DNA of 64,000 bases from NCBI GenBank assembly GCA_963741955.1, contig CAVUKB010000005.1, positions 1,184,001 to 1,248,000 on the forward strand. Direction: 5' to 3'. This document shows positions 1-64,000 of the stretch, in pieces. The notes below the pieces were generated by a model. The model ran no database searches. It had not been told where the DNA came from and saw nothing but the letters and a program-made list of their open reading frames with translations. Numbering within the stretch: position 1 is the stretch's first letter; every line of letters starts with the position of its first letter. The DNA is from an uncultured Acidobacteriota bacterium (GTDB lineage: Bacteria > Acidobacteriota > Thermoanaerobaculia > Gp7-AA8). A program made the translations under genes and the position numbers.

Positions 1-288
1 GGCAGAGACGATCACGGTCGACTTCAACTCACCGATGACGCCGGAGACAATGGCGATGAGCAGGAGCTGAATAACGAGAGGATTTTTCAGGCGATGCCCC
101 ATATCGGCCAGGAACCCCAGCCGCTTGAGATGGGGCAACTCGTTCGGACCGTATTCGTCCAACCGACGATCCGCATCTTTGGCCTGGAGCCCTTCAATGT
201 TGGTCTTGAGCTTGCTCAACGCCTCCTGAACAGGGATGGCGCAAAGCTCGACCAATTGTCTTTCATGACCGCTCACGGCCTGGGTCAT
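1..288 (-). CDS. N-terminus of a cation (probably Mg2+) transporting P-type ATPase, runs off the window edge
   Basis: Manual translation MTQAVSGHERQLVELCAIPVQEALSKLKTNIEGLQAKDADRRLDEYGPNELP...LKNPLVIQLLLIAIVS matches the GL..RL..YGPNE / NPL cation ATPase N-terminal motif. Not in the ORF track. Confidence 0.75.
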   Translation of the reverse strand, partial: MTQAVSGHERQLVELCAIPVQEALSKLKTNIEGLQAKDADRRLDEYGPNELPHLKRLGFLADMGHRLKNPLVIQLLLIAIVSGVIGELKSTVIVSA

Positions 289-330
289 GGGGATTGGGCT
301 GTCGGAGCTCTTCGAGAAGAGGGGGAATAG

Positions 331-1914
331 GGATCTCCTAACAGGTGTGTAGCAGAGTTCATAGGCCGAGAGGATGGAATGCGATTGCTGACGTACAGAG
401 GAACGCCATTGCGATCAGAGCTTCCGCGGTGTGAAAGCCGAAAGCGCGGTGACTGAGCATTCGGATCTTGTTGTTGCAGCCTTCAGCAACTGCATTCGTG
501 AGTCGATACTCGAAGTAACGGCGGATGCCAGGCCATTTCGCCGCGACGGTTCGCGCGAAGCGAACGAGGGGTTGAATGCGGCTATGAACCGCGGACTGAT
601 ACCAGCGCTTGAACCGTCGATCAGCTTGGCGGACGGACGAGGAGTCATAGATGTCCTGAAAGGATTCCTTGACCAGGTAACTGCGAAAGAGGGTGTGATT
701 CATCCGCGCGAGCTCCGAGAGTTTCGCCTCCTCGGCATCACGCAGGTTCCAGGGGTTCTTCAGGAGGACGAACCGAGTGGATTTGAGAGCGGAGCGCTCC
801 TCGCCGGTGGCCTTTCGCATCTCGTCCCGCCTCACCTGATCGATCGCATTCCCGAGGAGTTGGACCACGTGGAACCGATCGAAAACGACTTCGGCGTTCG
901 GCAGTCGGTCGCGAACAGCTTTCTCGAAGGCCGCGCTCATGTCGATGCTCACCAGACGGATTCGCGCGCAGCGCTCGGGGCCGAGCAGATCGAACAGCCC
1001 GTCGAGAACCTCTGCACTTTTACCCTTCGCCGCCCAGATCATCTGCCCGGTCTCGTGGTTCGTGACCACGGTCATGAACTTCTTCGGCCGCCCCCAGCAG
1101 ATCTCGTCGATGCCGATCCGGGTCAGATTCTCGAGCGCGTTCGGGTCGCGTTTTTCGGCAACCACTCGAGCGGCGATCCGTCCGGCCGTGAGCCAGCTGA
1201 CCTTGAAGTACGCCGAGACCGCGGTTTGATTGGATCGCTGCAGAAACCAGGCAAGCTCGTCTTCGAACGCGCGGGTGAACATCGAACCAGGCCGTGCCCA
1301 CGGAACCGCGGCCGTTCGCACCCCGCAGCGGCGGCAACGCACCCGCGGCAGATCCGCCCGCAGCATCACCCGGCATCCCCAGAGGCCGAGATGACGCCAT
1401 TCGCGATGCTTCATCACCGTTCCGTGAAGCTCGGGAGCAACCCGTCCGCACCCTCCGCACCGCGGACGTCTCCACGTTGGACTCACGTCGAGATAGAGAC
1501 TCCGAGCTTCGAACCGAACCCCGCGAACCGTTACGTTTGCCATGTTGAGCAACTTCCGGAACAATGTCGTCAGGCGCACCGTGCCTGTCCTCCCCGTGTC
1601 TTGGTTTCATCGACTACAGACTACGGGAAATGGGCAGCACGGTTCGCCGATTCCAACCTGCTATCGCTGCTTCGATCTTCACCTCTCCACGAGCAGCGAC
1701 TTTCGGGGCTCCTTCAGATCCTTCCGCGACGGCGGGGCAAGTTGTGGGAACGGCGGAAAACGCGGCGGCCGGGTGGCGGCGTTTTCCGCGGTTTCCACAA
1801 CTTCGCTTTCCGAACGCTTCGGCGAACACCGACTTGCTCCTCGAAAACAGCCGCGTCGCCGTTCCTGCATGCCTCCGACAATCATTCCGCACCTACACAC
1901 CTGTTAGGAGAACC
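331..1914 (-). mobile_element. ISL3-family insertion sequence
   Basis: 22-bp TIRs GGATCTCCTAACAGGTGTGTAG (331-352) and CTACACACCTGTTAGGAGAACC (1893-1914) enclose an ISL3 transposase. Confidence 0.92.
359..1579 (-). CDS. ISL3 family transposase
   Basis: 406 aa; zinc finger (CGGC...CRRC), IGIDE, IDMS, DRFHVV and TNAVAEGCNNKI..AFGF motifs. Confidence 0.95.
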   Translation of the reverse strand: MRLTTLFRKLLNMANVTVRGVRFEARSLYLDVSPTWRRPRCGGCGRVAPELHGTVMKHREWRHLGLWGCRVMLRADLPRVRCRRCGVRTAAVPWARPGSMFTRAFEDELAWFLQRSNQTAVSAYFKVSWLTAGRIAARVVAEKRDPNALENLTRIGIDEICWGRPKKFMTVVTNHETGQMIWAAKGKSAEVLDGLFDLLGPERCARIRLVSIDMSAAFEKAVRDRLPNAEVVFDRFHVVQLLGNAIDQVRRDEMRKATGEERSALKSTRFVLLKNPWNLRDAEEAKLSELARMNHTLFRSYLVKESFQDIYDSSSVRQADRRFKRWYQSAVHSRIQPLVRFARTVAAKWPGIRRYFEYRLTNAVAEGCNNKIRMLSHRAFGFHTAEALIAMAFLCTSAIAFHPLGL

Positions 1915-1919
1915 AAAAG

Positions 1920-2210
1920 GGATCTCCTAACAGGTGTGTAGCGCGGGACAGGCACGGCCGGCGGGTGCCCAGCACGCCCTGAAAAGCCTTCCGTCGAAAC
2001 AGGATAAGCGGCAGAAGGGCCAGCAGTGGCGGCGGGAGCTGTGGGAACGCCGGGAAACGCGGTGGACGGTCGGGTGGCGTTTTCCGCGGTTTCCACAGCT
2101 CCGGTTCGGCTCGAACTCCTGATCACGGATTCCCATACCTGGTTCGCCGGAAACCGTCGTCCATGGCGGGTTTCAGCTGTTTTCGAGCTTACACACCTAT
2201 AAGGAGAACC
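1920..2210. mobile_element. Non-autonomous ISL3-type mini-element (MITE), 291 bp
   Basis: Near-identical TIRs to the adjacent IS (GGATCTCCTAACAGGTGTGTAG...TACACACCTATAAGGAGAACC); no transposase. Confidence 0.85.
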
Positions 2211-2318
2211 AGAAAAAGATGATGCACACCTCGCAACGGTCCGGAGATGTCAATCAGGTAAGGCTCAAAGCGAGCAAAGCCGTGGACCTCAATGCCACAT
2301 ACCTGAGGGACCAGCCGC

Positions 2319-3614
2319 TCAGAACGGCTTCTCCAGCGACTCCGACTGTGGCGTGAACAGTCGAGCCCCCTCTTCAGTGATCACCATGTCGTCTTCCAGG
2401 CGAACCCCGAACTCGCCGGGGATGTAGATACCGGGTTCATCACTGAACGTCATTCCCGGCTCCGCGGCGATGCTCGTCTTCCAGCCGAACATGTCGTTCT
2501 TCACCAGGTACGGCCACTCGTGCCCATCCATTCCGATGCCGTGTCCGAGCCGGTGGCTGAAGTACTTGAATCCGGGGCCGTATCCCGCGTCGACGATCAC
2601 CTTCCGCGCCGCCGCGTCGATCGACTCGAGCGGTGCGCCAGGCTTTGCCGCCTTCAGCGCCGCATCCTGCGCACGCCGGACGATCCCGAAGACCTTCTTC
2701 ATCTTCTCCGTCGCCTTCCCGAGGACGAACGTGCGTGTGATGTCGGACTTGTATCCCTCGACCGTGCAGCCGTCGTCCACCATGATGATCGTTCCTTCGC
2801 CGATCACCTGCGGCGTTCGCGACCCGTGCGGGAGTGCGGTGTACTCACCGGTCTGCACCGACGCCTCTCCCGGAAATCCGACGCGGTCGTACGCGAGTCC
2901 GATCAGGCGCGCGAAATCGTGCTGCGTCATCCCCGGCTCCATCGAGTGGTAGACGGCTGCGTATACCTTCAGCGTCGCGTCGTTCGCGAGCTGCATCAGC
3001 GCGAGCTCGTGAGCGTCCTTGATCATCCGGCATCCCGCCGTGACCGGCGTCCCGCTGACCACCCGCGCCTGCGGCGCCGCTGCGGCGATCCCGTCGCTGA
3101 AGACGAACTTCGCCGTCTCGTCGATGCCGATCTTTCCGGTCGCAAGACTGCGGTCCTTCAGGCCGTTCGCGACGAGCGCGTACGGACTCTCGTCCTCCTG
3201 CCAGGTTCGGACGTCCGCCTTCGCGCCTCCGAACGGACCCTCTGCGATCTGCTCCCGCGCGCGCTCCTCTTCGAAGAACGGACAGACGAAGAACGGATCA
3301 CCCTTCCGCGGCACGACGCACGCGAAAAGCCGCTCGCCGCCCCACCATCGGATGCCGGTGAAGTAGAGAAGCGAGGTCCCCGGCGTGAGGACCAGCGCGT
3401 CGATCTTCTCCCCCGTCATCAGGCGCCTCGCCTTCTCGATGCGCCCCCGCCGCTCCTCTGCGTTGATCGGCGTGGCCCGCTCCTTCATCGAATGCAGCGA
3501 CGCGATCGGCCCGGGGAGTTTCTCTTCCCTCGCGTCCTCTCCCGCCGCGAACGCCGGTGCCCTGGACAACGCGACCAGCGCCGCCGAGGCAGTCAGGAAC
3601 TTCCGTCGATTCAT
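2319..3614 (-). CDS. Tat-exported Xaa-Pro peptidase (M24 family)
   Basis: MNRRKFL twin-arginine signal; SDITRT, HRLGHGIG.DGHE, EPGIY, GVRLED motifs. Confidence 0.93.
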   Translation of the reverse strand: MNRRKFLTASAALVALSRAPAFAAGEDAREEKLPGPIASLHSMKERATPINAEERRGRIEKARRLMTGEKIDALVLTPGTSLLYFTGIRWWGGERLFACVVPRKGDPFFVCPFFEEERAREQIAEGPFGGAKADVRTWQEDESPYALVANGLKDRSLATGKIGIDETAKFVFSDGIAAAAPQARVVSGTPVTAGCRMIKDAHELALMQLANDATLKVYAAVYHSMEPGMTQHDFARLIGLAYDRVGFPGEASVQTGEYTALPHGSRTPQVIGEGTIIMVDDGCTVEGYKSDITRTFVLGKATEKMKKVFGIVRRAQDAALKAAKPGAPLESIDAAARKVIVDAGYGPGFKYFSHRLGHGIGMDGHEWPYLVKNDMFGWKTSIAAEPGMTFSDEPGIYIPGEFGVRLEDDMVITEEGARLFTPQSESLEKPF

Positions 3615-3835
3615 CGTCTCACCCCCGCGCGCATTCTACGTCGCGACACTCCCAGACGACAGAGCGTCTGGAGGACGCTGTCGTTCCCGTCTTCGACGCG
3701 GTCCCCGCGGATCGGCACCGCGACGAACGCTTCGCGCGCGGCCACGGGCGCCGTTCCACCCCTTTCCATTCTCCCGTGACCTTTGTCATTCTCCCCCTCC
3801 TCCGTCCGTGCTCTGATCCGCACGGAGGTCATTCG

Positions 3836-4522
3836 ATGCTGTTTCGCCGTACCCTCGTCCTCTTCTCTGCCGTTCTCCTCGTCGCCGCCGTCGCCTCTGC
3901 CGCCTCTCCCGATCTCTCCGGCTCCATTCGCCTCCGACTCGAGGAGTGGAACTGGTTCGACACGCCCGCCGCGAACGATCACTATCTCTTCGGCGCCTCG
4001 ACCATCCACCTCGCCGCCAACTGGAAACTTCCGAAGAGCCAGTGGACGATCGAAGTGACGCAGCCCACGCTCGCCGGACTCCCCGAGGACTCCATCGCCG
4101 CGCCCCCTGCCGGTCAGCTCGGCCTCGGCGCGACCTATTACGCCGCGAACCACCACACCACCGCCGCGGGGCTCTTCGTCAGTCAGGCCTTCGCCCGCTT
4201 CGACCATCTCGCGGGAATCGACAACTCTCTCCAGCTCGGCCGCTTCACCATGATCGAAGGAGTCGAAGGACCCTCACCGAATCCGATCCTCGGCGCGGTG
4301 AGGAAGGCCCGCATCGCGCATCGGCTCATCGGCAACTTCGGCTTCTCTCACGTGGGGCGGAGTTTCGACGGAGCTCGTTACACCCAGCGCGACGGAGATC
4401 TCTCCTGGAATCTCTTCGCCGGACGCCCCACCGCCGGAGTCTTCATCGTCAACGGAATGCCGGAAAGATTGGGGGCCAGGCCTTCGCTTGTTCTTTCATC
4501 ACTCCAACTTTGTGATTGGTAG
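3836..4522 (+). pseudogene. 3'-truncated outer-membrane protein, alginate-export-like beta barrel
   Basis: Signal peptide and the RLIGNFGFSHVGRSFDG motif. Coding character ends at about 4466, where a REP-like GGGGCCAGG sequence begins. Confidence 0.6.
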
Positions 4523-4683
4523 TGACTTCTCCTTCTCGCTACGATCGCTATCCTACGACAATGCCCATTCGCACGGCCGAGATCGGCCTTCAGCCGCCGC
4601 TATCGATCGTTTCGCGTGCGGTCGACCGATTCTACGAGGAGTAGAACTCTCGCCGCCTGGCAGGAGCCGAGAGCTTCGGGCTG

Positions 4684-4785
4684 GTGGCAGCGACCACTCC
4701 GACTCGAGTTCCCCGGATCGGTCTTCCACGTCACCTCCCGCGGCAATGAATGGAAGAACATCCTCCGCTCCGATGCAGACGCCTC
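4684..4785 (+). pseudogene. 5' remnant of a REP-associated tyrosine transposase (MARPLR-type RAYT)
   Basis: Translates to RPLRLEFPGSVFHVTSRGNE...; frameshifted just after the GTG start and truncated. Confidence 0.7.
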
Positions 4786-5074
4786 ATGCTCACACCCTCT
4801 TATCGCAGCGGCGAGTGACGTAGGCACGCCAGATTTACCCCGGCCGAAGGCGCTCCGCGCCAGCCCCAACCGGCTCGGAGATTCGGTCCGAGATCGAGCA
4901 TCCGCACCTGTACCGCCCCTTCCGCCGATGATCCTTTCTCACCGACAAACGTAGGCCGGTATCGAGTCTCTTGGCCCGGATAAGAGGCGGCTAACACATT
5001 TCGTTCTGATACTTAGAGCCACCAGGCGAGAGGCGCAGCCCTGACCCCATTCTTCCCTGACCCCATTCTTCCTC

Positions 5075-5330
5075 GCCCACGTCCGCCGGGAGCCCGTCGC
5101 TCGCGAGGACGTCGGCGCGCGTCTCGAGCTCCCAGCTGAGTGTGTCCGGGTCCGCCGCGGGATCGGTAACCTCGGCCATCTCCGCGCGGCGTCCGACGAG
5201 ACGGTCGTTGCCGTCGTAGTCGTACAGGATCCGCCGGATCTCCCCATTCGCGGAGGTGGGCTTCTCGGTGACGCTCGTCAGTCTCCCCTTCTCATCCCAC
5301 TCGTAGACGAAGCTCCCATCGCATCTGCAG
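5075..5330 (-). pseudogene. RHS/YD-repeat protein fragment
   Basis: YEWDEKGRLTSV and YDYDGNDRLV repeats; no proper start or end. Confidence 0.65.
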
Positions 5331-5386
5331 ACGCGCAATTTGGATCATCGAATCTGCGGCGGCTATACTTTATCCAGGAGTTTTCG

Positions 5387-5614
5387 ATGATCGACTATCG
5401 CGAACGGATCACGATCGAACCGGGCAAGCGAGGCGGCAAGCCCTGCATTCGAGGGATGCGCATCACCGTCTACGACGTCCTCGAGTACCTTGCTTCGGGG
5501 ATGACGAACGAGGAGATTCTCGCCGATTTTCCGGACCTCGAGTCAGAGGACATCCGCGCCGCTCTCCTTTTCGCCGCCGACCGCGAGCGAAGGCTGGTGA
5601 AGATTCCCGCATGA
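5387..5614 (+). CDS. DUF433 family putative antitoxin
   Basis: RITIEPGKRGGKPCIRGMRITVYDVLEYLASG..EILADFPDL signature; RBS aggag. Confidence 0.93.
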   Translation: MIDYRERITIEPGKRGGKPCIRGMRITVYDVLEYLASGMTNEEILADFPDLESEDIRAALLFAADRERRLVKIPA

Positions 5615-5821
5615 AGCTGCTGTTCGAACCGCATGGCGATCACGTCGAAGGACTCCGATTTCCACCAGCGAAGCCTCCTCTACGGATTCCCGCCGAAGGT
5701 CATCTGGATCCGAAGCGGTAACTGTTCGACCAATCAAATCATCGAGCTTCTTCGTCATCACGCGTCAGCGATCTTTGAGTTCGGGTCGGATGGAACATCG
5801 TCCTTCCTCGAGATCGACTGA
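5611..5821 (+). pseudogene. DUF5615 PIN-like toxin with an internal deletion and frameshift
   Basis: ATGA overlap with DUF433. MKLLF start jumps out of frame to ITSKDSDFHQRSLLYGFPPKVIWIRSGNCST, and the expected intervening segment is missing. Confidence 0.75.
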
Positions 5822-5937
5822 TCGCTCCCGCCGCGTGCATTGGACATCATCTGGAGCGTCCCGTCGGTGGTCGCAGCAGTACGATCTGAGTTGTTGAGTT
5901 TGGCTGCCGGGAGCTCGGCGAACGACCGAATCGGGAG

Positions 5938-6132
5938 ATGAGCATGGAAGGGATCCACTTCGTAGTTGACGGCAAAGGCCGGAAGGTCGCGGTCCAGATC
6001 GATCTCGAGCGCTACGGCGATGCGTTGGAGGACCTTTTCGATCAGCTCCTCGCCGAAGAACGAAAGGACGACGAGAGAATCCCCTTCGATCTCGTCCGAC
6101 GCCGGATCGCACGACGTCGACGGAAGAGCTGA
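5938..6132 (+). CDS. Small antitoxin-like hypothetical protein (orphan)
   Basis: 64 aa, FVVDGKGRKVAVQIDL..Y..LEDLFD pattern typical of RelE-partner antitoxins; RBS ggag. Confidence 0.6.
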   Translation: MSMEGIHFVVDGKGRKVAVQIDLERYGDALEDLFDQLLAEERKDDERIPFDLVRRRIARRRRKS

Positions 6133-6317
6133 GGGGGCGATCGAGAACCATCATCTGCATCCGGGAGCCCAACGGGGGCTTGGGGGTAAGTTCTAAAAAG
6201 AGAAGAAATTCGGACGCGCGGCATCTCTGTCCGCGGACACCTCGGACAACGGGCTACGAGGGGACGGAGCTCGTGATTCAACGTTCCGTCCCCTCGAGTA
6301 GACTCGAGGGTCGGACC

Positions 6318-6397
6318 AGGGCTGTGCACTCACGAGAAAGGCAAGAGTTAGTGCGCATGCCCCTGATCCCCGACCCCCCGATCCCCGACCCCCACCC
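6318..6397 (-). repeat. One end of the MITE-C family plus a CCCCGA(T/C) repeat tract abutting the cstA stop
   Basis: Reverse complement matches 55034-55076 (CAT(A/G)CGCACTAACT.TTGCCTTTCTCGTGAGTGCACAGCCCTG). Confidence 0.75.
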
Positions 6398-8098
6398 TCA
6401 CACCTCGGGCGCCGTTGAACCCGGCACCGAATGCTGCAGTGCGATCCACGCCTCGAGAGCCATCCACACCGCGGCGAAGAGCACGATCAGCCCGATCACT
6501 CCCATCAGATAGTTCGGCGAGTCACCGAGAAACCATCTGCCGAGACTCTCGACCATCGCCCAGATGGTCATCACCAGGAGAAAGATCATCGGAATGATCG
6601 TCGGCAGAATGGATCGTCCAAGTTTTCGCAGATAGACCGAGAGGACGATCAGCGACAGCGCGGCGAGGAGCTGGTTCGTGGTGCCGAACAGCGGCCAGAT
6701 CACCAGGCCGCCGGAACCGACGCCGCCCCCAGGGGCGTGCGCGCCGAAGGCGAGGAGGAGGCACGACCCGGCGGCAATGGTCGTTGCGACCGTCGGCTCC
6801 TTCAGAATCTCGATGCGGTACTGATCGCCGAGCTCCGCGATGATGTACCGCTGCAGCCGAACGCCGGTGTCCATGGTCGTCGCAGCGAAGCTCACCACGA
6901 TGACGGAGGCGAAGACTTCGCCGATCGGCGCCGGAACGCCGAGGTACTCGGCCATGTGCGCGAGGCCCTTGACGAAGAAGCTCGCGGCGCCGCCCGAGGC
7001 GGAGCTCCAGCTCTGGTAGAACGTTCCGAACCATTCGGCGCGGGTGGCGGCGAGGCCCGCGGTGACCACCAGAATCGAGCCGAGCGCGAGTGCACCCTCA
7101 CCGATCGCGCCCATGTAGCCGACGAATTTCGCATCCGTCTCGCGATCGAGTTGTTTGGACGAAGTTCCGGACGAGACCAGCCCGTGAAATCCCGAGATCG
7201 CTCCACACGCGATGGTGATGAAGAGAATCGGGACGAGAGGTGGCGCCCCTGCGGTCGCCGGATTCCATGCCGGTGCCGCCATCGACGGATGCCCGACGAA
7301 GAGCCCGACGTAGAGGATGCCGAGGCCCACGATCAGCTGGTGCGAATTGATGTAATCGCGCGGCTGCAGCATCAGCCACACCGGGAGCCTCGACGCCACC
7401 CATGCGTAGATGAAGAGAACGATGACCCAGATCGCGGCGGGCGGAAGGCCGAAAAGCATCTTCGGAAGAACCACCGGCATCTTCGATCCGAACCAGATCA
7501 CGACGTAGAGGGCGATCAACGCGCCGATGGAAGGCCAGAGGAGCTTTCCCTTGCGGCGATAGATGATCCACCCGATCAACATCGCCAGAGGGAGCGAGAA
7601 CCAGACCGGAACCACGCTCCCGGGAAACTGCACGAAGAGGCGGGCGATCACGATGGCGAAGACCGCGTTCACCATCAGGAGGAGGAGGAAGATCACGATC
7701 ATGAACAGCGTCCGCGAACGGCGGGAGACGACGTCCTCGGTCAGCGAGCCGATGGACCGTCCCTGGTGACGTGCCGAGATCCAGAGCGTCCCGAAGTCGT
7801 GCGCCCCTGCGAAGAAGATCGTCCCCAGTACGACCCACAGCAGCGCGGGAAGCCATCCCCAGAAGACCGCGATCGCCGGTCCGACGATCGGAGCAGCCCC
7901 TGCGACTGAGGTGAAGTGGTGACCCCAGAGGACGTGCTTGTTCGTCGGTACGAAGTCCTGATCGTCCGAGAATTCGTGCGCAGGCGTGACCGCGTCCGGA
8001 TCGAGGCGGAAGATGCGATCCGCGAGGAATCTGGCATACAGAAGATAGGCGACCAGAAACGCGCCGAGCCCCACCACCGCGATGATGATCGCGTTCAT
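6398..8098 (-). CDS. cstA: Carbon starvation protein A (peptide/pyruvate transporter)
   Basis: TPAH, GHHFTSVAGAAPIVGP, TIACGAISGFH and WPLFGTTNQLLA motifs. Confidence 0.95.
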   Translation of the reverse strand: MNAIIIAVVGLGAFLVAYLLYARFLADRIFRLDPDAVTPAHEFSDDQDFVPTNKHVLWGHHFTSVAGAAPIVGPAIAVFWGWLPALLWVVLGTIFFAGAHDFGTLWISARHQGRSIGSLTEDVVSRRSRTLFMIVIFLLLLMVNAVFAIVIARLFVQFPGSVVPVWFSLPLAMLIGWIIYRRKGKLLWPSIGALIALYVVIWFGSKMPVVLPKMLFGLPPAAIWVIVLFIYAWVASRLPVWLMLQPRDYINSHQLIVGLGILYVGLFVGHPSMAAPAWNPATAGAPPLVPILFITIACGAISGFHGLVSSGTSSKQLDRETDAKFVGYMGAIGEGALALGSILVVTAGLAATRAEWFGTFYQSWSSASGGAASFFVKGLAHMAEYLGVPAPIGEVFASVIVVSFAATTMDTGVRLQRYIIAELGDQYRIEILKEPTVATTIAAGSCLLLAFGAHAPGGGVGSGGLVIWPLFGTTNQLLAALSLIVLSVYLRKLGRSILPTIIPMIFLLVMTIWAMVESLGRWFLGDSPNYLMGVIGLIVLFAAVWMALEAWIALQHSVPGSTAPEV

Positions 8099-8132
8099 TC
8101 GTTCGCTCCTCGAGAGTCGATTGTATCCGATC

Positions 8133-8680
8133 GGGGGGTCAGGGGGCGGGGGGCGGGGGGCGGGGGGCGACTGCACCGCCGGGCGAATCGGATCGGTAAC
8201 GTCGAATGCAGAATTCAGAATTCAGAATTCAGAGTTGAGAGTTGAGAGTTGAGAAATTCGTCGGGCGCGGTCGCATCACTTCGCTCCTTAAAGCGTGTGC
8301 GCATGGGGTCGGTGATCAGGTGCCGGGGGTCAGGGGGCGACTGCACCGCCGGGCGAATCGGGTCGGCAACGTCGAATGCAGAATTCAGAATTCAGAATTC
8401 AGAGTTGAGAGCTGAGAAATTCGTCGGGCGCGGCCGCTTCACTTCGCTCCTCAAAGCGTGTGCGCATGGGGGTCGGGGATCAGCGGCCGGGGGTCAGGGG
8501 CGACTGCACCGCCGGGCGAATCGGGTCGGCAACGTCGAATGCAGAATTCAGAATTCAGAATTCAGAGTTGAGAGTTGAGAGTTGAGAAATTCGTCGGGCG
8601 CGGTCGCATCACTTCGCTCCTCAAAGCGTGTGCGCATGGGGGTCGGGGGTCAGGGATCGGGGGTCAGGGGGCGGGGATTG
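8133..8680 (+). repeat. Three tandem 163-170 bp copies of the MITE-C right half, containing (GAATTCA)n(GAGTTGA)n and G-rich repeats
   Basis: Units start CGACTGCACCGCCGGGCGAATCGG at about 8168, 8338 and 8501 and end AAAGCGTGTGCGCATGGGG. Confidence 0.9.
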
Positions 8681-8752
8681 GAGGTGCGGGCTGAGGCACG
8701 GGAATCGTTTCGAATAGAGACCTGACCCCTTTCCCGGAGACGTGGTAAGGAT

Positions 8753-9019
8753 CTACGGTTCGGGCGATTCCGGACGCGACGGCGCTTCGAGGACGACCTT
8801 GAGGCGGCGGCGGACCCGGGCGGCGAAGGTATCGTCCGGAACGTCGGGAGCGGGTGAGTCGAAGATCACGTCCTCGTAGGGCGGCTGGAGCCGGACCACT
8901 GCTCCCTCGCTCCCGGGCGAGCTCTCGATCGAGGCGACCACTTCCCGGTAGTCGTATCCCATCACCGTCAGCTCTTCCCGGATCAGATCATCCAGCCGTT
9001 TCACGAAATCGCCGCGCAT
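8753..9019 (-). CDS. Hypothetical protein (88 aa)
   Basis: MRGDFVKRLDDLIREEL..., with GGGAGG RBS and normal composition. Confidence 0.6.
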   Translation of the reverse strand: MRGDFVKRLDDLIREELTVMGYDYREVVASIESSPGSEGAVVRLQPPYEDVIFDSPAPDVPDDTFAARVRRRLKVVLEAPSRPESPEP

Positions 9020-9093
9020 CGCCCCTCCCCATTCGACGATCATGCCACACGCCGGGGAATGCCGGCTGGCGCCGACACCACCATCCATCGACG

Positions 9094-9118
9094 AAAACGG
9101 CCGCCCGAAGGCGGCCGT
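9094..9118 (-). terminator. Rho-independent terminator after the cytochrome c3 gene
   Basis: ACGGCCGCC-TTCG-GGCGGCCGT followed by TTT on the minus strand. Confidence 0.7.
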
Positions 9119-9143
9119 CCCGATTCGATCCATGAGAGGGGAT

Positions 9144-9524
9144 CTATTTCTTGTGACAGTCTTTGCACATCGCCGGCCCCTTCTTCTCTGCTTTGTGGCA
9201 GCCGATGCACTTGATGTGGAAGGGGTTCTTGGTCATGCTCATCTCTGCCATGCTCGGAACCTTCGCGTCGGTGGGGTTCAGATGGCAGTCGGAACACTTC
9301 TTCACGTCCTTCGCGTTCGCCGCCGTCAGGCCCTTGTTCGTGTGATGGCAGGTGTCGCACGTCTTGACCAGCTTCTCGTGCTGGGCGTGCGGGAAGGTGA
9401 CCGCCGGCTGCTTCTTCGCAGCCGCGTCGATCTTCACGGTGTCCGGTGCTTTCTGTTGCGCGGAGGCCAGGGTCGTCACCAGCAGGAAGGCGAAGGCGGC
9501 CGCCACGCTCATGAGTTTTCTCAT
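9144..9524 (-). CDS. Periplasmic tetraheme class III cytochrome c (cytochrome c3 family)
   Basis: Signal peptide; V.FPH..H, CDTCHH, CSDCH, FH..CIGCH and GP..CKDCH motifs. Confidence 0.92.
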   Translation of the reverse strand: MRKLMSVAAAFAFLLVTTLASAQQKAPDTVKIDAAAKKQPAVTFPHAQHEKLVKTCDTCHHTNKGLTAANAKDVKKCSDCHLNPTDAKVPSMAEMSMTKNPFHIKCIGCHKAEKKGPAMCKDCHKK

Positions 9525-9730
9525 TGCGTCATTCTCCTTTTTCATTCAGTGAGCGGCGAGGCCCACGCTCCCTCGGGAGGCGAGAGAATGTGCCCGAACG
9601 CCGGACGTAAGCTAGCACCCGGCACGACCCGGCGCCAATGCTTCGGATCACAGATGAATGTTCATCGACAGAGAGCCGGCGGGGCGGCTGCCGGAGGAGC
9701 GTCCCGGGTGACGAAAACCTCCCCCTCCGT

Positions 9731-11023
9731 TCACAGCAGCGCGCGCACGCGGCGCCAGCTCTGCTCCTTCACCTTCCCGCTCCAGCTCCGTTTCCGGAAC
9801 TCCTCGAGATTCACTTCGGTCGAGTGTTCCAGATCCTGGAGATAGATCGTCTCCAGCCGACGTGCGAGCTCCTCGTCCCTGAAGACGGACGAGACCTCGT
9901 CGTTGAGCATCACGGAGCGGTTGTCGAAGTTGATGGTCCCGACGGCACCCCAGAGTCCGTCCACCACCAGGGTCTTCGCGTGGATCATGGTCGGCCGGTA
10001 CTCGAAGATGCGGATCCCGGCGCCGAGGAGCTCCTCGTAGTGCGCCCGGGCGGCGTACCACGTGGCGGGATTGTCGACGTTCGCTCCCGGAGTGAGGATC
10101 CGGACGTCGACACCGCGCGAGGCCGTATCCATCAGCAGAGTCCGGAAGTCGTCGTCGGGGACGAAGTAGGGATTCGTGATCCAGAGCCGCCGCTGCGCCG
10201 CGGAGATGAAGAGGACGAAGAATCTCTCGGCGTTCGTGCAGCCGATCGAAGGCGCGGTGTGAAGGACTCCGCACGTATGGTGTCCGCACACGCGGTCGCG
10301 CGGATGGAAGACCGATCCGCCGACCAGGAGCTCGCTCGACGACTCTCCCCAGTTGCTGACGAATGCGGCCTGAAGCTGGTTCACCGCCGCCCCCTCGATC
10401 CGCACGTTCGTGTCACGCCAACCGTCCGGGTGACGTCCGTCCCCTTCCCACAGCTGGTCGATCCCGAACCCGCCCGTGTATCCGACCGATCCGTCGATCA
10501 CCACACAACGGATGTGCATCCGCTGCTGCACCTTGTAGAGAATCCTCCAGCTGAAGGGGCGGAAGAAGTCAAGATGCACACCCGCCTCGCGGAGCGCCTG
10601 GAGATACTCATCCGGAAGGGTCCTCGAGCCGAACGCGTCGATCAGCATGAAGACCTTCACTCCTGCGCGTGCCCGCTCCATCAGGACGTCTTTCACCTGC
10701 TCGGCAATCCGGCTGGAGCGAAGCCAGTAGACATGCCAGGTGATCAGTTTCTTCGCAGCGCGGAGATCCTCGAGCAGACGAGGAAACGTCTCGTCCCCGT
10801 TGAGGAGAATCTCGACCGCGCTCCCGTCGTGCAGCGGAGTTCCGGTGAGCAGCTCGAACGTCTCACCGAACAGAGCCGAGTCGACTGAGAACCGCTCCCC
10901 TTCGATCCCGAGCTCGTGGATCCGGTTGAGCCGGTTCTCGCGCATCACGTACTCGAAAAGCACCAGCCCGAAGAAGGCCATCAGCAGAAACAGCAGCGAC
11001 GCGATCACGACCGCAGCGACCAT
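9731..11023 (-). CDS. Cardiolipin synthase-like phospholipase D
   Basis: N-terminal TM; second HKD motif HAKTLVVD..GTINFD; first motif is a variant (HIRCVVIDG). Confidence 0.85.
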   Translation of the reverse strand: MVAAVVIASLLFLLMAFFGLVLFEYVMRENRLNRIHELGIEGERFSVDSALFGETFELLTGTPLHDGSAVEILLNGDETFPRLLEDLRAAKKLITWHVYWLRSSRIAEQVKDVLMERARAGVKVFMLIDAFGSRTLPDEYLQALREAGVHLDFFRPFSWRILYKVQQRMHIRCVVIDGSVGYTGGFGIDQLWEGDGRHPDGWRDTNVRIEGAAVNQLQAAFVSNWGESSSELLVGGSVFHPRDRVCGHHTCGVLHTAPSIGCTNAERFFVLFISAAQRRLWITNPYFVPDDDFRTLLMDTASRGVDVRILTPGANVDNPATWYAARAHYEELLGAGIRIFEYRPTMIHAKTLVVDGLWGAVGTINFDNRSVMLNDEVSSVFRDEELARRLETIYLQDLEHSTEVNLEEFRKRSWSGKVKEQSWRRVRALL

Positions 11024-11065
11024 GGGAGAACCCTCGTGCACGGAACAGGCCGAGAGGCGTCGGAC

Positions 11066-11193
11066 ATCTGATATCTACTATCTGTTATCTGATATCTGGG
11101 GTCTGATAACAGATAATAGATCTGATAACAGATAATAGATCAGATAACAGATAACAGATCAGATAATCGATAACAGATAACAGATAATAGATA
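11066..11193. repeat. AT-rich heptamer tract (AGATAAC/AGATAAT) with a short inverted arm
   Basis: Read directly; abuts the response regulator stop at 11194. Confidence 0.9.
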
Positions 11194-11916
11194 TCAATTG
11201 CCGTCGTTCCACTTGTAGCCCATCCCATGGACCGTCACGATGAAACGGGGACGGGAGGGGTCGGATTCGAGCTTCTGCCGGAGCGACGCGACGTGGACGT
11301 CGACCGTGCGTGTGACCGGCGTGACGTCGTAACCCCACACCTTGTCCAGCAGCTCGTCGCGTGTGAGAAGCACGCCGCGATGCTCGATGAAATAGCGCAG
11401 CAGCTTCAACTCGAGGCTCGAAAGATCGATCGGCACGCCTTTTCGCTGGACCTCCGCGCGCCGGAAGTCGACTCTGACTTCCCCGAACGACCACGACTCG
11501 AGAGCGTCGAGGTTGGTCCCTCGGCTACGCCTCAGGAGGCTCTCGACGCGGGCGAGGAGCTCCATCATCTCGAACGGCTTGGTCAGGTAGTCGTCCGCTC
11601 CGAGCTTGAGTCCGACCACCTTGTCGGTGACCTGAGCCCGCGCGGTCAGCATCAGTACGGGCGTCTCGATCCCCCGCACGCGAAGATCGCGAAGGACGTC
11701 GAGCCCGTTCCTGAGGGGGAGCGAGACGTCGAGAATCACCAGATCGTAGCGGTCGCGGGAGGCCTTTTCGAATCCGGCAGCGCCGTCTCTCGCGTCGTCG
11801 ACCTCGAAGCCTTCGCTGGCCAGGCGATCGCCGAGGGTAATGACGAGCGTCTCCTCGTCTTCGACCAGGAGAATCCGGCGCCGCGGGAGGACATCCGTCG
11901 TAGGGGGGCCGGTCAC
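11194..11916 (-). CDS. OmpR-family response regulator
   Basis: ILLVEDE, LVILD, GADDYLTKPF and TRTVDVHV..LR.KL; GTGA overlap with the kinase stop. Confidence 0.93.
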   Translation of the reverse strand: MTGPPTTDVLPRRRILLVEDEETLVITLGDRLASEGFEVDDARDGAAGFEKASRDRYDLVILDVSLPLRNGLDVLRDLRVRGIETPVLMLTARAQVTDKVVGLKLGADDYLTKPFEMMELLARVESLLRRSRGTNLDALESWSFGEVRVDFRRAEVQRKGVPIDLSSLELKLLRYFIEHRGVLLTRDELLDKVWGYDVTPVTRTVDVHVASLRQKLESDPSRPRFIVTVHGMGYKWNDGN

Positions 11917-13682
11917 GTCGCCTCTCCTGCCAGACGCGGCGCAGGGGCGCCCGCAGTCGGAAGGCTCACCGTGAACGTCGAGCCGCGGCCGGAGCTCTCC
12001 ACCCGGACGGTTCCGTTCTCCGCTTCGACGATCCTCCGCACCAGGCTGAGCCCGAGTCCGCTTCCGCGCGACTGCTCGGTCCCGCGCCCACGATAGAACG
12101 GCTCGAAGAGGTGAGGAAGGTCTCGCCGGTCGATTCCGGGGCCATCGTCGGCGACGGAGATCATGACCCTTCCCGCCGCGGTCCAGCCGCGAATCCCGAT
12201 CGACACACCGGGACGGCCGTGCTTGGCGGCGTTGACCACGAGATTCGTCAGCGCCCGACGCACTGCGCTCTCGTTCACGGTCACCGGAGGGAGGTCCTCC
12301 GGGAAGGAGAGTGTGACCGAGGCATTCTGCTCGTCGACGAACGGCTTCGAATCCGCGACGGCACTCTGAACGAGAGAGGCGACGCCGACGGTCTTCTTCG
12401 CGGCAGCACGGCGAGGGGCGGTCATGCCGGCGAACTCGAGGACTTCGGCGACCATGGTCGAAAGGCGCCTTCCTTCGCCGACGATCATGGATCCGTAGCG
12501 CCTCACCTGCTCTTCGCCGGTGACGATTCCGTCCGCGAGGTTCTGTCCCGCCGAACGGATCGCCGCGAGTGGAGTGTTGAGCTCGTGAGTGACTCCGGCA
12601 ATGAACTCGATCTGCTGCTGCGCGAGCTTGTGACGTCTGCGCGCCGAATCGATGATCAGCAGCACGGTGAGTACGAGGAGAAGCACGATTCCCGCACTGA
12701 TCGCCAGGTTCCGCTTTCGTGTCGCGTCGACCACCTGCTCGAGTGACCCGGCCCGGTACGACGCGACCAGCTCCCACGGCTGATACAACTGCAGACCTGG
12801 CCCCCTGGAGTCGGGCCCGAATCCCTCTCCTCGACGACCCCGTCCGAAGCGGTGCCCATAGGAGGATGCGCCCGATTCCACTGCCGCGGGTCCGGGCCCC
12901 TCCCGTGGTCCGAACAGCGGCCTCCGTACCATCGGATTCGCCAGGAGCGGCTGCGGAGACGCCGAGTTCGTGAAGAAGATCTCCGGTCCGGCCGATCCCT
13001 TCCGGATCACCGCCACGTCGACCGGAGCTTCGTCCGCCGCCGGAAAGATCCGGCTCGAAAGGTCGGCCAGCCAGCTCGAGCGGATGGCGTCATCGTCGAG
13101 CTGTACGATCAGGACGCCGGGGTTTCGGAGGTTCTGCGGTTCCGTTCCGGAGGGAGGGAGAGGAAGAACGAGCGCCGAGAGGGCGGGGACGAACGGCTGA
13201 CCGAGCCCGGCGCCGGGCGCTCCGCGTCCCGGTTCCGGCCCACGGCCGCTCAGGCGCCACTCGAGCGGGAGGAGCGAAGACGGCCACTCGGCGGGAACGA
13301 GAGAGCGGGACTCCGGCATGAATCGCTCGAGGCGGACACCGCCCGGGGTGTCCAGCCGGGCGACCCAGACTGCGGTGACGAGCTTCGACCGACCGGGGAC
13401 CGCCGACCAGCGCTCGAAGCGCTCCGACAATGCTGCCGCGAGATCGTCTTCCCCCTCGTACCTGCCCGGTCTGAGCGCGCGCGCGATCGCGGCCGTCTCG
13501 TCTTCGAGCTCTCCCGCGAAGCGGTCTGCGGCGACATGGAGCGATCCCATCATCCGCTCCCGCTCCGCACGGCTGATCTCTCCGATCCAGCGGTACTGGA
13601 GCGTCGCGAGAGTGGCGAGGAGCGCCAGAGCCACGACCACCAGGCTCGCCGAACCCCACGGGAACTCGTCGGAGCGTCTCAT
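11913..13682 (-). CDS. Sensor histidine kinase
   Basis: Two TM segments, THELNTPL H-box, NAAKH, DDGPG and GSGLGL. Confidence 0.93.
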   Translation of the reverse strand: MRRSDEFPWGSASLVVVALALLATLATLQYRWIGEISRAERERMMGSLHVAADRFAGELEDETAAIARALRPGRYEGEDDLAAALSERFERWSAVPGRSKLVTAVWVARLDTPGGVRLERFMPESRSLVPAEWPSSLLPLEWRLSGRGPEPGRGAPGAGLGQPFVPALSALVLPLPPSGTEPQNLRNPGVLIVQLDDDAIRSSWLADLSSRIFPAADEAPVDVAVIRKGSAGPEIFFTNSASPQPLLANPMVRRPLFGPREGPGPAAVESGASSYGHRFGRGRRGEGFGPDSRGPGLQLYQPWELVASYRAGSLEQVVDATRKRNLAISAGIVLLLVLTVLLIIDSARRRHKLAQQQIEFIAGVTHELNTPLAAIRSAGQNLADGIVTGEEQVRRYGSMIVGEGRRLSTMVAEVLEFAGMTAPRRAAAKKTVGVASLVQSAVADSKPFVDEQNASVTLSFPEDLPPVTVNESAVRRALTNLVVNAAKHGRPGVSIGIRGWTAAGRVMISVADDGPGIDRRDLPHLFEPFYRGRGTEQSRGSGLGLSLVRRIVEAENGTVRVESSGRGSTFTVSLPTAGAPAPRLAGEAT

Positions 13683-13842
13683 CGCGATCGAGTTTAGCGC
13701 GACTTCTGCCCCGAAAAACGTCCTCCGCGAGGTCGCGGCCGGAGCTTTTACATATCTTACAAACCCGTTTCACTTCCATGAAGATCCGGTCGTACCTGCG
13801 AACCTACGATGCGTGGGTCATTTGATGAAAGGAGACGAAGTC

Positions 13843-14364
13843 ATGAAGAAGATCGCCATCGTCATTGCCACCCTCGCACTCGCAGCATCCGCAGCTTTCG
13901 CCCGGCAGGGACCTCCTCCGACCGGAACCCCCGGCCCGAACGCTCCCGGGATCGGAGAGGCAGCCCTTTTCGACTTTCTCGGCCTGACCGCGGATCAGGA
14001 GACGCAGTGGACCGCGCTCCACGACCAGTTCCGCACCAGCGTACAGACGCTGTTCGAACAGCGCGACACCCTCAGGCAACAGCTTCAGGATCAGCTCGAC
14101 GCGACCACGCCCGATCCGGCGGCGATCGGTGCGACAATGCTGCAGTTGAAGGGGATCAGTGATCAGATCCGCGCTGCGCACGACGCGCTCCAGTCGAGCC
14201 TGGAGGCTCTCCTCACGCCTGACCAGCTGCTTCGATTCCAGGCATTTCTCGCAGCCCAGAAGGCGCTCGGTCGCGGTCCGGGAGGACCGAACGGTCCGGG
14301 GGCGGAAGGAATGCCGGGATCCGGGCCGCACGGTTCCGGTAACGGAACCTGCATTCATTGCTGA
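13843..14364 (+). CDS. Spy/CpxP-like periplasmic protein
   Basis: Signal peptide; LGLTADQ and LLTPDQ (LTxxQ) motifs; divergent from the two-component system. Confidence 0.8.
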   Translation: MKKIAIVIATLALAASAAFARQGPPPTGTPGPNAPGIGEAALFDFLGLTADQETQWTALHDQFRTSVQTLFEQRDTLRQQLQDQLDATTPDPAAIGATMLQLKGISDQIRAAHDALQSSLEALLTPDQLLRFQAFLAAQKALGRGPGGPNGPGAEGMPGSGPHGSGNGTCIHC

Positions 14365-14429
14365 ACGTCGGATCGAAGGGAGCGGCCGAAGCTGGCCGCT
14401 CCTCATCGCGTTCGTCAAGGAGACGCATC

Positions 14430-15017
14430 ATGAACAGGAGAATGCAACTCGCAGTGGTCACGCTCGCAGCCCTCGCTCTCGTCGCGTCGGCTGCCTTTGC
14501 AGCAAACGGAAAAGTCGACTTTTCCGGTAAGTGGAAGTTCAACGCCGACAAGAGCGACTCGATGCGCGGCGGCGGGTTCGGCGGCCATGGCCGCGGCATG
14601 GGACCCGGCGCAGGCGGCGGACCGATGGGAGGAGGGGCGATGGGACCGGGTGGTGGATTCGGCGCGCGCGGCATGAGCCGCGGCGACCGCGACAGGCGGG
14701 GGATGCGCGACCGCGAGATCACCATCTCCCAGAAAGACGCCGCGGTGACCATCCATCACCAGGACGGCCGGGACGAGACGTTCTACACCGACGGCCGCGT
14801 CACGAAGTCGACCGACCCGATGGGCGATCCGGTCGAAGTGAGTGCGAAGTGGGATGGATCGAAACTGGTGATCACACGGAGCGGGGAGTCGCGCAGCATG
14901 CACGAGACATGGGACCTGACCGACTCCGGAAAGCGGCTGACCATGACCGTGGAGATGAGCCGCGGCAATGAGACGCCGGTTCGTACGACGCACCGGGTGT
15001 TCGATCTCGAAAAGTAG
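14430..15017 (+). CDS. Secreted hypothetical protein (beta-rich, Gly-rich insert)
   Basis: Signal peptide, DFSGKW..N..KSD start, RBS aggag. Confidence 0.75.
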   Translation: MNRRMQLAVVTLAALALVASAAFAANGKVDFSGKWKFNADKSDSMRGGGFGGHGRGMGPGAGGGPMGGGAMGPGGGFGARGMSRGDRDRRGMRDREITISQKDAAVTIHHQDGRDETFYTDGRVTKSTDPMGDPVEVSAKWDGSKLVITRSGESRSMHETWDLTDSGKRLTMTVEMSRGNETPVRTTHRVFDLEK

Positions 15018-15140
15018 AGCGGTTCGGCACGAGGGCGCAGGGCGGATGCGAGCGAGTGGCTCGCATCCGCGGCGCCGGGACCCCGTCGATCATCCGACGG
15101 AACTTGCGCGATGAGAGGCGGCGATCGTCTGCCCCCGCGA

Positions 15141-16601
15141 TCACTCCACCGTCGCTGCTCTCCGTTCCCCGGCGGAAGGCTGCGGGAAGTCGAGAGTGAC
15201 CACAGTCCCCTCTCCCGGTTCGCTCGCGATCCGCACGTCCCCGGAATGGAGTCGCATGATGGAGCGGACGATGGCCAACCCGAGTCCCGTCCCGCCGTGT
15301 CCCGATCGCGCGGCATCCGCCCGGTAGAAGCGATCGAAGAGCTTCGGCAGGTGCTCCGGCGCGATACCTGAACCGGTATCTTCGACCGAGATCAGGACGT
15401 GCCCTTCACGTTCGCGGGAACGGATCACGATCCGGTCGCCCGCGGTGGTGTGGTTGAGGGCATTCGACACGAGATTCGTCAGCGCCCGACGGAGCAGCAG
15501 CGGGTCGGCAGCGACCGTTGCGCTGCCCTCGGCCAGAAGAGAGATCTGCTTCTGCTCGCCGAATGCCTCGAAGAATTCGATCACCGCGTCGACTTCCTTC
15601 CGCGCGTCGAGCGGTCTGGTGTTCACAATCCCCTGGGTCGCTTCGGCGCGCGCGACGAACAGGAGACTCTCGATCATGCTGGTGAGCCGTACTCCTTCTT
15701 CCAGATTCGACTGAAGGATCTCGCGATATTCCTCCGGAGTTCGCTCCTTCTGGAGCGTCACCTCGAGCTCGCCCATCAGATTGTTGAGCGGAGTCCGGAG
15801 CTCGTGCGCGAGGTCGGCTGAAAACTGCGAGAGGCGCCCGAATGAATCCTCGAGCCGCTCGAGCATCGAATCGAACGACCGGGCGAGGCTCGCGACCTCC
15901 GAAGGCCAGGGACGGTCGCCGATCCGCTCTTCCAGTCTGGAGGCGGAGATCCCTTCGACCGTCGCCGCGATCTCGCGCAGCGGCGTCATTCCCCGGCGTA
16001 CCAGGACCACCGCGATGGGAATCGCGAGGAGCGAGCCGATGAGGATCACCACGGCCAGACTGGTGCCGAACCGTTTCATCACCTCCTCGTCGTCCGCTTT
16101 CTCCAGCATCAGCCGGATGACGTAAGGTCCCTCGCCGATCCCGGCAGCCTTCGCAGTGGAGATCATGTACGGAACTCCGTGAGCATCCCGCCAGAGAATT
16201 CCGCTCGATGGCTCCACGCCGGGTGGGGCCGGCCGAGGAAAGACCGATTCGTCCGGAACGATCATCTCCATCCCGCGCGTCTGCATCACCACGTTGCCTC
16301 GCGCGTCCTCGATCCGGATCCAGTAGCGGGTCACGTTGTGGACGTTCGGATCGAGATCGATCTCGGGACGCAGCGCCGGCGCAGGCTGGATCTCCCGGGA
16401 GAGAATCTCGCGCAGAACGCTGATCTTCTGCCGGATGAACTCCTGATCCTGGGTGTCGAAACCGACCCGCAACGCGCGCCATGCGATGAGGGAGGAGACT
16501 CCCAGCATCCCCAGAATCGCCACGGTGAAGAGAATCACCAGCCGCGCAGTGATGGATAGAGCGCGCGCATCGCGCGATGGTTCATCGAGCTTCGAGGACA
16601 T
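15141..16601 (-). CDS. Heavy-metal sensor histidine kinase (CusS/CzcS-like)
   Basis: HAMP domain, [21 protein letters not shown] and GTGLGL. Confidence 0.9.
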
Positions 16602-17256
16602 ATCCCATCCCACGAACGGTGTGGATGAGCTTCTGCTCGAACGGATCGTCCACCTTGCTCCGAAGTCTGCGGACCGCAACGTCGATGATGTTCGTATCGG
16701 TATCGAAGTTGATGTCCCAGACCTGCTCGGCGATCACTGCACGGGGAAGGATCTCTCCGGCCCGGCGGACGAGAAGGGAGAGCAGCGAAAATTCTTTCGG
16801 AGTGAGGTTGAGCAGATTTCCCTGTCGCACCGCGCGGTGGCGGATCAGGTCGATCTCCAGATCCGCGACCTTGATTGCCTGCTGCACGCGCTGTGGAGCG
16901 CGGCGGAGGACGGTGCGGATCCGCGCGATCAACTCCGTGAATGCGAACGGCTTGACCAGATAGTCGTCCGCCTGCAGCTCCAGCCCTTTGACCCGGTCTT
17001 CGACCGAATCGCGCGCGGTGAGAAAGATCACCGGAAGATGTTCCTTCGCGTCGCGAAGTTTCCGGATCACGTCCCAGCCGTCGAGGCCGGGAAGCATCAC
17101 GTCGAGGATCACCAGGTCGTACGACCCGGTGAGAGCCAGGTGGAGTCCGTCCTCGCCATCCGCGGCGACGTCCAGAACGAATCCCGCTTCTTTGAGGCCC
17201 TTGCTCAGATAGGAGGCTGTCTTCGCTTCGTCTTCGATGATCAAAAGGCGCATCAT
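16582..17256 (-). CDS. Heavy-metal response regulator (CusR/CzcR-like)
   Basis: [39 protein letters not shown] signature. Confidence 0.92.
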
Positions 17257-17564
17257 CACTCCAATCGCGTTTTCCAACACCACGGCCGCGGCAATGCTTT
17301 CCTGCCGCTGGCCCTTGCTAATTTGTAATCACTTGGTCAGTGATACGCAATGTCAATCTTCTAGGATGAATGGTGTTCCGATCGGGTGCTGTTCCCGGAG
17401 CCCCCGGACGGAACAACCGGCAGTGCGAAGGTTGTGCGAAGCAGGAAAGCGATGTTCAGAACCGCCCCCCTTCCACACGTTCCGACAGCGGAGAATCGCA
17501 GGGTGCAACTCTTCGCACTGCCGGGCTTTTGAGATCCCGTCACCCGCTTACCCGACGGTCGACC

Positions 17565-18026
17565 ATGATGCGCGCATACCGCTGCGATTACCCGGAAATT
17601 CGCCTCACCCCGAACGACCTTCGCAGCGAAGGCCTCTGGTATTCGCGCCACGACGCTTCCGACGGCCGCGAAGAGCTCGAGCACATCCGCTGCTGGCGCG
17701 GCTACACCCACGAGGAGCTGGTCCTGCTCGGGAACGGCGACAGCCACGGCGGAGATCCCGATGATCTCACCCGCGAGCACCGTCATGCTGCCGATGAGGC
17801 TCGATTCATGGTCGAAGGGAACGGCATCCTCGAGGTGAGGGACTGGAGCGATCGTTGGATCCGCATCGAGCTCCAGAGCGGAGACTTCGTCGTCGTGCCG
17901 GCCGGACGCCATCATCGCTTTTTCATCGGAGAGAATGGCTTCTGCCGCTTTCTCCGCCTCTACTTCGACGACGACGACCGTGTACCGATCTACCGCGAGT
18001 CCGGCGAAAAACAACAACACGCCTGA
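17565..18026 (+). CDS. Acireductone dioxygenase (ARD/MtnD)-like cupin
   Basis: EHRH..DE.RF...G.G, WIRI....GD..VVPAG..HRF motifs. Confidence 0.75.
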   Translation: MMRAYRCDYPEIRLTPNDLRSEGLWYSRHDASDGREELEHIRCWRGYTHEELVLLGNGDSHGGDPDDLTREHRHAADEARFMVEGNGILEVRDWSDRWIRIELQSGDFVVVPAGRHHRFFIGENGFCRFLRLYFDDDDRVPIYRESGEKQQHA

Positions 18027-18040
18027 AGGAGGGCGCGCAG

Positions 18041-18563
18041 ATGGGTTCCGTCGGATTTCCTGAACTGCTGGTCATTCTCGTCGTCGCGGCCCTCGTCTTC
18101 GGCCCCCGGCGTCTTCCCGAGATCGGCCGATCGATTGGCGGCGCCCTCTCCGCATTCAAGGAAGGGCTGAACGATCCCCAGAAACAACACGATTCAAGAC
18201 GGGGAAGCGAGGCTTCCCCGTCGCACGGCAAGGCGAGCCCCGAACAGCTGCAACCGGATCAGGCCCGCGCTGCGGCTAGGAGTCTGCGCGATAGAAACTG
18301 TCCTACTGCGAAAGCGGATCAGCGGTCCAAATCCGCCCGGATTTTCGGCGAGTAGCCACCGCTACGCACCTCAAATCCGAACGAATTTGGCCTCGCTGCT
18401 TCGCTTTCTCGCTACGGACGTTTCTATCGCGCAGACTCCTACCGGGGCGGAACGGGCGACGGCTGCGACGCAAACCTCGCAGCCGTCGCCGCAGTTCCTG
18501 CCGGCTCCTCCGCCGGCATCGGAAACTCGAACGGTCCCCGCCTCAGTCGACAGGGAGCGGTGA
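18041..18563 (+). CDS. tatA: Twin-arginine translocase TatA/E subunit whose C-terminal tail is interrupted by MITE-A (as it stands, the frame stops at 18355)
   Basis: PELLVILVVAALVFGPRRLPEIGRSIG..FK. Removing 163 bp restores a 119-aa ORF ending at TGA 18561-18563. Confidence 0.85.
18277..18441. mobile_element. MITE-A copy 1 (161 bp plus TA duplication)
   Basis: TA-GGAGTCTGCGCGATAGAAAC...GTTTCTATCGCGCAGACTCC-TA; near-identical copy at 59781-59945. Confidence 0.9.
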
Positions 18564-18710
18564 GACGCCAGCAGCCTCCTGCGACCTCCTCGCTCCGTTC
18601 CCTCGCACCGATCACTCCATTGCGGAAACCCGTGTTTCGACGGATGATGCGGTTGACCAGTCGGTCGGCCGCCGAGACGGCGACGAAATCTCACGAACGG
18701 GCAGGACGCG

Positions 18711-21227
18711 ATGACGACAGACCCCACACTTCCCACCGAGCCGATGCCGAAGGAGCTCGCGGCAGACGATCTCTGCCGGGGATGCGATGACTCCTCCCTC
18801 GATTTCGACACGACGGACGAGCTGCAGGACGTTCCGGAGATCATCGGACAGAAGCGGGCGATCGACGCAGTCCGCTTCGGGATGGGGATGCGCGCGCGCG
18901 GCTACAACTTCTTCGCGCTCGGACCGCTCGGCACAGGGAAACACTCCGTCATCCAGCGTTTCCTCACCCAACAGGCTCCCAGCCAGCCCACCCCTCCCGA
19001 CATCTGCTACGTCGAGAATTTCGAAGATCCGATGCGACCGAAGCTCCTTCTCCTTCCGCCGGGCCGCGGGCGCCAGCTCCGCGCGGACATGGAACGATTC
19101 ACCGACGATCTCCGTTCGGCCATCCCGGCGGCGTTCGACTCCGATGAGTACCGGTCCCGGAAGACGGAGATCGAGAAAGAGGTCAAGAAACGAAACGAGG
19201 CGGCGGTCGAAGCAGTCAAGAAGGAGGCCACGGAGAACGGCTTCTCGACCGTGCCCACACCGAACGGAGTGATGTTCGTTCCGATCGCGGACGACGAGCC
19301 GCTCAGTCAGGAAAGGTTCCAGAAGCTGCCGGACGAGGAGCGGAGCCGGATCGAATCCGTGATGGCGGTTCTCCAGCAGCAGCTCTCCGAGATCACGCAA
19401 CAGGTCCCGCGGTGGGAAAAGGAAGCGCGGGAGAAGCTCCGCTCGCTGAACCGCGGCGTGGCGGACCTCGCGGTCGGACACCTGGTCGACGAGCTCCGCA
19501 CGAAACACCGGGAGGATCTCGACATCGTGCGCCACCTCGATGCAGTCCAGCAGGACGTGATCGAGAACGTCGACCAGATCATCGCCGCGCACGACGCGAA
19601 TCCGGTCCGCCCGGAGTTCGCGACTCAGGTTCAGCCACCGAAGACGCATCCGTTCGAGAAGCGCTACCAGATCAATCTACTCGTGGATCAAAGCGGTCAG
19701 CAGGGTGCTCCGGTGGTCTATGAAGACGATCCGTCCTATCCGAACCTGCTCGGGCAGATCGAATACCAGACCACTCTCGGGGCACTGGTGACCGACTTCA
19801 GCCTGATCCGCGCCGGAGCGCTTCACCGCGCGAACGGCGGCTATCTCATCCTCGACGCGATGAAGCTGCTCACGCAGTCGTATTCGTGGGAGGGGCTCAA
19901 ACGTGCACTCCGCGCATCACAGCTCCGCTTCGATTCGGTGGGGCGGATGATGGGCGTGATCAGCACCGTCTCTCTCGAGCCGGAAGCCACTCCGGTGAAT
20001 GTGAAGGTCATCCTCCTCGGCGACCGGAATCTCTACTACACCCTTTCTCAGGTCGATCCGGAATTCCACGAGCTGTTCAAAGTCGCCGTCGATTTCGAAG
20101 ACGACATGGAACGCACCGACGACAACGTGCGGCTCTACGCTCGCATGATCGCCACCATCGTCCGCCGCGAGCGGCTCCTTCCGTTCGACCGGAGCGGCGT
20201 GCAACGGGTGATCGAGCAGAGCGCCCGGATGGCCGCCGACTCCGAGAAACTCTCGACGCACCTCCGGACTCTGGTCGACCTGATCCGGGAAGCGGACTAC
20301 TGGGCGAAGACCCGCACCGACGCGCGCACGGTGACTTCGGCAGACGTCCAGACCGCGCTCGACGCACAGATCGAGCGGCTCGATCGCGTACGCGACCGGA
20401 TGCAGGAAGAGATCTGCAAGGGAACCATCCTGATCGACACGGATGGAGAGAAAGCCGGACAGATCAACGGACTCTCGGTGATTCAGATCGGGCAGCTCAC
20501 GTTCGGCCGCCCCACCCGAATCACTGCGACGGTCCGATTCGGCGAGGGCGAACTGGTGGACATCGAGCGCGAGGTCGCACTCGGCGGACCGCTGCACTCG
20601 AAAGGTGTGTACATCCTCTCCGGGTACCTCGGCGCGCACTACGCGCCCGAGCATCCGTTGTCACTCGCCGCGAGCCTGGTGTTCGAACAGTCGTACGGAC
20701 TGGTCGACGGCGACAGCGCGTCGCTCGCGGAGCTCGTCGCCCTCCTCACCGCAATCGCCGAGACGCCGGTGCGGCAGTCACTCGCCGTCACCGGTTCCGT
20801 CAATCAGCAGGGGTTCGTTCAGGCGATCGGTGGGGTGAACGACAAGATCGAAGGCTTCTTCGAGCTCTGCGCGGCACGCGGGCTCACCGGACAGCAGGGG
20901 GTGGTGATCCCTCACTCGAACGTGCGGCATCTGATGCTCGCCGGGAAAGTGGTCGACGCGGTGAAAGGTGGCAAGTTCCACGTCTGGTCGGTCCGAACCG
21001 TGAGCGAAGCGATCGAGATCCTGACCGGCCTGCCGGCCGGTGTGCGCGATGCTACGGGCCGCTATCCCGCCGGGTCGTTCAACGCGCGCGTCGAACAGCG
21101 ACTGATCGCGTTCTCCGAAAAACGGAGGCAGCTGGGAGTGACTCTGGTCCAGCCCAGCCCCGCAACCGCTCCATCGATCTCTCCCCAGGCGCCGGTCGCC
21201 GGAAGTGCGAAGCGGAGCTCGAGCTGA
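18711..21227 (+). CDS. Lon-like (LonB/LonC type) ATP-dependent protease
   Basis: IIGQ.RA, GPLGTGK, GALHRANGGYL, GQINGLSV, FEQSYG.VDGDSAS and IGGVNDKIEGFF. Confidence 0.92.
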   Translation: MTTDPTLPTEPMPKELAADDLCRGCDDSSLDFDTTDELQDVPEIIGQKRAIDAVRFGMGMRARGYNFFALGPLGTGKHSVIQRFLTQQAPSQPTPPDICYVENFEDPMRPKLLLLPPGRGRQLRADMERFTDDLRSAIPAAFDSDEYRSRKTEIEKEVKKRNEAAVEAVKKEATENGFSTVPTPNGVMFVPIADDEPLSQERFQKLPDEERSRIESVMAVLQQQLSEITQQVPRWEKEAREKLRSLNRGVADLAVGHLVDELRTKHREDLDIVRHLDAVQQDVIENVDQIIAAHDANPVRPEFATQVQPPKTHPFEKRYQINLLVDQSGQQGAPVVYEDDPSYPNLLGQIEYQTTLGALVTDFSLIRAGALHRANGGYLILDAMKLLTQSYSWEGLKRALRASQLRFDSVGRMMGVISTVSLEPEATPVNVKVILLGDRNLYYTLSQVDPEFHELFKVAVDFEDDMERTDDNVRLYARMIATIVRRERLLPFDRSGVQRVIEQSARMAADSEKLSTHLRTLVDLIREADYWAKTRTDARTVTSADVQTALDAQIERLDRVRDRMQEEICKGTILIDTDGEKAGQINGLSVIQIGQLTFGRPTRITATVRFGEGELVDIEREVALGGPLHSKGVYILSGYLGAHYAPEHPLSLAASLVFEQSYGLVDGDSASLAELVALLTAIAETPVRQSLAVTGSVNQQGFVQAIGGVNDKIEGFFELCAARGLTGQQGVVIPHSNVRHLMLAGKVVDAVKGGKFHVWSVRTVSEAIEILTGLPAGVRDATGRYPAGSFNARVEQRLIAFSEKRRQLGVTLVQPSPATAPSISPQAPVAGSAKRSSS

Positions 21228-21231
21228 CGAT

Positions 21232-21711
21232 TCAGCTTTCCGTCGCGCGAGGGAGACGCCCGCGCCAGCCGAGGATCCATCGCATGCAGCGATGGCCGAG
21301 ATCGACCGGCGCGGCGTACATCATCGGACAGCCGCCGACGATCGGCTCGATCCCGAGACGCTCGCATTCGCGGATCGCTTCCTCCGAGACGCTCCCATCT
21401 CCGAAGGAGCGGTGAAACCAGACCCGCTTCACTCCTTTGTCCCCACACTGGCGGACGAGCTCCGGTGAGACCGCGGGGTGCGTCGCGATCACCACGCCGT
21501 CGATCTCTCCGGGAATCGAAGCGAGGTCCGGATAACACCTCGTTCCTTCGAGCTCGGAAGCGTTCGGATTGATCGGAATCACCTCGCGACCGCCGTCGCG
21601 CAGTTTTCGGAGGATCAGATTCGCGGGAAGCTGTCCGTCGCGTGCGACTCCGGCGACGGCGATGCGCCGCCCGTCGAGGAATTCCGAGATCGGTCGAGGG
21701 ATGGTGGACAT
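21232..21711 (-). CDS. CoA-binding protein
   Basis: IAVAGV, PINP, CYPDL..IP..IDGV and GGCPMM motifs. Confidence 0.85.
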   Translation of the reverse strand: MSTIPRPISEFLDGRRIAVAGVARDGQLPANLILRKLRDGGREVIPINPNASELEGTRCYPDLASIPGEIDGVVIATHPAVSPELVRQCGDKGVKRVWFHRSFGDGSVSEEAIRECERLGIEPIVGGCPMMYAAPVDLGHRCMRWILGWRGRLPRATES

Positions 21712-21862
21712 GGAGGGCCTCCTGGTCGGGTCGTGAGCGCAGCGGAAGGATGGAGGGATTCTCCGGCGAAAATCCGCCGCATTCCGCTGACCGACACTCT
21801 CATCTTATGACTCCCGTGGAAAGCCGCAACTCCCCTCCGGGCGGTCGCCCTATAATCGTTCC

Positions 21863-22423
21863 ATGCCCTCCATCAAAGGATTCGCGGTCCGCGGACTCCT
21901 GCGCTACCTGAAAGCCACTCGACCGGAAGCGAAGGAACGGGTCATCACGGCGCTTCCCGAACCATCCCGTCTCGCCTTCGATCGTCCCATCGTCCTCTCC
22001 GACTGGTACGACTACCGCGTCTTCGCGGATCTTCTGCGCGAGATCGATCGCGAGATCGGCAACGGGGATCTCCGGCTCTGCCGGGATGTCGGCGACTTCG
22101 CGGCACGTCAGGACATCACCGGGATCTTCAAAATGATGCTGGGGATTCTCAATCCGGACACGCTGCTCAAGCGGAGCACCATTTTCTGGTCGAAGTATTC
22201 CGACACCGGATCGTTCCACCACGTTCCTTCCGGGGAATACCGCTATGCGGTGCGCCTGGAAGACTTCCCCGATATGGACGAGGCACACTGCTGGCTGATG
22301 ATCGGCTGGATGACCCGCCTCGGGCTGATCAGCCGCGCCAGGACCGTGGACATGCGGCATACCGAATGCGTCAGTCACGGCGGGAAGTTCTGCCAGTGGG
22401 AAGGCTCGTGGACGGAGGGATGA
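21863..22423 (+). CDS. Hypothetical protein, DUF2378/V4R-like
   Basis: IKG..V, WY and a C-terminal C...G...C.W...W pattern. Confidence 0.6.
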   Translation: MPSIKGFAVRGLLRYLKATRPEAKERVITALPEPSRLAFDRPIVLSDWYDYRVFADLLREIDREIGNGDLRLCRDVGDFAARQDITGIFKMMLGILNPDTLLKRSTIFWSKYSDTGSFHHVPSGEYRYAVRLEDFPDMDEAHCWLMIGWMTRLGLISRARTVDMRHTECVSHGGKFCQWEGSWTEG

Positions 22424-22464
22424 GAAGTCGCTCCGAAGAAAGTGCGCGAATTGCCTGTCATTAC

Positions 22465-22538
22465 AGAATATTATTCTGCATCCGTTGTGCTTTTAAGAAT
22501 AATATTCGTCTCTATCCGGCTTCTTGAGAATAATCTCC
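22465..22538. promoter_or_regulatory. Three phased AGAATA(A/T)TATTC-like boxes, 31-bp period
   Basis: Boxes start at 22465, 22496 and 22527; the same motif occurs at 49841 and 49903. Confidence 0.55.
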
Positions 22539-22738
22539 ATCGCAACAATCACCTCATCACCCGCTTCAGGAGCGCCTGCGCCGTCTGACGCTCCTCTTCG
22601 GCGGCAGTGGTCCGGCCGAATGCGGGCTAGGAGTCTGCGCGATAGGGAGGAGCTCCGGCCATTCCGGCGGTGCGAACCATTTCCCCGCGACGTTCTGATC
22701 CTCGACCCGCTCTCGCTTTTCGGGCAGAATGCCGCCGC

Positions 22739-23011
22739 ATGTCACACGCATGGATTACGACGATTGGTCTCGCGGCGGGAATCTTCACCACCGCCAGCTG
22801 GGTCCCTCAGGTGTTCCGAAGCTGCCGGCGCCGCACGGCGCGCGATCTCTCCTGGGGTTACCTCCTGATGTTCGCTCTCGGCGTTTCTCTCTGGGAAGCG
22901 TATGGGATTCTGCAGCACGACATCGCGATCATCGTGGCGAACGCGCTGACGGTCGTGCTGGTCGCGATCGTCGGAGGGGTGAAAGCGCTCGAGAAGCCCG
23001 AGGAGCTGTAA
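22739..23011 (+). CDS. SemiSWEET / PQ-loop transporter
   Basis: IGLAAG..TT.SWVPQ..RS....ARDLS..., LW..YG, IIVAN. Confidence 0.88.
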   Translation: MSHAWITTIGLAAGIFTTASWVPQVFRSCRRRTARDLSWGYLLMFALGVSLWEAYGILQHDIAIIVANALTVVLVAIVGGVKALEKPEEL

Positions 23012-23340
23012 TCCTCGGCCTGTGAAAGCGGTGTTCTCGAGCGGGAAAGGGCCGCGCGGGGATTCGTAATCCGCCGCGCGGATTACGGCGCATGCGCGAC
23101 AGCAGCATCATCCGCAGTTTCGACAGAAGCGGCGCTGAGTGACTGAATCAGTGACGCTCCGCGGAAGCCGCAGACTTCGTCTTCATCGCGCGGCACACGA
23201 TCTTCGCGGCGGACTGCGAGTCCGCACCTCGGCGAGAAGCACGATCCCACCGAGGAGTGCGGACGTACTCAAAACTCACAACCTACTTCGTCCGCTTGTC
23301 GATCCGCGCCAGCACTGTGTCGTGCCGCAACCCGCAACCC

Positions 23341-23748
23341 TCACCCTCCTCCGGCGCCGAGGAAAAACGAGACGATCAGGAGGGTGAGCACGGTCGCGGT
23401 GATGGCGACGTAGAGAAGATCCTTCTCGATGAGGAAGACGACGATCGAAACCGCGACGCGCATCACCGGAGTCGCGATCAGCAGGAGGATTCCCAGCATC
23501 ACGATCGCCTGGCCACGCATTTCGCCCACCCCACGAATCACCATGGAGATGCTGTTGGTGTAATTCAGCCGCGAGTCGATCAGTCTTCCGAGATCGGGCC
23601 GTGACGAGAAGTAGTCGGGGTGATGAACAAATGTAAACGTGACCCCCACGAGGACCACGGCGATGCTGGTCAGCACTCCGACCCGGAGGAGATTGCTGAT
23701 CACGCCCTCCACCCACTGCGGCTCGGTGTCGTCGTCGCGCCGCGTCAT
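23341..23748 (-). CDS. DUF1634 membrane protein
   Basis: LLRVGV, GILLLIATPVMRV; overlaps the TauE stop, a typical pairing. Confidence 0.85.
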   Translation of the reverse strand: MTRRDDDTEPQWVEGVISNLLRVGVLTSIAVVLVGVTFTFVHHPDYFSSRPDLGRLIDSRLNYTNSISMVIRGVGEMRGQAIVMLGILLLIATPVMRVAVSIVVFLIEKDLLYVAITATVLTLLIVSFFLGAGGG

Positions 23749-24581
23749 CGGATCCCTCTCAGAATCATCTCCACCGAGATCAGAATCAGGACCACCACGA
23801 ACAGCATCCGGATCGCCTTGCTGTCGATCCTCCCGAGAGTGTGCGAACCGGCGAAGGCGCCGGCCAGGACGCCGACCGCGACGGGAGCGGCGATGAACGG
23901 GTCGATCTGGCCGCGGGTGAAGTAGAGTCCCGCACTCGCGGCGGCGGTCACTCCGATCATGAAATTGCTGGTCGCCGTGGAAACCTTGATCGGAAGTCCC
24001 ATCGCCAGATCCATCGCCGGAACCTTGAGCGCTCCAGAACCGATCCCGAGGAGCCCACTGACGATCCCCGCGACGTACATCAGCCCGAGCCCGATTCCCG
24101 GACGCTTCGCGACGTAGTCGACCGACGTTCCTCTCGCCGCATCCTCGAACGTACCGGAGAGCTTGAGGAGACGGTCGATTCGCCTGGACGGAACGACGGT
24201 GCTCTCCTCCACATGGCGGCGTCGCAGCATCACCACCGCCGAATACGCGAGCACCACTCCGAAGATCAGGAAAAGCCAGCGGGGCGAGAGAATCCCCGCC
24301 AGATACGCGCCGGTGATCGCACCGCTGGTCGTTCCGAGCTCGAGGAACATTCCGATCCGGAGATTCGCGAGGCGGTCTCTCACGTACGCCGCGGCCGCGC
24401 CGCTCGAAGTCGCGATGACGGACACGATCGACGCCCCGATGGCGAGGCGGATGTCGACGTGCAGGAGGAGCGTCAGAGCCGGGATGACGATGATTCCTCC
24501 ACCGAGCCCGAGGAGTGAGCCGAAAAATCCCGCCACGATGGAGGTGGCGAAGACGGCGAGCACGAACAGAAGAGGTGTCAT
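23745..24581 (-). CDS. Sulfite exporter TauE/SafE family protein
   Basis: GSLLGLGGG, SVIATSSGAA and SGLLGIGSGALKVPAMD..TATSNFMIGVTA. Confidence 0.92.
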   Translation of the reverse strand: MTPLLFVLAVFATSIVAGFFGSLLGLGGGIIVIPALTLLLHVDIRLAIGASIVSVIATSSGAAAAYVRDRLANLRIGMFLELGTTSGAITGAYLAGILSPRWLFLIFGVVLAYSAVVMLRRRHVEESTVVPSRRIDRLLKLSGTFEDAARGTSVDYVAKRPGIGLGLMYVAGIVSGLLGIGSGALKVPAMDLAMGLPIKVSTATSNFMIGVTAAASAGLYFTRGQIDPFIAAPVAVGVLAGAFAGSHTLGRIDSKAIRMLFVVVLILISVEMILRGIR

Positions 24582-24633
24582 CCGGCGCGAGAGTGTACCG
24601 CACGAGGTCCGTGCGAGACGACGTCGTCGCGCC

Positions 24634-25602
24634 TCACTCCGGCTGTGCCCCGCCGAGCGAGGTGCGCGCGAGGGTCTCGTCGAGCTTCTCTCCCCCGATG
24701 ATCCCGAAATCGAGAGTGCGGATGGGGAACGGAATGGTGATGTCGTTCAGGTGGTACGCCTTCCGGATCCGCATCACCGCGTCGCTGCGCGCGCCGAGAT
24801 AGTCCACCTGCTTGGTCGTGTCGATCCAGAAGCGGACCACGAAGTTGATCGAGCTGTCGCCGAATTCGTCGAAGAAGAGATCGACCGGGCGTTCCGCATT
24901 CCGTCCTTCCACCTCGGAGACCGCTTCGACGGTGATCCGGCGGACCTTCTCGAGATCGCTGCCGTACGAGACGCCGACCGGGAGATCGATCCGCCGCTCT
25001 CCCGATTCGGTGTAGTTGGTCAGCACTCCTTCGATCACCTTCTGGTTCGGAACCCGGACGATCTCGCCGGTGAGCTTGCGGATGATCGTGACCCGGAGGT
25101 TCATGTCGTAGACCACTCCGAGTACGTCATTGGTCTCGACGAGATCGCCGGTGCGGTAAGGACGGCGGAACGCGAGGATCACGCCGGCCATGAAATTCGA
25201 GGCGATGTTCTGAAACGCGAAGCCGAGTGCGAGCCCGGCGATGCCGACGCCGGCGAGTAGCGAGGTGACGGTCTTGTCCAGCCCGAGGATTCCGAGACCG
25301 ATGAAGATGCCGGCGATGTTGATCGAGAATCCGACCGCGCCGACGAGTATCCGGCGGATCGGGTCGGGCATGGAGGTCCGGTTGAGCGCACGATCCGTTC
25401 CCGAGCGCATCAGGCGCGCGATGGTCCAGAAGATCAGCGCGACCACGACGGCGAGGATCAGGTTCGGCAGTGCGGCGATCGCCGAGCGGCCCCAGGTGTC
25501 GAGCTTGTCGATGATCAGTTCGACGCCGGCCTTGGCCCGGGTGGTGACGGGGGCATTCGCAGCTCCCGCGAGGAGCGCGAGTCCGGCGATCGCGTTCGTC
25601 AT
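24634..25602 (-). CDS. mscS: Small-conductance mechanosensitive channel
   Basis: LLAGVGIAGLALGFAFQNIASNF.AG, PY..GD, VPN and FGDSSINF. Confidence 0.92.
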   Translation of the reverse strand: MTNAIAGLALLAGAANAPVTTRAKAGVELIIDKLDTWGRSAIAALPNLILAVVVALIFWTIARLMRSGTDRALNRTSMPDPIRRILVGAVGFSINIAGIFIGLGILGLDKTVTSLLAGVGIAGLALGFAFQNIASNFMAGVILAFRRPYRTGDLVETNDVLGVVYDMNLRVTIIRKLTGEIVRVPNQKVIEGVLTNYTESGERRIDLPVGVSYGSDLEKVRRITVEAVSEVEGRNAERPVDLFFDEFGDSSINFVVRFWIDTTKQVDYLGARSDAVMRIRKAYHLNDITIPFPIRTLDFGIIGGEKLDETLARTSLGGAQPE

Positions 25603-25692
25603 CGGTTCATTATTTCAGATTACGGCGACCTCCCAAAACGGAGAGGTCGATTCTCGCGGCGCAGCGTGGTCCGGACGTCGAGTCCCGCTGCC

Positions 25693-27350
25693 GAGTGGGT
25701 TGGACGTCCCGCCCGATGCCCAAGTGGGTTGGACGTCCCGCCCGATGCCCAGTGGGTTGGACGTCTCGTCCGATGCCCAAGTGGGTTGGACGTCCCGTCC
25801 GATGCCCAGTGGGTTGGACGTCTCGTCCGATGCCCAGTGGGTTGGACGTCTCGTCCGATGCAGGGCGGCGTCCCGCGCCGCCCTGTCCCGCGCGAGTTAC
25901 AACGATCGTCGCGAGCAGAGAGACACGAACGCACCACAGCGCGAGAGGGACGATTCGCGTTTCGTTGCCGCCATCGCTCCCCGGCAGGATGCCGGGGAGC
26001 ATCGCGCCCGGAGGCGCGACCCACTTGGGTGGGTTGGACGTCCCGCCCGATGCAGGGCGGCATAGTGGGTTGGGCGTCCCGCCCGATGCAGGGCGGCCCA
26101 GTGGGTTGGGCGTCCCGCCCGATGCAGGGCGGCGTCCCGCGCCGCACTGTCCCGCGCGAGATACAACGATCGTCGCGAGCAGAGAGACACGAACGCACCA
26201 CAGTGCGAGAGGAACGATTCCCGTGTCGTTGTCGCCATCGCTCCCCGGCAGGATGCCGGGGAGCCTCGCGCCCGGAGGCGCGACCCACTTGGGTGGGTTG
26301 GGCGTCCCGCCCGATGCAGGGTGGCCCAGTGGGTTGGGCGTCCCGCCCGATGCAGGGCGGCGTCCCGCGCCGCCCTGTCCCGCGCGAGTTACGACGATTT
26401 CCCCGAGTAGAGAGACGAACTGATCGCCGCGCGAGAGGAACGACTCGCGTTTCGTTGCCGCCATCGCTCCCCGGCAGGATGCCGGGGAGCCTCGCGCGGG
26501 ACGCGCGACCCACTTGGGCGGGTTGGGCGTCCCGCCCGATGCAGGGCGGCCCAGTGGGTTGGGCGTCCCGTCCGATGCAGGGCGGCGTCCCGCGCCGCAC
26601 TGTCCCGCGCGAGTTACAACGATCGTCGCGAGCAGAGAGACACGAACGCACCACAGCGCGAGAGGAACGATTCGCGCCTCGTTGTCGCCATCGCTCCCCG
26701 GCAGGATGCCGGGGAGCCTCGGGCGGGACGCGCGACCCACTTGGGCGGGTTGGACGTCCCGTCCGATGCAGGGCGGCCCAGTGGGTTGGGCGTCCCGCCC
26801 GATGCCCAGTGGGTTGGACGTCTCGTCCGATGCAGGGCGGCGTCCCGCGCCGCCCTGTCCCGCGCGAGATACGACGATTTCCACGAGTAGAGAGACGAAC
26901 TGATCGCCGCGCGAGAGGAACGATTCGCGTTTCGTTGCCGCCATCGCTCCCCGGCAGGATGCCGGGGAGCCTCGCGCGGGACGCGCGACCCACTTGAGCG
27001 GGTTGGACGTCCCGTCCGATGCAGGGCGGCCCAGTGGGTTGGGCGTCCCGCCCGATGCCCAGTGGGTTGGACGTCTCGTCCGATGCAGGGCGGCGTCCCG
27101 CGCCGCACTGTCCCGCGCGAGATACGACGATTTCCCCGAGTAGAGAGACGAACTGATCGCCGCGCGAGAGGAACGATTCGCGCCTCGTTGCCGCCATCGC
27201 TCCCCGGCAGGATGCCGGGGAGCATCGCGCCCGGAGGCGCGACCCACAAGGCGCGACGCACTTGGCGCGACCCACTTGGCGCGACCCATTCGAGCCACGG
27301 GCGGCGTCCCGCGCCGCCCTGCTCCGGGCGAGTTACGACGATCCCCCGGT
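25693..27350. repeat. REPIN-like array 1 (6 full units plus REP multimers and stubs)
   Basis: Repeated GTGGGTTGG(G/A)CGTCCCGCCCGATGCAGGGCGGCGTCCCGCGCCGC-spacer-CGCTCCCCGGCAGGATGCCGGGGAGC..GCGACCCAC. Confidence 0.92.
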
Positions 27351-27369
27351 GGACCGGGAGAAGCGTCGA

Positions 27370-28941
27370 TCACTTCGGCGGCAGCGGCTTCCGCGGTAGC
27401 ATCTCCACACGGTTCGCTGCTTCCCAGGCGAACGTGGCGATCACCACGGAAGCCTGCATCAGATCGTCGCGCTGGAGGCGGTCATAGACGTCGTAGTTCG
27501 TGTGATGGGTCCGGGTGTCGTACTCGATCTCGTCCTGGATGAACTGGAAGGCCGGGATTCCCGCGGCGTCGAACGACTGGTGATCGGTTCCGCCGGTGTT
27601 GCGGGTGGTGACGGTCGTCGCGCCGAGATCCGAGAGCGGCTGGAGCCAGGCGCGGAAGATCGGCGCTACGGCGAGGTTCTCCTGGGTGTAGATCCCGCGG
27701 ATTTTCCCGGTGCCGTTGTCGAGATTGAAGTACGCCGCGACGCGTCGCTGCTCCGGCTTGAGAGTCGGACGGACATTGCCGCGACGCCAGAACGCGGTAT
27801 CGCGATCACCTTCCTTCGGCTCGGGCCAGGTGGCGTAGTGCTGCTCGACGTAGCCTCGCGAGCCGAGGAGTCCCTGTTCTTCTCCCGACCAGAGCGCGAC
27901 CCGGATGGTCCGCTTCGGTCGCGCGTCGATCGCCTTCAGGATCCTCGCCGCCTCCATCACCGCCGCCACGCCTGCGGCGTTGTCGGTCGCTCCCGTTCCG
28001 GCGTGCCACGAATCGATGTGTCCACCGATGATCACCACCTCGCCGTTCTTGTCGGTGCCGGGGATCTCGGCGATGACGTTGTACTGCTGATCCTGATCGT
28101 CGAGGAATCGGCTCCGCACGTCGAGCTCGAGCTCGACCGGAGTGCCGTCGGCGACGAGCCGGGTGATGCGATCGTACTGCTCGGTGGAGAGGACGAGCAT
28201 CGGCGCGCCGATCGGTTCGTCCTTCTTCTGAGAGCCGCCGGCAGCCACGACGAAGAGGCCCCCATCACCACTCCCCGGTTCGATCACCGCGAGCGGCTTC
28301 TCCTCCGCGAAAAACTCGTTGAGCTTCTTCCGGAACTCGCGCCGCTTCATGTACTCCGAGATGCGCGCGGAATCACGCTCGCCGGGAACGCGGTATTGGG
28401 TGATCGACTCGAGCTCCTGCGCGTCGTAGCGGTGCGACTCGGCTGCCTCGTGCGGCTTGACTTCGTGAGCGTCGCCGAGAAAGACGATCTTCCCGGTGAG
28501 CTTTCCCTTCTGCTGCTGCAGATCGCTCTCGTTCTCGAGCCGGACGTTGACCACCGGCCCGCGAACCAGACCGTTCGTGCCGGGCGTCCATGCCTTCGGG
28601 ATCGCGACGAGCTGCGCCTCTTCGGGAGCCACCATCCGCACGAAAGCGGAATCGTTCTCCCATCCTCGTCCGAACGGACCCCACGCTTCGACGTGGGCGT
28701 TGACCAGGCCCCAGTTTTCGAGCTGCTTGCGGCTCCACTCCTCGGATTCCTTCAGCGAAGTGGATCCGGTGAGTCGCCCGCCGAAGCGGTCGGTGAGAAC
28801 GTGAGCGGTCTTCATCACCTGAGAATTGCGGAAGCCTTCCTGCCGGATACGAGCGATCACGTCGAGATCGACGGCTTCGGCGGCGAAGATCGTGGTTGCG
28901 GTGAGGGCGAGGACGACAGAGAGCCGCAGGGCTCGAAACAT
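27370..28941 (-). CDS. Secreted M28 family peptidase (carboxypeptidase Q-like)
   Basis: Signal peptide; GGHIDSW..GTGATDNAAG, WSGEEQGLLGS, GTDH and HHTN.D. Confidence 0.93.
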   Translation of the reverse strand: MFRALRLSVVLALTATTIFAAEAVDLDVIARIRQEGFRNSQVMKTAHVLTDRFGGRLTGSTSLKESEEWSRKQLENWGLVNAHVEAWGPFGRGWENDSAFVRMVAPEEAQLVAIPKAWTPGTNGLVRGPVVNVRLENESDLQQQKGKLTGKIVFLGDAHEVKPHEAAESHRYDAQELESITQYRVPGERDSARISEYMKRREFRKKLNEFFAEEKPLAVIEPGSGDGGLFVVAAGGSQKKDEPIGAPMLVLSTEQYDRITRLVADGTPVELELDVRSRFLDDQDQQYNVIAEIPGTDKNGEVVIIGGHIDSWHAGTGATDNAAGVAAVMEAARILKAIDARPKRTIRVALWSGEEQGLLGSRGYVEQHYATWPEPKEGDRDTAFWRRGNVRPTLKPEQRRVAAYFNLDNGTGKIRGIYTQENLAVAPIFRAWLQPLSDLGATTVTTRNTGGTDHQSFDAAGIPAFQFIQDEIEYDTRTHHTNYDVYDRLQRDDLMQASVVIATFAWEAANRVEMLPRKPLPPK

Positions 28942-29029
28942 ATTCACCTCCGGGCAGGACGAGCGTCCGGCCGATATCCGGGTGATCCCCGGAAAGGGAG
29001 AGAATACACGAGCTCGCCGAATTTGTGCT

Positions 29030-29431
29030 TCAGGCGGCCTGGCCGGAATCGTGGAGCGAGATCTCGAACTCGGGCGGCTCCAGGATGTGGCGCTTGACCG
29101 CGCACTGGTCCACGGCGCGAAGGATCGCGCTGCGGTACTTCTCGGGAAAGCCCTCCGGGAGCTGGAGGTCGATCCGGAGCGTGGCGACGCGCTTCCGTTC
29201 CGGATCCCGCAGCGGTTCGACGCTCAGGCGGAGGCCCTCGATCGGGATCTCGCGCTGGAGACAGAACTGGACAGCGTAGTAGCCCATGCAGGTACCGATC
29301 GACGCAAGGAAGAGGTCGAACGGCGCCATGGCGGAGTCGGCACCTCCGGCGACGGCCGGCTGATCGGTGCGGACGGTGTGGTTGCGGTGGTGGGCTTCGA
29401 CGGCGACGCCGCCGGGGAACGTGATCTCCAT
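29030..29431 (-). CDS. OsmC family protein
   Basis: TDQP...GG...APFDLFLASIGTC and QCAVKRHI. Confidence 0.9.
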   Translation of the reverse strand: MEITFPGGVAVEAHHRNHTVRTDQPAVAGGADSAMAPFDLFLASIGTCMGYYAVQFCLQREIPIEGLRLSVEPLRDPERKRVATLRIDLQLPEGFPEKYRSAILRAVDQCAVKRHILEPPEFEISLHDSGQAA

Positions 29432-29503
29432 GATTTGCGACTACCTCCTGCGCGTAATACTACTACATCGGAATGTAGTCATGTATTCCGCGGAGCTGGG
29501 GGA

Positions 29504-29728
29504 TCGCTCCCCGGCAGGATGCCGGGGAGCCTCGCGCGGGACGCGCGACCCACTTGGCGCGACCCACAAGGCGGCTCTGTGGGTTGGATGCCCCGTCCGA
29601 TGCAGGGCGGCCCAGTGGGTTGGGCGTCCCGCCCGATGCAGGGCGGCGTCCCGCGCCGCACTGTCCCGGTGCAAGTTACAACGATCCTCCCGAGAATCGA
29701 GACACGAACGCGCCGCAGCGCGACCCAC
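29504..29728. repeat. REP/REPIN copies immediately downstream of the RAYT gene
   Basis: Same REP motifs; on the minus strand GTGGGTCGCG begins right after the RAYT TGA. Confidence 0.9.
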
Positions 29729-30370
29729 TCAGAGATTCGCGTAGGGGGGGAACAGCAGCTGCTTCGTCCATGGCGATTCGCCGAGGCCGGCTCGCCGAGG
29801 ATTGTCGACGACGTAGCGTACGGCGTTTGTGAGCTCGCTCTCGCTCCGGAGCAGACGTTCGTACGAGTCGTCCTGCCAGAATCGTCCCGTTCTTCCCCGA
29901 AGGCGGTTCGCCTCCTTCGCGGTGAACGATTTCCAGCTCCCGGTGACTCTCCACCACGGAATCCCTGCGAACGGCCGATAGACGACGTGCACATGGTTCG
30001 GCATGACGGACTGACTCACGAGGCGGTAGCGCTTTCCGTCGAAAAACGTGAGTGCATCGCTGACCAGTTTGCCGATGGTGGGATTTGCCAGCGCACACTC
30101 ACCTCGTCCCCGGTCCATTTCCTCGAACAACTCCTGGCGCCGTTCCCGTTCGACGAGAAGCTGGTCGGCAACCGTTACGGTTCCGGTGCTCTTGCGGATC
30201 TCATCGAGCCGCGCGTCCATTCGCTCGCGGAGGCGGTAGAGGTACGCCGGACCGATCGCGTCGGCCAGACAGAACGTCACGAAGTAGATCCCGCGGTCGG
30301 TGTCGAAGTGAGGGAGATGATTCCGCATCCGCTTGCGGATCTCACCGTAGGCTATGATTCCGCTATCCAT
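29729..30370 (-). CDS. REP-associated tyrosine transposase (RAYT, Y1 HUH family)
   Basis: LPH..YFVTF, VMPNHVH (HUH), WKSFTA and FWQ..Y...R...Y..NP; flanked by REPs. Confidence 0.92.
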   Translation of the reverse strand: MDSGIIAYGEIRKRMRNHLPHFDTDRGIYFVTFCLADAIGPAYLYRLRERMDARLDEIRKSTGTVTVADQLLVERERRQELFEEMDRGRGECALANPTIGKLVSDALTFFDGKRYRLVSQSVMPNHVHVVYRPFAGIPWWRVTGSWKSFTAKEANRLRGRTGRFWQDDSYERLLRSESELTNAVRYVVDNPRRAGLGESPWTKQLLFPPYANL

Positions 30371-30439
30371 GTCGTGCTCCTTCTATTTCTGAAATCCTTC
30401 AGGGTGCGGACACCCGAACCCGCCGCGGCGCGAGATGGG

Positions 30440-31150
30440 CATCGCTCCCCGGCAGGATGCCGGGGAGCCCAGTGGGTTGGGCGTCCCGCCCGATGCAGGG
30501 CGGCGTCCCGCGCCGCACTGTCCCGGGCGAGGTACAACGATCCCTCCCGAGAGAGAGACACGAACGCACCGCCGCGCGAGAGGAACGATCCGCGCCTCGT
30601 TGCAGCCATCGCTCCCCGGCAGGATGCCGGGGAGCCTCGCGCGGGACGCGCGACCCACTTGTGTGGGTTGGGCGTCCCGCCCGATGCAGGGCGGCGTCCC
30701 GCGCCGCACTGTCCCGGGCGAGGTACAACGATCCCTCCCGAGAGAGAGACACGAACGCACCGCCGCGCGAGAGGAACGATCCGCGCCTCGTTGCAGCCAT
30801 CGCTCCCCGGCAGGATGCCGGGGAGCCTCGCGCGGGACGCGCGACCCACCTGTGTGGGTTGGGCGTCCCGCCCGATGCAGGGCGGCGTCCGGCGCCGCAC
30901 TGTCCCGGGCGAGGTACAACGATCCTCCCGAGAATCGAGACACGAACTGACCGCCGCGCGAGAGGAACGATAAGCGTGTCGTTGTCGCCATCGCTCCCCG
31001 GCAGGATGCCGGGGAGCCTCGCGCGGGACGCGCGACCCACCTGGCGCGACCCACCTGGCGCGACCCACCTGGCGCGACCCACCTGGCGCGACCTACCTGG
31101 CGCGACCCACCTGGCGCCCCACCTGGCGCGACCCACCTGGCGCGATCCAC
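30440..31150. repeat. REPIN-like array upstream of RAYT, ending in about 8 tandem 14-mers GCGACCCACCTGGC
   Basis: About 191-bp units; 14-mer tract at about 31033-31150. Confidence 0.92.
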
Positions 31151-31171
31151 TGCGATCCGGATCCCTGCACG

Positions 31172-31354
31172 TCAGTGCTCCCGCCGCCCGCGACGGCGTT
31201 TCGCTTCGGCCGTGCAGATCGGGCACTCGAGCACCTGCCGGAGGAAACTCTCGGCCAGCTCGTCCGGGGTCTCGTCCGAGAGTCCTACCATCCCGCCACG
31301 GCTCTCGATCTCGTGGAGCAGCGCTTCGATATTCGCGTTTCTCTTTCGACGCAT
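31172..31354 (-). CDS. Small hypothetical protein with CPIC motif
   Basis: 60 aa, strong AGGAGG RBS. Confidence 0.6.
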   Translation of the reverse strand: MRRKRNANIEALLHEIESRGGMVGLSDETPDELAESFLRQVLECPICTAEAKRRRGRREH

Positions 31355-31682
31355 GATCCAACCTCCTGGAATCGAGAATCCCTCGGCCGGATCAGGGCGT
31401 CAAAATTTCTACTCCTCGTGGAGTCCACCCTCGGATCTGCAGCGGCGGAAGGCATTGAGTGCGACCGGGATCGACGAAATCCATAAATGTCGCGTTCGGT
31501 TCAGAGCGAGAGCGCGCTCTACATGGAGTAGATCAGGGTTGAGTGAAGACCTGACCCCATGGGATCCGCTGCCGGCGGATCCGCGGCAGAACGGAGGCGC
31601 AGTGCGGCCTCACCGGAGAGGTCCGGCACGGGACGCCGCCCTCACCGGCCGCGGGTGCCCCTCCACGTCTCCCGCGCTGACA

Positions 31683-31863
31683 GCACCGCCGTGCGAGTCG
31701 TGTCGGAAACGACGAATGCAGAATGCAAATCGCGGAATCTGGAGTTGAGAAAGGACACCCGCCCTTCTTTCATTCTGAATTCTGAACTCTGCATCATTCT
31801 GCATTCGGCGGTCACTTCGCTCCTCAAAGTTTGTGCGCATGGGGGTTCGGGGATCGGGGATCA
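31683..31863 (+). repeat. MITE-C right part with inverted heptamer arms
   Basis: Similar to 55075-55260; ends CACTTCGCTCCTCAAAGTTTGTGCGCATGGGGG. Confidence 0.85.
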
Positions 31864-31912
31864 GCCGGAGCATCGACCGCTTCCGCTACAATGCCCCGCT
31901 CAGGAGGCTCCC

Positions 31913-33322
31913 GTGGAAGATCGACCCGAGACCCGCGAGCTCCGCCGGGCGATGGGGTTCGGCGACGTCACGCTCTTTTTCATCACCGCGGTGCTCAGTC
32001 TGCGATGGCTGGGAACGGCGGCGGCGGCAGGGGCGAGCTCGATCCTGATCTGGATCGTCGCGCTGATCACCTTCTTCCTCCCTCTCGCCTTCACCGTGAT
32101 CGAGCTCTCATCGCGATTTCCCGATGAAGGAGGGCTCTACGTCTGGACGCGAGAAGCGTTCGGTGAGCTGGCGGGGTTCATCACCGGATGGACCTACTGG
32201 GCGAGCAACCTGGTGTACTTTCCCGCCCTCCTCTATTTTTCGGCCGAAGCCGCCATCTACATCGGCGGATGGGAGGGGCTCGCGAAGAACCGCATCTACT
32301 TCGTCATTGCGTCGATCGCGGGACTCGTCATCGCCGCAGGTCTGAACATCGTGGGGCTCGACATCGGCAAGTGGCTTCACAACGTCGCCGCGATCGCGAC
32401 GTGGCTGCCGATTGCAGTACTTCTCGCGGGAGGGGCAGTCGCCTGGGCGCATCACGGAGGCAGCGGACAATTCGAGATCCACCGCTTCATCCCTTCACGC
32501 GGATGGAAGGACGTGGTCTTCTGGTCCACCATCGCGTTCGCGTTCGCGGGGCTGGAGTCGGCGTCACTGATGGGCGGCGAGATCCGCAACGCTTCGCGCG
32601 TGGTACCGCGCGCCATCGTCCTCTCGGGAACTCTGATCACGGTGGTGTACATCCTCGGCACCGCGGCGATCATCGTCGCCCTTCCGGGTCAGGACATCAG
32701 CTCCCTCGCCGGTTTCATGCAGGCGATCGCGAGCATCTCGACGCAGCTCCACGTCCCGGGAATCGTCCCCTTCGTGGCCCTCCTGATCGCCGTCTCGGGC
32801 GTCGGCGGAGTCGGCGCATGGCTCGCCGCGACGGCACGACTCCCGTTCGTCGCCGGAATCGACCACGTCCTCCCGGATGCATTCGGGCGTCTGCACCCGC
32901 GGTGGAAGACCCCCTGGATCGCCCTTCTCACCCAGACCGGGCTCGCGGCGGTGTTCGTGGTACTCGGCCAGGCGGGCACGTCCGTTCGCGGTGCGTACGA
33001 CGTACTCGTCTCCCTCGGCGTGATCTCCTACTTCATCCCATTCCTCTTCATGTTCGCGGCGATGATCCGACATCAACGCACCCGCCCCGCAGCCGGGGTG
33101 CTGCACGTTCCGGGTGGGAAGCCGGTTGCGCTCGTCTTCGCCTGGCTCGGTCTCGCCACGACCGCCATCTCCATCGCTCTCGCCATGATCCCCTCGGCCG
33201 ACGAACCGAACCCTCGCCTCGCTCTGCTGAAGATCATCGGATCGACGCTGGTCCTCCTCGGCGTCGGCCTCGCGCTCTACGCGTCGGGCCGGCGGAGCGC
33301 TCGAGAGAGATCGCAGCCCTGA
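31913..33322 (+). CDS. APC family amino acid permease
   Basis: ELSSRFP.EGGLYVW, FAFAGLE and about 12 TMs; GTG start after GGAGG. Confidence 0.92.
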   Translation: MEDRPETRELRRAMGFGDVTLFFITAVLSLRWLGTAAAAGASSILIWIVALITFFLPLAFTVIELSSRFPDEGGLYVWTREAFGELAGFITGWTYWASNLVYFPALLYFSAEAAIYIGGWEGLAKNRIYFVIASIAGLVIAAGLNIVGLDIGKWLHNVAAIATWLPIAVLLAGGAVAWAHHGGSGQFEIHRFIPSRGWKDVVFWSTIAFAFAGLESASLMGGEIRNASRVVPRAIVLSGTLITVVYILGTAAIIVALPGQDISSLAGFMQAIASISTQLHVPGIVPFVALLIAVSGVGGVGAWLAATARLPFVAGIDHVLPDAFGRLHPRWKTPWIALLTQTGLAAVFVVLGQAGTSVRGAYDVLVSLGVISYFIPFLFMFAAMIRHQRTRPAAGVLHVPGGKPVALVFAWLGLATTAISIALAMIPSADEPNPRLALLKIIGSTLVLLGVGLALYASGRRSARERSQP

Positions 33323-33612
33323 CGTGCAGATCGCGCCGGTTTCCGCCGTCCGCGGTCGCGAAGAACACCGATTCTGAATTTCGAGTTTCGTATTTGCTGT
33401 GCTTCTGCCAGAGGCATCCTCTCGATGAGCTCTGAACCTGATCATCGCGGCCGATCAGAGGATCCCCACCCCACCGCGCATGTGCGGATTTCCTGTCCGA
33501 TCCGCGCTGACGTCGAGCGGTGCGCTTCCTGATCCAACCGAGCCCATTCGTTCGGCCGCGGGGGGAGTGCTACGATGAATTCTCACGGATTCGTGAACGG
33601 AAGGAGGCACGC

Positions 33613-34041
33613 ATGAGCACGGTCAAGGAGATCCTCGACGAGAAGGGCTGCGCGGTCTGGTCGATCCACCCCGACGCCTCCGTCTACGAGGCGATCGAGT
33701 TAATGGCGGAAAAGGGAGTCGGCGCGGTTCTGGTCACTCGAGATCAGAAACTCGAAGGGATTCTCTCCGAGCGCGATTACGCACGGAAGGTCATCCTCCG
33801 AGCGCGCTCCTCGAAGGAGACGCCGGTGCGCGACATCATGACCCCGGACGTGATCACAGTTTCACCCGCGACGCGGGTGGAAGACGCGATGGGAGTGATG
33901 ACCGAGCGCCACATCCGGCACCTCCCGGTGGTCGAAGGGGGTGCAATCCGAGGGGTCGTTTCGATCGGCGATCTCGTGAAGTGGATCATCGACGAGCAGA
34001 AGTACGTGATTCGTCAACTCGAGGGATACATCGCCAGCTGA
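33613..34041 (+). CDS. CBS domain pair protein
   Basis: GILSERDYARKV, MT..HIRHLPV and SIGDLVK. Confidence 0.93.
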   Translation: MSTVKEILDEKGCAVWSIHPDASVYEAIELMAEKGVGAVLVTRDQKLEGILSERDYARKVILRARSSKETPVRDIMTPDVITVSPATRVEDAMGVMTERHIRHLPVVEGGAIRGVVSIGDLVKWIIDEQKYVIRQLEGYIAS

Positions 34042-34144
34042 GCGACGGCGTTCGGGCTATCTCTGAAACGCGTACGAGATTTTCATCAAGAGTTGCCGTC
34101 CGGTCAGCGGGAGATTCGCATTCGGGGTCAGGTCTCGACTTTCT

Positions 34145-35810
34145 CGCCCTGTCCCTGGCGAGATACGGCGATGGTCCCGAGTAGAGAGACACCAACTGAT
34201 CGCCGCGCGAGAGGTACGATTCGCGTGTCGTTGTCGCCATCGCTCCCCGGCAGGATGCCGGGGAGCCTCGCGCGGGACGCGCGACCCACCTGTAGTGGGT
34301 TGGACGTCACGTCCGATGCAGGGCGGCGTCCCGCGCCGCCCTGTCCCTGGCGAGATACGACGATGGTCCCGAGTAGAGAGACCAACTGATCGCCGCGCGA
34401 GAGGTACGATTCGCGTGTCGTTGTCGCCATCGCTCCCCGGCAGGATGCCGGGGAGCCTCGCGCGGGACGCGCGACCCACTTTGGCGCGACCCACTGTAGT
34501 GGGTTGGGCGTCTCGCCCGATGCCCCCAGTGGGTTGGACGTCCCGTCCGATGCAGGGCGGCGTCCCGCGCCGCCCTGTCCCGGGCGAGTTACGGCGATCG
34601 TCCCGAGTAGAGAGACACCAACTGATCGCCGCGCGAGAGGTACGATTCGCGTGTCGTTGTCGCCATCGCTCCCCGGCAGGATGCCGGGGAGCCTCGCGCG
34701 GGACGCGCGACCCACTTTGGCGCGACCCACTGTAGTGGGTTGGGCGTCTCGCCCGATGCAGGGCGGCGTCCCGCGCCGCACTGTCCCGGGCAAGTTACGG
34801 CGATCGTCCCGAGTAGAGAGACACCAACTGATCGCCGCGCGAGAGGAACGATCCGCGTGTCGTTGTCGCCATCGCTCCCCGGCAGGATGCCGGGGAGCCT
34901 CGCGCGGGACGCGCGACCCACTTTGGCGCGATCCACTGTAGTGGGTTGGGCGTCCCGCGCCGCCCTGTCCCGGGCAAGATACGACGATGGTCCCGAGTAG
35001 AGAGACACCAACTGATCGCCGCGCGAGAGGTACGATTCGCGTGTCGCTGTCGCCATCGCTCCCCGGCAGGATGCCGGGGAGCCTCGCGCGGGACGCGCGA
35101 CCCACTTTGGCGCGATCCACTGTAGTGGGTTGGGCGTCCCCCGCCGCCCTGTCCCGGGCGAGTTACGGCGATCGTCCCGAGTAGAGAGACACCAACTGAT
35201 CGCCGCGCGAGAGGAACGATCCGCGCCTCGTTGCAGCCATCGCTCCCCGGCAGGATGCCGGGGAGCCTCGCGCGGGACGCGCGACCCACTTTGGCGCGAC
35301 CCACATGTAGTGGGTTGGGCGTCTCGCCCGATGCCCCCAGTGGGTTGGACGTCACGTCCGATGCAGGGCGGCGTCCCGCGCCGCCCTGTCCCGGGCAAGA
35401 TACGGCGATCGTCCCGAGTAGAGAGACACCAACTGATCGCCGCGCGAGAGGTACGATTCGCGTGTCGTTGTCGCCATCGCTCCCCGGCAGGATGCCGGGG
35501 AGCCTCGCGCGGGACGCGCGACCCACATACGCACGACCCACTGTAGTGGGTTGGGCGTCCCGTCCGATGCTGGGCGGCGTCCCGCGCCGCCCTGTCCCGG
35601 GCAAGTTACGACGATGGTCCCGAGTAGAGAGACACCAACTGATCGCCGCGCGAGAGGAACGATCCGCGCCTCGTTGTCGCCATCGCTCCCCGGCAGGATG
35701 CCGGGGAGCCTCGCGCGGGACGCGCGACCCACTTTGGCGCGATCCACATGCGCGCGACCCACTTCGGCGCGACCCACATACGCGCGACCCACTGTGGGTG
35801 ACCCACAGCC
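34145..35810. repeat. REPIN-like array 4 (8 units) between convergent genes
   Basis: Eight CGCTCCCCGGCAGGATGCCGGGGAGC hairpins with associated REP arms; GCGACCCAC stubs at the right end. Confidence 0.92.
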
Positions 35811-35816
35811 GAACGC

Positions 35817-38800
35817 TCAGGCTTCGGAGGGGATCTCGCTGCCGATGGGCTCCGTCTCGCCGTTCTTCGCACGCTCGCGCGCCATCTCCCACTCCGCGAA
35901 GATGGTGTAGATCACCGGGACGAGGAAGAGGGTCACGAAGGTGGAGACGGTGAGTCCTCCGACGACGGCGCGAGCCATCGGCGCCTGCATCTCGGAGCCT
36001 TCGCCGAGAGCGAGGCTGAGCGGGATCAGACCGAGGAGCGTCGTCGAGGTGGTCATCAGGATGGGACGGAGACGCCGGCGACCTCCTTCGATCACAGCCT
36101 CGTGCAGAGGCATCCCGTCACGCCGCCGGAGCAGATTGGTGTAGTCGACCAGAACGATGGCGTTGTTCACCACGATCCCGGCGAGCATGACCATCCCGAT
36201 GTAGCTCTGGATGTTGAAGGTCGTCCCGGTGAGGAAAAGAGTGACCAGAACGCCGACTCCGGCCATGGGGATGGAGAACATCACCACGAACGGATCGAGG
36301 AGGTCCTCGAACTGCGCAGCCATGACCATGTAGACCAGGATCAGGGCGAGGACCATGGAGATCAGGAGGGCGTTGCGCGCCTTGACCTGTTCCTCGTATT
36401 CGCCGCCGATCACGAGATCGAAGCCGTCGGGAACGCTGATGGTGTGCAGAGCGGCTCGCGTGTCCTGGGCCACGGAACCGAGGTCACGGCCGGCGACGTT
36501 GCCGGAGACGTAGAGCACGCGCTCCTGATCCTTCCGATCGATGGCGATCGGACCGGAGGTGTACTTCACGTCGATCACGCTCCGGAGCGGTACGGTCTCG
36601 CCGGTGGAGGAGACCAGAGAGACCCCCTCGATGTCGGTGAGCGATTGCCGGTCGCCTTCGCGCAGCCGGACGAAGATGTCGTACTCACGTCCGGCGCGCC
36701 GGAGCACGGTCGCTCTCGCTCCCGCGAGGTTCGTTTCGATGATCTGGGCGACCTTGCTCATGGAGAGTCCGAGGCGGGCGATCTTTTCCCGGTCGATGCG
36801 GATGACCTGTTCCGGCCTTCCGGGATCGCGTCCGAGCCGTACGTCGCTCACGCCGGGGATACCTTCGAGCTTCTTCTTCACCTGCTCGGCGAGGGCGAAT
36901 CCCTTTTGCAGGTCGTATCCGCGGATCTCGACCTCGAGACCCTCGTCTCCACCGCCGCCGAACGCGATCCGCATGAGGAAAAGACCTGACCCCTCGCGAG
37001 TGCGGATGACTGCCCCGGGGATCGAATCGAACTTCGGCCGCAGGGCATCGGCGATCTCCGCCGCGGTACGGCTCCGTTCCGACCGCGGGACCAGAGTGAT
37101 GCGTAACTGACCACGATTCCCGGCCGTTCCGTGCCACCCTCCTCCCCCTACCGAGGTGAGGATGTTCTCCGCCTCGGGGATGTTGGTCCGGGCGATCCGC
37201 TCCACTTCGCGCATGGTCCGGTCCATCACCGCGAGACGCGTGCCGACCGCCATCTCGGCGTCGACGCGGACTTCGCCTTCATCGGTCTTCGGCATCAGTT
37301 CCGATCCGATGAAAGGAATCAGGCACAGACTTCCGGCGAACAACAGACCTGACCCTATCAACACTTTCCTGCGGTGAGCCAGACTCCATCCGATCGCATT
37401 GCGATAGCGGAGCTCCAGTCGCTCGAGGACGCGACCGCTCGCGTCGTAGACCCTCTTCAGCGGTGAGTGCCGCTTCCGCGGACCGACTGCGAGGAGCCGG
37501 GCCGACAGCATCGGAATCAATGTCAGTGCAACCGCGAGAGATGCGAACAGAGAAAAAGCGACCACTGCGGCGAGCTGCTTGTACATCACGCCGCTGATCC
37601 CTTCCATGAACACGATCGGGAGGAAGACCGCCATCGTGGTGAGGGTCGAGGCAGTGATCGCCATCGCCACTTCCTTCGTCCCCTCCACTGCACTCGTCTC
37701 GGCGTCCTCTCCCTCCTCGTGCTTCCTGAAGATGTTCTCCAGGACCACGATCGCGTTGTCGACCAGCATTCCGACCCCGAGCGCGAGACCGCCGAAGGTC
37801 ATGATATTCAGTGTGTATCCGCTGAAGTAGATCAGGGCGAACGTGGCGATCACCGAGATCGGAATCGAGGTCGCGATCACCAGAGTGGACCGCTCGGAGC
37901 GGAGGAAGAAGAGGAGAATGAAGATGGCGAGGAGACCGCCGATGAGCGCCGAGTTGCGCACGTTGGCGATCGCATTGCGGATGTACTTGCTGGTGTCGAT
38001 GATCGTCGTGACGTGGACGTTCGGATAGTCGGCATTGATCCGCCGTGCCTCGCGCAGCACCGCCGTCGCGACGTCGACGGTGTTCGCACCGGCCTGCTTG
38101 TTGATCGCAATGCGGATGCCCGGCTGGCCGTTGATGCGCGTCAGCTCGGTGACCTCTTCCACCCCTTCTTTGACCGTGGCGATGTCACGGAGATAGATCG
38201 GCGTGCCGTCGCGCACGGATACCACGGTCGAACCGACTTCGGCCGGGCCGCGATACTCCCCGACGGTGCGCAGATAGACGTCGAGATTCCCTTCCTCGAC
38301 CTTCCCGGCCGGACGATTCAGGTTCTCGTCGCGGAGGAGCTGCGTCACCCGGTCCGCGCTCAGCCCGAGCGCGAGCATCTTGTCCCGGTCCAGATCGATC
38401 TGCACCTGCCGTCGCAGGCCGCCACGGATGTCGATCGCCGCGACTCCCGGAACGCGCTCGAGACGGCGGTTGATCCGTTCTTCCGTGAACTCACGCAGCT
38501 CGATCGGTCCCATGCTCTTCGACGAGACTCCGAGGAAGACGATCGGGAACGACGCGAGATCGAACTTGTAGACCCGTGGAGGCTGAGAGTCTTCGGGAAG
38601 ATCGTCACGAATCCGTTCGATTCTCGTCCGGATCTCGTTCGCCGCTTCATCCAGATCCGTGTCCCACGTGAATGCGACACGCACCGTCGAAGAACCTTCG
38701 GAAGAGCTCGAGGTGATCTCTTTCACTCCCGCGATCGCCGCGACCGTTTCTTCGATCGGCCGTGAGATCAGGTCCTCCATCTCCTGGGGTCCGACGTTCG

Positions 38801-38954
38801 GGTAGTCGGTACGGACAGTCAGAGTGGGATAGACCAGCTCCGGCATCAGGTCGACCGGGAGGCGGGTGAATGCAATCGCGCCGAGAAGGATCACGATCAG
38901 AGCGATCATGATCACGGTGACGGGGCGCCGCACGCTGAGGGATGCGAGACTCAT
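35817..38954 (-). CDS. RND efflux permease (AcrB/AcrD/AcrF family)
   Basis: 1045 aa; GMLVDNAIVVLENI, GIVVNNAIVLVD and RLRPILMT. Confidence 0.95.
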   Translation of the reverse strand: MSLASLSVRRPVTVIMIALIVILLGAIAFTRLPVDLMPELVYPTLTVRTDYPNVGPQEMEDLISRPIEETVAAIAGVKEITSSSSEGSSTVRVAFTWDTDLDEAANEIRTRIERIRDDLPEDSQPPRVYKFDLASFPIVFLGVSSKSMGPIELREFTEERINRRLERVPGVAAIDIRGGLRRQVQIDLDRDKMLALGLSADRVTQLLRDENLNRPAGKVEEGNLDVYLRTVGEYRGPAEVGSTVVSVRDGTPIYLRDIATVKEGVEEVTELTRINGQPGIRIAINKQAGANTVDVATAVLREARRINADYPNVHVTTIIDTSKYIRNAIANVRNSALIGGLLAIFILLFFLRSERSTLVIATSIPISVIATFALIYFSGYTLNIMTFGGLALGVGMLVDNAIVVLENIFRKHEEGEDAETSAVEGTKEVAMAITASTLTTMAVFLPIVFMEGISGVMYKQLAAVVAFSLFASLAVALTLIPMLSARLLAVGPRKRHSPLKRVYDASGRVLERLELRYRNAIGWSLAHRRKVLIGSGLLFAGSLCLIPFIGSELMPKTDEGEVRVDAEMAVGTRLAVMDRTMREVERIARTNIPEAENILTSVGGGGWHGTAGNRGQLRITLVPRSERSRTAAEIADALRPKFDSIPGAVIRTREGSGLFLMRIAFGGGGDEGLEVEIRGYDLQKGFALAEQVKKKLEGIPGVSDVRLGRDPGRPEQVIRIDREKIARLGLSMSKVAQIIETNLAGARATVLRRAGREYDIFVRLREGDRQSLTDIEGVSLVSSTGETVPLRSVIDVKYTSGPIAIDRKDQERVLYVSGNVAGRDLGSVAQDTRAALHTISVPDGFDLVIGGEYEEQVKARNALLISMVLALILVYMVMAAQFEDLLDPFVVMFSIPMAGVGVLVTLFLTGTTFNIQSYIGMVMLAGIVVNNAIVLVDYTNLLRRRDGMPLHEAVIEGGRRRLRPILMTTSTTLLGLIPLSLALGEGSEMQAPMARAVVGGLTVSTFVTLFLVPVIYTIFAEWEMARERAKNGETEPIGSEIPSEA

Positions 38955-40147
38955 TGTTTCGGCCCGCCGCTCTGCCGGGCGGTCGCGGAGGTTACCCGTG
39001 CGCCATCGACGAGATCCTCCTGTCCGAGGACGATCACATTCATCCCGCGCGCGAGCTCACCTTCCAGCGGCTCGATCGCCGCGATGGTCGGAGCGCTCTT
39101 CGCGGAAGGAAGGACCCGGACCGGCACACGCCGCGCCGCCAGACCGTCGTCCGATGTCGCCTCGGCGACGAAGATCCACTCCTCGTGTTCGTTGCGCTGC
39201 ACTGCGGAGACCGGAACGAGAAGCGCGGTCGCATCCGTGCGGTACGCGATCAGGACGCTCCCGAACATCCCCGGCTTCAGAACTCCGTCGGAGTTCGCGA
39301 TCTCGACTTCCGCTTCGACGGTGCTGGTCTGAGGATCGAACACGGACGACACACGCGAGACTTTCCCTTTGAAGATCCGCCCCGGCAGAACGTCCACCGT
39401 GACGGTCGCTTCCTGCCCCGGGTGCACGTGAACCGCATCGTGCGATGGGACGGCGACGGTGGTGCGGATGGTGGAGACATCGACGATGCTGAAGATCGCG
39501 CGGTTGGTGCTCGCCTGCGCGCCGAGGTCGAGGTAGCGCGTGCCGATATAGCCGTCGAAAGGAGCCAGGATCCGGGTTCGTGCGAGCTCGAGCTCGGCCG
39601 CTGCGAGATTCGCCTTCGCCTGTTCGATCTGCGCGCGAGCCAGCTCGACCTGCGACTTCGCCGTGGTCAGCTCTCCCTGCGCGATCTCGTAGTCGCTCTT
39701 CGAGACGAGCTTCTCCCCGAAGAGGCTCTCACTCCGCCGGGCCTGACTTCCCGCGAGCTGCAGGTTCGCGCTCCTCTGTTCGAACGTCGCCTCCGCGATC
39801 TTGAGTGCGGCCGCGGACTGCTGCACGCGTTGCTGTGCGTCGGCGTCATCGATCCGAGCGAGGAGCTGTCCCTTCCGTACCCGATCGCCCGTTCCCGCAT
39901 AGACGGCGGTCAGCGGCCCCTCGGTTCGGGCGAAGAGCTCTGCCGCAGATTTTGCGCGAAAGCGGCCGACGAAGCGAACCGCGACGTCGAATGCTCCCTG
40001 CTGGATTTTCGCGAGACGCACCACCGCGGGAGGACGGACATCTTTCAGCCCTGCAGTCGCGGCTTCGTCGGCGGTGCATCCGGTGAGGGCAGACGCGCCG
40101 GTGAGAAGAGCCAGAGCGAGGAGTATGTGAGGCGGGATTCTTTCCAT
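38951..40147 (-). CDS. RND periplasmic adaptor subunit (lipoprotein)
   Basis: Lipobox LTGC; GDRVRKGQLLARID, APFDG and LKPGMF. Confidence 0.92.
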   Translation of the reverse strand: MERIPPHILLALALLTGASALTGCTADEAATAGLKDVRPPAVVRLAKIQQGAFDVAVRFVGRFRAKSAAELFARTEGPLTAVYAGTGDRVRKGQLLARIDDADAQQRVQQSAAALKIAEATFEQRSANLQLAGSQARRSESLFGEKLVSKSDYEIAQGELTTAKSQVELARAQIEQAKANLAAAELELARTRILAPFDGYIGTRYLDLGAQASTNRAIFSIVDVSTIRTTVAVPSHDAVHVHPGQEATVTVDVLPGRIFKGKVSRVSSVFDPQTSTVEAEVEIANSDGVLKPGMFGSVLIAYRTDATALLVPVSAVQRNEHEEWIFVAEATSDDGLAARRVPVRVLPSAKSAPTIAAIEPLEGELARGMNVIVLGQEDLVDGARVTSATARQSGGPKQ

Positions 40148-40323
40148 GATTGTGTCGTTCGAGCGCGAACGGGGGATCGCGCGATTGCGCCTTCCAGTCG
40201 GACTATCCGCATTCTGTTGCTCCCCTCCCGGCGCGGTCAAGCCGGAAAGTTACGGATCGGTGACGGATCGCGCGAGGGAGGGAGAATCCTCCCCGGGAGT
40301 GAGCGATCAGACTCCGAATCGGC

Positions 40324-40360
40324 AAAAAAAAGGGAGTCGCCGGACGAGCGGCGGCTCCCC
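40324..40360 (-). terminator. Rho-independent terminator after the M16 pair
   Basis: GGGAGCCGCCG..CGGCGACTCCC followed by T8 on the minus strand. Confidence 0.85.
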
Positions 40361-40381
40361 TGATCTTTGGTTGCGTTCGTC

Positions 40382-41773
40382 TTACTGCAGCGGGACGACG
40401 GTGCCGAACGGTTCGAGCTGCTCGAGAATGACATCTTTCTCGCCTGCCACCACGATGGTCATCTTCGCCGAGTCGAGGTATTTCTTCGCGACCTGCTGCA
40501 CCTGGGAGGGCGTCACCGCATAGACGTTCTGCACGTAGTTGCGGAGAAAGTTCTCCGGGAGTCCGTAGAGGTCGAGGACGTTCAACTGGTTCACGATGCC
40601 TGCGCGCGAGGAGTTCCTCAGCACGAAGATGCCTGCCATGTAGTTCTGGATCCCGCGCAGTTCCTCCGCCGTCGGCGGCTCGCCTCGCAGCCGCTCGATC
40701 TCCTTCATGATCTCGGTGATCGAGGGCCCGGTGACCGCAGTGGTGACGTCCGCGATCTCCGCCCAGTATCCGGCGCCGACCATGGTGCCAAACGTCGAGC
40801 GCGGCGAGTACGTGTAGCCCTTGGCCTCACGGATGTTGCTGGTGATGCGTGAGCCGAACGAACCACCGAGGAGCGCGTCGGTCACCTGGAGAGGAATGTA
40901 GTCGGGACTGGTCGGGTCGATGGTCGGGAGTCCGATGTAGAGCGTCGACTGGACCGCGCCGGGCCTGTTGATCAGGTCGACCACGCGCTTGCTCGTCGGA
41001 GTGGGTGGATTGAACTTCGCCGGAGCACCCGCCCCCCATCCGCTGAGTGCGTCACGGATCGCTTTCTCCACTGCGGCATCATCGAAGCGGCCGACCACAT
41101 AGATCCTCGATCGCTTCGCGTCGAAGTTGTTCTGATAGAAGCTCCGGACCTGATCGACGGTGTAGGCGTCGATCATCCCGACAGTCGGAAAGAGTCTTCC
41201 GTATGGATGTTCCGGGTAGAGCGCCTTCAGGAACGCCTCGTGCGCGAGCGACTGCTGCTGGCTCCGGGCGATCGCGAGCTCACGCTGCAGATCACTCTTG
41301 AGCCGCGCGATCTCGCCCTCCGGAAATGCGGGATGCATCGCGACATCCGCGACGAGTCCGATCATCTCCGGCGCGAACTCCGAGAGGACGTCGCCGCCGA
41401 TGGAGGTCTCGTTCATTCCGACGCTCACGTCGAGAGAGCCGCCCATTCTCGCGGCTTCGAGTGCGATCTGCTCCGCGTTGCGGGTCGGCGTCCCCTGTTC
41501 CAACATCCGGCCGGTCAGGTCCGCGAGCCAGACCTGATTCGCCGTTTCGTTCATGTTGCCCGCAAAGGTGTCGAGCTCCACCGTCACCTTCGGGACGTCG
41601 CTGTAATGCACCATCCGGACTTCGAGTCCGTTCGGCAGTGTGAACTTGTGGACCTCCGGGATGTTGAACGGCTTCGGCGGCGCGGGCGCGGGCGCTCCGG
41701 CCGGCTGTGCGAAGGCGGCCGCCGCACCGAGGAGCGCGAAACAGAATCCGATCAGTATGTTCTTGATGCGCAT
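40382..41773 (-). CDS. M16 peptidase, non-catalytic subunit
   Basis: Signal peptide; LGG.F.SRI..NIRE.KGYTY; lacks HxxEH. Confidence 0.9.
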   Translation of the reverse strand: MRIKNILIGFCFALLGAAAAFAQPAGAPAPAPPKPFNIPEVHKFTLPNGLEVRMVHYSDVPKVTVELDTFAGNMNETANQVWLADLTGRMLEQGTPTRNAEQIALEAARMGGSLDVSVGMNETSIGGDVLSEFAPEMIGLVADVAMHPAFPEGEIARLKSDLQRELAIARSQQQSLAHEAFLKALYPEHPYGRLFPTVGMIDAYTVDQVRSFYQNNFDAKRSRIYVVGRFDDAAVEKAIRDALSGWGAGAPAKFNPPTPTSKRVVDLINRPGAVQSTLYIGLPTIDPTSPDYIPLQVTDALLGGSFGSRITSNIREAKGYTYSPRSTFGTMVGAGYWAEIADVTTAVTGPSITEIMKEIERLRGEPPTAEELRGIQNYMAGIFVLRNSSRAGIVNQLNVLDLYGLPENFLRNYVQNVYAVTPSQVQQVAKKYLDSAKMTIVVAGEKDVILEQLEPFGTVVPLQ

Positions 41774-41790
41774 GAGTCGGTCTCCTTCGA

Positions 41791-43230
41791 TCACGAGCCG
41801 GCCTTCGGCTCGACGGTGAGAATGGTTCTGTTACTGGTTCGGAGATACTCCTTCGCGGTCTTCTGGATCAGCTCCGGTGTGACGTCCGCGAAGTTCTTCT
41901 CGATATCGTTGATCTTCGAAGGGTCGTCGTCGAAGAGGGCGAACGAGGCGAGAAGGTCGGCTTTGCCGAATCCGAACAGGCCCTCGATCTCGTCGTACAT
42001 CTGGGAGCGCATTTTCACCCGCGCGCGATCGAGGGTCGCAGCGTCGACGGGTGCGTTCTGCAGCCGCTCGATCTGTTCGTTCAAGGCGGTGATGATCTGA
42101 TCGTTCGTCTTGTCCTTGTCGTGGAAGAGCCAGACCTCGTAGAGCGTCGGACCGTTGATGTCGAACATGTTGCCGAGGGAGTTGATCGAGGAGCTGACAT
42201 CACCGGTGAGACCCTTCTGCTGAACCAGCGACTGGTGGAGCCAGCTGTCCTTCCCCACCGCGAGGATCTGGTCGATCATGCCGAGTGCGTAGTATTCGGG
42301 CGATCCGACCGCCGGGGCGTGCCAGGCAAACGCGATGGCGGGACGGTTCGCCTTCTCGTCGACCTTGTTGAAGCGCTTCTCTTCGGTCTGTCGCGGCTCG
42401 GAGATGTCGGGGCGCGCCGGCTGCGGAGCGGAGGCGATGTCGCCGAAGTACTTTTTCACCCACACCATCGCCTGGTCGGGATCGAGATCGCCGGCGATGG
42501 CGAGGGCCGCGTTGTTCGGCGCGTAGTAGGTCTTGTGGAAGTCCTGGACGTCGGTGAGGCTCGCCGCGTCGAGGTCCTTCATGTCGCCGTAGAAGTTGTG
42601 CGAGTTGTACCAGTTCTGGTTCGCGTACTGCGGGAGATCGAGCCAGGGGAAGCCGCCGTAGGGACGATTGATCACGTTGACCCGGACTTCGTTCTTCACC
42701 ACGTCGCGCTGGTTGTCGAGATTCGCCTGATTGATCGCGAGTCCGCGCATCCGGTCCGCTTCGGCCCAGAGCATCGTTTCCAGGGTGTTCGAGGGAACGA
42801 TCTCGAAGTAATTCGTGAAGTCGAAGCGCGTCGAGCCGTTCAACACACCGCCGTTCGACTGCACCAGCTTGATGAACTCCATCTTGCCAAGGTGCTCGGA
42901 ACCCTGAAACATCATGTGCTCGAACAGATGTGCGAATCCGGTGCGGTCCTTCGGCTCGATGCGGAAGCCGATGTTGTAGTACACCGCGACGGTCACGACG
43001 GGCGAAGTGTGGTCGGGCGACATGACGACCTTCAGCCCGTTGTCGAGCTTGTGGTAGATCACCGGCACCTGGTATCCGGAGACGGTGCCAGGAGCCGTCG
43101 CCACGGCGGGAGGCGTGGTGGCCTCGGCGGGTGGCGGAGGCGGTGCGGTCGCCGGCGGCGGTGCGGGTTGCGCGCACGCCAGCGCCAGCACGAGAAGCGG
43201 GGCTGCAGCAAGTCGCAGATCGATCTTCAT
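41791..43230 (-). CDS. M16 zinc peptidase, catalytic subunit (lipoprotein)
   Basis: GFAHLFEHMMF, NGST.FD.TNY; lipobox ALAC. Confidence 0.93.
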   Translation of the reverse strand: MKIDLRLAAAPLLVLALACAQPAPPPATAPPPPPAEATTPPAVATAPGTVSGYQVPVIYHKLDNGLKVVMSPDHTSPVVTVAVYYNIGFRIEPKDRTGFAHLFEHMMFQGSEHLGKMEFIKLVQSNGGVLNGSTRFDFTNYFEIVPSNTLETMLWAEADRMRGLAINQANLDNQRDVVKNEVRVNVINRPYGGFPWLDLPQYANQNWYNSHNFYGDMKDLDAASLTDVQDFHKTYYAPNNAALAIAGDLDPDQAMVWVKKYFGDIASAPQPARPDISEPRQTEEKRFNKVDEKANRPAIAFAWHAPAVGSPEYYALGMIDQILAVGKDSWLHQSLVQQKGLTGDVSSSINSLGNMFDINGPTLYEVWLFHDKDKTNDQIITALNEQIERLQNAPVDAATLDRARVKMRSQMYDEIEGLFGFGKADLLASFALFDDDPSKINDIEKNFADVTPELIQKTAKEYLRTSNRTILTVEPKAGS

Positions 43231-43440
43231 GGGCAACTCCTGTCGTTGAGATTCAGGGGTGAGCCTATCAAAGTTCGAGGTGGAGAGAGGAGCGGCGGAC
43301 TGGAGCATGACTTCGCGCCGGCGGTCGGAGCTGGTGCCGCCGGATTTACTCATGAGCTCGCGTCGCGGTATGCTTCGAAAGCTCCCGATGCAACCCCACC
43401 CACGACCGCCCTGATGAAGCGGCCGGTTCGAGGAGAGCCC

Positions 43441-46095
43441 ATGCCCTATACGCTCAACGGTATCGGAACTCACTACTACGGAAAAGGGAACCCGACGTCC
43501 TTCTCCGACACCTGTCGCTTCTGTGGCCGGAACGCCACGATCTCCTCCTACGACACACGGGAGTGCGTCTGCATCTTCTTCATTCCGGTGATCCCCTTGA
43601 AGAAGCATCGGATCCTGGATGAATGCTCCCGTTGCCGGAAGCACCACAGGATCGCGCTGCAGGACTTCAAGAATGCGGTAGACAGCGACAGCAGGCCGCT
43701 TCGCGAGGCGGTAGAGCGAAATCCGAAAGATCCCGCCGCGCGCATCGCTCTCGTTCAGGCTCTCCTTTCGTTCCAGATGTGGAGCGAAGCAGAACGGGAA
43801 GCCGATGCCGGGCTGGCCGAATGTCCCAGCGCCGATCTGTATCTACTCGCCGGACAGATCCGAATGCAGCGCAACCACCTCGGCGATGCGCTTCCTCTTT
43901 TCGAGCGGGCCGCGGCGCTCGAACCAACGAACGCCGCGATCCAGTACTCCCTGGGTTGGTCGCTCTTCAAGCTGAACCGGGTCGAAGATGCGATCGTCCC
44001 TTTGCAGCGCGCAGCGGCACGGTCGGATGATCGACGCGCCGACTACCTGCTCGGATTGAGCTTCCACCGTCAGCAGCGGTGGGCCGAAGCGCTGGCGGCG
44101 TTCGAGAAAGTCAGTAGGTCCCAGCAGGATCCTTCGAAGGACAAGGGTCTGCTTCGGCTGATCGGCGACTGCAAGAAGCGGCTGAATTATCCGCTCTCGG
44201 ATCTCGAGCGAAAGGCCTCGCGAAGAGTGTGGCCGTTCGGCCGCAAGCCACGGATTCGGACCTCTGGCCGCGCGCGAAGCGTCAGTGGTCCGCTCGTAGT
44301 CGGTGTCCTTGCCTTCGCGGCGATCGTGATCGCCGTCGGTATTGCATTCTGGAACCGGAGTCACGTGCCGCTTTACATCGGCAACGGTTTCGGGAAGCAG
44401 ATCACGGTCCGGATCGACGGAAAGTCGCTGGTCGTCCCGGGTGGTCCTCCTCTCAAGACGACGATCGCTCCGGGCCGCCATACCCTCGTGGCTCTGGCCG
44501 GCGGCACGACGATCGAGAGCTTCGACGCGGAAGTGAGCGACGATGGACTTTGGGATGCGCTGTTCGGATCGCGATTTCTCGTCTATAACCCGGATGAGCG
44601 GGAGATCTATCGGCGCGCCCGCATCGGATACGCAGTACGCAGAGACGAAAGCACGTACGATGAAGAGATCATCGCCGGGAAGCGCTTCTTCGAAGTGAAG
44701 AACGTCGATTTCGTCTTCACCGCGCCTCCCGACAGCATCGACATCGATGAGCACGCCGGTAAAGCATCGCGCGTGGCATTCGATGTCGCTGCGGATGTGG
44801 CATACGAAGACTACGGATTCTGGTGCCATCAGCAGAAGCAGACCGTCGAGGCCCTGCGCCTTCTCCGAAAGGCGGTGGCCATCGAGCCATGTTCTTCCCG
44901 GGCGCGCGAGAATCTGATCGCGGTGATCCACGACTCCGAGTCTGCGGAGAGTGCTCTGGCAGAGATCGAACCGTGGAAGAAAACCTGTCCGAACGACGTG
45001 GTCGAACCGAATCGCACGTATCAGGACCTGATGTGGGACCTCGGCAGAAACGAGGAACTGACCCGCGACTATGGAGCCCGAGTCGCCGCCCACCCCGACT
45101 CGGCGATCTGGCACTATCTCTACGGACGGATCGTCGGTAATCCGGAGGCGGCGCTCCAAGAGTATCGGAGGGCGTCGGCGCTCGATCCATCATTCATCCT
45201 CCCTCACGTGGGTGCCGCCTATTCGTTACTGAGTCTCGAGCGCTACACCGATGCGGAAAACGAGTACCGGACGATCCTGTCGATGAAGGACCACGATCCA
45301 TCGTTCGTCATCCTGTACGCATATGCGATCGCCTCGGCCGGCGACGTCGCAACAGCATCTTCGGAGCTGCCCTCAATCTCGCACTCCGACGCTCCGATCA
45401 CAGGCGAAGCGTTCGAGGCCACCTGGATCGCAGCACTCCTTCGCCGGGACTGGAACGAAGCCTCGTATCTGATTGGGCTCCAGAGACGATCGGGCGGAGA
45501 TCCTTTCGTGGTCTGGTCCCGCGAGCTTCTCGTGTCGAGATTGCGGGGGGATACGGGGAAGATCGAAAAGGAGCTGGCGGAAGGACGTCGTGCGTTCCGG
45601 CAAAGGACTGCCGCGATCGACCTCGCGGTCCTGATCGAGCAAGGGAAGTACGAGGAGGCATCCGCCGCGGCGATCGATCCGAAGACCCTCGTCAATTCGG
45701 ACGATCTTCTGAAAGCCGTTTATGCGACCGCTGCCCTCGGCTTGCGCGGGGATCGGAACGCGCTGTCGGCGGCCGTCGCGCGCCTTCGCTCATCCGTCTC
45801 TCAGAGTTCACCAGCGATCGAGCGCGAAGGAGGGATCCTTCTCGACGCGCTCGATCCTCAAAGCCCTCTCGAACCGGTGATCGCCCGGGCTCGAGCTCGG
45901 GAGCCTTTGATGCTCCGGCACGTCTGGTTCATGGTGGGAACGCGCTTCCTCGCGTCGGGAGATCCAGCCGCGGCCAGGGGATGGTTCGAGCGCAGCCGTC
46001 GCGCCTCGAGTGACTTCGACTTTCCGTACCTCGCGGCGCGGGGGCTCAGCCAGGGAGAGGAGCGCGCGGAGAAAAGCGTAGAGAAGTCGATGTAG
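43441..46095 (+). CDS. Membrane-anchored TPR protein with N-terminal zinc ribbon
   Basis: CRFC...FFIPVIP...CSRC, TPR repeats on both sides of one TM; RBS gaggag. Confidence 0.8.
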   Translation: MPYTLNGIGTHYYGKGNPTSFSDTCRFCGRNATISSYDTRECVCIFFIPVIPLKKHRILDECSRCRKHHRIALQDFKNAVDSDSRPLREAVERNPKDPAARIALVQALLSFQMWSEAEREADAGLAECPSADLYLLAGQIRMQRNHLGDALPLFERAAALEPTNAAIQYSLGWSLFKLNRVEDAIVPLQRAAARSDDRRADYLLGLSFHRQQRWAEALAAFEKVSRSQQDPSKDKGLLRLIGDCKKRLNYPLSDLERKASRRVWPFGRKPRIRTSGRARSVSGPLVVGVLAFAAIVIAVGIAFWNRSHVPLYIGNGFGKQITVRIDGKSLVVPGGPPLKTTIAPGRHTLVALAGGTTIESFDAEVSDDGLWDALFGSRFLVYNPDEREIYRRARIGYAVRRDESTYDEEIIAGKRFFEVKNVDFVFTAPPDSIDIDEHAGKASRVAFDVAADVAYEDYGFWCHQQKQTVEALRLLRKAVAIEPCSSRARENLIAVIHDSESAESALAEIEPWKKTCPNDVVEPNRTYQDLMWDLGRNEELTRDYGARVAAHPDSAIWHYLYGRIVGNPEAALQEYRRASALDPSFILPHVGAAYSLLSLERYTDAENEYRTILSMKDHDPSFVILYAYAIASAGDVATASSELPSISHSDAPITGEAFEATWIAALLRRDWNEASYLIGLQRRSGGDPFVVWSRELLVSRLRGDTGKIEKELAEGRRAFRQRTAAIDLAVLIEQGKYEEASAAAIDPKTLVNSDDLLKAVYATAALGLRGDRNALSAAVARLRSSVSQSSPAIEREGGILLDALDPQSPLEPVIARARAREPLMLRHVWFMVGTRFLASGDPAAARGWFERSRRASSDFDFPYLAARGLSQGEERAEKSVEKSM

Positions 46096-46214
46096 TTGGC
46101 GGCGTGCGGAATGACGGTGACATCCTGGAAGCACCCACGGTCCGACGTCCCGATCGTTCACGGGATTTCCACTGCGGAGCGAGACGTCCCTGCACGGATC
46201 ACCACCACCCGGCG

Positions 46215-46691
46215 TCACTTCTCGACGCGCGCGAAGCGCAGCGTCTCGCCATAGAGCTGCGGGTTCTTGAGATTCTCTTCGACGAACCGGACGATCGCGG
46301 CGCGGTCGCTGGCGTGGGCGCGGATGAACTTCGGGTCGAGGTACCGGAGCTCGAGCGTGTTGCCGTCGTCCGATGTATGCCACGAATACCACACCCATTT
46401 CCGCTCGTCCTGGAGTTGCTGGACGGAGACGAGAGGAGCGCCGCCGAGGTCGGTGTGGATCACGCGGTACGGCTCACCATCGCTGACCACCACGTAGCTC
46501 CTCGGATCGAGCTGCCGGATGGTGAGCCGTGCGCCGTCGCTGAGCGAGAACCAGTCGCCGGTGAGCTGCGGGACGACCTCGCGCGTCGGCTCGGGCGTGA
46601 GGGGGAAATCCCACTCGCAGCCGATGAGCGCGAACCCGAGGAGTGAGACGGCGAGTATCGTCATGGATGCAGAGCCGGACCGCTGGAACAT
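46215..46691 (-). CDS. Hypothetical lipoprotein
   Basis: Lipobox LIGC; RBS ggagagg. Confidence 0.7.
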   Translation of the reverse strand: MFQRSGSASMTILAVSLLGFALIGCEWDFPLTPEPTREVVPQLTGDWFSLSDGARLTIRQLDPRSYVVVSDGEPYRVIHTDLGGAPLVSVQQLQDERKWVWYSWHTSDDGNTLELRYLDPKFIRAHASDRAAIVRFVEENLKNPQLYGETLRFARVEK

Positions 46692-46917
46692 GAAACCCTC
46701 CTCCGGGTCGTCTGTGGTGTCGCCCGGACTATCCCGGCCAGAGCGCCGCACGGCCCGTTGAGTGCATCATCGGTCTTCCGGAGAAGGAAAAGATAGAAGA
46801 AAAATCGAGAGATCGCATGGGCGGGCATGGGAGCCCGGGGTCCGGCCCACGGTCGGACGTGCCGGACGTGTCAGGGACGTCCGGCAATCCGACCGCGTGA
46901 CGGCTCCCTCGCCGGGG

Positions 46918-47685
46918 TCACCTCTCCACTGCGGGACTTCCCGTCGAATCGGACGTGCTTCGCCGTTTGGGGAGCGGGAGGAGCATCGGCACGCGCTCGC
47001 GGTATTCGAGATAGCGCCTTCCCAGGAACCGGACCAGATCGTGTTCCTCGAGCTGCAGCGCGACGAGAATGTAGCCGGTCGAGGCAGCGGCGAAGAAGAG
47101 ATGGCCGGCGGTCATCACCGGAGCGGACCAGAACGCAATGATGAAGCCGAACATGAGAGGGTGCCGGATGAAGCTGTAAAACCCGCGGGTGGTGAACTGA
47201 GGATCGGTCAGATCACGTCCTTTGAGGTTCTGGTAGATCTGCTGGAGACCGAACAGGTGCACGTGGCTGATCATGAACGTGGAAAGGAACACGATGCCCC
47301 ATCCGGTCCAGAAGAGAGCCGTCAGCGCCGTCGCTCCCGCTCCCTCGACCGACCAGATCACATTGGAGACCGGCCGCCACTGCCAGTAAAGGAGGATCAG
47401 GGCGAGATTCGCGAAGAGGACGTAGGTGCTCCGCTCGATCGCCGGGGGGACGATCTTCGTCCACCGTTTCTTGAAGCCGGGGCGCGCCATGACGCTGTGC
47501 TGCACTGCGAAAAGGGTGAGGAGAGCGGCGTCGATGAGCAGCGCCCAGAGGATCGGCGTCGCGGGGCCGTTGTCGATCGACTTCGGGACGAGGAGATTTC
47601 CGACAAAGCCGATTGCGTACAGAAAGACTGCGAAGAAGAGGGCGTAACAGAGGATGCCGTAGAGGAAGAAAACGAGACGTTTCAT
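46918..47685 (-). CDS. mddA: Methanethiol S-methyltransferase (ICMT-like)
   Basis: YAIGFVGN..VPKSID, QHSVMARP.FK, ERSTYVL, RHP..GF and MT.GHL.FA. Confidence 0.88.
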   Translation of the reverse strand: MKRLVFFLYGILCYALFFAVFLYAIGFVGNLLVPKSIDNGPATPILWALLIDAALLTLFAVQHSVMARPGFKKRWTKIVPPAIERSTYVLFANLALILLYWQWRPVSNVIWSVEGAGATALTALFWTGWGIVFLSTFMISHVHLFGLQQIYQNLKGRDLTDPQFTTRGFYSFIRHPLMFGFIIAFWSAPVMTAGHLFFAAASTGYILVALQLEEHDLVRFLGRRYLEYRERVPMLLPLPKRRSTSDSTGSPAVER

Positions 47686-47817
47686 GACGTTCTCCGTTCG
47701 TCGAATGTTGCTCGTTCCGGCCCGCTCGGTCCCGGACCGGGATTTCATCGCCACCACGTCCTGCCGTGGCCGCTCCAGCCCGGTGTTCTCGGGCCAAGAG
47801 GAGCGGGAGGCGAAACG

Positions 47818-47868
47818 TACGACCGTTCGTTTTGAATCAAGATACGACCGTTCGTGCTATACTGTCAA
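47818..47868. promoter_or_regulatory. Two TetR operator-like sites overlapping divergent promoters
   Basis: TACGACCGTTCGT at 47818-47830 and 47843-47855; TTGACA-N18-TATCTT on the minus strand. Confidence 0.7.
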
Positions 47869-47876
47869 GCTGAAGC

Positions 47877-48527
47877 ATGAGCGAGACCGTCACAGCCGCC
47901 CCCGAGCCCCGAAGACCGAAAGGTGAACAGACCCGCGACGAGATCCTGCGCGTCGCCGCACGCCTCGCCACCATCAACGGCCTCGAAGGCCTCTCCATCG
48001 GCGATCTCGCGGACCACGTGGGGATGAGCAAGAGCGGTCTGTATGCGCACTTCGGCTCGAAACAGGAGCTCCAGCTCGCGACGATCGACGCGGCGCGCAT
48101 CACGTTCATGGACGAAGTCATGGCGCCCGCGTTCGAAACACCCCGTGGTCGGGCACGCGTCGTCGCCCTCTGCCACGCGTTTCTCTCCTATCTCGAGCGG
48201 GGCGTCTTCCCCGGGGGCTGCTTTTTCGCCGGAGCGGCCTCGGAGTTCAGCGCCCGGCCCGGCCCGGTGCGCGATCGGATCGTCCAGGTGGTTGCAGAGT
48301 TTCTCTCTGCACTCGAGCAGTTCGTACGAGAGGCGCAGAACCTGAAAGAGATCGACCCGTCCGCGGATCCCGGACAGATCACGTTCGAGCTCCACGCGAT
48401 CCTCCTCGCGACGAACAACCGGTATCTCCTCAGTGAGGATCCCGTCCTTCTCGATCGGGCGCGGATCGCGATCGACTCCCTCGCCGTGGCGCCGAAGCGC
48501 ACTGCCTCGCGTCGCCGGCGCGGCTGA
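47877..48527 (+). CDS. TetR/AcrR family regulator
   Basis: GLEGLSIG.LA..GMSKSGLYAHFGSKQELQ and FPGGCFF. Confidence 0.93.
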   Translation: MSETVTAAPEPRRPKGEQTRDEILRVAARLATINGLEGLSIGDLADHVGMSKSGLYAHFGSKQELQLATIDAARITFMDEVMAPAFETPRGRARVVALCHAFLSYLERGVFPGGCFFAGAASEFSARPGPVRDRIVQVVAEFLSALEQFVREAQNLKEIDPSADPGQITFELHAILLATNNRYLLSEDPVLLDRARIAIDSLAVAPKRTASRRRRG

Positions 48528-48542
48528 TCCTGCGGAGACGCC

Positions 48543-49535
48543 TCAATCCCACAGGTGGTGCACCGCGAAGTGCAATCCGAAATCGGGACCGTTGTCGAAA
48601 CGGAGCACGTTCTCGATCAGTCCGATCTCGTAGACGTTCGACCCCGACCGATGCCGGAATCCGAGCAGCGCTTCGTTCGTCGCCTTCGAAAGAGGCCCTT
48701 CCGTGGTGAGACCCTGGTTCGCGAGGTATTGTGCGATCAACGACGTCCTCTCCGTCGCCGGCAGCTCGATTGCGGAGAGGAACGTCCACTGCTGTTTCTC
48801 GAGGGTGAGCCCGCCGATGCTCGCTCCGGCGAAGCGACTGAATCCCACTCCGGCATAAAGGCCGGCCGGCCCGATCTTCCGATACGCGCCGGCAGTGAGC
48901 CCCGCGTCGATGTCTCCCCTCTTTTCCGGCGAGAGCCGTTCTCCAAGGTTCGTTCTCACGGTCATGGAGCCGTCGAGGTCGAAACTTCCGAACTTCACGA
49001 CGCGAGCGAGCGTCGCGCCGACCGCGGTCTCGTACGAACCCGAAGCGCTCTTCCCCGCCTGAAAGAGAATCTTCCCGCTGCGGGGATCGCGGATGGCGAT
49101 GTGGATCGAGTCGCGCGGAACGTCGTCGCGCCCGTTCAATCCGAGTCCGACCATCTCGTGAAACTCCTGAATGGTGTGGTCGAGGCGCCCGCCGAGGAGG
49201 CTCCGGTTCTCGAACGTGGTGGTCACGCTCCATCCACGCCCGAGAGACCAACCGAGGGAAAGGCGCGAATCGACCGCCTCGTAGTCGAGCACCGCCGACT
49301 CCGGATGGTCCACCCAGACGTTGGTCCAGGTCTCGGAGAAGGAGAGATGCCGCTCGCCGGAGTTGCCGGAGAGGGGGATGCCCGGCACGAGGCTGAGTCG
49401 AAGCGATTGCAGCGGCGACTGCGAGGAAAGATGAATCGGCCCACGCACGGCATCCGCGGGCGGATCGGCCCGGGAGAGTGGAGCGAAGAAGGCGGCGGCG
49501 ATCAGGAAGGCGGCCCGGGCAAAGTGATGCGACAT
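48543..49535 (-). CDS. DUF3187-like outer-membrane protein
   Basis: Signal peptide; GP...QSPLQSLRL, GG.LD..I..FH and ENV..FDN.PDFG.H. Confidence 0.7.
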   Translation of the reverse strand: MSHHFARAAFLIAAAFFAPLSRADPPADAVRGPIHLSSQSPLQSLRLSLVPGIPLSGNSGERHLSFSETWTNVWVDHPESAVLDYEAVDSRLSLGWSLGRGWSVTTTFENRSLLGGRLDHTIQEFHEMVGLGLNGRDDVPRDSIHIAIRDPRSGKILFQAGKSASGSYETAVGATLARVVKFGSFDLDGSMTVRTNLGERLSPEKRGDIDAGLTAGAYRKIGPAGLYAGVGFSRFAGASIGGLTLEKQQWTFLSAIELPATERTSLIAQYLANQGLTTEGPLSKATNEALLGFRHRSGSNVYEIGLIENVLRFDNGPDFGLHFAVHHLWD

Positions 49536-49691
49536 GAATCCTCCGAATCGAGGGCCGGTTCGAAGGTGAAGCCGAGGGGCGGGAGAGTCGCGCTCTCACG
49601 CCGTCCTCTCGGGTCACGGAGCTGGATCGAACCAGGCCCGTCATACCACTGCATGATTATATAACCATATAGGTTTGTTGCAAGCCCCGGA

Positions 49692-49843
49692 CGAGAGACG
49701 AGAGGCGAGAGGCGAGAGACGAGAGGCGAGAGACGAGAGGCGAGAGACGAGAGGCGAGAGACGAGAGGCGAGAGGCGAGAGGCGAGAGGCGAGAGGCGAG
49801 AGGCGAGAGGCGAGAGGCGAGAGGCGAGAGGCGAGAGGCGAGA
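49692..49843. repeat. Heptamer microsatellite (GAGAGGC/GAGAGAC), about 21 copies
   Basis: Read directly. Confidence 0.95.
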
Positions 49844-49915
49844 ATAATATTCCGCTCTTGGCATATTTTGACGAAGTTTATGCGGAACATTGGCTATTTA
49901 TGAGAATATTATTCT
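49841..49915. promoter_or_regulatory. AT-rich island bounded by AGAATAATATTC / AGAATATTATTCT boxes
   Basis: Boxes at 49841 and 49903 (62 bp apart), with a degenerate box at 49872. Confidence 0.55.
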
Positions 49916-49963
49916 GATTCTGCTCCTTTGGGATTCGCTCATCGCAGAGGTCCATGACACGCT

Positions 49964-50011
49964 TCTCGAGGCTCGAGCCCCGAACCTCGAGCCTCGAGCC
50001 TCGAGCCTCTC
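49964..50011. repeat. (CTCGAGC)n heptamer tract abutting a stop codon
   Basis: Read directly; the same unit occurs at about 55281-55297. Confidence 0.75.
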
Positions 50012-51313
50012 TCATTCGTACCGCAGCGATTCGATCGGATCGAGCTTCGCCGCCTGGTACGCCGGATAGATCCCGAAGAAGAGCCCGATCGAGATCGACA
50101 CGATCAGCCCGATCAGAACCGACCAGACCGGTGTGGACGTAGGCAGCGGACTGACGTGACGTACCACGAATGCAATTCCGTACCCGATCAGCACTCCGAT
50201 CACTCCGCCAACCGCGGCGAGCGTCATCGCCTCGGTCAGGAACTGAATCACGATGTCTCGCTTCACCGCTCCGAGCGCCTTTCGGATCCCGATCTCGCGC
50301 GTCCGCTCGGTCACCGAGACGAGCATGATGTTCATCACGCCCACCCCTCCGACCAGAAGGGCGATCGACGAGATGAAGATCATCGCGAGAGTGATCCCGC
50401 CGGTGATCTTCCGGAAGTTTCCGATCAGTTCGTCCGGCGTCATGATCCCGAAGTCGTTCGGCTTGTTGAACGGAACCTTCCTGCGCGCGCGCAGAACGGC
50501 GGTTCCCTCGTCGGTGATCCGGCTCACCCACTCCGGCTTCCGGGGAACCGTCGCGATGTTCACTCCCACGTCCTTCCTGATCCAGGGGAAGTGCGAATCG
50601 AACGTGGTCAGAGGGAGGTAGACGTGACTGTCCGTCGACTCGAACATCGTCGACCCCTGTTTCTCCATCACTCCGATCACGGTATAGCTTCTTCCACCCA
50701 CCGTGACCTTCTTCCCGACCGGGTCCATGTGGGGGAAGATCGCGTCGACGACGGCGGATCCCAGGACCACCACAGAAGCAGCGTGCCGGACGTCCGCGTC
50801 GGTGATGAATCGTCCTTCTGTCACGTAGTGATTGTTGGCGATCGGATAATCCTCGGTCACGCCGCCGATGGTGTCGGGCGTCGCCTCCAATCCACCGTAC
50901 TTCACCAGCGGAACTTCACCACCATTCCCGCTGAACCAGTAACGCTCCGGAGAAACCGCCGCCATCGCGGGCACCAGGCGTTTGAGCGCCAGCGCATCCT
51001 CGTAGGTGAGGTTCTTCCTCTGGCGCTCGTCCTCGTCGCGGTTGTCGGGTCCGAAACCCGGATCGTATTTCTGAAACTGCACCAGCGTCGCGCCGAACGA
51101 CTGGAAGCTCGCCACCACGCTGTCGTTGAATCCTTGAATCAGCGACACCATCGCGATGACGGTCGTCACGCCGATGACGATGCCCAGAACGGTCAGCGCT
51201 GAGCGGATCTTGTGACCGACCACCGCACTGGCTGCGAATCGGACGTTCTCTTTCACGCCCCAGACCCAGTCGCTGGCGAGGGATCGAACCTTCCGGGTGG
51301 TGACCTCACTCAT
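50012..51313 (-). CDS. MacB-like ABC permease
   Basis: RSALTVLGIVIG, GGVGVMNIMLVSVTERTREIGIRKALGA and LDPIESLRYE. Confidence 0.93.
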   Translation of the reverse strand: MSEVTTRKVRSLASDWVWGVKENVRFAASAVVGHKIRSALTVLGIVIGVTTVIAMVSLIQGFNDSVVASFQSFGATLVQFQKYDPGFGPDNRDEDERQRKNLTYEDALALKRLVPAMAAVSPERYWFSGNGGEVPLVKYGGLEATPDTIGGVTEDYPIANNHYVTEGRFITDADVRHAASVVVLGSAVVDAIFPHMDPVGKKVTVGGRSYTVIGVMEKQGSTMFESTDSHVYLPLTTFDSHFPWIRKDVGVNIATVPRKPEWVSRITDEGTAVLRARRKVPFNKPNDFGIMTPDELIGNFRKITGGITLAMIFISSIALLVGGVGVMNIMLVSVTERTREIGIRKALGAVKRDIVIQFLTEAMTLAAVGGVIGVLIGYGIAFVVRHVSPLPTSTPVWSVLIGLIVSISIGLFFGIYPAYQAAKLDPIESLRYE

Positions 51314-52520
51314 AGCGCAGCGCCTCCACCGGCGGGAGTGACGCCGCCTTCCTCGCCGGGAAGTAGCCGGCGGCTGCGCCGGTGAGGACGGCGATCCCGA
51401 GCCCCGTCGCAATCAAGGCCGGACGGACGAGGGTCGGGAGCGGAAAGATCATCGCAATCCCCCGGCTGATCATCGCGCCGAGCAACACTCCGACGATGCC
51501 GCCGACGAGAGCGAGGAGCACCGCCTCGAGAAGAAACTGCATCCGGATGTTTCTCCGGGTCGCACCGAGCGCACGACGGATCCCGATCTCGTGAGTTCTC
51601 TCGATCACCGAGACCAGCATGATGTTCATGATCACGATTCCTCCCACCACCAGAGAGATCCCGGAGATGAAGATCATCAACGCGAAGGCTCCAGCGGAGA
51701 TGCTCTTCCACGCGGCCTGCACCGTCTCGGCGGTGACGAAGGAGAACGGATCATCATCCTTGAAGCTGGTATGGCGGCGTGAACGGAGGATCACCCGCAC
51801 TTCATCCTCGGTTCTCTGCAACTGGCTGATCCCGCCGGCGGGCCGGATGAAGACCGCGAGCGACTGACGTGACCCGAACGACTTCTGCCACCAGGAGAGC
51901 GGAACGTAGACCCGTCGGTCGCGGCTCTCGCCGAGCACGGATCCCTGTTTCGACATCAGCCCGATCACCCGGACCTTACGGCCGGAGATGGAGATGATTC
52001 TCCCGATCGGATCGAGCTGGCCGAAGAGGCGATCGCGGACGTCCCATCCGATCACCGCGACGGGCGCGGAGTGCTGGTCCTCGGTTTGGGTGTAGAAGCG
52101 TCCCGCTTCGAGATCGAGCCTGGTCAGTTCCGCGATATTCGGCGAGCCGCCGACGATGTCCACGCGATTCAGGTGGTTGCTCCTGAACTTCACGCGCATC
52201 GAAGTCGTGGTCCGCATCCCCACTTCCGCACAGCCGTTGCACCGCTCTTCGATCGCCTGAACGTCCGCGAGGAGGATCGGCTTTCTCTTCAGCGCCTTCA
52301 GGAACTCCTCGCGGGAGGTGATGATCCCGAAACGAGTGGCGACGAAGACATCCGGGCTGAGGTTCAGAAGCTGCGTCCCGACGTAGTTGTTCAGGCCCGA
52401 GATCACCGAGACGACCGCTACCACCGTGGTGACTCCGATGATCACGCCGAGGAGCGTGAGAAAGCTGCGGAGCTTGTGGCGCTGGAGCGCTTCGATCGCG
52501 GTGCGCAGAAGCTCGCTCAT
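51306..52520 (-). CDS. MacB-like ABC permease
   Basis: RSFLTLLGVIIG, MNIMLVSVIER..EIGIRRALGA. Confidence 0.93.
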   Translation of the reverse strand: MSELLRTAIEALQRHKLRSFLTLLGVIIGVTTVVAVVSVISGLNNYVGTQLLNLSPDVFVATRFGIITSREEFLKALKRKPILLADVQAIEERCNGCAEVGMRTTTSMRVKFRSNHLNRVDIVGGSPNIAELTRLDLEAGRFYTQTEDQHSAPVAVIGWDVRDRLFGQLDPIGRIISISGRKVRVIGLMSKQGSVLGESRDRRVYVPLSWWQKSFGSRQSLAVFIRPAGGISQLQRTEDEVRVILRSRRHTSFKDDDPFSFVTAETVQAAWKSISAGAFALMIFISGISLVVGGIVIMNIMLVSVIERTHEIGIRRALGATRRNIRMQFLLEAVLLALVGGIVGVLLGAMISRGIAMIFPLPTLVRPALIATGLGIAVLTGAAAGYFPARKAASLPPVEALRYE

Positions 52521-53758
52521 TTCGTCTCTTTGTCCTTGTCCTTCGTCTCTTTCTCCAGCTTCACGGTCGACCCGTCCTTCAGGTCGCGGAGCGCACGGAA
52601 GGGGCCGGAGACGATCTGCTGGCCCTGTTTGAGGCCGCTCTCGATCTCGATCAGGGTGTCGCCCGTGATCCCCGTCTTCACCGGGACGAAAGCGACTTTC
52701 TCCGCAGCCTGATCGAGGGCATAGACGCCTTCCTCTTCCACCGGCTTCGCGGTGGGGGATTTCGGTCCCTTCGTCGGCTTGTCACGGACCACCAGAGACT
52801 GGATGGGGATCGCCAGCACCTTGCTGCGCGTCCCGGTGACGATGTCGGCGGATGCCGAAAAGCCGGGACGGACTCCGGCAGGAGGATGGTCGAGGCGGAT
52901 TTTCACTTCGAAGTTGATCGCCTCGGTATTGCTCCCCGAGGTGATGTTCTGGATGGGGCTCGAAGCGACTTCCGTCACCGTGCCGGTGAAGATCTTTCCG
53001 GGATACGCGTCGATGGTCACGTTCGCCTTCTGGCCGATCCGGACGTTGGGGATGTCCGTCTCGTCGACTTCCATCACCGCTTCGACGACGCTCATGTCGG
53101 AGATCGTCAGGAGGGCGGTGCCGGGGTTGTTCATCGTGCCGATCACGGCGACCTCGCCTTCTTCGATCGGCAGACGGGTGACGATGCCGGACATCGGGGC
53201 GACGATGGTGGTCTTCGAGAGGGTGTCGCGCGCGCCGGCGAGAGAGGCGCGGGCCTGCGCGATGCGGTTGGTGATGCCGTCCAGGTTCGCGGCCGCGGAA
53301 TCGACGGCGGTCTTGTTCTTCTCGAGCTCTGCGAGAGGAATGACCCGGTCGGCGTAGTTCTTCTTCGCCCGGTCGTAGTTCCTCTGCGCTTCGGCGAGGT
53401 TGGCTCGTGCGGCCTCGCGATCCGCGAAGAGTGCTCTCATCGATGCTTCGGCACCGGCTGCCGACGCTTCCAGTTGCGCCTTGTCGATCTGGAGAAGGAA
53501 GTCACCTTTCTTCACCACCTCGCCTTCGCGGACGGCGAGGTTGACGATCTGTCCCATCACGTTGGCCGAGAGCTCGACCTTCTTCTGGGCTTCGATGCGA
53601 CCGTTCGCCGAGACCTTGCTGGTCAGATCGGTGCGGTCGACCTTCGCCGCCGTGACTTTGATGGCCCCTGCGTCCTTCTTCCGGATCATTCCGACGACGA
53701 CCAGCGCCAGCACGACGATGACGACTGCTCCGATGGTGATCTTGACTGACCTTTTCAT
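52517..53758 (-). CDS. MacA/HlyD-like periplasmic adaptor
   Basis: N-terminal TM; VREGE.VKKGD.L, APMSG and VDETDI..V..GQ. Confidence 0.92.
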   Translation of the reverse strand: MKRSVKITIGAVVIVVLALVVVGMIRKKDAGAIKVTAAKVDRTDLTSKVSANGRIEAQKKVELSANVMGQIVNLAVREGEVVKKGDFLLQIDKAQLEASAAGAEASMRALFADREAARANLAEAQRNYDRAKKNYADRVIPLAELEKNKTAVDSAAANLDGITNRIAQARASLAGARDTLSKTTIVAPMSGIVTRLPIEEGEVAVIGTMNNPGTALLTISDMSVVEAVMEVDETDIPNVRIGQKANVTIDAYPGKIFTGTVTEVASSPIQNITSGSNTEAINFEVKIRLDHPPAGVRPGFSASADIVTGTRSKVLAIPIQSLVVRDKPTKGPKSPTAKPVEEEGVYALDQAAEKVAFVPVKTGITGDTLIEIESGLKQGQQIVSGPFRALRDLKDGSTVKLEKETKDKDKETK

Positions 53759-53907
53759 TCCGCGATCCTCTCCTCGTTACGGGACTGCAAACCGGCACCA
53801 TCGCTGGTGGGTTCACCGGTGTATACGCCGAAGGCGCCGAAGGGTTTCCCTTGTCGGCGTTGAGCTTGCAGCCAACTCCCGCCATGCTGAATGGAAGGGA
53901 GCCGGCC

Positions 53908-55002
53908 GTGTCCGGTCAAGAGGTACAAAAGGCGATTCGTGAAGGATTGTTTCAGGGAGGGTGGCGTCTGGTTGCGCTCGCTCTGATTCTGGTCGCAGCG
54001 TGGTTCGTTCAACAGGTGGTGCTGCTCGCATTTCTCGGGCTCCTGTTCGGAAATCTCGTCACGGGAGGGGTCGACTGGCTGGAGAAGCGCCACTTCAAGC
54101 GGCCACTCGGAACCCTGGCGATCCTGCTCGCCTTCTTCGGAGTCCTGGTGGCGATCGGCTGGTGGATCGCACCTCAGGTGGTGGCTGAATTCAGGCAGAT
54201 TCAGAATCAGCTCCCGAGCGCACTTCACGATCTGGAAACGTGGCTGAGCAGTCGGATGCAGCAGCTGAGCGCCAGCGTAGGAGGCGATGGTGGGAACGCG
54301 TCGGTTCAGCAGGCGATCGACAAGCAGCTCCAGGGGCTGCTCTCTTATGCCTACCCCGCAGTGATGACGGTGGCCTTCACCATCGTCGGGTTCTTCATCG
54401 TCCTCTTCATCACCATTTACCTCTCCGTCGACCCGAATCTCTACCGAAAGGGATTCCTTCATCTGTTCGCCCATTCGAGACGCGAGCGGATGGAACAGAC
54501 CATCGACGAGGTGTCGTACACCCTGCGCCGGTGGATGGGAGGACAGTTGATGGGGATGGCGATCATCGGCGGGTTGACCACCATCGGACTCTGGCTTCTC
54601 GGGGTCAAGACCGCACTCGCACTCGGAGTGCTCGCAGGAGTGCTCGAGTTCATTCCGTTCTTCGGACCGATCCTGAGTTTTTTCCCCGCTGCAGCGGTGG
54701 CATTTCTTCAGAGCCCCCAGCTCGCCCTCTGGGTGCTGCTCCTCTACGTCGCGATCCAGCAGCTGGAAGGGCACCTGATCATCCCCCTGGTGATGCAGAG
54801 CCAGGTTCAGGTTCCTCCGATCCTCACCATCCTGGCTGGCGTGATCTTCGGCACGTTTTTCGGTTTCCTCGGTCTGTTGACGGCGGTTCCGATGACCGCG
54901 GCGGCGATCGTGGTGATCAAGATGATGTACGTCGAAGACCGGGTCGGCGACGAGTTGCCGCTCCCGGGACCGGAGAAGGAGCGAAAGGAGGCTGGAGGCT
55001 AG
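53908..55002 (+). CDS. AI-2E family transporter
   Basis: LEFIPFFGP, IQQLEG.LI.P and FG.LGLL.AVP; start codon uncertain. Confidence 0.9.
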   Translation: MSGQEVQKAIREGLFQGGWRLVALALILVAAWFVQQVVLLAFLGLLFGNLVTGGVDWLEKRHFKRPLGTLAILLAFFGVLVAIGWWIAPQVVAEFRQIQNQLPSALHDLETWLSSRMQQLSASVGGDGGNASVQQAIDKQLQGLLSYAYPAVMTVAFTIVGFFIVLFITIYLSVDPNLYRKGFLHLFAHSRRERMEQTIDEVSYTLRRWMGGQLMGMAIIGGLTTIGLWLLGVKTALALGVLAGVLEFIPFFGPILSFFPAAAVAFLQSPQLALWVLLLYVAIQQLEGHLIIPLVMQSQVQVPPILTILAGVIFGTFFGFLGLLTAVPMTAAAIVVIKMMYVEDRVGDELPLPGPEKERKEAGG

Positions 55003-55033
55003 AGGATCGGGGGTCGGGGTCGGGGGTCGGGGG

Positions 55034-55229
55034 CATACGCACTAACTTTTGCCTTTCTCGTGAGTGCACAGCCCTGTGAATCGGGTCGGCAACGACGAAT
55101 GCAGAATGCAAAATGCAGAATTGAGAGCTGAGAAGAGACCCCAGCCCTTCTTCATTCCGAATTCTGAACTCTGCATTCTGCATTCGTCGGGCGATGGCTT
55201 CACTTCGCTCCTCAAAGTTTGTGCGCATG
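55034..55229 (+). mobile_element. MITE-C, complete copy (196 bp) inside a GGGGGTC repeat tract
   Basis: Imperfect TIRs CATACGCACTAACTTT / AAAGTTTGTGCGCATG; internal inverted (GAATGCA)n arms; partial copies elsewhere in the window. Confidence 0.75.
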
Positions 55230-55305
55230 GGGGTCGGGGGTCGGGGGTCGGGGCTCAGGGGTCAGGGATCAGGGGGTCAAGCCTCGAGCCTCGAGCCCGC
55301 ATTTC

Positions 55306-56442
55306 TCACACGGTGGCGCCGCCGCACGAGCTCCCTGCGCCAGCGGTACAGCCGAAGCAGTGCCGGCGCGTCACGATGCGGCGGTTCTGCCAGAGGTCGA
55401 AATCGAAATCGCGAATGTGCATCGCTTTCCCGTCGGGGAGTGCATCGAGGTCGAGCATCTGGTTGAAATCGCAGTCGTACAGCCGGCCGTCCCAGGAGAT
55501 GGAGATCGTGTTCCGGCACATCAGCCCGTCGATGGCGGCCGGATTGAAAGAGATCCCGAGTTTTTCCATGTAGTCCTCGAGATTTCCCGAGTCGACGAGC
55601 CACTCGAGAAAGCGCGAGATCGGCATGTTGTTCAGGGCGAAGAGACGGTCGAAGCTCACTTCGAGATCTCGCTGGAGTGCAGTCTTCCACTCCTTCTCGA
55701 TCGAGAGCTGGTTCGGAGCGAGGTAGGCGCCCGCAGGATTCATCATCAGCGTGAGAATGCGGCGAGGGTCGCCTTTTCCATAGCCTGCCTCGTTCAGGAG
55801 CCGGAGGGCGGCGATCGATTTCTCGAACGCTCCGTCGCCGCGTTGCGCGTCGGTGTTGCGCTTCCGGTAGTGAGGGAGCGAAGCGACGACCTCGACTCCT
55901 CGGTCGCCGAGCCACTCCACGAGTCCGCGGCTGCGCGGGAGGAGGAGAACGGAGAGATTGCAGCGGTCGATCACGTGCTTGCCGCGGGCGACCGACTCTT
56001 CCACCACCCGGCGGAACTCGGGATGGAGCTCCGGAGCGCCACCGGTCAGATCGACGGTGTGGGCGGTGCTGCGGTCGAGAGCACGGAAGCAGTCGTCGAT
56101 GGTCTCGGCCGACATCATGGCGTCCCAACGGTCGGGACCGGCGTCGACGTGGCAATGGCGGCAGGTCATGTTGCAGAGCTTCCCGAGGTTGATCTGAAAG
56201 ATCTCCAGCATCGAGGTCCGGAGTCCGCTGCGTCCCGATTCCGCGATCGCCTTCTCGAAATCAAGGGATGACCCCGACTCGAGCGAGACGGCGGCGAGGA
56301 GCTCCAGCTGTGTCGCGGGGGTGGCGAGCGGGGAATGACGTGAGCGAAGGGTGCGTGCCGACCGCGGTCCGGGAATCGACTCTTCCCGCGGATCGCGTTC
56401 CTCCGGAGCTTCGCGGATGGATGCCGGGGTGAGGTTCTTCAC
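55306..56442 (-). CDS. arsS: Arsenosugar biosynthesis radical SAM protein (ArsS-like)
   Basis: QINLGKLCNMTCRHCHVDAGP, QRG.G.F, LMCR..ISI.WDG.LYDCDFNQML and HCFGCTAGAGSSCGG. Confidence 0.88.
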   Translation of the reverse strand: MKNLTPASIREAPEERDPREESIPGPRSARTLRSRHSPLATPATQLELLAAVSLESGSSLDFEKAIAESGRSGLRTSMLEIFQINLGKLCNMTCRHCHVDAGPDRWDAMMSAETIDDCFRALDRSTAHTVDLTGGAPELHPEFRRVVEESVARGKHVIDRCNLSVLLLPRSRGLVEWLGDRGVEVVASLPHYRKRNTDAQRGDGAFEKSIAALRLLNEAGYGKGDPRRILTLMMNPAGAYLAPNQLSIEKEWKTALQRDLEVSFDRLFALNNMPISRFLEWLVDSGNLEDYMEKLGISFNPAAIDGLMCRNTISISWDGRLYDCDFNQMLDLDALPDGKAMHIRDFDFDLWQNRRIVTRRHCFGCTAGAGSSCGGATV

Positions 56443-56777
56443 ATCCCTGCCTTTCGGGCGTGCTCCATCATCTGCATCCCATGGACGAGCGAGGCGCCGC
56501 CGCGGATCGCACAAGCGACGTGGACCGCTTCGGTCATCTGCTCGAGGTCCGCTCCCTTCTGCAGACTCTCGGTCGTGTACGCGTCGATGCAGTACGGGCA
56601 CTGGACCGCGTGCGCAACGGCCAGCGCGATCAGTGCCTTCTCACGCTCGGTCAGGGCTCCGGCCGCAAAGACTGCGCCGTAGTAGTCGAAGAACTTCTTC
56701 GCGAGATCGCCCGATCCCTCCGCGATGTCGCCGAACTTCGCGAGATGGTGCGACTTGTAGTAGTAGTGCTCGTCCAC
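56439..56777 (-). CDS. AhpD/CMD-like protein (arsenosugar-associated peroxidase-like)
   Basis: GALT.REKALIALAVAHAVQCPYCIDAYT and IRGGASLVHG.QM; overlaps the arsS start. Confidence 0.88.
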   Translation of the reverse strand: MDEHYYYKSHHLAKFGDIAEGSGDLAKKFFDYYGAVFAAGALTEREKALIALAVAHAVQCPYCIDAYTTESLQKGADLEQMTEAVHVACAIRGGASLVHGMQMMEHARKAGM

Positions 56778-57041
56778 GCTCGTGCTCCTTCTCTGAATGC
56801 GATGCGCTCATTCTAGCCCGGATGGACGCGCACCCCCCCGGCCAGACGGTTCGTGACCGGAACGTCATGGGCGATCCGATGCACTGTTCGATGCAGAGGA
56901 ACGGGAGGAGGTGACGGGGGGGGGCGAGTCCGCCTCGTTGCGCCGCAACACCGCCGGTTGGCGCGGTGCCGCTCCACTGCGATTCCGACTGGCGCGCGGG
57001 CGCTCCGCTGCAACACCGAGTAGCGTCACGCCCATGAAAGG

Positions 57042-57073
57042 TGCTATCATCATTTCGGGAGTTTACGAAATGA
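57042..57073 (+). promoter_or_regulatory. ArsR operator and extended -10
   Basis: TCATTTCG-N8-CGAAATGA palindrome overlapping the ATG; TGcTATCAT upstream. Confidence 0.65.
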
Positions 57074-57507
57074 CGAACCGCCCTCTGACTCGACTGGTCC
57101 GGATGCACAAGTCGCTCGGACATCCGGTCCGCCTTCGCATCCTGGCCATGCTCCGCGGAGGTCCGCTCTGCGTCTGCCAGATGACGGGAGTGGTCCGTCT
57201 CGCCGCTTCCACCGTCTCCGAACATCTATCGGAGCTTCGGCGGGCGGGCCTGATCGCGGAGCGGAAAGACGGGAAGTGGGTGGAGTACCGGCTCGCCGAC
57301 GACCCGGTCGCCGGACAGGTGCTCGAAGCGATCTGGTCCGAGCTCGACCGTGATCCGGAGGCCCAGGCGGACGCCGTCGTTCTGCGGGAGTTGCGCCGCG
57401 TCCCGCTCGAGGAGCTTTGCGGCGCCGGTCTCGATCTCGAGCGGATCGAGCGTCCGGGACTCGGAAAAGCGGTGGCGAGAGCGGCCCGTCTTCGCGACGG
57501 TGCGTGA
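57070..57507 (+). CDS. arsR: ArsR/SmtB family regulator
   Basis: KSLGHPVRLRIL..LCVC..STVSEHL..L...GL....GKWV.Y. Confidence 0.9.
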   Translation: MTNRPLTRLVRMHKSLGHPVRLRILAMLRGGPLCVCQMTGVVRLAASTVSEHLSELRRAGLIAERKDGKWVEYRLADDPVAGQVLEAIWSELDRDPEAQADAVVLRELRRVPLEELCGAGLDLERIERPGLGKAVARAARLRDGA

Positions 57508-57514
57508 GGCGACC

Positions 57515-58573
57515 ATGAGCTCTGCTTCCTCCATCCCGCATCCCGCGCCTGCCAGCCGCCCCGCCCCACGCCGGCGACTCGTCGTCGGGATCGGAGCCGC
57601 CATCGGAGGTGTCGCGCTCTATCTCGCTCTCCCTTCGATCACTCAGTTCATCGCGTTCACGCTTCTCCCACTCTCCCCTTCTTCCCATCTCGGCGCGGCG
57701 GTCGCGTTCTTTCTCTTCGAGGTGCCGAAGGTTCTCCTCCTCCTCACCGGAGTGGTCTTCGTGGTCGGCCTCCTCCGCTCGTTCTTCTCTCCCGAGCGTG
57801 CGCGTCGCCTCCTTTCCGGACGCCGCGAATCGACCGGAAACGTCCTCGCCGCCGTGCTGGGTATCGCAACGCCGTTCTGCTCCTGCTCCGCCGTCCCCCT
57901 CTTCATCGGATTCGTCACCGCGGGGGTTCCGCTGGGCGTGACGCTTTCATTCCTCATCGCCGCTCCGATGGTCAACGAGATTGCGCTGGTTCTCCTGTTC
58001 GGTCTCTTCGGCTGGAAGATCGCCGCACTCTATCTCGCGACCGGTCTCGCGATCGCGATCGTCGCCGGATGGATTCTCGGACGGATGAAACTCGAGCGCT
58101 TCGTCGAGCCGTGGGTGTGGAAGATCGACTCCGGCGGCGAGACGCCTCTCGAGAAGAGCTGGAGCGAGCGATTCGCCGAAGCGCGCGCGGCGGTGCGTGA
58201 GATCGTGGGGAAGGTCTGGATCTACGTGATTGCAGGCATCGCGGTCGGCGCCGGGATCCACGGGTTCGTGCCAACCAACTTTCTCGCCTCGTTCATGGGC
58301 CGTGACGCGTGGTGGGCCGTCCCGGCCGCGGTGATTCTCGGCGTCCCGATGTACTCGAACGCCGCAGCCATTCTTCCGATCGTCCAGGCGCTGCTCGGCA
58401 AGGGAGCGGCGCTCGGCACATCGCTCGCCTTCATGATGTCCGTGATCGCCCTCTCGCTTCCGGAGATGATCATTCTCCGGAAAGTTCTCCGCCCGCGGCT
58501 CATTGCTGCCTTCATCGGCGTGGTGGCCGCCGGCATCCTGTTGGTCGGATATCTGTTCAACATAGTCTTGTAA
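57515..58573 (+). CDS. ArsP/DUF318-type permease
   Basis: TPFCSCSAVPLFIGF, GVPMYSN and ALSLPEMIILRKV. Confidence 0.9.
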   Translation: MSSASSIPHPAPASRPAPRRRLVVGIGAAIGGVALYLALPSITQFIAFTLLPLSPSSHLGAAVAFFLFEVPKVLLLLTGVVFVVGLLRSFFSPERARRLLSGRRESTGNVLAAVLGIATPFCSCSAVPLFIGFVTAGVPLGVTLSFLIAAPMVNEIALVLLFGLFGWKIAALYLATGLAIAIVAGWILGRMKLERFVEPWVWKIDSGGETPLEKSWSERFAEARAAVREIVGKVWIYVIAGIAVGAGIHGFVPTNFLASFMGRDAWWAVPAAVILGVPMYSNAAAILPIVQALLGKGAALGTSLAFMMSVIALSLPEMIILRKVLRPRLIAAFIGVVAAGILLVGYLFNIVL

Positions 58574-58602
58574 ACGCGCATTCACTATTAAAGGAGATAC
58601 CG

Positions 58603-58848
58603 ATGAAGATCGAAGTTCTGGGGCCGGGATGCACCCGCTGCAAGGAAACGTTCCGCGTCGTTCAGCACGTCGTGGAGAATGAGCACCTCGTCGCCGAGGT
58701 GGTGAAGGAGGAATCGGTGGAACGGATGCTCGGTCTCGGCATCATGTCCACTCCCGCGATCGCGATCGACGGAAAAGTCGTCCTCACCGGCCGGGTCCCG
58801 AAGGCGGAAGAGGTGCGGGAGCTCCTCGGGTGCGCCGCAGCACTGTGA
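58603..58848 (+). CDS. Small thioredoxin-like redox protein
   Basis: MKIEVLGPGCTRC..TPA.AIDG.V...G.VP; RBS aaggag. Confidence 0.9.
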   Translation: MKIEVLGPGCTRCKETFRVVQHVVENEHLVAEVVKEESVERMLGLGIMSTPAIAIDGKVVLTGRVPKAEEVRELLGCAAAL

Positions 58849-59264
58849 CGAAGCGTCGGGTACTCTTTCTCTGCACTCACAATTCCGCACGGAGCCAGAT
58901 GGCCGAGGGGCTGCTGAGGGCGCGCGCGGGCGAGCGGTTCGAGGTGGCGAGTGCGGGAACCGAGCAGACTCGCGTCCATCCACTCGCCGTGCGCGCGATG
59001 CAGGAGATCGGTATCGACATCTCCGGCCAGGAGTCGAAGACGCTCGATCGGTTCGTCACCGAACCGTGGGACCTGGTGATCAAGGTCTGCGACGCGGCGA
59101 ACCAGTCGTGCCCCGTCTTCCCCGGCGCTGCGAGCCGGCTGCACTGGAGCTTCGAGGATCCTTCTGCCGCGCAAGGGTCGGACGAAGAACGCCTCTCGCT
59201 CTTCCGTCGCGTCCGCGATGAGATCGCCCGGCGCCTTCGCGAGATTGCAGGCGAGAGCGCATAG
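58845..59264 (+). CDS. arsC: Arsenate reductase (LMW-PTP fold)
   Basis: VLFLCTHNSARSQMAEG, VC..A...CP.FP, HW.FEDP and FR.VRDEI. Confidence 0.9.
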   Translation: MTKRRVLFLCTHNSARSQMAEGLLRARAGERFEVASAGTEQTRVHPLAVRAMQEIGIDISGQESKTLDRFVTEPWDLVIKVCDAANQSCPVFPGAASRLHWSFEDPSAAQGSDEERLSLFRRVRDEIARRLREIAGESA

Positions 59265-59433
59265 CGAACTGATCTGAGGTGGTTCCCGCCTCTGACGCTG
59301 CGGAAGCAGGCTTGTCCTGTCGATGCCTCCGTGGTTGACAGACGTCCTTGGCCGATACGGCTATCTCGCTCTCTTCGTCGGGGTATTTCTGGAGAACGTC
59401 GGAATACCGGTCCCCGGAGAGACGGTGCTCCTC

Positions 59434-59612
59434 GCCCGCATTGCTCACACCATCTCTGCTGCGGAGCCGGATAGCGGCCTGTCTGTTGCGTTGAGCCCCG
59501 CTTCGGCTCCTCAACATAGTCACCACTATGCCTTCGTCGCCGAAGCGGGGCGCGCCTTGCATCCAGGCCACTCTCCGCCTCCTCGCGACGAGATGGTGTG
59601 AGCAATGCGGGC
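59434..59612. mobile_element. MITE-B (179 bp), flanked by a TC direct repeat
   Basis: 23-bp perfect TIR GCCCGCATTGCTCACACCATCTC / GAGATGGTGTGAGCAATGCGGGC. Confidence 0.88.
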
Positions 59613-59780
59613 TCGCGGGGTTCTTTGCACGACGGCACGTTCTCGAGTTGCAGTTCGTCATTCCGATCGCGATCGCTGCGGCGATCGCCGGAGACAATCT
59701 CGGATTTCTGATCGGAAGGCGTGCGGGGCGCGCACGCATCGAACAGGGCCGGCGTTTTCTCTGGGTGACGAAGCGACGAC

Positions 59781-59945
59781 CAGGAGTCTGCGCGGTAGAA
59801 ACTGTCCTACTGCGAAAGCGGATCAGCGGTCCAAATCCGTCCGGATTTTCGGCGAGTAGCCACCGCTACGCACCTCAAATCCGAACGAATTTGGCCTCGC
59901 TGCTCGGCTTTCTCGCTACGGACGTTTCTACCGCGCAGACTCCTG
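59781..59945. mobile_element. MITE-A copy 2
   Basis: CAGGAGTCTGCGCGGTAGAAAC...GTTTCTACCGCGCAGACTCCTG; near-identical to 18277-18441. Confidence 0.9.
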
Positions 59946-60324
59946 GACCGCGTCGATCGCTACTTCGAACGCTTCGGCTCCTGGACGATCTTCTTCGCCC
60001 GATTCATCACCGGCATCCGCGTCGTCATCGCCGTCTCGGCGGGGATGAGCGGCTTCCGCTGGAGGCGGTTCGTCCTCTGGAACGCGGCCGGTGCAATCGC
60101 CTGGGGAAGCGCAATCGCATCGATCGGATGGGCGTTCGGTCAGTCGTGGCACCTTCTGGAACGTGATGTCGGTCGCGGAGGACTCATCGCGGCAGGCGCC
60201 GTGGTCGCCCTGGCCGCCGCCGCGTTCTTCGTTCATCGGTGGAAGACGAAACGCGAGTCCGTGTCGACGCGCGGAACCGGGCGATGAATTACAATTCGCG
60301 CACCATGGGAATGGAGATGCGGCG

Positions 60325-60837
60325 GTGAAAGTCCTCGAGACCGAGCGCCTCATTCTGCGGAGGCTGCGGATGAGTGACGCGAAGTTCGTCAGGCGCCTCC
60401 TCAACGAGCCCTCGTTCATCCGATACATCGGCGACCGCGGAGTGCGGACGCTGGAGGACGCACGCGGCTACATCCGGCGTGGTCCTGTGGCGAGCTACCG
60501 GCGCCGCGGTTTCGGGCTGCTGCGTGTGGAGTTGAAGGAGAGCGGCGAACCGATCGGCATATGCGGCCTCGTCGAACGGGAAGCGCTGCCGGATCTGGAC
60601 ATCGGCTTCGCGTTCCTGCCGGAGCACTGGCGCAAGGGCTACGCCTGTGAGTCCGCCGCTGCCGTTCTGGCGTGGGGCCGAGACGTTCTGGCGCTCGACC
60701 GGGTCCTCGCGATCGTGCAACCCGACAACGAGGGATCGATCCGAACGCTCCGGAAGCTCGGGATGCAGTTCGAACGGATGATCCGCCTCTCCCCGGAGGA
60801 GCCGGAACTGCAGCTCTTCGGGATCCGCATGTCGTGA
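60325..60837 (+). CDS. GNAT (RimJ/RimL-type) N-acetyltransferase
   Basis: LETERLILR, DIGFAFL...W.KGYA and N..SIR.L.KLG. Confidence 0.9.
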   Translation: MKVLETERLILRRLRMSDAKFVRRLLNEPSFIRYIGDRGVRTLEDARGYIRRGPVASYRRRGFGLLRVELKESGEPIGICGLVEREALPDLDIGFAFLPEHWRKGYACESAAAVLAWGRDVLALDRVLAIVQPDNEGSIRTLRKLGMQFERMIRLSPEEPELQLFGIRMS

Positions 60838-60914
60838 CCGCGAGTCGGATCGGTAGATCCGAACCCTGGAGGCGCTCGCCGACGGGACGCGCGCGTCCGT
60901 TCAGCCCGTTCTCC

Positions 60915-62387
60915 TCACGGCTGCGCGATCGCCGAAGGAAGTTTGACCGGCATTCCTGCCGGCGGAGGCGTGGTCGGGTCGAAGCCGTTGATGTTCGCTA
61001 CCGCTTTCGCGTCCTTCGGGTTGCCCGTCGCGGCGCGGGCGAGGTCGCTCCAGCTCTCGCCACGTCGCACGTTCCGGACATCGAGACGCGGAGGGGCGAC
61101 CGCCCGGGCCTTCGTCAGGTCTTCGGTCGTATTCTCGAGAATCGTGCCGAGAGGGCTCTGCGTTCGCGAGACTCCTCCCGGTGTGATGAACATGAAGACC
61201 GCGACGTGGTCACCGTGGGGGAACTGCGTGGTCTCGACGCCCACCGGCCCGCTTTGGGTCTGACCGGTCCAGACGTCGATCGGGAACCGCTGGCCCGAGC
61301 GCGTCGACGCCTCCCGGGAGCCGACGTAACGCAGACCCATCTGCTGGAGCTTGGAGCGGATCGCGTCCTGCGCGTTCCGTCCCTGCAGATTCTTGTTCTC
61401 GACTTCCTGAGCCACGAAATTCGCTCCGGAGCGATTCGAATTCGGCTCCATGGCGAAGAGCAGGCCGGGTTGCGTCACCGGCTGCCATCCGGAAGGTGCG
61501 CGAATGATCAGGCCGTGCTCGCGGTCGTAGATCGTGCCGTCGCGGATCACCACTCGCTGGGTGCTGTTGCCGGTGATGATTCCGTCCACGAGAGGCACAT
61601 ACCGCGCGCGGACCGGTTCGTCATAGTTTCCGATTCCCTCGGCTCGGAGCTGCTGGACTTCATTTTTCACGTCGCGAACGCGTTTGGCCGGATCGGGATG
61701 GGACGCGAAGTAGCGGTCGACCGGTGAGCTGGGACCGGTATCCATTCGCGCGAGCGTCATCAGCATCCGTTCCGATCCGATGGGGTTGAATCCGGACTCG
61801 GCGACGTACTTCGTGCCGATCCGATCGGCCTGAGACTCCTGCGAGCGCGAGTACTTCTGAAACAGGAGCTGCAACCCGACTTGAGCAAGCTGCCCGTACT
61901 GCTGCGCCGCCTCGGGTCCCGCGACGACGGCGCCGAGCACGAGGCCGAACTGCGCGAGCTGGCTCCGCGAGATCTGCTCGGCTGCATGCCGCGCGGTGAC
62001 GTGAGTGATCTCGTGTCCGAGGACTCCCGCCAGCTCGTCATCCGAGTTGATCCGCTCGAGCATTCCGCGGGTGATGTAGACGTAGCCCCCCGGGAGCGCC
62101 ATCGCATTGACCATCGGCGTGTCGAGAATCGTGAAATGCCACGGAAGATTGGGCCGGTCGGAGTTCGCTGCGAGTCTGGCCCCGACTTCCTGAACCCGGC
62201 GCGTGAGCTCGGGCTTTTCGGTGTAGACGCCGAATTCCTGCTCGACCTGCTGATGGGCCTGGCGGCCGATGGCGATCTCCTGCTGCTCGGAGACGATGTT
62301 GAATTCACGCTTACCCGTCGCGGGGTTGGTGCTGCAGCCGGCCACCACGACGAGAGCGAGCAGTAAAGTGAGTGAACGTTTTTTCAT
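60915..62387 (-). CDS. M48 family metalloprotease lipoprotein
   Basis: Lipobox VAGC.TNPATG, VNAMALPGG, GHEITH and YSR.QE..AD. Confidence 0.92.
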   Translation of the reverse strand: MKKRSLTLLLALVVVAGCSTNPATGKREFNIVSEQQEIAIGRQAHQQVEQEFGVYTEKPELTRRVQEVGARLAANSDRPNLPWHFTILDTPMVNAMALPGGYVYITRGMLERINSDDELAGVLGHEITHVTARHAAEQISRSQLAQFGLVLGAVVAGPEAAQQYGQLAQVGLQLLFQKYSRSQESQADRIGTKYVAESGFNPIGSERMLMTLARMDTGPSSPVDRYFASHPDPAKRVRDVKNEVQQLRAEGIGNYDEPVRARYVPLVDGIITGNSTQRVVIRDGTIYDREHGLIIRAPSGWQPVTQPGLLFAMEPNSNRSGANFVAQEVENKNLQGRNAQDAIRSKLQQMGLRYVGSREASTRSGQRFPIDVWTGQTQSGPVGVETTQFPHGDHVAVFMFITPGGVSRTQSPLGTILENTTEDLTKARAVAPPRLDVRNVRRGESWSDLARAATGNPKDAKAVANINGFDPTTPPPAGMPVKLPSAIAQP

Positions 62388-62558
62388 CTCATCCTCGTGC
62401 CCGCCATACGGTGCAACTGAAGTGCCGGAGAGGAGATGCGCTCCTCGAAATGCCTTCGTCCCGGCCCTTCCGCTGCTCGCAAAGCGGGAGCTCGGCGATG
62501 CGGACCCTCTCCCGAGGGGACTCCTGGCCCGCAGCAGGGACGGCGTGAGCAATCCGGG

Positions 62559-63065
62559 CTAATCGTTGGGGCGCCGGTACTCGCCGCTCTTCCCGCCCGA
62601 TTTCCGTTCGAGCTGGATGCGTTCGATCACGATCCCTTTTTCGACCGACTTGCACATGTCGTAGATGGTCAGCGCGGCCACCGAGCAGGCAGTCATCGCT
62701 TCGATCTCGACCCCCGTACGCGCTTCGCAACGGACGGTGGCTTCGACCGCGATCACGCCGGCGGCGTCGTCGACGGCGAATGAGACGTCGATCGAATCGA
62801 GCGGCAGCAGATGCGTCAGAGGAATCAGCGACGGAGTCCGCTTTGCGGCGAGGATCCCGGCGACCTTTGCGACCGCGAGCACATCGCCCTTCGGAAGCGC
62901 CTTCCGCTGCAGCAGCTCGATCGTCTCCCGGGAGAGACGAACGCGCGCCGACGCCACGGCTTCTCGCCGTGAGACCGGCTTGGCGCCCACGTCGACCATG
63001 GAGAGATTCCCATCCGCATCGAGGTGGCTCAACTCTGCCGGTTGCCGTTTACGTGAGCGGTTCAT
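62559..63065 (-). CDS. moaC: Cyclic pyranopterin monophosphate synthase
   Basis: LSHLD..G...MVDV..K, KGDVL, TGVE.EA, YDMCKS and KSGGKSG. Confidence 0.95.
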   Translation of the reverse strand: MNRSRKRQPAELSHLDADGNLSMVDVGAKPVSRREAVASARVRLSRETIELLQRKALPKGDVLAVAKVAGILAAKRTPSLIPLTHLLPLDSIDVSFAVDDAAGVIAVEATVRCEARTGVEIEAMTACSVAALTIYDMCKSVEKGIVIERIQLERKSGGKSGEYRRPND

Positions 63066-63639
63066 GTTCCCTCCGAAGTTTTTCGAGATCCTCGAGTGTA
63101 TTGACGTTCCGGAGCGGCTCGCCCGGAAAGAGGCGGCGCAGTTGGATCTCGTCGACCGTTTCGATCCCCGGCTCCTCGAGCAATCCGCGCAGCCGGTAGT
63201 CTGTGCGTGCGATCCGCTCCCGTAGAACGCAGGCGAGAGTTCTCGCATATCCGGCGCAGAGCATCTGGGGAGCCCCGTTCCAGAACGGGATCAGTGCGCG
63301 TGCCGATGACCGAGTGAATCTCTCTGCCAGCTCACGCAGAAGAGCCGGGGTCACCAGTGGAAAGTCCACCGCGAGGATCCAGCAGCGATCTCCCCCCTCG
63401 TCTTCGAGGGCTCGGAGAAGACCGAAAACCGAGGCGCGCTCCTGGTGAGGGAAATCGAAAATGGTCCGCCAACGCGACTCGGCGGTTCCGCCCGGAGCTG
63501 CGACGAGCGTCACGTGGTCGAAAACCTGATCCGCTGCCGCGGCGACCCGATCGAGAAAGCTCCTCCCGTCGAGGAGCAGCTCCTGTTTCGGAGATCCCAT
63601 TCGAGAGGAGAGTCCGCCGGTCAGGACATAGCAGTCCAT
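63049..63639 (-). CDS. mobA: Molybdenum cofactor guanylyltransferase
   Basis: LTGG.SSRMG..K, LAVDFP and NVNTLEDL. Confidence 0.88.
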   Translation of the reverse strand: MDCYVLTGGLSSRMGSPKQELLLDGRSFLDRVAAAADQVFDHVTLVAAPGGTAESRWRTIFDFPHQERASVFGLLRALEDEGGDRCWILAVDFPLVTPALLRELAERFTRSSARALIPFWNGAPQMLCAGYARTLACVLRERIARTDYRLRGLLEEPGIETVDEIQLRRLFPGEPLRNVNTLEDLEKLRREHEPLT

Positions 63640-63663
63640 CTCGCGGATGGTACCATCCGCCCG

Positions 63664-64000
63664 ATGCGAAGAAGCGTGGCGGTCGTCATTCCGGCGAAGA
63701 ATGAAGCGCTGCGCGTTTCGGCGTCGATCGCGTCGGCGTTCAGCGCCGGCGCGAACGAGGTGATCGTCGTCGACGGAGGGAGCGGCGACACCACTCGTGA
63801 CGTCGCCGCCGCCGCTGGCGCACGTGTCCTCCTCGCGCCTTCCATGAGATCGGTTCAGATGAACGAAGGCGCCCGCGCGACCACTTGCGAGGTGATCATC
63901 TTTCTTCACGCCGATACGATCCTTCCGGAGAATGCGGTCGAAGCGGTGGCCGACGCGGTCGCGACCGGTTTCAGTTTTGGCGGATTTCAACTGGAGTTCA
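63664..64000 (+). CDS. GT2 glycosyltransferase, resembling the rSAM/arsenosugar-associated family; truncated by the window edge
   Basis: Manual translation MRRSVAVVIPAKNE..EVIVVDGGS.D.T..R..QMN.GA..FLHADT..GGF. Confidence 0.8.
   Translation, partial: MRRSVAVVIPAKNEALRVSASIASAFSAGANEVIVVDGGSGDTTRDVAAAAGARVLLAPSMRSVQMNEGARATTCEVIIFLHADTILPENAVEAVADAVATGFSFGGFQLEF

What the first reader, a model, noticed from the sequence alone, without database searches (positions are those of the whole stretch)
1737..2102. ISL3 and its mini-element share only TIRs plus a co-varying internal hairpin: a candidate element-encoded structured RNA or required cis site
Seen: the IS non-coding end (about 1739-1803, AAGTTGTGGGAACGGCGGAAAACGC-loop-GCGTTTTCCGCGGTTTCCACAACTT) and the 291-bp mini-element (about 2035-2102, GGAGCTGTGGGAACGCCGGGAAACGC-loop-GCGTTTTCCGCGGTTTCCACAGCTCC) carry the same two-stem hairpin. 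It has compensatory changes (GTTGTGG/CCACAAC vs GCTGTGG/CCACAGC) and different loops. It sits about 111-113 bp from the same TIR, while the surrounding sequence is not alignable. Mismatches read as G-U on the + strand, pointing outward and opposite to the transposase. The mini-element is therefore not a simple deletion derivative. Inference: the hairpin is a selected functional part (ncRNA, ssDNA structure or protein site) that I do not know to be described for ISL3.
Basis: partly seen in the sequence, partly recalled or inferred. Interest (0 to 1): 0.72.

Follow-up and report, generated by a model that had tools for sequence, protein, structure and literature searches.

The report
Origin-like DnaA hairpin inside insertion sequences
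The hairpin is real and under selection, but it is not peculiar to this ISL3 element: unrelated circle-forming insertion sequences of Acidobacteriota carry the same small fold-back module near one end, and it is built like the unwinding site of the host's replication origin, so it probably recruits the initiator protein DnaA.

Summary
Both hairpins exist as described: window 1739-1803 in the ISL3 element and 2035-2102 in the 291-bp mini-element. They are far more stable than shuffles and carry compensatory changes and G.U pairs on the + strand. The motif is not ISL3-specific. Covariance-model searches find it in 46 of 151 related genomes, always subterminal and inside the element. Hosts are ISL3, IS481-like, IS3, IS256 and IS21 elements (probably IS110) and ISL3-derived MITEs. 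It was found beside 32 of 136 loci of those families, against 1 of 84 IS4/5, IS630 and IS66 loci; that one hit belongs to a neighbouring IS21. Two 291-bp MITEs from different genera share only the TIRs and the hairpin. In 51 distinct copies there are 148 G.U pairs against 2 A.C mismatches, so one strand is the working one. That strand reads 3-5 trinucleotide repeats (TAG, CAG or CGG), a 4-nt GC spacer and two DnaA-box-like units, then their complement. Seven Acidobacteriota dnaA-dnaN origins, including this genome's, show the same order, phase and spacing. Best reading (about 0.5): a single-strand DnaA-box and DnaA-trio hairpin that recruits DnaA during replicative circle formation. No binding or expression data exist.

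The parts
331..1914 (-). ISL3-family insertion sequence, 1584 bp
   Evidence: TIRs. 18 full-length copies at 99.7% identity or more in the genome. 12 of 18 copies have identical 8-bp direct repeats.
359..1579 (-). Transposase gene, 406 aa
   Evidence: Pfam DDE_Tnp_ISL3, HTH_Tnp_ISL3 and Zn_ribbon_ISL3.
331..352 (+). TIR at the transposase 3' side (IRR)
   Evidence: Inverted repeat I3, 22 nt, 95% complementary.
1893..1914 (+). TIR at the transposase 5' side (IRL)
   Evidence: Inverted repeat I3.
1727..1735 (+). Trinucleotide tail CGA CGG CGG (weak DnaA-trio-like repeats), followed by a 7-nt spacer at 1736-1742
   Evidence: Read. Phase follows the family-wide pattern. This copy is atypical because the spacer is 7 nt instead of 4.
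1739..1803 (+). Hairpin 1. 5' arm units: TGTGGGAAC (1743-1751) and GCGGAAAAC (1753-1761). 3' arm units: GTTTTCCGC (1781-1789) and GTTTCCACA (1791-1799).
   Evidence: The units match DnaA-box variants of this genome's own origin region.
1915..1919 (.). 5-bp spacer between the IS and the mini-element (head-to-tail junction)
   Evidence: A tandem IS pair at C4:8709-11881 has the same 5-bp spacing.
1920..2210 (+). 291-bp non-coding mini-element (MITE) with ISL3-type TIRs at 1920-1941 and 2189-2210
   Evidence: Single copy in this genome. A homologous 291-bp element occurs in G050 at L037:1387-1677.
2021..2039 (+). Tail CAG CAG TGG CGG CGG (2021-2035) plus the 4-nt spacer GAGC (2036-2039)
   Evidence: Read. 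The geometry is identical to the origin modules.
2035..2102 (+). Hairpin 2. 5' arm units: TGTGGGAAC (2040-2048) and CGGGAAAC (2051-2058). 3' arm units: GTTTTCCGC (2079-2087) and GTTTCCACA (2089-2097).

Best explanation
The hairpin is one copy of a previously unlisted family of strand-specific fold-back modules, 56-80 nt long and sometimes branched.

**Architecture (shown).** On the working strand H, which is the window + strand, the module reads 5' to 3':
- 3-5 in-phase trinucleotides (TAG, CAG, CGG, TGG or TCG);
- a 4-nt GC-rich spacer;
- two DnaA-box-like units (TGTGGGAAN, then GYGGRAAAC);
- a G-rich loop;
- the complement of both units and of the spacer.

This is the architecture of the chromosomal origin's basal unwinding module: DnaA-trios, spacer, tandem DnaA boxes. 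In the IS version the box part is made double-stranded by folding.

**Mechanism (inferred).** Transposition of circle-forming (copy-out-paste-in) IS elements and their MITEs exposes strand H as single-stranded DNA. The hairpin then forms and presents duplex DnaA boxes next to a single-stranded trio tail. The host initiator DnaA binds and loads the replicative helicase and primase. Host replication then converts the figure-eight or displaced strand into the double-stranded circle.

The module's architecture, distribution and selection are shown here. DnaA binding and the replication step are not.
For: **1. The structure is selected**
- In a MAFFT alignment of 31 hairpins, 14 of 21 pairs show changes on both sides.
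- 94% of cells are paired. The covariation score is 0.400 against 0.166 in shuffles (0 of 500 reach it), and slid controls give 0.124 or less.

**2. One strand matters**
- 51 of 51 distinct hairpins are more stable on strand H, by 9.9 kcal/mol on average.
- There are 148 G.U pairs against 2 A.C 1x1 mismatches.

**3. It is selected in non-coding MITEs**
- The window MITE and the G050 MITE are both 291 bp.
- Identity is TIR 18/22 and 19/22, hairpin 59/69, spacers 36-38%.
- The spacers are at shuffle level: 17 and 21 of 100 shuffles do as well.

**4. It lies inside several IS families**
- TIRs enclose it in IS481-like, IS256 and ISL3 elements.
- The flanking genes were typed by Pfam.

**5. Its distribution follows the transposition mechanism**
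- R2 hits at E<1e-3 beside transposase loci: IS481-like 10/27, IS256 8/30, IS21 6/30, ISL3 5/19, IS3 3/30.
- Controls: DDE_Tnp_1 1/30 (that hit lies 78 nt 3' of a neighbouring istB), IS630 0/30, IS66 0/24.
- Pooled, this is 32/136 against 1/84, Fisher p about 1e-6. Related genomes are not independent samples.
- The positive families are those listed as forming circles by copy-out-paste-in (bioRxiv 10.1101/2023.06.07.543989 and PMC3299598, passages read).

**6. It resembles the origin**
- Seven Acidobacteriota dnaA-dnaN regions carry (TAG/CAG/TGG/TAA/TCG)n, a 4-5-nt spacer and a TG[T/C]GGAAA box in the same order and phase.
- Examples: TAGTAGTAGTAGTAG-GGCC-TGTGGAAA-TGTGGAAAAC in L404, and TAG TGG TAG-TCGAC-GTGGAAAAAC in this genome.
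- This genome's origin also holds TGCGGAAAA-type boxes, like the inner hairpin unit.

**7. The tail is in phase**
- In 51 model-derived hairpins, G falls at -6, -9 and -12 in 43, 40 and 40 copies.
- In 66 metagenome hairpins found with a pattern that did not include the tail, G falls at -5, -8, -11 in 42, 40, 39 copies and A at -6, -9, -12 in 37, 24, 38 copies.
- The commonest trios there are TAG (38), CAG (34) and TCG (26).

**8. Literature**
[quoted passage not shown] DnaA oligomers need the boxes plus a 5' tail encoding trios.
- PMC6127211 (passages): a single-stranded DNA hairpin holding a DnaA box lets DnaA load DnaB, after which priming follows (the A site, ABC primosome).
- PMC3347997 (passages): Tn5 ends hold a DnaA site.
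Against: - No DnaA binding, transposition or expression data exist.
- In the model-derived set the middle trio base is G (22-23 of 51) more often than A (15-16). The published trio rule stresses a middle A.
- The 5'-arm boxes carry G where the origin boxes carry A (TGTGGGAA against TGTGGAAA).
- The window IS copy itself has only 2-3 weak trios and a 7-nt spacer.
- Most IS loci of the positive families (104 of 136) show no detectable hairpin. The G050 ISL3 element with matching TIRs lacks it. The module is therefore accessory, not essential.
- Orientation is not uniform. Strand H points inward from the nearest end in IS481-like, IS3, IS256 and IS21 but outward in ISL3. Counted by IS group this is 7 against 1, binomial p 0.07.
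- 14 of 50 hairpins are followed by a T-rich tract on strand H, as a terminator would be.
- A loose regular expression for the origin architecture is not specific in this GC-rich genome: 14 hits against about 9 expected.
Confidence: 0.5

Rival explanations
1. The four DnaA-box-like units act in duplex DNA as a host-factor site. DnaA bound to double-stranded boxes would help or time transpososome assembly, or repress the transposase, as proposed for the single DnaA site in Tn5 ends. No hairpin would ever form.
For: - The box-like units match origin boxes.
- Tn5 outside and mosaic ends contain a DnaA site, and DnaA is listed among co-opted host factors (PMC3347997, passages).
- The module is subterminal.
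Against: - Compensatory changes also occur in the spacer and outer stem, which are not box positions.
- All wobble positions lie on one strand: 148 G.U against 2 A.C.
- The in-phase single-stranded-type trio tail sits on one side only.
- None of these is needed for duplex binding.
Confidence: 0.18
2. The module works as RNA. It would be an inward-facing terminator or insulator against read-in transcription, or the 3' or 5' structure of a sense or antisense transcript that tunes transposase expression, as RNA-OUT does in IS10.
For: - The stem is very stable and has G.U pairs.
- In 14 of 50 hairpins, 6 or more of the 14 nt after the hairpin on strand H are T, against 1 of 50 on the other strand. 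The IS21 and some IS256 lineages show this clearly.
- Strand H points inward in 7 of 8 IS groups.
- A weak promoter-like site lies at window 1537-1565 on the + strand.
Against: - There is no U tract at either window hairpin, and the terminator scan does not call them.
- The module is conserved in MITEs, which have no gene to regulate.
- It was absent from IS4/5, IS630 and IS66 loci, which would profit equally from insulation.
- An RNA role does not explain the in-phase trinucleotide tail or the box-like units.
- No Rfam family matches.
Confidence: 0.14
3. The hairpin is a small selfish palindromic element of its own. It would be REP-like or otherwise mobilised in trans, would insert into tolerant non-coding parts of IS elements, and would resemble origin sequence only by chance or by descent.
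For: - It occurs at different ends in subgroups of the same family: IS256 and IS3 carry it either 5' or 3'.
- Nested or branched versions exist, with a hairpin inside a hairpin.
- GTAG or CGTC lies just 5' of the stem in some copies.
Against: - The genome holds only 22 places, all in IS or MITE sequence.
- No flanking duplications or clean empty sites were seen.
- Hairpin variants follow IS lineages.
- No tyrosine HUH transposase association was examined or seen.
- Size and copy number do not fit REPs (PMC3733652, abstract and passages).
Confidence: 0.08
4. One reading: an ISL3-specific element-encoded structured RNA, or a cis site recognised by the ISL3 transposase.
For: The hairpin is present in three ISL3 subgroups at the transposase 5' side.
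Against: - The same module sits in five or six unrelated transposase families.
- It is absent from 13-14 of 19 ISL3 loci.
Confidence: 0.03

Closest known systems
Basal unwinding system of bacterial chromosome origins: tandem DnaA boxes, a short GC-rich spacer and DnaA-trios (PMC8287927, passages read)
   Same: The order, polarity, 3-nt phase and 4-nt spacer match. The box sequence matches that of the hosts' own dnaA-dnaN origins. The published assays need duplex boxes with a 5' single-stranded trio tail, and the folded H strand would present exactly that.
   Different: - It lies inside transposons, not at oriC.
- The box part is followed by its own inverted complement, so a single strand can form the duplex.
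- The trios are G-richer, often CGG or TGG.
- The 5'-arm boxes carry a G that makes G.T wobbles.
A-site hairpin of the ABC primosome: a single-stranded DNA hairpin holding a DnaA box, on which DnaA loads DnaB for priming (PMC6127211, passages read, citing Masai et al. 1990)
   Same: It is a single-strand hairpin with DnaA-box sequence in its stem. It is strand-specific, and the proposed role is helicase loading and priming on displaced single-stranded DNA.
   Different: - It has two boxes per arm plus a trio tail.
- It occurs naturally in IS elements of Acidobacteriota.
- No biochemical test has been done.
DnaA site in the Tn5/IS50 ends (PMC3347997, passages read)
   Same: A transposon end region carries a binding site for the host initiator.
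   Different: - Tn5 has one duplex box inside the 19-bp end of a cut-and-paste element.
- Here there are four box-like units in a fold-back, 13-111 nt inside the TIR.
- Here the module is restricted to circle-forming families.
Subterminal hairpins of IS200/IS605 and REP/RAYT palindromes (PMC6006769 abstract; PMC3733652 passages)
   Same: Both are strand-specific imperfect DNA hairpins near transposon ends.
   Different: Those are recognised by HUH tyrosine transposases. Here the transposases are DDE or DEDD enzymes of five or six families. Copy number and size do not fit REPs.
Phage G4 complementary-strand origin (PMC6783573, passages read)
   Same: Hairpins on single-stranded DNA direct priming.
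   Different: G4 primase starts at a CTG lying 3' of the hairpins and needs no DnaA. Here the invariant CTG is at the 5' foot of the stem.

Membership tests
ISL3 family insertion sequence (the carrier element) | DDE_Tnp_ISL3 transposase with the ISL3 zinc ribbon and HTH | tested here: met
   Pfam scores of 243, 41 and 30 bits.
ISL3 family insertion sequence (the carrier element) | Terminal inverted repeats and 8-bp target duplications (the 8-bp figure is recalled) | tested here: met
   TIR of 22 nt at 95%. 12 of 18 copies have identical 8-bp repeats.
MITE derived from ISL3 | Short, non-coding, with TIRs matching an autonomous element | tested here: met
   291 bp. The left TIR is 23/23 identical to the IS. 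A homologous 291-bp element in G050 has TIRs identical to that genome's ISL3 element.
MITE derived from ISL3 | Multiple copies and target duplication | tested here: not met
   Single copy in this genome. The flanks ACCAAAAG and AGAAAAAG match at 6 of 8 positions (read).
Origin basal unwinding module (DnaA boxes plus DnaA-trios) | A DnaA box within 2 mismatches of the species' box | tested here: met
   The 3'-arm unit GTTTCCACA differs at one position from this genome's TTTTCCACA box. It matches the 5'-TTATCCACA-3' quoted in PMC8287927 at 7 of 9 positions.
Origin basal unwinding module (DnaA boxes plus DnaA-trios) | At least 3 in-phase trinucleotides with a middle A, within 16 bp of the box | tested here: inconclusive
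   The phase and the 4-nt spacer are met. A middle A is seen at -6 and -12 in 37-38 of 66 metagenome copies. In the model set only 15-16 of 51 have a middle A, and neither window copy has one (CGG, CAG and TGG).
Origin basal unwinding module (DnaA boxes plus DnaA-trios) | Located at oriC and bound and unwound by DnaA | not testable with these tools
   The location is inside IS elements. Binding was not assayed.
A-site / ABC-primosome hairpin | Single-stranded DNA hairpin with DnaA-box sequence in the stem | tested here: met
   The DNA-parameter fold is stable on strand H at -30.5 and -23.3 kcal/mol. The boxes lie in the stem.
A-site / ABC-primosome hairpin | DnaA-dependent DnaB loading and priming | not testable with these tools
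   This needs biochemistry.
Intrinsic terminator | GC-rich stem followed directly by a U tract | tested here: not met
   The consensus scan does not call either window hairpin. Family-wide, 14 of 50 have 6 or more T in the next 14 nt.
Rfam RNA families | A match at or near a family's gathering score | tested here: not met
   The best hits over window 1-3000 are miRNA models at 17-25 bits, against cut-offs of 77-128.
REP / RAYT palindromes | 20-40 bp, extragenic, high copy number, GTAG or CGTC tag | tested here: not met
   The module is 56-80 nt and occupies 22 places per genome, all in IS or MITE sequence. A tag is present in only some copies.
IS10 RNA-OUT-type antisense RNA | An outward promoter and overlap with the transposase start or RBS | tested here: inconclusive
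   The hairpin lies 160-224 nt upstream of the start codon. There is one weak promoter-like site at 1537-1565. No RNA data were available.
G4-type primase origin | Initiating CTG lying 3' of the hairpins | tested here: not met
   The conserved CTG is at the 5' foot (C in 44 and T in 47 of 51 copies). The geometry comes from PMC6783573.

The most novel reading that the evidence does not exclude
Circle-forming insertion sequences carry a portable mini-origin. It is a DnaA-trio and DnaA-box hairpin that forms on the strand displaced or circularised during copy-out. There it recruits DnaA, the replicative helicase and primase. This would be the missing link between the transposase-made figure-eight and the host replication that turns it into a double-stranded circle. 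It might also allow excised circles, or transferred single strands of conjugative elements, to be replicated.
Probability: 0.35. Interest if true: 0.95.

Novelty: new variant of a known kind. Interest (0 to 1): 0.85.

Why it matters
Host replication converts the figure-eight intermediate of IS3, IS21, IS30, IS256 and ISL3-type elements into a circle (PMC3299598, passages read). I found no account of how the replication machinery is brought there.

A conserved origin-like DnaA module has three properties that bear on this:
- it sits inside exactly these families;
- it is kept even in their non-coding MITEs;
- it was not found in the cut-and-paste families sampled.

That gives a concrete, mutable DNA element and a named host protein to test. 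It would also be the first DnaA-trio-type module I know of outside chromosome origins. It predicts that such IS modules track the DnaA-box dialect of their host lineage. That could explain the host range of IS families and could help to find origins and active IS in uncultured phyla.

Tried and rejected
**Database and collection searches that found nothing**
- Rfam over window 1-3000 at E up to 10 gave only weak miRNA-model hits.
- The earlier-findings look-ups returned nothing.
- Transposase scans returned 2 loci from genome contigs and none from metagenome contigs.
- PLSDB blastn with window 1600-2210 gave no match.
- The viral contigs pattern scan gave 0 matches.
- The sequencing-run search listed no RNA holder.

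**Ideas tested and dropped**
- *ISL3-only cis site.* Contradicted by the cross-family distribution.
- *Free repeat scattered in the genome.* Only 22 places were found, all in or beside IS or MITE sequence. Only 150 of 2659 first-look candidates were scored.
- *Protein coding through the hairpin.* Loop lengths differ by non-multiples of 3, and the frames disagree between copies (inspection).
- *Chi-like site.* GCTGTGGG occurs 72 and 83 times against 190 expected per strand.
- *Tail pairing with another part of the IS.* No partner with 3 or fewer mismatches was found in 7 elements.
- *Concerted evolution within a genome.* G011 carries three different variants.
- *Clean empty site.* The closest hairpin-less IS481-like relative (L114) holds a diverged hairpin at the same place. 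Hairpin-less IS256 (L177) and ISL3 (G050) show no sharp indel or duplication.
- *G4-type primase origin.* The geometry does not fit.
- *attC-like and oriT-like readings.* These were considered from recalled consensus only and not tested.
- *Loose regular expression for trios, spacer and box.* It gave 14 genome hits against roughly 9 expected, so it is not specific.
Full report
**1.
- The window carries an ISL3-family insertion sequence at 331-1914. Its 406-aa transposase lies on the minus strand (359-1579) and matches Pfam DDE_Tnp_ISL3 at 4.6e-72. The 22-nt TIRs are 95% complementary.
- Five bases further on lies a 291-bp mini-element (1920-2210) with the same TIRs.
- Hairpin 1 has arms 1739-1766 and 1776-1803. 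Hairpin 2 has arms 2035-2060 and 2077-2102.
- As RNA the + strand folds at -52.3 and -47.9 kcal/mol (0 of 200 shuffles as good); the minus strand gives -40.9 and -34.5.
- With DNA parameters the order is the same: -30.5 and -23.3 against -26.1 and -18.6.
- Apart from the TIR and hairpin, the mini-element does not align with the IS.
- The IS is recently active. There are 18 full-length copies at 99.7% identity or more, and 12 of 18 have identical 8-bp target repeats.
- The mini-element is single-copy here.

**2. The motif is not a free repeat, and it is not ISL3-specific.**
- A covariance model built from five variants (R1) finds 22 places in this genome (150 of 2659 candidates were scored):
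  - 19 in ISL3 copies;
  - the mini-element;
  - one lying 7 nt after the stop codon of a single-copy IS256-family transposase, inside that element's TIRs (C4:179134-179192);
  - one lying 310 nt 3' of an IS110-type transposase fragment (C6).
- In 151 related genomes, 46 have hits at E of 0.01 or less. Many hits lie at contig ends. By contrast, close homologues of this transposase were found in only 5 of 41 genomes.
- A second model built from 31 hairpins (R2) hits 14 of 151 genomes sampled across the phylum at E of 1e-4 or less. Multi-copy cases have 12-22 identical copies.
- A relative's record title places the group in Acidobacteriota.

**3. What carries it.**
- Pfam typing of flanking ORFs and TIR mapping place the hairpin inside the elements:

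| Family | Position of the hairpin | Strand H relative to the transposase |
|---|---|---|
| ISL3, three subgroups | between IRL and the transposase start | antisense |
| IS481-like | directly after the stop codon, 13 nt inside the IRR | antisense |
| IS3 | in the 3' tail of orfB, or in the 5' leader | antisense, or sense |
| IS256 | after the stop codon, or in the 5' leader | antisense, or sense |
| IS21 | after istB | antisense |

- Strand H points inward from the nearest end in all groups except ISL3. Counted by group this is 7 against 1, p 0.07.

| Nearest element type | Loci (of 80) |
|---|---|
| IS3-type | 17 |
| IS256 | 11 |
| IS21 | 9 |
| IS110 | 6 |
| IS481-like | 5 |
| rve-only or HTH-only | 8 |
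| ISL3 | 1 |
| DDE_Tnp_1 only (437 nt away) | 1 |
| chromosomal origin | 1 |
| no transposase among those ORFs | 21 |

**4. Family controls.**
- For each transposase family I took the loci returned for 151 relatives and scanned them with R2, counting hits at E<1e-3:

| Family | Loci with hairpin |
|---|---|
| IS481-like | 10 of 27 |
| IS256 | 8 of 30 |
| IS21 | 6 of 30 |
| ISL3 | 5 of 19 |
| IS3 (HTH_21) | 3 of 30 |
| DDE_Tnp_1 (IS4/IS5-like) | 1 of 30 |
| IS630 | 0 of 30 |
| IS66 | 0 of 24 |

- For IS481-like, 3 of the 30 loci were left out as duplicate copies. For ISL3, 11 of the 30 were left out as duplicate copies within a genome.
- The one DDE_Tnp_1 hit lies 78 nt after an istB gene in the same locus (coordinates).
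- Pooled, this is 32 of 136 against 1 of 84, Fisher p about 1e-6. Related genomes are not independent, so the p-value overstates.
- This genome itself holds at least 19 DDE_Tnp_1 matches without the hairpin.
- The positive families are those listed as forming circular intermediates by copy-out-paste-in (bioRxiv 10.1101/2023.06.07.543989, passages; PMC3299598, passages). IS481 is not named in those passages.

**5. Selection.**
- In the MAFFT alignment of 31 hairpins, 14 of 21 pairs change on both sides.
- 94% of cells pair. The covariation score is 0.400 against 0.166 in shuffles (0 of 500 reach it), and slid controls give 0.124 or less.
- In 51 distinct hairpins, strand H is the more stable strand every time, by 9.9 kcal/mol on average. 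There are 148 G.U pairs against 2 A.C mismatches.
- Because wobbles within one hairpin are never mixed between strands, this does not depend on how I oriented the sequences.
- The strongest argument for a cis role is the MITE comparison:
  - G050 holds a 291-bp element of the same length and layout (L037:1387-1677).
  - Identity to the window MITE is 18/22 and 19/22 in the TIRs and 59/69 in the hairpin.
  - The spacers are 36-38% identical, no better than shuffles.
- The full ISL3 of G050 has the same TIRs but no hairpin. The module is therefore accessory.

**6. What it is built like.**
- Upstream of the stem, strand H has a 3-nt periodic tail. In the 51 model-derived copies, G falls at -6, -9 and -12 (43, 40 and 40 copies) and Y at -8, -11 and -14.
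- In 66 metagenome copies found with a pattern that did not include the tail, G falls at -5, -8, -11 (42, 40, 39) and A at -6, -9, -12 (37, 24, 38). The commonest trios are TAG, CAG and TCG.
- After the tail come 4 GC-rich bases and then TGTGGGAAN and GYGGRAAAC.
- One metagenome match was not an IS. It was a dnaA-dnaN intergenic region reading TAGTAGTAGTAGTAG-GGCC-TGTGGAAA-TGTGGAAAAC.
- This genome's own dnaA region has TTTTCCACA, TGTGGAAAA and TGTGGAAT upstream. The dnaA-dnaN spacer holds TGCGGAAAA-type boxes and TAG TGG TAG-TCGAC-GTGGAAAAAC.
- Five further Acidobacteriota origins show the same order, phase and 4-5-nt spacer.
- This is the published basal unwinding system. [quoted passage not shown] DnaA oligomers need the boxes plus a 5' tail encoding trios (PMC8287927, passages).
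- The window mini-element fits it exactly: CAG CAG TGG CGG CGG, then GAGC, then TGTGGGAAC.
- The window IS copy is a weaker version: CGA CGG CGG, then a 7-nt spacer.

**7. Mechanism proposed.**
- The IS module adds the inverted complement of the boxes and spacer. A single strand can then form duplex boxes next to a single-stranded trio tail.
- A single-stranded DNA hairpin holding a DnaA box is known to let DnaA load DnaB, with priming following (the A site, ABC primosome; PMC6127211, passages).
- Figure-eight intermediates of these IS families are converted to circles by host replication (PMC3299598).
- I therefore propose that the module recruits DnaA to the displaced or circularised strand.
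- With strand H inward, the module lies on the strand whose 5' end is at that IS tip. That is the strand first displaced if replication enters from that (recipient) end. This last step is inference only.
- A DnaA site in a transposon end has a precedent in Tn5 (PMC3347997).

**8. Points against, and limits.**
- There are no binding, transposition or RNA data; no RNA run was listed.
- The middle trio base is often G, not A, in the genome-derived set.
- The 5'-arm boxes deviate from origin boxes by one A-to-G change.
- Orientation in ISL3 is the exception.
- 104 of 136 loci of the positive families lack a detectable module.
- 14 of 50 hairpins are followed by T-rich tracts, as in terminators.
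- A loose architecture regular expression is not specific in this genome.
- The search model was built from GGGAA-type hairpins, so diverged versions are missed. L114, for example, holds a diverged hairpin that went undetected.
- One of the 31 sequences in the model alignment, and one IS481-like positive (G022; loci L042 and L113), comes from a genome flagged as unpublished. Hits in G196 and G105 were not used.

**9. Print status.**
- Searches of the paper library for a shared hairpin across IS families, for ISL3 MITE hairpins, and for priming in copy-out-paste-in found no description of such a module.
- Rfam has no matching family.
- Most subscription-journal papers are not in the library searched.

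Noticed in passing
window 1893-1941, and G000 C4:8709-11881: The IS and the mini-element abut head-to-tail with a 5-bp spacer (AAAAG). Two full IS copies on contig C4 are also tandem with a 5-bp spacer (GATGT). None of these copies has the usual 8-bp target repeats. The arrangement looks like integrated circle junctions or tandem dimers.
   Followed up: partly
G000 C9:112132-113466 (L003): A degenerate IS copy is 97% identical over 1372 nt. Its leader and hairpin region have lost many G residues, and its TIR is altered. This could be decay or a local assembly-quality problem.
   Followed up: no
L174, L176, L178, L063, L055 and many metagenome loci (e.g. L358, L371, L379): Branched versions of the module exist. 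A second box-type hairpin is nested between the inner hairpin and the outer 3' arm, giving a three-way junction. L063 looks like a deletion derivative of such a form.
   Followed up: partly
L112, L113, L114, L115, L117 (IS481-like elements): Just outside the IRR these elements are flanked by short tandem repeats of 6-8 nt. In L057 related repeats occur on both sides in inverted orientation.
   Followed up: no
L074 (G264:C7:408407-408465): One hairpin lies between a type IV secretion ATPase gene and a TraG/TraD-type coupling protein gene, in a conjugative-element context where incoming single-stranded DNA must be primed.
   Followed up: no
L093-L099, L107 and others: Many hits lie within about 100 nt of contig ends in draft genomes. 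This fits multi-copy IS breaking assemblies, so copy numbers in draft genomes are underestimates.
   Followed up: no
L069, L074, L075, L076 and about 15 metagenome loci (e.g. L351, L387, L405): A subgroup has extra TTTCC-type units directly outside both feet of the stem (gcgatttccAAGG ... CCGtcatttcc). These are further box-like half-sites flanking the hairpin.
   Followed up: no
window 1537-1565 (+): The only sigma-70-like match in 300-2350 (TTGCCA, 17 nt, AACAAT) points antisense across the transposase start towards the hairpin. It lies in conserved coding sequence, so its conservation in G025 is uninformative.
   Followed up: partly
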